Assembly: GCA_030770535.1 (NCBI GenBank)
Contig: JASVEC010000158.1
Coordinates: forward strand, 1 to 39,348
Direction: 5' to 3'
Source of the DNA: Batkoa obscura
Taxonomy: Eukaryota
Length of the DNA stretch: 39,348 nt
The translations under genes were made by a program, and so were the position numbers. A model generated the notes under the pieces. The model saw only the letters and a program-made list of their open reading frames with translations, ran no database searches and was not told where the DNA came from. Positions 1 through 39,348 of this stretch are shown here, one piece after another (position 1 is the stretch's first letter; the number at the start of each line of letters is the position of its first letter).

Positions 1-711
1 AATTAGCAGAAATTGAAGGGCCATATCAAACTTTATGAGGGAATTCCAGTATCTAAATTGGGTACTTCAATGTGAAAATGTGAATGTAACACCAAGTGAG
101 TTATGGATTGGAATAAATTACGTAAACGTATAGCTAAACATGGTGTACGCAATTCCCTTTTGTAGCTCCAATGCCTAACTGCTTCTACTTCTCCAAATCC
201 TTGGTAACAACGAATGTTTTGAACCTTATACTAGTAACATTTATACTCGTCGTGTACTCGCTGTGGAGTTCCAAGTAGTTAATCCATGGTTACTTAGAGA
301 TCTAGTTGAACTCGGATTATTGAATGATTCAATGAAAATCGAATTATTTCCGATCAAGGATCCGTTCAAATGATTAAAACTATACCAGAAGATATACGTG
401 CCCTTTATAAAACTACTTGGGAAATAAGTCAAAAAGTAATTATTGATATGGCAGCTGATCGTGGAGCTTTTATTGATCAATCTCAATCACTTAATATTCA
501 TATTGCTGAACCCACTTTTGCTAAATTAACTTCAATGCATTTTTATGGTTGGAAAAAGGGATTAAAAACTGGTATGTATTATCTTCGTACTAGACCAGCT
601 GCTAATGCTATTCAATTTACAGTGGATAAAAAAGCAATCGAAGAAGAAGAAGCTGCTAGATTACAATGCTCTATTGATAATCGTGACGGTTGCCTTATGT
701 GCAGCGGTTAA
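1..711 (+). CDS. RNR1: Ribonucleotide reductase large subunit, 3' part (partial; several frameshifts in nt 1-370)
   Basis: ORF 370-711 has [41 protein letters not shown] and C-terminal CLMCSG. Upstream fragments [35 protein letters not shown] and [13 protein letters not shown] fall in shifting frames. Confidence 0.95.
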
Positions 712-1519
712 AAGATTTTCATAATTTTTAACAATCTATTTTTCATTGATAATTATTATCTATTTAAACCATATTAAATCTTCAAGTATATTTTATATCA
801 TTCTATTTTTTTAATTAAGTTATTTTCTACTAGTTAATATTAACTTATAACATTAGCTTAGATTATTGATATCATTAATATTATTAACATTTTACTTAAA
901 TCAGAAAATATTTTTCTATATTACATTGAACTTATTAAATTAGTTTATTAATATTATGGAGAATGTTTTATTTCATTTTTTATTTTTTATCCAACATAAA
1001 ATTTAAAAAATTATTAGCTAAATACTGTATCGAAAAAACATTCTCACGTATGCGGTTAACTTAAAATTATACTTTATTCATTATAAATTTGTTCCGCTTT
1101 TAAAATGTATTAAAATTATTATTTATTCTTATTTTAAAAAAATCATTGTAATTACAGATAACAAAAACATTATATATACAATAACTATGTACCTTTGTAT
1201 ATTACTATAATATCAATCTATTTATTTTTAATAATAGCACCCATCAATAGCATTTAATAGCATTTTCTACACTTAGCTAATTAAAATAATACTAAATAAA
1301 TTATTTGGATGATTGGTTTAAATTCAAAAGTTTGCATGCAATTAAATGTACAAAATTTATGATTAAATAATTTTTTTAAAAAAAAGAATAAAAGATTTTA
1401 ATTTCTATTTACTATACATTTTTTAATTAGTTAAAACTTTAATAGAACTTTTTAATTTTTTTTCTTTCTTTTTCATCTTTTATCTTTGTAATTCTATTTA
1501 TAAATTTTAAACTTATACC

Positions 1520-4201
1520 ATGAAACCTGAGGAAATGTTGGCGTTTGGGAGAGGAGGTAACTTGATTTATATAATATATAAATGTAGGAGATTTATTTGT
1601 TAAAGGTGGCATTGGTACTTGTATTTCATTAATAAGTATTGAACCAGGTTCCGATCTTTTACCTTGTAAAGCAGGTAAGTACTACTTTTCATATCTTATG
1701 ATTATTTTAACAATTTGAAGGGGATGTAATCACAGTTTTAAAACCTATAAAGGAAAATCTTTATTTGGTAATTTTAAACTCTATATAATATTAATAAAAT
1801 AACCATTATTAGGGATTTTTATCAGATCAAATTGGACATTTTAGATTAGATGATGTTAATTTAATTTATTTGAACTTGAGTGTAGCCTCACCTAGAAAAA
1901 ATAAAGAAAAATATCAATCTTTTACAGCGTTATTAGAAAAAAATGTGCCTATTGGATTTTATGGAGAAAACAATATACCTGAAGCTAAGGCAAGTGTAAA
2001 CAATTCAGTTATATTAGAAGAAACGGAAGCTGAAATGTCAATGGAAGAGATGCCTAATGCTACTGAAACAAAAAGAAGAGCGTTTTCGATAGCACCAAAT
2101 ACTTCGCCAGAAAAGCTAAGAGAAGCCATATTATCACAAGATATCTCAATGCTGGATTCAAGTTATTTAAACCAATCTTCAATTCTTCCTAAAAGTACTA
2201 GTACACGGATTTATACTGAGAGTATGATAATTCCAAGAGATATTAATACCAATAATATTATTGAAGAAAAAGTCCAGCCAAACGATAATTATACAACTGA
2301 AGATATGCATAATAATGGAATAAATATAATAAATGAAAAGATGAGCAATATGGACTTAAAACCTTCACAAAATGGACAAAATTTACAAATACCTGAATTA
2401 CAAGTATCTGATGCGGATTTAGAAGCTAATAATAATAAAGATCATGAAAATACCAATGGTGAGAAAAACAATAATGACGCTAATAATGAGAAGAATATCA
2501 ATGATAACAACAGTGAGAAGAATATCAATAATAACAATACTGATAAAAACAGTTACAAAAGTAATGTTAACAATTATAACAATAACAATAATCCTAGTCA
2601 AATAGATTATAGAAGTAATAGATCTGAAACGAAGCATAAAGGATTATTTCATTCAATAAAATCTATAAAAAAGAAAGCAGATAATTTGTTTTTAAGTGCA
2701 AGACTTGATCCTTCTTTAATGTTATTACCAACTTCAGGTTCCCCTATGGATCCTTTAAATGATAAAAACTATGTAGCAAAATCCGAAAATATGCGTAAAT
2801 TTTACTCTCAAGCCAATGAAAAAGGAGATAGTATTGTTCTTGATCAATTTGGTTTTATACAAAGTGTTTCTGATGATGAAGGTGATGATGGTCGTTCAAT
2901 TATTTCCACTATAAGGTAATAAATTTTAGATAAATTTTGTTTTAATTTATATTAATTATATAGTGGCGCTTCCAATGTATCATCAAAATCTGATCGTTTA
3001 TTTAAATATGAATTGACTAAAGAATCTAAATGGAGAGCAATACTTACTAAATGGACACCGTCAAAATCAAGGAAATCCTATAGAGTAAACCAAAAAATTG
3101 ATTTAAAATAAATTTAATTAACAACTTTTAGGTAAAAAAATTAGTAGAAAAAGGAATACCAGATAGCTTACGTGGTAGAGTTTGGAGCTTTTTATCAAAT
3201 GTTCAACAGTTTAAAAAGGCTGGCACTTACCAAGTAATTAGATTTTAGAATCATTAAATAAATTTATTAATATATCAAAGGAAATGCTTGGAAGAGAAAA
3301 GATACCGATTTATGATGTAATTGAAAGAGATATAAGGAGAACCTATCCTAGGCATTCACTGTTTTATTATGAAAATAGTCAAGGGTAAATTTACACATGA
3401 ATTTTTTAACTAATAATTGAAATCATCAAAACAGATTAAAGGACCTCTATTCCATTTTAAAAGCCTATGCACAATACAACCCAGAAGTTGGGTATTGTCA
3501 AGGGATGGGTATGCTGGTGGGGCTTTTTTTAATGCAAGGGCTTAGTGAAGAAGATGCTTTTTGGCTTTTGGTTTCAACCAATTCACAATACTTACAAGGC
3601 TATTTTACACCAACGCTTTCACAACTTCGTATTCATTCAGCTGTATTTGAGTATCTGTTAGAAGAAAGTGACCCTAAACTTGCAAAACACTTGGTAATTC
3701 ACTTTTATTTTACCAAGAATAATATTTATAGTAATTAGTCTGATAATGATATAACATCGCTATTGTATGTTACTCCTTGGTTTTTAACAGTTTATACTAT
3801 GACATTGCCTTGGGCATCTGTTCTTCAAGTATGGGATTTATTTTATTACAAAGGTAATAGACGGATAAAATTAGTTATAAAGTACTAACTCAATTAGGTG
3901 TTAAAATATTATTCCGATTCGGACTTGCTATAATGAAATGTGTTCGAAGTAATTGTCCATTCTATTATAATTTCCCATTTTAATCTATTTTTTAGACCAT
4001 ATCTTTAGAGAATGCCCGACTGCAGCTGAATTACTCCCCTTTTTACTTCATGTACCACATGAATTTCTTGGACCAGAAAAACTTATGGATGCCTATAAAG
4101 ATATCAAACTCACTACTGCACATATACAATCACTATGTCGACGTGTAGCATCTCCAGATGGTACAGTACCAGATCGAGGTGCTTTGCAAGTTCGTAAATG
4201 A
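1520..4201 (+). CDS. Rab GTPase-activating protein: N-terminal SH3-like domain, low-complexity linker, TBC domain
   Basis: Exons read by eye: 1520-1556, 1606-1674, 1721-1767, 1813-2915, 2964-3084, 3132-3233, 3281-3384, 3435-3693, 3739-3853, 3898-3948, 3996-4201, all GT-AG. TBC motifs GIPDSLRGRVW, IERDIRRTYP (R finger), YNPEVGYCQGM (Q finger), EEDAFW, TPWFLTVY. SH3-like LPCKAGDVITVL...YLG...GHF. Confidence 0.9.
2455..2545 (+). repeat. 27-nt imperfect coding tandem repeat (NNEKNINDN-type)
   Basis: Recurring GAGAARAAYA...AAT units encoding NGEKNNNDA/NNEKNINDN/NSEKNINNN in the TBC linker. Confidence 0.6.
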
Positions 4202-4487
4202 TATAATGTATTTTGTTTGTTATCATAAAATTATAATTTATAATAAAATTTTAGTAGCATAATAAAAAGCTCAAAAAGTTTATAGTTAAAAAGATTTACT
4301 GTTATATTTTAAAAATGAGGTGGATGGAACGCTTATTTTTTGATTATATATTAATGAAATATTGTAAGGATCCAAATTTAACCCTGCCAGCTTAAAGCTT
4401 AACATTGATACGGCTTTTTGTTTGTTTAACTAATTTATAAACTTATGTATATAAAGCTGCTTTTATTTTACTGAAAAGCTACTATAT

Positions 4488-4585
4488 GAGGATGTAGTTT
4501 TTAGCTTTATCACTTTTTACATTTTTAAGCGCTATTTGAGTGGAAAGATTATTAGTGAAATTCTTAAACAAAAAAACACATCCCC
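4488..4585 (+). mobile_element. MITE family A copy 1 (~98 bp)
   Basis: GAGGATGT...ACATCCCC termini, ATAT on both sides, core AAGCGCTATTTGAGTGGAAAGATT shared with 7 other copies. Confidence 0.8.
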
Positions 4586-4932
4586 ATATATTATTTGAAT
4601 ATCACACCAATTGATAACCCATTAATCAGTGAAGCATCTAATAATTACTTAATTCTATAAGTTACAGCAGACTTTCTATGCTATAAATAGTTTTAATGGT
4701 ATTATTAATACCCAAATTGTTATAACAATTAGTAATTGCCAATATATATTTAGTTGTAAGATTATCTTACCTAATCTAGAATCTTCTTTTGATCTTTAAT
4801 TTTGGAAAAACACATCAACTTAAGATTCCACAATTTCCGGATATGATTGGCTAAAAACTATACAACTTTACCCATGATTTTGAGTTTAAAATCAAAATAA
4901 ACTCAAAATTTCATCTTCAATTTTTAATTAAA

Positions 4933-5385
4933 ATGCCTCGTAAATCTCGTTCAGCTCCAGCTCGTTCCCCAGCACAAACACAATCCCGTAGTGCTTCTAC
5001 TTATGCCGCACCATCATCAATGGCCCGTGCTCCAGCACCTCCAGCACCAATGCATGCTCCAGCTGCTGCTGCCCCAAAACAACCAGGGCTTTTCGCACAA
5101 ATGGCAACTACTGCCGCAGGTGTAGCTGTAGGTAGTGCTGTTGGACATACCCTTGCCAATGGAGTTTCTTCTTTATTTGGAAGCTCAGAAAGCGCTCAGC
5201 CAGCCCAAGCTGCTCAACCTCAACATTCTTATTATGCAGCTTCAGAACAACATGGATCTGGCTCATGCCAAGCTGATGCTAAAGCTTTTACCAATTGCTT
5301 AGAAAGTAATAATAATGATATTTCTGCTTGCCAATTCTATTTAGATATGCTTAAGCAATGCCAATCCTTTGCCGCCTCTCGTTAG
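4933..5385 (+). CDS. MIX17: CHCHD2/CHCHD10-like mitochondrial intermembrane space protein
   Basis: Basic MPRKSR N-terminus, conserved helix QPGLFAQMATTAAGVAVGSAVGHT, twin CX9C motif at the C-terminus; intronless. Confidence 0.93.
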   Translation: MPRKSRSAPARSPAQTQSRSASTYAAPSSMARAPAPPAPMHAPAAAAPKQPGLFAQMATTAAGVAVGSAVGHTLANGVSSLFGSSESAQPAQAAQPQHSYYAASEQHGSGSCQADAKAFTNCLESNNNDISACQFYLDMLKQCQSFAASR

Positions 5386-6193
5386 ATTAATAATATAAAG
5401 AATCAAATTTAAATATTTAATCCTTATGTCAATAGAATTGGATCTTTTTTTATTAAATATTCGATGTGTTTATAATTATTTGGTTTTTATATTATGTACG
5501 TATCTGAAGTATGTTTCAAAATAAGAGTATAACATATATATATGCTATGTTTAATATTTGAATGTATGTTTTTATTTTATAATATTTAAAAAACTTAATA
5601 TAAAAAATAGATAAATTTTATTCAAGCAGATTCGCTATTTTCTCATACAATAGATAGTTTATTACATTTGAATAAAAAATACTATTAATACGACTAAAAA
5701 GTTTAAAGTATGGATATTAATACCTGAGAATGTCAAAAACTATTTAAGAATATATTAAAATTGTGTTTAGGTTTAGTGGACATTGATTCAAAATCGATTA
5801 AACTTTTCGATTCCTGTTTAATAAAATTATTTTGGGAATCCTAGTGTTTGTAAATTTGGTGGGGTTTTACGATTAATTTGTAAGCAAGTTGCCTCCGATA
5901 GATATATTCCGGATCCTAGTGCAAAATATATATTTCGGATCATCCTTAATATTTAACTTAAAAGATCAATAGTTAGAAGTGAGACAAGTAACAAAATGAA
6001 AAGAAATTTAAAGTGTCTAATTTAATACTTTCCTCCTGTGCCAATATAACGAATATGATAAATTGTCTAATCTACATCAATCTTGGTTTATTTACTCCAG
6101 GAAGTTGCAATTTTAATGGTTATTTTTGCAGAATAAAAAAAATAAAAAATAAAATTAATTTCGAGAATTTTAAAATTGTTGTTTAAGTTTTAA

Positions 6194-8225
6194 ATGGGAA
6201 AAAGAAACCGTAAGAAAGGAGCTGCAAATGCTCAACCAAGCCAAGAGCTCGATAGCCACAAAAGCGAGAAGTATACTTCAAAAGCTATAAAGAACTGGAA
6301 TGACATTGAACATGATGACATTGATAAATGTAATTCTATTTTTAGATACTTAAGCTTATATTAATATTTTTCTAGTCCATGATAGCAGAAACAAAATAAG
6401 CTTTGATGATAACGATAATGATTCAGGTATCACATATTATTGTTGGTTTTATATAGCTAAAAAAATTTCTAGATGATATTGAAGATGAAGAGATACTTGG
6501 CATTGAATACCCTCAAGAGGAAGAGGAAGAAGAGGAAGAAGAAGAAGAGGAAGAAGAAGAAGAGGAAGAAGAAGAGGAAGATACCATGGAAGGTATAATA
6601 AAGTTATCGATATAAGTATACATATTAATATTTTATAGATTGGGGCACAAAAAAATCGAATTATTATGATGGTGATGAGGTTGAAGATGAAGAAGATGCT
6701 AGACTCGAAGAAGAGGAAGCAATAAGAATCCAAAAAATGAGGGTCAATACTATGAATGAACAAGATTTTATGGCTCCTACTTATGGTCAACTAACTGGAA
6801 AAGACCTTATTAAAGTATCTATTATACAATTTATTTTTTAATATACTAAATTTTATTAGGATGAATTGGAAGATCATAAATTAGTTCTTGATTTGGATAA
6901 GGAATTAAAAAATATAGATTTGACTCAGCCTATCAAAAGCATAAAGAAAGGGGATAGTTGTACTAAAGACGAAGCCATTGAAATGTTAGAGAAAGATTCG
7001 CCAGAACTTTTTGGACTTTTAGAACAACTTAAAGAAAAGTGGGAAATAGTAAAAGATGAATCCTCTGAAGTTGCTATAAAGTAATTTTATTGTCAAAATA
7101 ATTTATATAACATTAACATGTATTAGAATTAAAGAATTAAGCCCAGAAGTAGTCAAAGCAACCCCATTACTTCAACATTTCTATTTAAAGTATGAAACAA
7201 CATTAAATTATCTTACTAATATATCTTTCTATTTGTATTTGAAGTCTGTTGGAACTCCTAATCTTCAAGATCATCCTATAATTGATGTTTTAATAAAACA
7301 TGCCAACATTATTAAAAATTTAGAAGATGCTGAAGAAGGATCAGATGACTTACTGGAAATGGTTAAAGAAGCTATCATTGTAATAGAAAATGGCGGAGTT
7401 GTTGGAGATCAAGAATTAGACGAAAACAGTAATGAAGACTTATCATTAGAAGAAGAAGAAGAAGAAGAAGAAGAAGAGTCTCAGGATGAAGAAGCTTTGG
7501 AAGATAAAGAAGAAGCCATCGATTCAGAACCTCAAAGCTCAGATGTGGAAGCATTACCCGAACAAACATTAGCAGAATTAAGACGCTCTCTTAAAACTTC
7601 AGGATCAAAAAGAATGGCCAAAGAATCCGACTTCCAGGATACTGAGTATCTTGATGAAGCGGATGCAGCTGAAAAGATGATAAAAAAGAAGAGTTTAAGG
7701 CATTATGCTTCTGTCATAAATCAAAAACGTGCCAAATTGCCTAAATTTACCGGTGATATTGATATACCATATAAATCAAAAGATGAAAAATATAAACAGC
7801 CAGTTAATCAAGCTATCAATAACCAATCCAATGACGCTGATATATTCGATGATGATGAAAACGAAGTAACACCATCAATAGAAGAAACCAAGAAAGAAAG
7901 GAAGAATACTAAGAGAGTTAAGGTACTTGATCCTGAAGAAATGGAACGTAGAACAGAGGCATGGAAGGCAATGAATCCTGATGAACAAGAAGTTGAAGGA
8001 AGCTCTAAACGTATTGCTTCTTACAAGATACTCAAAAACAAAGGTCTTACACCTAAGCGTAAGAAAGAGCAACGTAATCCACGTGTTAAACATCGTAAGA
8101 AGTTCGAAAAAGCTAGTAAGAAATTATCCAGTTTCAAGAGAGTTGTGCAAGATTCTAAGACTTCATATGGTGGTGAAGCTACTGGTATTAAGACTCATCT
8201 TTCTAGATCTGTACGCTTTCAATAG
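6194..8225 (+). CDS. SAS10: SSU processome component Sas10/Utp3
   Basis: Exons 6194-6329, 6376-6426, 6473-6592, 6639-6814, 6860-7080, 7127-8225. Motifs WGTKKSNYY, EEEEAIRIQ, DSPEL, YLTNISFYLYLK, HPII and C-terminal ILKNKGLTPKRKKEQRNPRVKHRKKF...YGGEATGIK. Confidence 0.95.
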
Positions 8226-8961
8226 CTTTCAGTTTTTACTATCAATATAGAGATTTAAATTTAATCATTCTTTGAATAAATTATTAATTAAATTTACTTA
8301 AAAAGTTTCTAGAAGTATACTCCATGTTATCTTTTATTTATCTTTAATACCATCAAAGTTAAAGAATTATAATTTGTATTTGACTCACTAATGTTGGCAT
8401 AATTTTAATTTTAATTTTAATTTTATAGTGAGCTATCTAAGTACTTGATGTATTATTATTTAGCATCTTTGAAGTAAGCAGATATAAAAGCTTAAAATAC
8501 AAAACATAATATAGCTACAACTTCAAAAAAATTGTAAGTGATTAAATTAATTATACAGATATATGTGACTTTGTTAATAAAATTATTTTTTATCAATATA
8601 AATACCACTTAAAATTAGATTTTGATTAAAACATTTTAATTAGTGATATTTGTTAAAGTTTTATATTAAAAATTGTACAAAAAAAATGACTACAATCAAA
8701 ATACTATAGGATACTGTTTTCAAATATTTGACCTATTTAATCTAATAAATGAATCAACGAATATAGATAATAAATAACATTGCATTATGGACATTAAATT
8801 GAAATCTAGCTTTACAACTCTTATTTTAATTAACCATAAGTAACATTGGTTAAAGTAAACTTCATTGGCTAATTAAGGAAGAATAAATCTCCAACAAGCA
8901 TTTTAAAAATAAATAAAAAATAGAAAATTTTTTTTAGTGCTTTAATTTTTAGAATTTGATA

Positions 8962-11358
8962 ATGTCTGTGATACATTATAAATTTAAATCAGCAAAAAAT
9001 TATGATTCTGTTACTTTTGAAGGACTTTCATTCCCTTTATTTAATTTAAAGCGTGAAATCCTCATTGCTCAAAAACTAAGAGGAACGGACTCGGATATTA
9101 TTATCTCAAACGCTCAAACAAACGAAGGTAAATAACAATCTATTTTATTTTTCTTCATTTCATCTTTCTCCCAATACTCTTACCCTTTATTTATTTCCCT
9201 CTAAAAAGCTACCTCTTATGTTTAATAAAGATTTTAATTTTCAAGTCAGCCTTTTTTTAAATTAATTTCTATTTAGATTACCTGGATGACTCTATGCTCA
9301 TTCCTAAAAACACTTCTGTTTATGTAAGAAGAGTTCCTGCTAAGCCTGGGGGTACAAATGCTATGTATTATATATCGGATGATCCACAAAACGCTTTACA
9401 GGCCAAAACTGGAGAAGTTCATGCGGATTTAAGTTCATATGGGAATAAAGGCAACAATTACAACGATGAAGATGACAATAATCCTGCTTTTGGCGATATC
9501 ACTTTATCTATGGATGGCGTTATTCCTGGAGAAAATGAAGAAGAGAAATTGCAAGCACTTTTTGACCAAACCTCAACTCAATGGAGACAACAAAACGCTC
9601 ACATGGGTGGACACCAGGGTTCTTATAGAGGCGGTCAAAACTATTCGGCCCAAAGAAACCAAAATCAGTTTAATAAGCCCATTTCTGCCAATTATGTATG
9701 TCATAAATGTGGTATAAAAGGGCATTATGTTCAAAATTGTCCATCACAGGTCGATAGAAAGAATATGCAGCCTAGAGTAAAAAAAACAACAGGTATTCCT
9801 CGTTCTTTCCTAAAAAATGTTGAGCAAGTGCCAGATGGAAAAGGCGCAATGGTAGCAAGCGATGGTACTTTAGTTATTGCTCAGGCCAATAGGTAATTAA
9901 TATCTATTTTTAACATGTAAATAATAACTTTTTTAGTACTGCTTGGGAAAAAATTAGAATGAATCAAAGAGCATCAGGATTCTCTTTTGAAGAGCTACGT
10001 GAGACTGCACCAATTGTAAATGAATTACAATGTAAAGTATGCCAAAAGCTCTTAGTAAATGCTGTATCTGTTCCTTGCTGTAGAACTCTATTCTGTTTAG
10101 ATTGTAAGATTCTTTGTGTTTTGTTAGTAGAGACTAAACAATTTTTAGGCATTACTGAAGCTTTAATTAATCCTGATCCTGAAAAGCATTTTAAATGCCC
10201 ATCTTGTAATAAAGTAGGTATTGTCCCAGACAATTTAATTGCTGAGCATTCAGTCCGGGCAGATGTTGGTGAACATTTAAGAAAGTGGGCTAAAGATCGT
10301 CTTGGTGATAATGGATCTGAACATGAAATGGATAAACCCAACCCTATTGCTGAGGAAAGCAATGATATCCAAGATGATATTCAACCTCACATTGAACACA
10401 ATCCAAGACAAATCATTACAGTTGCTGATTCTAGGGACAATCATGTTGATTATTCTAATAGAAGTAATGACTATTCCAATAGAAATAACGATTACTCTAA
10501 TAGAAACAATGACTATTCAAACAGAAATAACGATTATAACTCTAGAAATAATGATTACAATCCTAGAAATCGTAATCAACAGCGTGAAGGTAAATTCTTT
10601 GTTAATTTCAATAATTTGTAGTAAATTGTATAGATGATTTGAAATCAGGTGATGGTCGTTTTAATGAAAACGCTTCAAATACAATTGAGCTGCCACCATT
10701 ACACTGGACTCCTGATAATGGTATTACTGGCCATATTACTATACCTCCTATGGAAAAGCTTGTAGGGACGGACTTTTATGACCAAAACTTTGGTAAACAT
10801 AATAAATCAAGGAATGATTATAATAGTGGTAACCAAGGACGTAAGAATTTTCAGTCAGATAGGCGCACTGGTTGTTCACGTGAAAGAGACAATAGAAGAG
10901 GTAGATCCAGTCATTCCAATCGTTCTAGAAGTAGATCTGAAAGGGGTAATCATAACCGAAGGGACTCTCCATCTCCAAGAAGAGGCCATGAGGGTAATAC
11001 TTCTTCACGTAAACCCAGAGGTAGATCTAGATCTCGTGATAGGAGATCAAGACGTAGCAGATCCCGTTCTGTAAGAAGATCTCGTTCACGTTCACCAGCT
11101 AATCATAGGGGTCGTAGCCGCCGCTCTCCATCTAGAGATCGCAGAAACAACTATCGTGATGATAGAGATAAAGATAGACGTAGAGGTAGAGATAGAAGTA
11201 GATCCAGGTCTAATACTCGTAACAGCAGCCGAAGAGACACTTCTAGACGTAGGGATAATAAATCTTCAAGAAATTTAAGCCATGATCGTCATGATACTCA
11301 AAGTAATAAGAATTCCCGCCCAAGTATTACTTCACGCTTAGGGCCTACAAACATGTGA
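8962..11358 (+). CDS. MPE1: Cleavage/polyadenylation factor Mpe1/RBBP6 (DWNN-UBL, CCHC zinc knuckle, RING, RS-rich tail)
   Basis: Exons 8962-9127, 9277-9892, 9937-10103, 10149-10589, 10634-11358. MSVIHYKFKSAKNYD (DWNN), LIPKNTSVYVRRVP, YVCHKCGIKGHYVQNCP, KKTTGIPRSFL, RING ELQCKVC..PCC..FCLDCI..CPSC. Confidence 0.93.
10448..10573 (+). repeat. 21-nt coding tandem repeat, six DYSNRNN-type heptads
   Basis: DYSNRSN DYSNRNN DYSNRNN DYSNRNN DYNSRNN DYNPRNR read directly from the ORF. Confidence 0.9.
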
Positions 11359-11872
11359 AGGGGGTTATGATGGTATTTTTGATTCTTATTTTGCCAAAAA
11401 AAACTATTTTTATAATATAATATTAAACTTGTCTTTAATAATTGGGAAATAATGAGCCATCAATTTCATCCACATTTTGATGCTTCATAATTCAATACCA
11501 AATCAACTCATTCTGGGATATAATTATCAAGCTATTTTAATAAAACTTATGAATATTTCAATTGCCATGTTCTATTTTTTTAGTTGATTAGACGATCTTT
11601 CGATTCACTTTCTTATATCAACATTAAACTATATTTAATAATGTCTTGTTAGTATCATACTTTTTCAGTATTCTATAAATATTATAAGAGTTTAATGTTT
11701 TGATAAAAAAAAGTTTATAAAAACTTATTTTGAGTATACTAAAAATAGCAATAATGCTTGAACTAAAAAACCATTTCTAAGCATTCAAAAGTTTAACAAT
11801 AGATAAAATCAAAATATAAGTATAAACCAATACGTTAGGTGCATTTATTAAAATATATTAACACATAAAAGT

Positions 11873-12805
11873 TTAAGCAGCTTTAGCTTTCTTTATTTCT
11901 TCTTGGATTTTAGAGTATTCTTTTTGTTGATCATCAATCTTCTTTTTTAAATTATCAAAATCAGCAGATTTTTCTTTAGCTAAAAGTAATTCATCGTTAA
12001 GACGATCTAGTTCTTTAACTTGTTCATCGAACTTTTGGCTAATTTCGGATCCGTTAGGTGCCTAACAATTATTATTAGAATTAAAATCTATAAAATTTAT
12101 AGCTAATACATTTGATTCTAAGATGGTTAACTTTTCTTTAGTGTTTAAAAGCTCTATAATTTGTTCGAAGGTATAATTCAAAATACTAATAAAAGATTAG
12201 GAATAACGTTTGTTAAGGCAAATTATCTTACAATGAAAGGAACATAGTGATTCCGCACAAATATCTAGTATAAGATTAAAAAACGAAAATGGTAGTATAA
12301 TTAAATATTATTACACGTTACGTTGAGCAAAAAACTTTTTAACTTGAATAGATGTATCTGTACGAACATCAACAGTGCCCTCAGTAATCTCACCTTTCTC
12401 TAATGCCTTATTCAAACCATTTATAGAATCTTTACAACATTAAATAATTATTAAATTAAAAGATATATTTCTACCTATAAATAAAATAAAGATGAAACTA
12501 AGAAAATTAGTTAATAATCAAATAAATAATAAATTAGTTTACACTCCAACAATTTTGAGGGTATATTGAACTCGACTGATCACATTATTCTTAATCCATA
12601 CCAGCATCCTTTGACGCATAGTATTTGGCAATGGGATCTTTACAATTAAAAGTTAAAATACAAACCAAAAAACCAAAAAACTTTATACCATCAAGCCAAT
12701 ATAAGTAATAATCTATAGTAACGTTTAGTATTATATCATTTAAATGGATTCAATGTTTACCTCTGACACTAAAAGTCCAAATACAAATTTGTGATACAAA
12801 GCCAT
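11873..12805 (-). CDS. BAP29/BAP31 (Yet-family) ER membrane protein; absent from ORF track (7 short exons)
   Basis: Spliced translation MALYHKFVFGLLVSE-IITYIGLM-IPLP...FIFILFIDS...KFFAQRNVYLCGITMFLS, coiled-coil tail ending KKAKAA* (KxKxx ER-retrieval type). Confidence 0.9.
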
Positions 12806-13784
12806 TTTTAAATTAATCAAAAGCAATTGTTGAGTTTTAATATTTATAGTATAACTCCTATGACGTAACAATTAGGGAATGGAATTTTTCTAATTTTTTT
12901 ATTATGACCAAACATATTTTTTATCAAGTAGGAAAGATTAACCAATGAAGTTGACTTTTAAATCATTATTGCTTGTCTTAGTAAAAAATAAATGTCTAAA
13001 AAAATGGTGATAAAGTTTAAATTCATTGTTCATTATTTGGGTCATCACAACTTAAATTTCATATTTGAATGTTTTAACTCGGTAAATCTCATACTTTCAA
13101 TTTTTCACTACTTTAGTTTAGCATAGCGTTTTAAAAATTTTCTTAGTTTTTAGTTTTGTATACAATGTTTTCAACATATTACAGGCTACTTCAAAATAAT
13201 ATAAATAAAATTATTGATTTTTTAAATAGTTGTTAAAAATGAAAGTAGACAAAATGTAAAAATTACACTTGTTCAATTTTTTGAGATAACTATGATAGGT
13301 TGAAAATATTATATTAAGAGGCAAAAGTTTTTAAATACTCCTTCAAACTCAACTATCTATATCTATTATAAAAAGATTTTTTAGTAATCATATACTTATG
13401 TTATAATAGTTGAATTAAATTAACAAAATAAACAAAAAAATCATTCTAAGTATTCTTTATTAGGAACTTTTTATTTTTTTGCTTAAAATTTTATTAAATG
13501 TATTTTTGAGCTCATAGATAATTATGAGAAATCAAGCTATAAAAAAGAACTTATATTTTAAATGTTTTAAATTAAATCAGATAAAAATTAAATAGCTAAT
13601 AAAAAAACTACTATTTAATTATAAGAAACATTACTTCTATACTTAATATCTATATTTAGTAGTTATTATAAAAAATTATTCTTAACATTATTATTTTTAT
13701 CTTCTATAATAAAATTTAGTTATTTTAAATTTTAAACTTTTACAAATACAACTGTAAAAAAATTATTATTTTAGTTTTTTGTAT

Positions 13785-14246
13785 TGTGAAATCTGGTACT
13801 CAGTGGTTGGAGTTAAAAGCAATTTTTGCTTGATTAATTAATTATAAGTCGAAGGGTTTTAGTTTATGTAACCAAGATAGTTTTGAATTATGAACAACAG
13901 CATATAATAAGTTATGGATATGTAAGATAAATCAAATAGATGATACTGTTGTAAAATTTATATGAAATATTATAAGAAAGATCTAGCAACTTTATTAAAA
14001 GTACAACATCAGGAGATAATTCAGTTAGAAAGCCTTGAGTTATTATGTTCTATAGTCTCTTTTATACTCCAACAAGTATGGATATCAAAACGGGGAGATA
14101 ATATCCTTCAGAGTCATGTGACAGAAATCCTCATACCAAATCAAGATAAGGGCTTGGGATTGATTGTGCCTGGACTCGAGAACATAATGACCTAAGTGAT
14201 TCTTTGTTATAATTAATCATAGAGCTGACAAAGTGATATTTCATGA
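13785..14246 (+). mobile_element. Degenerate repeat, probable non-LTR retrotransposon (LINE ORF2) relic; left arm of inverted pair
   Basis: Reverse-complement homolog at 15247-15709. Broken frames give ISRRVLVYVTKIVL, QIDDTVVKFI* and ILQSHVTEILIPNQDKGLGLI, reminiscent of post-RT LINE motifs. The repeat is certain; LINE identity is from recall only. Confidence 0.5.
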
Positions 14247-14743
14247 TTATAAACTAAAATAGCCTTTTATTAAATGATTGTATTATTAAATATTAAAAAT
14301 AAGTTTTAGAAGTCTAGTTACTAATATTCAAATATATTTTAAAAAGCTTTAATATAGTAACTATAATTTTAATAAAGTTAAATATTAAGATAAGTTTAAA
14401 TAAACTATTAATTAGTATACTAGTATTCTTATAAAGATTATTTATGAAGGTTTAAAATAGATAATTATTATATATTTATTATTAGAATAGTTATTAAAAT
14501 TATAAAATAACTTTCTTTTATAAAATGTTTTTATAAAAATTAGGTAAATGCATTAAATTTAAAAAAGTATAGTATAATGAAAACTGTTCATGCATATTAA
14601 AAAATCTAAAATTAGGATGAATATGCTAACACAGAGTGGAAAAGTTATTAAATAGATTATTAGAACTAATTTTAAGATGAATATATATAATTTAATAAAT
14701 TTGGTATTAATACTAGTGGTAGTCAGGCTTTTGTAATAATGTT

Positions 14744-14841
14744 GGTGATGTTTTTTTTGATTTCATTATTTTTCCATTTTCTAAGCGCTATTTGAGTGGA
14801 AAGATTGTTAATAGAATTCTTAAACACAAAAAAACATCCCC
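14744..14841 (+). mobile_element. MITE family A copy 2
   Basis: GGTGATGT...ACATCCCC termini and family core; TSD not preserved. Confidence 0.75.
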
Positions 14842-14942
14842 ATTTGTTATTAAAAATAGATGTTGTTTTATAAACAAATAAATTAAGTAGAGCTTGATGT
14901 AAGTTATTTTTTTAATTTTAAAAACAGGATCTAGCTGAATAT

Positions 14943-15039
14943 GAGAATTTGTTTTTTTGTTTGAGAACTTAACTAGAAATTTTTCCACTCAAATAGCCCT
15001 TAAGAAATGGAAAAAGTAATGAAACCAAAAAACACCCCC
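14943..15039 (-). mobile_element. MITE family A copy 3
   Basis: Reverse-orientation core TTTTCCACTCAAATAGC; GAG...CACCCCC ends; flanks ATAT/GTAT. Confidence 0.7.
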
Positions 15040-15130
15040 GTATAAAATCTAGATTTATTTTTAAATTTAATAGTGTTATTGTTAAGATTCTATATATTAT
15101 ATCTGAGTAGTTTTTTATGATTAAACATAT

Positions 15131-15229
15131 GAGGATGTGTTTTTTGTGTTTAAGAATTCTATTAACAATCTTTCCACTCAAATAGCGCTTAGAAAATGGA
15201 AAAATAATGAAACTAAAAAAAACAGCTCC
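15131..15229 (-). mobile_element. MITE family A copy 4
   Basis: GAGGATGT...CAGCTCC, ATAT on both sides. Confidence 0.8.
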
Positions 15230-15246
15230 ATATTAATCTTGTGAAA

Positions 15247-15709
15247 TATTATGGAATACTGCTTTATCAGCTCTATGATTAATTATAACAAAGAATCACT
15301 TAGGTCATTATGTTCTCGAGTCCAGGCACAATCAATCCCAAGCCCTTATCTTGATTTGGTATGAGGATTTCTGTCACATGACTCTGAAGGATATTATCTC
15401 CCCGTTTTGATATCCATACTTGTTGGAGTATAAAAGAGACTATAGAACATAATAACTCAAGGCTTTCTAACTGAATTATCTCCTGATGTTGTACTTTTAA
15501 CAGAGCCACTAAATTCTCTTAATAGTAATTTAGGTAGATTTTACAGTAGTATCATCTATTCTATTGTCTTACATAGTCTATAGCATATTACTTGCTATTA
15601 TTTGCAACTTAAGTCTACCTTAGTCACATAAACTAAGATCTTCCGACTTACAGTATAGTCAATAAGTAGTAATTGTTTTGGCTCCATTCACTGAATATCA
15701 GATTTCACA
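15247..15709 (-). mobile_element. Right arm of the same inverted pair (probable LINE relic)
   Basis: 15267-15500 is the exact reverse complement of 13995-14228; flanks on both sides are homologous but diverged. Confidence 0.5.
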
Positions 15710-16110
15710 CAATTTTATAGTTAAATTAATTCTAATTTGTATAGTAAATTAAGTTAACTTCAAGTAATTTTGCTATTAAAAGCTGTTGTATTTTTGAATT
15801 TAAGTACAACTAATTTAAAACTTTCTATTTAGATTTACTACAAAATTTTTACAGTATGATTATAAAAATAATATTTTTGTATTTTAATATCTACATTTAA
15901 CAATTATAATAAAGAATAACTATTGTATTTTTATATACAATTATTTAATTAAAGTATAAAATTTTTTTAACATGGTAATTTAAAACTTTCTTTAAATTAT
16001 TTTTTAATATTATATACTTTAATCAAATTATTAAACTTTATAGTATTTTATGTAAATTTTATATTTTGAGTTATATAGTCAAAATGAACTTTAATTTATA
16101 AACATAATGT

Positions 16111-16209
16111 GGGGCTGTATTTTTGTGTTTGAGAATTTTACTAACAAATTTTCCACTCAAATAGCACTTAAAAGATAGAAAAAGTGATGAAGCCAAAAAA
16201 AATACCCCC
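16111..16209 (-). mobile_element. MITE family A copy 5
   Basis: GGGGCTGT...ATACCCCC, flanks ATGT/ATAT. Confidence 0.75.
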
Positions 16210-16317
16210 ATATGCAATTTTTATGCAAATCATAGGAAATAAATGAAAAAATACTTTTTTATTTAAACTAATTGAAATAAAAGTTTTAATGACTTATTAT
16301 ATAATAAGCTATTATAT

Positions 16318-16417
16318 GGGGATGTTTTTTTTGGCTTCATCACTCTTTTGATTTTTCAGGTACTATTTAAGTAGAAAGATTATTAATAAAATTCTTAAAC
16401 ACAAAAATACATCCACA
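16318..16417 (+). mobile_element. MITE family A copy 6
   Basis: GGGGATGT...ACATCCAC, ATAT on both sides. Confidence 0.8.
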
Positions 16418-17056
16418 TATACATAAAATAGCTTTGTTTTTTAGGTTTATTTATATTAATGGATGTTTATTAATTATTTGGTTTTTATTTAATTTTATTT
16501 GGTTTGATTTAAAGCATTTAAAATATAACTTTCACTTTTCATAAATTAATTTTTTATAATTATTTATAAGCTTAAAAATTTATTATTAAAGTTTGATTTT
16601 TAATTATTAAAAATTTTAATAGTTGAATTTTGTCTAATTTAGTTTCTACAAAAATTGCAAACCAAGTATAAAATGCTATTAAGTTAGATGTTTTCTTAAT
16701 TTTATATTATATAAGAATATTTTTTATCCAGTATTCATTTAAAAAAAACTTAACACTATGCTATATATAAAATGGACAAAAAAGCAAATTACAAAATTTT
16801 ACAATTTTAACTGACTTTTTATTAAACCTACATATATTAAAATCAAAAAAACAAATTATTTATAGTGAGAATATTCAAACATAAAAATCACAACTGTAGA
16901 ATCAAATTAATGCAGTTAATAGTAACAAAAACTTGGCAAAAAAAAGAAAATTTTGTATTATGATTGGCTTATTTTATGAGCATCTCATTCAATCCAAAAA
17001 AATTCCATGACATAAGTTGTCAGATTCATCTATGATTCTTAGCTTTTATTATCAAA

Positions 17057-19156
17057 ATGGATGAAGTCAACAAAAAAAAGGAGGATGAAAAAAACAATTC
17101 TGGAGATGATAAATCAACAAAAGAGCCTACATACTGGTATCAGCAACCTGAAGTAGTGCCTGGACCTCTTCCAATATTAAGTCGTCCGGAGAGAAACAAA
17201 AACAATGTTGCAGCAGAAGAGATTGCCCCCAATATTTTCATTAAAGACCCAAAGTCTTTACCTACCGACTTATCCAAGTTCCAAAGACCAAGGGGATACT
17301 ATGAACAACTTAAAGCTGATCCTGAACTAGTCGCTCCTCCTTATGAGGAGCCAAAACTCATCGGCTCGAAGCCCAAACTTGGGTTAACAGTTAGAAAGAA
17401 AAAATTATACAGCGATAAACCAACTCCAGATGGTATAGGAAGGCATGTGATGCAGATCCGCAACGCAGATGACATCAAAGACCTTGAAGCTCCTTTGAAA
17501 TTAATTCGTAAAGAAGTTCGCCTTTATGCTGAGAAAACTAAAGAAGAACTCGCAGAGATAGCTAAAAATGAAGCTAAGAATCTTGGAACAGGCGGTGGTG
17601 CGAATGCTAAAGGAGGAGCCTCACAAGGAGGTACAGGATACAATAAGCAAAATATGTTCAAGAAAAAGACAATTCAGATTTTTGAGCATGATAAAGAAGC
17701 TCGAGAAATAAAATTACGTGAAGCGCTGCCTTGGGTTGTAGCAGATGCAAATGGTATTGAACATCTTAAAGGAAAACACGATGAAGAGGAAGACATTCGT
17801 TATATTGCTTTAATTAAAGGAAAAAATGGAAGAACATATATCAAAAAAGTAGATCGCATTTATAATTTTACTTACCGTCCACCAACCAGTGAGCTTACCC
17901 TAGAGCAAAAAGAAAATCTCATTAGAGTGAGAAACAAAACCAAGAAAGGAGGAAGTCTCAAGTCTAAAATTGGTGATGCTCTTAAGAGTATGTTAAAGAA
18001 AGATAAAGAATCAGATGTAACTGCTAGTGCATTTGGCGGGTACAATCCTCTTAAACTTAAAACAGTACATGGAGCACAAAACTATAGTGATTTTAACAAT
18101 GGCCGTGGGGAAGATATGGAGGAGGTTGACTACGATGAAGATTTTCAAGATGATGATGAAGGAGTTGCTGCAGATGACATTGATGAGGATACAAAAGCCT
18201 TTGAAGATAGAGTTAAGAAAAGCCAACAGCGTTTGAATCCTGCTGGATATTTCGATGATGACATGTTTGGAGAGGATAAGGATGAAGGTAGTAAGTCTGA
18301 AAACAACAAAGAAGACGAAGAGGAAGATAGCGAGAATGTAGCCGAAGAAATTGAAGAGCAGATAATTGAAGAACAAATGGCTGATCTCAGTAACAACAAC
18401 GCGAATGATTCTGATTCTTCATTTAACGAATCAGACATTGAAAAGATGGATACTGCGGTTGAAAATAAGCGTGATGCACAAAAAGCGTTAGCAAATGGAT
18501 CTCCCGTAAGTAAATCAGGATTGAAAAAGAGAGAAGCATCTAAACTTAAGTTAGAATCTAGAAAAGGGTCAAAAGGAAAAAAGGCAGAATCTAGCTCCAA
18601 ACCAGCTAGTACAAACCAAAGCGGTCTTAAACGTGGAACTAAAAATACTAGCCAAGCTATTCAAAATGTACTTCAACGCCAAAAATTAGATGAAAAGAGA
18701 GCAAGAGATTTACAAACTGATCCAATTGCTAGAGCTAGAGCAGCTGCAAATCAGCCACTTAGACCATCACCACTTTCTCAAACTACCACTCTTAACCCTT
18801 CCTCTCAATCAAAGAGGCCAGCTGATGGAGCATTAGATGCGAACAAACAACCTAGGCAAAAGGTGTCACAAAGTCCAAACAGTCAAAACTCAGAATCAAG
18901 AAACCGAGCTACAGTTTCAAATGCAGGTACTGATTTGCAAAGCCTATTTCAACCTAAAAATGTTGTAAAGATTGTTGAAGAAAACCCTGGTATTACTCCA
19001 GTTCAAGTATATGAGAAGTTTAAAAAAAAACACAATCTTGAAGAGGCCTCGGAAGAGGATTTAGCTATTCTTCGTAAGTTTATATCCAAAGTTATTACCA
19101 GAGATCCAGGGACTAACAAGGCTGTTGTTAAAGAGAAGTTTAGATCTCTAAGATAA
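17057..19156 (+). CDS. TFG1: Transcription initiation factor TFIIF large subunit (Rap74/Tfg1-like)
   Basis: Intronless 699 aa. FKKKTIQIF...REALPWVVADANG..LKG, YNFT, acidic EVDYDEDFQDDDE segment, low-complexity region and short C-terminal winged-helix-like domain match the fungal Tfg1 layout. Confidence 0.78.
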   Translation: MDEVNKKKEDEKNNSGDDKSTKEPTYWYQQPEVVPGPLPILSRPERNKNNVAAEEIAPNIFIKDPKSLPTDLSKFQRPRGYYEQLKADPELVAPPYEEPKLIGSKPKLGLTVRKKKLYSDKPTPDGIGRHVMQIRNADDIKDLEAPLKLIRKEVRLYAEKTKEELAEIAKNEAKNLGTGGGANAKGGASQGGTGYNKQNMFKKKTIQIFEHDKEAREIKLREALPWVVADANGIEHLKGKHDEEEDIRYIALIKGKNGRTYIKKVDRIYNFTYRPPTSELTLEQKENLIRVRNKTKKGGSLKSKIGDALKSMLKKDKESDVTASAFGGYNPLKLKTVHGAQNYSDFNNGRGEDMEEVDYDEDFQDDDEGVAADDIDEDTKAFEDRVKKSQQRLNPAGYFDDDMFGEDKDEGSKSENNKEDEEEDSENVAEEIEEQIIEEQMADLSNNNANDSDSSFNESDIEKMDTAVENKRDAQKALANGSPVSKSGLKKREASKLKLESRKGSKGKKAESSSKPASTNQSGLKRGTKNTSQAIQNVLQRQKLDEKRARDLQTDPIARARAAANQPLRPSPLSQTTTLNPSSQSKRPADGALDANKQPRQKVSQSPNSQNSESRNRATVSNAGTDLQSLFQPKNVVKIVEENPGITPVQVYEKFKKKHNLEEASEEDLAILRKFISKVITRDPGTNKAVVKEKFRSLR

Positions 19157-19948
19157 AGGCTAGGTGATTGTAAGATTCAATTTTGGAAGTAATTGATGGA
19201 GCTTTAGCTTATTAATAGCTAGCATTATTAGTTTTAGTTTTTTCAATATTAAAGCAATTTGAGGTCATGTTAGTATTTATTACCTGTTATTTTTAACGAT
19301 TTTTTAATTAATTTATATTTATGTTTAAACAAAAATATTATTAATAATATTAAAACATTTCTTTACTATCATTGTAAGTAAAATTTAATAGAATGTCCAA
19401 AACAAATGTATTTGGAAGTTTACATATTGTATATTTTGTATATACACTAGATGTTCATTAGGCATGTTAGCACTGTCTAGATAGCGATCAGATCCTTTGT
19501 TACGAGAGGGAAAAGGAGGTTTTTACTACTATCAGAAAAGCAGTGGTCATATCTTAATGTGTATAATTATAGTAGCCTTGCTTATCAGTTATAGCTATGA
19601 TATTAACTAATTTTGTTGGATATAATTGTAGCTTCCTTATATGAGTCTTAAAACTTTACACATTATTGAATCCAAATCAATAGCTTTTTAATTCATTGAT
19701 ATATATTCAACTATTAATTTTTATTAGTTCTTACTGTAAGTGTTTTGAAAGCATTAACTGTAATCTATTCTAAAAAAAGTAAATTTGAGTTAAATGCTGA
19801 CCAACTTTGAGCCACAAAAGAATTTTGATTTCACTCAAACTTATTGGCTAGCTTTAAAATTAGATTTTACCTAATTAAACTAACCAAAAATTTCGACTAA
19901 TTTAAAGACTCATTTTATATCATATCTAGCTTGGTCCTAATTCAATAA

Positions 19949-22668
19949 ATGTTTAGTCGACTCTTAGCTTCAGCAGTGGATGCTTTAGTTCCACAGATCA
20001 AATCCAACCTAGAACTTCTTCAATATAACTGGGACGACATACACCATTTTTTAATTAATATTGGGCAGAGTAAGTTTAATGTAAAAGGATAATAGATAAC
20101 TAATTATGGTACAGATAACATCAATGTTCACATCAAAGAAACAAATATCAGCCAAAATCTAAAAGCAATTATAAGACTAGTTAAGGAAGACTCACGTTCA
20201 AGCAAAAACGTTTCAACAGGTATGCAATGTTTGGATTATATATTGCAAGAAAGGGTATTGGGCATACTTACAGAATATGCTATCAAAGATGTAATTAATC
20301 TTTAACTTGACATTTTAATTAAGACTTGGACTTAATATTTAGTTAGATACCTAAAGGGTTAATTCACGAGGTGCTCAACTTATTTATCGAACTCTTTAAT
20401 CTTTTTCCTACCAAACTTTTGCCACAGCTAACAGCTAGAAAACCAATGTTAAAGATCATCCAACATTGTTTGAGCTTACATGAGAACGTTTTAATCAGCG
20501 AAGCCCATACAAGTCTCATATTGACTATAATTACCTCACTACATCTGCAACCTATGTTACTCCCACTGTTTACAGCAAAACCTAATAAGAAGGCAAGAAG
20601 GCCAAGTAGTATCAGCAGTTTTGCTAAAGTGAGTATAAATCAGTTTGTGATAAAGGTGATTATATTAGTATTTTTATTATTAGCTTATTTTCTAAATTGT
20701 ATAAGACTGAAAATTTAGCCCCAATAATGATATTTTTTGTTTCATTACAAAATTATATATGTTCAAATGGTGCATTAGGGGTACACTCTAGATCAGCTTT
20801 ATATGAACTTATATCTTTAATGTCCAATCATACAGATTCGATTACACTTTTGGTTGATGAACCTATATTTAAAGAGTTGATGGTAAATATTTATTTTAAT
20901 TTATTTATTTTAATTTTAATTTAATAATATATTTTAGTTAGAGCAATTGACGTTTCAATATTCATCTATGCCAACGAGTTTTAGTCGCAGGAAAATCATT
21001 CGACCAGAAAAAAGGAGATCCACGATAACACAAAAAGCTAAAATAGAAACATCATCGATTAAAGAGCGCAATATTATATTAATCGATACTTTTTTTGAAC
21101 TTTGGAAATTTGTTAATAATTTGATGAATACTTCGAATCATGTAGGTTGTTTTGTTATGAATTTTTTAGAAAACTAAAATTTCTTTTAGGATATTAAAGA
21201 ATATATTTTAAATGGTATCATTAAACCTTTTTTAAGTGGTGTTACATTGCCTGGATTTTTCCATAAGTAAATTTATAGTTTACCTTTAGTTTTTGGATAG
21301 CAATTATTTATATAAAGTACACCATCCATTGTATGTTCTCGTACAATGTATTTTTTAGATATGCTTACTGAATCATCGTCACATGACGTTTTTGATACAC
21401 TGATTGAGTTTATATGCCATTCTAAAGAACCTTGTATGGCTTTAGGCCCTAATGACGAGGTTTGTAATTTGTTATGATCCGTTATGAAATTAAAAATTGT
21501 CTAGGTGACCAATAAAACGGTGTTAGATTGTATATTATCAAAGTTTGAAGATAGTGATGATGAAGTAATAAAAACAAAGTATAGTTTAACATAATAATCT
21601 AATGTTTTGAAAAGATTAGCTTGGTATCAATGCAATTGTTTGATACTTTGCTCTGCTTAAATAATGCTAAAGTTTATAAAGCATTAGGGTTAAGTCAGGT
21701 AGAAATATCAGGGTGTAAAGTAAGTGATCCGGAGATCCTTCTAAAAGCTCCTATAAAGTAAGTTAAACAAGTAATAGACATAATTTTTTTACACTTTTCA
21801 TAGCTTTTTGAACCTCAGTATTCCAAATAATGCAACAGACCCAATCCTTAGAGATTTTTTACTTCTACTTAACCCTCATAATTCGGGTTTTGATGACTAT
21901 TTTTTAGATACTGTAGATCACATTTATCTATCTATCATGAGGTCATATAATAGCACAACTCCAATCAATGGGAATGAAAATAGCCCAGATTCTAAAGACG
22001 AAATTGATTTGCCATTACTATGGAAAATCATGTTAAAAGAGGCAGGAAGATTATCTCAAAGATCTCACGAAAGGATAACTTTAATTACGGGGATTATTAG
22101 CAAACTAATCAAATGTGATTTCAATACCATTGTATATCACTTAATGAAGGATACGATATTAGTAACGGAAGCTAATCAAAAAGAAGAAACATATAGTGAA
22201 TTAACTTACAATACAGTTCTAAGTCAACTTGTTGTACTCCTTCAAAGGGTATGCTTTAATATCAAACAAAAACAAAAATAAATGACTAATATTTAGGCCA
22301 TACGACATATCGAAGAAGAGATTAGCGCTCTGGGTAATGAAGCATGGAACGCGATCACAATCATTGATGCCTCTACCCCAAATGAAAATCCAACGCCAAC
22401 ACCGCCCAGTCCTACCGCTGCTTCATTAAAATTTAAGGACTTTAATGGACTAGGGGAACTGAAGCAACATTTTGGAATGTCTTCAAATCCGAAATCACCC
22501 ACATCACCAACCAAAGTTAAGTTTGGACCTAGAGTTGAAATACTGCAGTTTGTAGCACCAATCTATAAGGATAGGTTTTGGACTTATCTTATTTTGCAGG
22601 AGTTTTGTAAGGAAATGGCACTTTGTCTTACCGTCTATTGTTTTAATTTTGCTAATCAGTTTGAGTAG
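19949..22668 (+). CDS. FHIP/FAM160 (RAI16-like) FTS-Hook-interacting protein, multi-exon
   Basis: N-terminus MFSRLLASAVDALVP...W..IHHF...ETNISQNL...CLDYILQERVL...DIPKG and C-terminal ILQEFCKEMA resemble FAM160B/FHIP2; about ten GT-AG introns join the ORF-track fragments in frame. Confidence 0.8.
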
Positions 22669-23094
22669 TTAGAGTTTTATAAAATAAGAGATTAAATTCA
22701 TTTGAGTTATATATAATAAATAGTAAGTTTTTCCTTAGTTTGATTTATTTAAGAGTTAAACAATTTTTCAATGAGGTGGCTAAAGTGGTGTAATCGTTTA
22801 AAATGCTACTTTAAGTGATTTTAGGAATAAGGAATAAGTTAAATGGTATATCGATCATAATTAAAGCAATGCTAGTTTTTATTTTGTATGCTATAGTATA
22901 TAAAAACATAATTTTATTTGAACTTTTATTGAACACTAACAACCATAGCAATTCTATCTATAATCCCAAATATGAAAATTAGATGTATTCTAATTTTAAA
23001 CACATCTTATTTATTTTATTATAATAGATCATCCTTAAAAACCAAATCTTAGTGAAAAAAATAAAGTACCAATTGATAAAGCTTTATCCTCCAC

Positions 23095-25242
23095 TCATTC
23101 AAATATAGAATTGATTTCCATCATCGGATCACTATAATGTAGTACCGCAATAATATCTCCACGATATTTGTTTAAAATTAAGATAAGGTCCTTCTTGCTA
23201 ATATTTTCATAATAAGCAATCTCATCCAGATGATATTGTCCATTAAAATACTTAACTAACCTGAAAAATATAAATATACTCATACATATTCATGAATCTA
23301 ATTTTTCCTTACCTTAAAAAAATATGTGTAAGCTCTGACACCTGAGAACTGGCCACCTCTTTGATCCACTCTTTTTCTGCTTCTGTGGCGTGTGCTGGGT
23401 TCGAAATAAGAGCAATTGAAGACGGTATGTATCCATTCTCTTGTGATAATTCGCCAGGCTGGTGTGGCAGCCCTTCCCAATTAACACCTACTCGATCTAT
23501 CTCATGGCTGCTGTAACCGAGTTTGATATGTCTAGGTATTACTAGATAGATATAATGATTTAGCTGTACTGCTGCGTCTTTCCTTAACAAAAAGATGATA
23601 GCCTCTAAATACTGCGCCCTTAGTTCTCTGTCTTTGCTTACTAAAGCGTATTGGTTGGCAGTTGATAAAAAGGACAATAAGTCAGCTAATGGTATATTTG
23701 GGAAATACTGTTTGAATTCTGCAACCAAGTCTTCATAGCTATTAATAGATAAGAAACGATTTTAGCTAAAAATCAATTTTTGTAGTGTTACCTAAAATCA
23801 TTAAGGAATTTCGGTGACAGTGTATAAATATTTTTTGGTGATATCACATCTATAAGCTTTGCTTTTTTCCAATAGATCAAGTGACTAGCTAAACGGATCA
23901 TATGACTCATGGAACAGTCCAATTGTGGAAGCAGATCAGACAAACTATATAATTAAGCTTTATTTTCATTGGACTATCTCTATTAAAAAGCTACCTTTTA
24001 GTTGGGGTTAATACATGAATAAGCTTAATGATTTTAGGAGAAGCGTCAGGTGGGAGTGCTTTTAAAATATCTTCCGGGGTATCCAAAAGGAGTAATGTGT
24101 GATATGGTCGAATGACTGGCAGTTTTAGTCGACCACTTGAAAAGTCCTAGTCTTATTAGTAATTACTGGTGAATTGAAATAAATTAATTACCCTTTCTAT
24201 TGAAGAGCTATATAGTCCACCTGGGTACTTGTAATTACCAGAAGACTCATCTTGCCTTATATGCTGTGTAAGAAAATCTAGTCTCTGGGGAGGAATTTGT
24301 AGAGAAAGATGAATGTAATTATTAACAGCTAGTTGAGCAATTTTTCCTTGGCATATACTCGAGTATAAGCATGCGATATCTTTTGCTAATGGACTAGAGT
24401 TTAATATATTGTTCATCAACTCATCTCTGGACTGACCTTTTAAATAAATGCTAATAGTTAAAAAATAATATTTAAAGTGATACTCAAAACTCACCTTTTG
24501 AAATAGCCTCATCAGTCAAAGATAAAATCATTTCAACATTTTGCCTTAAATAATCACACCTTTTCTGTTCATAGATCAAAGCTGTGTTATATGTAGTGAT
24601 CACATTGTTATAAAGTGAGTCTTCAAAATTTTGATATGAGTTATAGACGCTATTACTGGAATTTTTAACCACATAAACCATATGAAATAAAGTAATTTGA
24701 GAATAGTTACTTGAGTCTGTACGTATCAATGTTCTATATGGCTCTTGGACGGTATTTTCTTCACCAGCAGGTATAAACTGCTTTGAATCCTTACTTTGGT
24801 TCTTTTTGTTATTTTTATTCTCCAATAGTGTGGGTAGTCCTATAAAACACAAGTCTTGAATTGTGAGTTGAAACCTCTTATTACATAGTCCTGACTTTGG
24901 TGAAAAGACGTTCGCTATTAAACTTGGATCAAAGCCTAGTACAGTGTCATATAGCTGTAACTTACGGTCAATAATCCCACGGGGATCGTTATCTAAATCA
25001 TTTTCTAGGGTATCGGGTAAGGATTCTTTATCAAAGAAAGTGTCTGTAGACTTATTACGGTTATGGTTAGATAAGTCAAGATTGTTTTCTGGTTTGAGAT
25101 CAGATGAGTGGAATGTTTCTACATGTTGTACTGAGTTTGGGTTTGGAGTCTCCGTTTTAGAAATACTGTTCGGATATTGAAGTACAAAATGATGCCCTCG
25201 ACTTGAGTTGACCACTAAAATTATGGCTTGTAAAGTGTTCAT
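23095..25242 (-). CDS. NPR3: GATOR1/SEACIT subunit Npr3/NPRL3
   Basis: AIILVVNSSRGHHFVLQYP, FQLTIQDLCFIGLP, LIYEQKRCDYL, IRPYHTLLLLD, HLIYWKKAK, YFNGQYHLDEI; six exons with GT-AG introns. Confidence 0.93.
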
Positions 25243-25341
25243 TTTTTAAAAAATACAACTTAAGAAGTTGAATTTTCAGCTTTTGCAAATATAAAATTTT
25301 AATAAAAACATTTGTTTAAAAGATAATAATAATATTAATAA

Positions 25342-25601
25342 ATGATCAATAGTATCCTTGAATCAGTGATCCAGACTTTGATTCAAACTCTCAAAGCCAA
25401 TGATAATCAATTAAATAAAAAAGTTAAGGTAGATTGCTTTTATTAAATTTAATAATTATCTAATTCCAGTAGGAAGTATCAGAAGCCGTTGTATTGGCTG
25501 ATAGAGCTGTTAAAAAGCTAATTGACTACACTCCCATGATTGATTTTGAGGTCATATCAACACAACTGTCTCCAAATCCTATCCCATTAGAAGATGAATA
25601 A
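25342..25601 (+). CDS. Hypothetical 71-aa two-exon helical protein (not in ORF track)
   Basis: Exons 25342-25428 and 25473-25601 joined by a 44-nt GTAGAT...CTAAT...TAG intron give MINSILESVIQTLIQTLKANDNQLNKKVKEVSEAVVLADRAVKKLIDYTPMIDFEVISTQLSPNPIPLEDE; exons are GC-richer than flanks. Confidence 0.55.
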
Positions 25602-26066
25602 GTATAATCTCTTATTTTGGGAAATTAAGTTGGGTTATGTAAATTAATAAACTATAAATTAATGTCAGCACTCATCAAAACAGTCAAATTTATTTATTTA
25701 TTTGTATAACTATGATATAAGAAAGATTGATTGTAGTATGATTTAATAACAACTCACCTATTTTTGAGAAGCGGAACTATTTATCAAAGTAGTAAAACAC
25801 GGACGCTTAAAACATCTTTATTTATTTTTTAATAAAATTCCCAAACACATTGGATTTAGTATACTTTCATATTAAAAATACACCTTAAAGTATCGCTGTA
25901 TGTGTAAAACTACGTTATAATTTTATTTTTCTATATCTCCAAAGTATTTACTAAATTTGAGAATCACATAAATTATAACCAATCACCAAAACCAAATCAG
26001 TCCAATATAAATAGGAATTTACTAATCTAAACAAGTTTAACAAATATTCATTTATATTGTAAAGGA

Positions 26067-28329
26067 ATGGGAATAAACGACTTAATACCACTGTTAAAGC
26101 CAATACAAAAGCCCATTAGCCTCGACAAATACCGTGGCAAAGTGGTTGGAGTGGACGGATATATCTGGCTATACAAGGCCGTATTTAGCTGTGCTTATGA
26201 GATGGGACTCGGTTATCGCTCACCAAAATTCGACAGTTATCTTAGCAAGTTATTGGATATGTTCGATCACTTTGGTGTGTCCCCTTACTTTGTATTTGAC
26301 GGCAGTGATTTGCCTGCTAAAAAATGTACTAATAATAAACGTGATGAAACTCGATGGGATAACATACATAAAGCCAAAAAGTTTCATGAAGAAGGCAACC
26401 GTACAGAAGCCGAAAATTATTTCAGGAAGTGCATTATTATTTCTCAGGAAGTTGCAATGGGTTTTATTTACATACTAAGGGAAAGGAAAGTCAAATATAT
26501 GGTAGCGCCTTTTGAAGCTGATGCACAGTTAGCTTATTTGGCTAAAACAAATCAGGTAGATGCTGTGATCTCAGAGGATTCTGATCTTTTGGTTTATGAA
26601 TGCCCAACAGTAGATTTTATACTAATTCTAATGATAAAGATTTTAATAATATTCTTAGGTTATATATAAGCTAAACTTACAGGGTGAAGGTATTGAAATT
26701 AACTATAAAGATATTCCAACCGTGCCAATTTTGGGAAAACAATATTCTGACCCAAAAAAATTTAGGCACTTATGTATATTAGCAGGCTGTGATTATTTAC
26801 CAAATATTCGAGGGATAGGCCTTAAAAAAGCAATCCGTTACTTGAAGGATAGTAAAACCTACTTAAATGCAATTAATGGGATCCGACTTAGTGAAAAATT
26901 TGAAGTGCCCCATAATTATGAAAAAGAATTTTATAGGGCTGATCTAACTTTTCAATATCAAAGAGTATTTGATCCACGTACCAATGAAATGGTACATGTA
27001 AACGAACCACCATTAGGTTTTCCAGTTGATAAGTTAGCCTTCCTTGGGCCTAGGATCGATGGTACTCCGATAGTGAATGCGGTTATTACTGGTGTAATGC
27101 GTCCAGACAATTTGGCCGTAATTCATAAAATAATTAGGCCAGAAATGCCTAATGTACCTATTCCTCCCTTTATTGCTCAAATTAAGCCAAGGCCTGAACC
27201 TATAATAATTAATAATACTAATAGTAACGAAAAAGTTCAACAAAATGGATCAATCAAGGGACCACTAGATGAGAACAATAACAACACAATAATAAATGGT
27301 AGCTTAAATAAGCAGCAATCAAGTAGTAAAGCCAATATTTCAGTACATCCGGTTATCCAATCAAGTCCTGAAAAGAGAAAACAAGAGCAAGAGCATGCTA
27401 AAAGGATCAACAATTCAATTGTAGAAAAGGCAAAGGAAAGTATAACTAGTGGAGTGCCCATTTCTGGTCTTGAATATAAATCAGTTAAAGATATCCCGCC
27501 CCGTGTTATGAGCCAGGTTGCACTGAGACAAAGGGTAGCAGAAGCTGAAAAGTTACGAGAGGAGCAGGATAGGCAAAGGGCTATTCAAATTAATATTCGT
27601 CGAAAGGAACTTCTTGCAATGAGTAATGAAGGAAAAAAGATAACTTCTAATGACATACAACCAAACGGTAATAATAAAAAGATTATGCAAAATATGGTTA
27701 TGGCCCCTCTAGTTGGTGAAAACTCAAGTGCCTTGTCATCTAATAAAGTACAGCCAAATGGTACTTATATATCTGATTTACCATCACATTTGGTTCGAGT
27801 GCCTCCAATGGACGTAAAGACAGTTTTATCATCAAATAATAAAGAGGTAATAAGTCAAATTATCGCTAATAGTGTACCAAGAATTAGAGTTGAAGACCTT
27901 CCTGCTACTACAAATTCAAAAACATCGACAACTAATAAGCAACAATCAAATGGGATCGATTTAAGTATTATATCCCAAAATAAGCCTAGAGCTATTTTAG
28001 CTACTACAGATTTGAATATAGCACCTAATAAACAACAGCTAAGGGACGATCCTCAAAATGTTACCCCATCAAAGAAAAAAGTTGTTACAATTACGAATGA
28101 GAACCTCAATATCCTTCTACAACCAGCAACTAAGGAACAGATAAGAGAAGCTAACGCAAGATTCTATGGTAGAGAAATAAAAAGAAATTACTCTACTGCT
28201 ACAGAATCGAGAGATGAGTCTATTGATAACAATGAAGAAGAAAAGGCGAAGGATAACCCAGGTGAAAATAAAGAGGAAGAGATTACACCAACGCGTTGGA
28301 AAAGAGTCAGAGTTGATAGATGGATTTAA
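26067..28329 (+). CDS. EXO1: Exonuclease 1 (XPG/Rad2 family)
   Basis: Exons 26067-26609 and 26659-28329. MGINDLIPLLK, VDGYIWL..CA, VFDG, APFEADAQLAYL, SEDSDLL, CILAGCDYL..IRGIGLKKA, FQYQRVFDP; catalytic acidic residues intact. Confidence 0.92.
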
Positions 28330-29714
28330 GTTATAATGATTAATATTACAATTGTTTTTTGGGTGCTAAAATCAGTCACTTCTATTGGGAGATTATATGT
28401 AGATTTGTCTAAAAGTTTAAATTTTGGTTAATAGAAAGTAATATTTGAATATGTAATAATTTCGATGAGCAGTTTTATATGTAACAGTTTAAAGTGTAAT
28501 CATTTTTTTGATAACAGTTTATGAATCTATGTGTTTAAATCATAACACCATTACTTAGAAAGCGAAATTTGACTTAGTTTAGAGTTGATGACATAACTTC
28601 GTATTGTTTTATTGAGCATTTTAGATATTTGATTTAGCGTTACTTGTTATAAAAAGGAGAAACAGAAACTAAGTTTAAATGTTGAGAATTAAATATAGTT
28701 TTAAAAAAATGATAGAATAACTATTTTTCCAATCTTTTATATTAGTTTTTATTGTTGTTTTAATACAGTGATCTTAAATAATTATTCTTTAAATGAAATA
28801 CTGTCAAATACACTTAATTTTAAATGTCTAATTTAACTCTATTCTGTAGATTTAGCTATTTGAAATAGCGTTTTAAGTAGAATTTATTCAAATTATTTTA
28901 AAAGTGATTCATAAACTTTTTTTAAATAAATAAAAATAAAATAATCAAAGACAATTAAAAATTTTAAACGCCTCTAGGATTCATGAAGTAAACAAATCCA
29001 TTTGTATATTTATCTAGTTTTAACTTTGAATAATTATATTATTGTTGTATTTTATAGTGTTAAAACAGCGTGGAATAAAGGATTGTTATATTACATAAAT
29101 AGTGATTTTTCTTAACATTGACCAAATCATTATAAAAACCAAAAAAATAAGTAGCTTTATAAAGAGTGCCTAAAGTGATATAAATACCATCTTATCTTAT
29201 CTTATCATGCCTATATATAATCATTTAAATGACCCTTAACACTATAAATTCTGATATTATAAAAAATATATAGTTATTTATCCCTTGGAATTATCTAATG
29301 ATATCCCTAAACCCCAAAAGCTATAGTAAATGAAGTGGTTGATTAATAGCCAATGATATGCTTAAGATAACAACATTACACTCAAAAAAGCGATTACCAT
29401 TGGTTACTAATAATTGTATTCCCCGAAATTTGTTTATTCCTGACTTCTGTTCAGATTTTCAAGTTTTAGCGTGGGAAAATTGAAGTATTAATTACACCAA
29501 TAGTAATACACAAGTTGGAGATTTTACAATCATTTATTGGTTTAGAATTTAGAATTTCGATAACAACTCCCAAGCAAGGATTTTATAAATAAATTTATTA
29601 ATAAAATGAGTTAGTTACCTCTCTTTGATCATTATATCCGAGAAACTATGTAAGCTATATGCCTAGCTTTGTTATATATAATACTAACTCTCATTTTTAC
29701 TCTTTATAGTAACC

Positions 29715-31133
29715 ATGTCCGCTGAACTTGGTAAGTTTATTAATCTATTTATATAATATATTCTTATTTTAATGATATAGAAAATAAATTTGGTTCCATT
29801 CCACAAGTTGAAGATCAGTCATTTTATGACACTTTACCAGAAACTATTGCTAAACGTGTCTATGGATTAAAATCCCTCCAAGTAAATATTTATTTAGTTA
29901 TCCTTTGATTGTTTTAAGCTTAACTATTAGGCTGAACAACATGCTCTTGAAAAAAAATTTCATGAAGAAACTATGGCTTTAGAAAAGAAATATTATAGTC
30001 TTTATAAACCTATTTTAGATAAACGCTCTGAAATCATTAATGGAAAAACTGAACCAAGTGAAGAACAAATCGCTACTGGTAAAGAAATTGCTAACCAAGA
30101 TGAAGAAGTAAGCTAACTTTTGCTATTGATTCATTTATATTTATATTATACTCTAGGGCATTACCAGAAAAGGTCCAAAGCCAGACATCAAACAATATGA
30201 AGGTAGAATTGCTTAAAGTAATTTTGTTATGATATTAATATCGTTTAGGTGTACCTGAATTTTGGTTAATGGTTTTCAAGAATAACATTTCTTTGGCTGA
30301 AATCATCACTGAACGTGATGAAGACGCTTTAGTTCATCTTCAAGATGTTCAAATTGAATATCTTGAAGAAGGTCTTGGTTATACCATCCACTTCTTATTC
30401 AACTCAAATGAATATTTCACCAATGAAAAATTAAGCAAATCTTATTACTTCAAGATTCAAGAACCATCTGGTACCCTTGGACTTGACCACTCTGTTGGTA
30501 GTGAAATTGAATGGAAAGAGGGTAAAAACCTTACTGTGATCACTAAATCTCGTAAACAACGTAACAAGGACACCAACCAAACTCGTATCATTAAGAATAC
30601 AGAACCAACCGATTCTTTCTTTAATTTCTTCACTTCTAAAGCTTTGCCAACTGAAGAGAATATGGATGAAATTGATGAAGAAGACTTTGAAAATTATGGA
30701 GAAATTATCGATGAAGATTTCCAGCTTGGAGAAGAAATTAAAGAAAAAATTGTTCCTCATGCCATCGATTGGTACACTGGCAAGGCTCTTGAGTATGAAG
30801 GCTTTGACTTTGATGCTGAAGAAGTAAGTATTATTCATCAATTGAAAAGTAGATATTAATTATTTCATCTTTAGTATGAACAAGACTACGAACAAGGAAG
30901 TTCCGATGAAGAAGATCAAGTTGAAGAATTAGATGACGAAACTGTAAGTAATTGATAGATAAATAGTATAAATTTTTAGTAGTATAATGCTCATAAACAA
31001 TAATTGATTTTAGGCTTAAATGTCACCAAAAAAAATTGATATACAAATAAATAAAGTGCAATTTTTATTTACAAATTTATTTTATTAGATTGAACCAAAA
31101 GGCGAAGAACAACCAGAATGTAAACAGCAATAA
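29715..31133 (+). CDS. NAP1: Nucleosome assembly protein 1
   Basis: Exons 29715-29730, 29781-29881, 29931-30107, 30157-30202, 30249-30823, 30875-30943, 31089-31133. LEKKY, GVPEFWL, NEYFTN, IEWKEGKNLT, SFFNFF, IVPHAIDWYTG, C-terminal PECKQQ. Start may be ATG 29606. Confidence 0.95.
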
Positions 31134-31324
31134 TCCTTTTTTTTGGCTTCCAACCTTTTTCATTTAATATATTAAATTACTTTAATTTTATGATTTTTTA
31201 TTTGTTTTTAAATATTCAAAAATACCATTAAATTTAATTAGTAAACCATAACGCTTTAAATGATATCCAACAAATCTACATTTTATAATTTGTTATATAA
31301 AATTCGATATTTGATATAGCTTTA

Positions 31325-33064
31325 TCATTTATTAGAATTAGTAATAGCTTCAATACACCCAATAAGACTTAAATTGAATAAACTATGATTACTATAAACC
31401 AAAGTAGAAGTTAAACTGTGATAAATATTAAATCCTTTACAAATATACTGCTTAGACACTCCGCATGAAATTTTTTTATGATATCTTATTAGAAAAGTTA
31501 AACACTGCGCTAAATTAGTGAACCCATAAAACACTAGATATTGTTTTGGTAATAAAGATAATAACTCAATACACAATTGACATTGTTTAATAGCTTCTTG
31601 AGTCGTCTTATTACTTGGTCTATCACGAGTGTAAAGTAACTCATAATTCATTCCTTTTAAAGGTTGTTGAAAAAAGTATAATGATAAAATATAATATTGA
31701 TGAAAATGATAAAGTACTTGCACAATTACCTTTAAATACATTAAATGTTTATAGATGGATACACTACTACTATTTTGTTGTAGTGATGTTAACTTAAAAT
31801 AATAATTTAAACTTGTTTTTCGTAGCTGAATTTTAATTGTTGTACAATGTTGATTCAATTTATCACTACTAATATTTGTTGCTGCAAAATAACCTTTAAC
31901 TAAGCGAAGCGAAAATATAACACCAGATAATTCTGATAAATACTCGTTGAATAACATGATTATAGTGTCATGGATAGATGTATACTCTCCTCTAATTTTT
32001 GATGGGATTCGGATTTTATAAGGTGTCATAACAGGTACATCAGACCATAATGAGTTAAGCATAGCAACAAGATTTAATGTGTTGTACGTTAATATTCTTT
32101 CTCTAATTATCTTTTTTGGCAGATGCAAACTCTTATTATGTAACCCAATAATGGACGCCATACATTGCGCAACAACAAACAAATGGTTTCTATATAAGCT
32201 AGTCAAACTAAAATGAGGTAGATGAATAACAATAACAAGGATGGCCTGAACGGTATCCAAATTATGCTTTACATTGTTTATGCAAGATAACATTGTTTCT
32301 AGTTTCATGTTAATATTATATAGCGCTTCTTTAACCTTTTGATCTTGAGATAGCCATGATAAACCAGCAGCTATTATTGACCATTTTAATAAAGGGGATC
32401 TTTGATCGATACTAAACCTATTTTTATCAATAAAGTTAAATACTAAACAACAATTATCAAAGAAGGATTGAATACTTAAACTCATTAGTTTCGAATCGAT
32501 ATCCCACTCTACTTCCTTATAAGAAATAGCTTGATTCTTTTTGAATATGAATATCATAAACTTTTCCACTAAACTCAATAATAGTGACAAATCCAATCTT
32601 ATCTTAAGTGGTGAATGGTATTGTATCAAAGCCATCAAGTTTTGTAACGCTATTTTTCTTGAAAATACCTTTATAAAACGGATAACTTCGTTTTCGTTTT
32701 TTATCTCTTTGAACATTACTCCATTATTTATTATTATTCCGTTATTCACTACTCCATTGTTACTGGTCATTGCTTTATTATTTGGTATAGCTAAACTATT
32801 GGATGATCCTCTGCTATTAACTACTACATTATTATTCACTTTCCTCCATCTGATTTTTTTTTTCGAGTCTTTGTTACTTTTAACTACTTGGCTGTTTTTC
32901 AACTGCTGATAATTGACAAACTGATCTTTCGCTTTAGTTCTTCCAACTACTCGGTCGTTACACCACTCATGTTCCACGGTTAGGTTACCACCAGTATTAA
33001 CCAGTAATTGTTTACAAAATTGGCAAACTTTCTCTTTCTCTTTTTTATATTCTATAATCTTCAT
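31325..33064 (-). CDS. Hypothetical 579-aa protein, possibly a divergent fungal Zn-cluster/middle-homology-region transcription factor
   Basis: Long intronless ORF; N-terminal CQFC...C plus basic patch, Asn-rich linker, helical domain with LDTVQAIL...MASIIGLH...RER, resembling the fungal TF middle homology region. Confidence 0.5.
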   Translation of the reverse strand: MKIIEYKKEKEKVCQFCKQLLVNTGGNLTVEHEWCNDRVVGRTKAKDQFVNYQQLKNSQVVKSNKDSKKKIRWRKVNNNVVVNSRGSSNSLAIPNNKAMTSNNGVVNNGIIINNGVMFKEIKNENEVIRFIKVFSRKIALQNLMALIQYHSPLKIRLDLSLLLSLVEKFMIFIFKKNQAISYKEVEWDIDSKLMSLSIQSFFDNCCLVFNFIDKNRFSIDQRSPLLKWSIIAAGLSWLSQDQKVKEALYNINMKLETMLSCINNVKHNLDTVQAILVIVIHLPHFSLTSLYRNHLFVVAQCMASIIGLHNKSLHLPKKIIRERILTYNTLNLVAMLNSLWSDVPVMTPYKIRIPSKIRGEYTSIHDTIIMLFNEYLSELSGVIFSLRLVKGYFAATNISSDKLNQHCTTIKIQLRKTSLNYYFKLTSLQQNSSSVSIYKHLMYLKVIVQVLYHFHQYYILSLYFFQQPLKGMNYELLYTRDRPSNKTTQEAIKQCQLCIELLSLLPKQYLVFYGFTNLAQCLTFLIRYHKKISCGVSKQYICKGFNIYHSLTSTLVYSNHSLFNLSLIGCIEAITNSNK

Positions 33065-33352
33065 TCGATTTTAGGTTTTATTAAGTTAACTTGGTCAATA
33101 TAAACCAGGTTGTTTTTTGTTTTAACATTTTGTTTTCATACTGAGAATATAAATTATTCTTAGTGTATTAAAGCTGGTGGATAAAGTTTGATTAAGTCTA
33201 ATTTGTAAGTTAAACTGGATTTTGTTCCATTTCATATATTATTTGTTACTCTATTTTTTGCAATTGTTTTTAGTCATTTGGCCCCAATTAGAAGAGTGTT
33301 TTTTCAAATTTCATGCGAGTTTTAAACTCGCGCTTAAAAAGTGAGCAAAATA

Positions 33353-33447
33353 TAATATGTATTTTAGTTTCATCACTTTTCCATTTTTAAGCATTATTTG
33401 AGCGGAAAAATTATTAGTAAAATTATTAAATCCAAAAATACATCCCC
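33353..33447 (+). mobile_element. MITE family A copy 7 (left end decayed)
   Basis: Family core and ACATCCCC-ATAT right end. Confidence 0.7.
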
Positions 33448-33683
33448 ATATGTTTTCATTATTATGTAAGACATTGGTAAATAAAGCTAAGTGATAATTA
33501 TACAAACTTCTATCAAAGTTATCTTAGTTTGATCATTCACTCATTTCCATTCACTGTAATTCCCAGCTTATAGTGAAAATATATGGAAAAAGTTGTATTG
33601 AACTACAACCAAAAAATTATACTTTTATACAAAATAACACAATTTTGATCAAAAGGCTACTACTGATTTGATTAAACACAATG

Positions 33684-33769
33684 TAAGCATTTTCAATTCT
33701 GTAATTGTTGAGTTTAATCATGGCAATTTTTTATTTTCATATTCAACATTACAAAATTGAAAATACTTA
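33684..33769. repeat. Small foldback element (~28-bp imperfect arms)
   Basis: TAAGCATTTTCAATTCTGTAATTGTTGA pairs with TCAACATTACAAAATTGAAAATACTTA. Confidence 0.55.
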
Positions 33770-33770
33770 T

Positions 33771-33866
33771 GGGGATGTATTTTTGGGTTTAATAATTTTA
33801 CTAATAATTTTTCCGCTCAAATAGTACTTAAAAATGGAAAAGCGATGAAGCCAAAAAAACATCCCC
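33771..33866 (-). mobile_element. MITE family A copy 8
   Basis: GGGGATGT...ACATCCCC perfect termini, TTAT direct repeat on both sides. Confidence 0.85.
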
Positions 33867-34251
33867 TTATGTTATATTCAATTGAACTAGTTGTAATTAG
33901 ATTTTTGAAGTTGATAGTTTAGAATTTAGCTTATATTTTTCAATATTCATTCTTTTTTCTCAAGCTTCTATTTTTTTTCGAAAACCTTAAAAGAGCAGAC
34001 AAGATCACAAAGACTTCTTTGTGGAAAACATTTTTAATTCACAATACATAAAAAGTTTTTATCTTTTCATTAGTTTACAGTGGGCCATTTTGCTCAACTA
34101 TTTTTTATATAAAAGTTTAAGAATCTAGCTAAATTGTAGAAAGATTTTTTTGACTTAGATCTCAGTTTGCAAAATTTAGATGACTTATTTCAAAAGCAAG
34201 TAAGGATTTAGTTTATTAGTATTTACGCTTCCTCTATAACTTTTTCAATAT

Positions 34252-34452
34252 AGGGTTTTTCATGAACTTATATTTTTAAGCAATATTGAATTAATGAATT
34301 CGCATTCACCAGAGCACATAAACTTAAATTCATAAATCATTACTAAGTTTAAGAAACAGATCCAAACTATTTGTATTTAATTTTATAATTCTAATGCATC
34401 AAACTTTTTTCAATATTGCTCAAAAAATATATAAGAACTCATGAAAAACTTT
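34252..34452. mobile_element. Second MITE-like element (~200 bp, ~40-bp imperfect TIRs)
   Basis: GTTTTTCATGAACTTATATTTTTAAGCAATATTGAA (34255-34290) pairs with TTCAATATTGCTC...TCATGAAAAAC (34409-34449); TSD unclear; single copy here. Confidence 0.5.
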
Positions 34453-35640
34453 AATACAGAATAGATTGAGCTTGGATTTAATCTAACTTATGTTTTGGAT
34501 AGATTTTAATACATTTGTTATAAACCTATAAACGATAATATATATTTATTTTTAGACGTTAACTGTTGATAAATAAGTGTTACTAATCAACAGTTCCAAA
34601 TATCAGATGCTTAAGGAATGGGTTTTAATATGAAAGAATAGTTTTAAATATCCCGGAGTTTAACAAAGAACCATATTTGATAAAAACTTTTTATAAAAAA
34701 ATTATAGCTGGCATGGCGTTTGCTTAAATTTCAAGTATGGTGTTTTATTTTATTTGTCCGCGCCTCAACTTATTGATCAAATCTGATATTTAAAAAGGAT
34801 CAACTTACAAAATTCCTTATTATTGAGGTAAAAATTTCCAAAAAACTTGGTATTAGGACTAAGAACCTCTCCTCTAACCTAGTTATTCTAGAAACTTGAG
34901 ATTTTTTCTTGTTTTTCATTCTTTTGTTCCTTTCTAAACATTCAAACTTAATATCAGATTAATAACTCCGATTTAGAAACATTATTATTATTATATAGTA
35001 TTATATATATATAAACCTAATTTTAAACCCAAGCTATCAAGCACACAACCTATAAGATCACCTACTTTATAATATTAAATTTCCATTTTTTTGTAATTAA
35101 GCTAAAGGATACGTTTGTCCATTTTTAATAGAATAAAAGGACCGTTGAAAGGGGATCTGGGGACGCGTTATTACAATAAAATATTCATTAAGAATTCTTT
35201 TAAAATTAAATTGATAATGTCAAGATGGAACTAATATATTAAGTTAAAATCATTTTGATAGATTAAGGATATAGAATAACTATAAACAATATATTATGTT
35301 TTTTATTAAAATTTATTACTAATATTAGTAATAACAATAAATTATTTAAACATTGACTTTATTAAATGCAAATTTAGAGTACAGAAATAACAGGTTTAAG
35401 CGACAACCAAGATTAGGTAGAAGATAAAGTAGTTTGATTCAGTAACATTTTTATCATTGGCTACAAACTTGAACAACCACACAACAAAAAAAAGCATGAA
35501 AATTTAGATCTAATGACCTCATAAATTCATTGGACAGAATAGAAATTACAGAAAAAACTATAAATAAGCATCTTCAAGAAGAATGACTATTAATTTTTTT
35601 ATAAAAAGCATCAAAAGATAGTTTTTAATTTTGTTCTATA

Positions 35641-37263
35641 ATGATACAGTCAAATGCTATCGTTAACAGTTATCGTATCAATGGTCACAAGAGAAAAGCA
35701 AGTAGAGAAGTTAGGAACGAAAAATTAGTGAATAGTTACTTACGTAGTGGTCAAACAATGCGTGCTATTATGGATGGTGATTTGACTAGTTTAAATGAGA
35801 ATGACATTAAAGATTTAAATGTCTATTTTGGCAACAATAACTCTGGAAATCACCTCGATAAGTTTATATTAAACAATCGTACTTTAAATCATGTGATGAG
35901 CAAAGTATTAACTAAAATTATTCAATCTCCGAGCTTAGGCATCAATTTATTAATATTAAATAGCATCTCTATTGATTTTAATTCGCTGAATCATATCATT
36001 CTTTCCATAGCTAAATCAAAATCACTCAAAAAATTAGTGTTAAAGCAGATTAAGTTCGATAGAAGAATTGTACAGCCCTTTTTTGAGTCTCTCCAACGAA
36101 ATAAAGCAAGTCAATTGTCCACCATCCTAATTGAAAACATTAGTTTAGATAAATCCTTTTGTAAAGCATTTGCTACTTATTTTCCAAAAAACTTAGACTT
36201 GAAAGCATTAAGTTTATCCAATTGTTCTATTGATAATGATTCCTTTAAAAGTATTGCCCCAATCTTACATAACAATAATACAATCCAAGAATTGAACTTG
36301 AGTCATAATTTAATTGGAGCTAACGGAACCGATATATTATATCAGACTCTAATATTCAATCACACTCTTGCTTATTTAAGTTTAGAGGGTAATAATATTG
36401 GACCAAGAGGATGTGAGAGATTAGCTTCCTGTTTAGAACTCAATTCTTCAATAAAATATTTGAATCTTAACTACAATAATATTGGGGATCTTGGAGTCCG
36501 TCATTTGTATTCTGTGTTGAAAGATAACAAAACCCTTCATTGCTTAAAGTTAGCTCAAAATCGATTGAGTGAAGATTCTTGTATTCCATTAAAAGCAGCT
36601 TTATTAAAGAATCATAATTTAAGCCAACTTGATCTATCTAATAACATGATTAATAGTAATGGAGGTGTCATTCTTTCAGAAGGATTAAAAGGCAATCAAG
36701 GGATCCAAGAGTTATTGCTAAATAATAACAATCTAGGAAATCAAGGTATAAGTAGTATGTTACAGGCCATGAGTGTTAATAAAACATTGCAACATATTGA
36801 TTTAAAGGATAACAATATACAAGATCCTACCATTTACAGTAATTTAATTAGTAGCTTATTTCACAACCAACAATTAAAAGTGTTGAACATCAACTATGAT
36901 TTTGAAGGTTGGGAAAGTATCTATTCGGAAATTCAATCCATTTTAATTAACAACTTTTTATTTTATAAAGAAAAGGTTGCTTCTGCCCTTGAAATGTTAA
37001 CCCTTGTACGTTTGTTATTATGTGGTAAAAAGAGTGGAATGGAGTTTAGTAATGAAATTTTGGAGTATATTGCAATTGGAGCAGATAAGAAAAGGGTATT
37101 ATCTTCTAAACAATGTCATCAAATCTTGAAGTTTGGGAGGGATAAAACTAAGTTGAATGAAAAAGTGACTAAATTAAATTATTTAAAGTTTGTTTTTGGG
37201 AATGAATTCAATTATTATCCTGTCCCTGTTTGCCACTCCGCTTTAACTTATACTTTTGATTAG
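35641..37263 (+). CDS. RNI-like leucine-rich repeat protein
   Basis: Tandem 28-residue LRRs (e.g. NNTIQELNLSHNLIGANG, NHTLAYLSLEGNNIGPRG); intronless 540 aa. Confidence 0.9.
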   Translation: MIQSNAIVNSYRINGHKRKASREVRNEKLVNSYLRSGQTMRAIMDGDLTSLNENDIKDLNVYFGNNNSGNHLDKFILNNRTLNHVMSKVLTKIIQSPSLGINLLILNSISIDFNSLNHIILSIAKSKSLKKLVLKQIKFDRRIVQPFFESLQRNKASQLSTILIENISLDKSFCKAFATYFPKNLDLKALSLSNCSIDNDSFKSIAPILHNNNTIQELNLSHNLIGANGTDILYQTLIFNHTLAYLSLEGNNIGPRGCERLASCLELNSSIKYLNLNYNNIGDLGVRHLYSVLKDNKTLHCLKLAQNRLSEDSCIPLKAALLKNHNLSQLDLSNNMINSNGGVILSEGLKGNQGIQELLLNNNNLGNQGISSMLQAMSVNKTLQHIDLKDNNIQDPTIYSNLISSLFHNQQLKVLNINYDFEGWESIYSEIQSILINNFLFYKEKVASALEMLTLVRLLLCGKKSGMEFSNEILEYIAIGADKKRVLSSKQCHQILKFGRDKTKLNEKVTKLNYLKFVFGNEFNYYPVPVCHSALTYTFD

Positions 37264-38294
37264 TTTATGTTGAATCTATTTATATTCATCTTTTATCCTT
37301 CCTTTATCTTTTATTTTTTTTGTTTAAAAAGTGAATAAAATTTTAGTTTTGATTATTAAAATAAGGGATATTTCTATATTTGGTAAATTAGGGGACAGAA
37401 GTTATTGAGATTGAAACAGTACTTAAAAAGTGATATAATAGTAGTAAGCTTCTAAATTTATAAAAACAATAATAATAACAATAATATTATAAAATAATAC
37501 TAATTAGTTATAATTTCACCATGTAAAATTAAATTTAAAACCTATTGAATATTGAATAGATGAAGTCAAGGGTTTAATAGAAATGGTAATTTTAAACAGT
37601 TTTTTATTTCCTTCAATTTCTTGAGATCACAATATGCTACAAGTAGTTTATTGACAAAGAAATTATAAGTTAGTGATAGGGAGGCAGAGGTCAGGGGTAT
37701 AATTTTTTTATCTAGATCTATTTAAAGGGAGCTGAGATACAATTCAAAAATGATTTCCAGGGCATGGAATTTTACATATTGATAAAAAAAGAACACTTGA
37801 AGGACCTTTTTGATCCTTAATAAACGGTAGTTCTGTATTGATAAATTTGACAAAAAACAAATGAAAAAAAGTCATAAATAATTCAATAAGGGGTTTTAGA
37901 ATTGCTTGTATTATTAATATTAAAGTTTAGGTGTCAAAAAGTACAATAAATAACGGATGAACATGAGTTCTGAAATGAAAATGAAACTGAAGTTAAAAAA
38001 TTAAAAACTAAGATTACATTTTAGTAAGCTAATAATAGGTAATATAAATATATATATATATTAGAGCTATAAAGTTCATACCAATAACTGTAAGGTTATT
38101 AATCAATCACTAAAACAACGTTAAAACTTGTTTCACATCCATTAGTATTTAGACTGTCTTATAAACATGTTAGAGTAAAGCATACATTAGTTAATAACTC
38201 ATATTGTTCTTTATTGATCTATTCTCAGAAGTCATTAGCTAGCTGTCCTTTTATACTATAGCGGCCAATGACTTTGGCAAAGGTTAGCCCTATA

Positions 38295-38299
38295 TAATG

Positions 38300-38330
<31 letters not shown>
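38295..38330 (+). repeat. (TAA)n microsatellite
   Basis: About 12 TAA units with one TGA. Confidence 0.9.
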
Positions 38331-38332
<2 letters not shown>

Positions 38333-38415
38333 TCTGTTAATCTAAATTGCTTTATTTATTGGGTTGATATCTAAAGCTGTCCCCATACAATCAGTTAATT
38401 ATCATATCTCATAGT

Positions 38416-39348
38416 TTATTTCTCCCCTATAAAAAATCAATACCTCAAAGCTCACAAAAATAAATTAAAAAGACATCCTACCATCCTTAGCTTCCAATTT
38501 CTCCGTCTCTCCCAATAATAATTGTTTATGGATGGTATTTAAAGCTTGTGGAACACTAGCTTTTGAAATAACACCTGAAATATTAATTTCAGAAGAACCT
38601 TGAGATATCATTTCTAAATTAGCACGTAAAAAATTCAAAGTTAAAGATAAATAGATAATATAATATAGTAATGTAAATTAAATTATTTTTAAAAAAAGGA
38701 TATCTGCCATTGATAAAGCTTTGAAAAAAGCTTTAGCTACTCCAGGTCGTTGTTTCATTTGACCACCAATTAAACTAATAATTACTAAATCTTTAAGCAC
38801 TTGAACCTAAAACAATAATTCAATATTAATATTTTGTAACATTTAAAAAAGAATAAAAAGTACTTACAAACCCTACTTGATTTAAGTCATCTACAGCCTT
38901 TGTCAGCCTTTCTTCGTCTGGTTTAGATAGAGCCATTGATAAATTAACTTCAGATGTAGATACTAAATCTGCAATCAATTGGTAATCATTTAGAATTTTA
39001 AACACTTTTTTTAAAAAATCAAAGGATCTAGATTTTCGATTGGATTGTACATTTAATACTACTACTTCTTCTTTAACACAAACAGCGGTTGCTAACCCTA
39101 ACACTTCATTTTCATTTCCAACTTTTTTTCGTCCAATGGTTGTACCTTTTATTTCTTGATCCTTTCCATTGACATTACAAATTCGAATTGTAATCTCTTG
39201 TTTACTAGCTATTTCAATAGCCATTGGATGCACTGCTTCGGTGCCATAATAAGTTAATTCATATGCTTCTTCAATTGTAACAAATGGTAAGATCTTAGAT
39301 TCTTTGACTATACTTGGATCTGCAGTATAAATCCCATCAATATGTTTC
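38416..39348 (-). CDS. HOM3: Aspartate kinase, 3' part (kinase C-lobe and two ACT domains; partial)
   Basis: DGIYTADP, EEAYELTYYG...VHP, DLVSTSEVNLS, ISLIGGQMKQRPGVA, NLEMISQGSSEINIS. Exons >39348-38868, 38806-38704, 38625-38482; ends at 38465 (unspliced) or 38416 (via GT-AG intron 38481-38427). Confidence 0.92.
38626..38703 (-). other. U12-type AT-AC intron (78 nt)
   Basis: 5' site ATATCCTTT, branch site TTATCTTTAAC (38650-38640), 3' site TTTAC; removal restores LSMA-G-ANLEMISQG. Confidence 0.9.

Follow-up and report, generated by a model that had tools for sequence, protein, structure and literature searches.

The gene described here lies on the minus strand, clipped by one edge of a 39,348-nucleotide stretch of DNA that was analysed as a whole (hereafter the window), and encodes a relative of the aspartate kinases. 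Pfam and PDB matches show an AA_kinase domain and two ACT domains, the second of which (ACT2) is complete once the introns that contigs skip (Table 1) have been removed. Elsewhere in the window, Pfam matches between positions 328 and 37263 correspond to the end of a ribonucleotide reductase large subunit, a RabGAP-TBC protein, a CHCH protein, Sas10/Utp3, a DWNN/zinc-knuckle protein (presumably Mpe1-like), NPR3, an XPG-family nuclease (presumably Exo1-like), a member of the NAP1 family and an LRR protein, while the open reading frames at 17036-19156 and 31325-33070 gave no Pfam match. The window also carries a 318-nt inverted duplication (13930-14247 and 15248-15565), with arms that are 92% complementary and separated by 1000 nt, each of them containing a near-identical short ORF-like stretch. 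Dispersed repeats of ~90-107 nt occur at 4486-4587, 14743-16420 and 33434-33868, often as inverted pairs 100-300 nt apart. A 16-mer of this repeat has 10 matches compared with 0.09 expected, and the repeats look like the ends of small non-autonomous transposons of a MITE-like kind.

Table 1. Features of the aspartate-kinase gene at the end of the window, with the evidence for each
Feature	Position	Strand	Evidence
Upstream exon, clipped by window edge; kinase-domain C-lobe and ACT1	38868..39348	-	contigs, homologues
GT-AG intron, 61 nt, donor GTAAGT	38807..38867	-	joints in contigs
Exon, first half of ACT2	38704..38806	-	contigs, spacing comparison
AT-AC intron, in second ACT domain	38626..38703	-	sequence and exact joints in 4/4 runs
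U12-type 5' splice site ATATCCTTT	38695..38703	-	sequence
In-frame TAA if intron is retained	38678..38680	-	sequence
Predicted U12-type branch site TCTTTAAC, second A = 38641	38640..38647	-	sequence match only
3' splice site TAC	38626..38628	-	sequence and joint
Exon, second half of ACT2 with NLEMISQG motif	38482..38625	-	contigs, Pfam
GT-AG intron, 55 nt, extreme C-terminus	38427..38481	-	contigs
Final coding bases and stop, fully spliced form	38416..38426	-	contigs
False 150-nt GT-AG intron of deposited model P0001	38614..38763	-	not among RNA contig joints

The deposited protein model of the gene (P0001) is broken within ACT2. In place of the AT-AC intron it excises a false GT-AG intron, whose donor lies 60 nt away from the true donor, and it preserves the Pfam ACT_9 match only in its second half; a predictor confined to GT-AG introns has thus mis-modelled the site in the way foreseen in the first-pass annotation of this DNA. 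With the junctions observed in transcript contigs, the C-terminal part of the protein is free of internal stops, and the distance from the S-L-I-G strand of ACT2 to its MISQ motif is 25 residues. The same spacing was found in 230 of 238 measurable proteins, drawn from a set of 344 of which 264 carry an ISQ/MISQ motif. Compared with this modal value of 25, the spacing is 1 in P0001 and 30 in P0002, the deposited homologue from Massospora cicadina.

The consensus strings of U12-type introns are RTATCCTT(T) for the donor and TCCTTAAC for the branch site. The AT-AC intron is 78 nt long with a GC content of 12%, splits a Gly codon after its first base (phase 1), starts with ATATCCTTT and ends with TTTTAC. 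As counted against the consensus strings rather than scored with a trained matrix, its donor agrees with RTATCCTTT at 9 of 9 positions, and the putative branch octamer, TCTTTAAC, agrees with TCCTTAAC at seven of eight, with its second A at -16. U12 introns are defined by their donor together with a branch site near the 3' end, and an optimum of 11-13 nt is quoted for the distance from branch site to 3' end (PMC3584512); here, 14 nt lie downstream of the octamer with its one mismatch, slightly more than this optimum. The first six letters of the donor, ATATCC, coincide with the GTAAGT donor of the adjacent major intron at two positions, so the intron lacks the donor that is U2-like apart from +1 by which type II AT-AC introns are known. 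If the segment is kept in the RNA it is read in frame into a TAA after eight codons, 196 nt 5' of the last junction. Re-reading of the sequence bore out the first-pass annotation on the coordinates of the intron, its AT and AC ends, its donor, its one-mismatch branch site and the TAA encountered on retention.

Taken across the window, which is 72% AT, these motifs occur at chance level: ATATCCTY is present five times compared with 4.8 expected from shuffles, and the combination of donor, branch site and AC end appeared at least once in 27 of 200 shuffled windows. The significance of the donor comes from its position at an observed junction, the probability of finding it by chance at one given site being ~6e-5. 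The eight further RTATCCTY matches in the window were set aside as intron candidates, their number being at chance level (judged on the ATATCCTY form); two of them (35272 and 35112) fall in a stretch without an ORF of note, and two others (18192 and 22154) run antisense to long ORFs. Excision of an internal GT-AG intron from the 78-nt segment is impossible, since the segment contains no GT or AG (nor any GC) dinucleotide.

Splicing was assessed with contigs from runs X1 to X4, four of the nine listed runs, which come from two studies; X5 to X9, among them organisms C and D with small word shares, lay outside this set. Although none of the listed runs is recorded as RNA, X1 to X4 were treated as such because their contigs skip introns and the 61-nt GT-AG intron has zero depth. 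In all four runs, contigs join 38625 to 38704 and skip 78 letters, with 0 letters of ambiguity at the boundary, which is exactly the junction that the first-pass annotation had predicted. On its short side the joint is covered by 94 letters in X2, 101 in X4 (both study P1), 30 in X3 (study P2) and 19 in X1, and a rule of 31 letters on both sides keeps two of the four runs, X2 and X4, which belong to the same study. The 61-nt GT-AG intron is likewise spliced in all four runs, with zero depth inside it and no retained contig listed, and the 55-nt GT-AG intron is joined in three of the four (X1, X2 and X3). An earlier statement that all other introns are GT-AG holds for these two, both in the aspartate-kinase gene, and its scope is limited to them.

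Several further features of the contigs were recorded. The 55-nt C-terminal intron is absent from the deposited model; its spliced and retained forms, which differ in the last residues of the protein, are both found in contigs. A second allele, at about one-third of the depth, is seen in X1 and X2 at 38522, 38916, 38928 and 38930 (and in X4 at 38522), each of the four runs departs from the window at 38531, and X3 does so at 38690 as well, inside the AT-AC intron; these differences suggest mixed strains or heterozygosity. The 3' end of the X4 contig runs on unlike the window before 38481. A spliced contig of X3 (record 20; 7802 nt) that lies on 38704-39348 extends ~7.2 kb past the window edge, far more than one aspartate-kinase mRNA, and probably consists of overlapping transcripts chained at high depth.

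The closest homologue of the host protein is P0002 (KAI0223980.1) of Massospora cicadina, at 45-52% identity. At the site of the intron, its deposited sequence reads GRYPF...SPLTPNLRANLE, and the donor and acceptor of the window, when read in shifted frames, give GRYPF and LRANLE. The P0002 peptide RYPF...SPLT...LR can be encoded by an RTATCCTY donor (8/96 codon choices) and a C[CT]TTAAC branch site (48/576), and its codons allow AC or AA at the 3' end and never AG (0/36 codon pairs). A random Y-P-F at this site has P ~1e-4, and P0002 is the sole protein with such a signature among the 264 that bear the motif. From these features we infer that P0002 includes the read-through of an intron of ~53 nt, with the same signals at the same site. 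The apparent persistence of a U12 donor at this degree of protein divergence argues for selection by a U11-type reader. Scans of a metagenome collection yielded 142 pattern matches and 0 confirmed cases when done by protein and 0 matches when done with the pattern of donor, branch site and exon, which is weak evidence because these fungi are unlikely to be in the collection.

The host protein is 33-39% identical to other fungal aspartate kinases. In a quick tree of 37 chosen rows, in which the meeting of long branches is flagged, P0001 and P0002 form a long-branch pair (SH-aLRT 97) apart from the canonical fungal aspartate kinases, and the canonical enzyme of Conidiobolus coronatus (P0176), 36% identical to the host protein, groups apart from both. 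Word-based searches turned up no member of the divergent clade beyond these two, and none could be recognised in the top 150 out of 10,394 representative hits, whose highest identities were 40-47% over partial stretches. Compared with the HOM3-type class I aspartate kinases of fungi (AA_kinase PF00696 plus ACT; PDB 2cdq, 2j0w, 3c1m), the host protein has the same domain order and the same catalytic and Asp-binding residues, but it stands on a long branch common only to Massospora and has changes in nucleotide-site columns. By motif match, K12, E140, R229 and D233 of the host protein (numbered, as are all residues here, from the deposited N-terminus, which lies outside the window) are the kept equivalents of K8, E119, R198 and D202 of E. 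coli AKIII (PMC4142519). The conserved Thr of KFGGTS, acid of WKE/WTD and Arg of DPR, all residues of the nucleotide site, are replaced. The substitutions are T16I (Thr in 268/285), K51H (Lys in 246/249), His at the acidic position 253 (acid in 308/313), R263S (Arg in 263/313) and K308C (Lys in 268/313), in columns that are 84-99% conserved, and overall the protein deviates at 18 of the 99 columns conserved at ≥85%. R263, the DPR Arg, was matched by motif to the nucleotide-binding R241 of the M. jannaschii aspartate kinase. P0002 likewise lacks the acid at 253, R263 and K308.

As judged from sequence, the host gene is a divergent relative of aspartate kinase, possibly a second copy, and the clade of P0001 and P0002, seen only in these two organisms, is a candidate pseudo-kinase or enzyme of changed specificity. 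The pairing with Massospora makes an entomophthoralean host lineage likely, on the strength of one long-branch gene pair. We know of no animal orthologue of the aspartate-kinase family. The first-pass annotation proposed that the Thr/Met pathway may be limited at its entry enzyme by slow removal of this intron. This proposal has fared poorly: the gene carries nucleotide-site substitutions and retention varies between runs, and a throttle on the entry enzyme is unsupported because the gene is divergent and the canonical copy of C. coronatus groups apart.

We conclude with considerable confidence that the 78-base segment is a real intron, most likely of the U12 type and removed by a retained minor spliceosome. 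By the established mechanism of minor splicing (PMC3584512), U11 would pair with the ATATCCTT donor and U12 with TCTTTAAC, leaving the branch A bulged, and U6atac and U5 would catalyse ligation. Transcripts that keep the intron would stop in ACT2 with half of this domain missing and would probably be degraded or retained in the nucleus. An Rfam scan of the 39-kb window found none of U11, U12, U4atac and U6atac, its sole hit being MIR169_2 at chance level (E 0.41). In its donor, its branch-like site near the 3' end and its terminal dinucleotides, the intron is the same as U12-type AT-AC introns described in Basidiobolus meristosporus and Rhizophagus irregularis (PMC10639083, PMC11347168), as it is in its non-zero phase, in being a lone minor intron among major ones and in its partial retention. 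It differs from those cases in that the host is likely a member of the Entomophthorales and in that both deposited models miss it. With U2-dependent (type II) AT-AC introns, such as those of SCN4A and SCN5A (PMC1557818), it shares its termini, whereas its donor is a full U12 donor and theirs is U2-like apart from +1. Since that class keeps the U2 donor apart from +1, and here the match is 2/6, a U2-type AT-AC intron is unlikely.

Splicing of the AT-AC intron is incomplete in two of the four runs. The depth of retained and spliced contigs is 1373 and 1247 in X3 (~52% retained) and 38.7 and 98.4 in X1 (~28%), and the listings for X2 and X4 contain no contig that keeps it; these shares derive from contig depth, a crude measure in which rare arms are dropped. 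Retention in X3 does not reflect DNA carry-over, because in this run the depth is 0 in the upstream intron and 26 in the downstream flank. One explanation, which concerns function and is compatible with a minor-spliceosome mechanism, is that retention of a U12-type intron serves as a condition-dependent switch between full-length protein and either a degraded message or a shortened protein, the latter without half of ACT2 and with a predicted loss of dimer contacts or feedback control. The disparity between runs speaks for such a switch, as do the lack of any retained contig for either flanking GT-AG intron in X3, the location of the stop 196 nt ahead of the last junction and a published model in which minor introns are rate-limiting (PMC3584512). 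However, contigs also keep the last GT-AG intron, in X1 (37%), X2 (16%) and X4, the runs being compared differ in organism label, study and alleles, and the depths are no less crude here. In addition, for Rhizophagus, Larue and Roy saw no association of minor splicing with proliferation, and they argued that evolution is largely neutral (PMC10639083). We therefore consider a switch possible but doubtful, and read the retention as the ordinary slowness of minor introns rather than as selected control of Thr/Met synthesis.

A second alternative accepts the intron as real but assigns its removal to the major spliceosome or to a hybrid one (for example, with U4 in place of U4atac); the intron would then be a relic of U12 origin in a lineage whose minor machinery has been lost in part or in total. 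U2-dependent AT-AC introns do exist (PMC1557818), and a high-confidence U4atac was not found in several mucoromycote and zoopagomycote genomes, for which a hybrid spliceosome has been proposed (PMC11347168). The retention of about half of the transcripts in X3 would fit removal of this kind, and the TTTAAC of the branch region could double as a U2 branch site. On the other hand, the donor is without U2 character, a full U12 donor has apparently been kept in Massospora, and splicing looks efficient in X2 and X4; we regard such a relic as quite improbable. Finally, a junction created by template switching or assembly across an AT-rich insert that is no intron is hardly credible, and is largely refuted by the contig joints: the motif is at chance level window-wide and the RNA nature of the runs is a guess, but there is no direct repeat at the joint, the same joint recurs in all four runs, the two neighbouring GT-AG introns are skipped too, and both frame and modal spacing are restored.

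Introns of the U12 type have precedents among early-branching fungi. The counts of Larue and Roy (2023) are 249 minor introns for Basidiobolus meristosporus and 205 for Rhizophagus (PMC10639083), and minor snRNAs have been reported in the Mucorales (PMC4133162). U11, U12 and U6atac were described in zoopagomycotes, including Basidiobolus, by Olthof et al. (PMC11347168; preprint 10.1101/2022.10.12.511939). According to the available parts of PMC10639083, minor introns have no convincing support in Dikarya, their ancestral density in Zoopagomycota is estimated to be low, and genes of organic-acid metabolism are under-represented among the minor-intron genes of Rhizophagus, as counted through human orthologues; C. 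coronatus, Entomophthora muscae and Entomophaga maimaiga are included in its Fig. S1. As far as the accessible tables extend, Basidiobolus is the only match to six queried genera in Olthof et al. and the supplement has no Entomophthorales rows (PMC11347168), nor do the supplements of Norppa 2024 (PMC11039992) and Vosseberg 2023 (PMC9887622), and C. coronatus appears only in the species table of de Wolf 2021 (PMC8280824). In the literature searched, which covered few subscription papers, we found no minor intron described from Entomophthorales and none from an aspartate kinase. For Zoopagomycota as a whole, minor introns were already known. The intronIC program takes annotated introns as its starting point and adjusts their boundaries by no more than ~10 bp (PMC10639083). 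With a false donor 60 nt off, a catalogue derived from the deposited annotation would overlook the AT-AC intron.

There is also a bolder, evolutionary reading, in which a fast-evolving aspartate-kinase paralogue specific to Entomophthorales acquired the minor intron after splitting from canonical HOM3, and variable retention would tune a regulatory or pseudo-kinase copy. Both models in the divergent clade (2/2) are broken at the site, and all 54 named non-Dikarya canonical models, 16 of them from Zoopagomycota, are ungapped there (53 by the pattern and one with Ser for Asn). The canonical set was, however, ranked by similarity, which favours intact models, and an ungapped protein model may still hide a correctly annotated or a GT-AG intron. 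For these reasons we hold a gain to be tentative and on balance unlikely. If it were true, this gain, concealed from surveys by mis-annotation, could be dated, and it would have occurred in a lineage thought to be poor in minor introns; if canonical HOM3 genes lack the intron, the gene would offer a test case for rare minor-intron gain.

The intron alone leaves the known picture of the minor spliceosome unchanged. For users of the databases, it means that ACT2 of these proteins is wrongly truncated there. For the biology of the group, the contigs are evidence at the transcript level that an AT-AC intron bearing U12 signals is spliced out in a fungus that is likely entomophthoralean. Since neither deposited model of the clade is intact here, the number of minor introns in these fungi has probably been underestimated.
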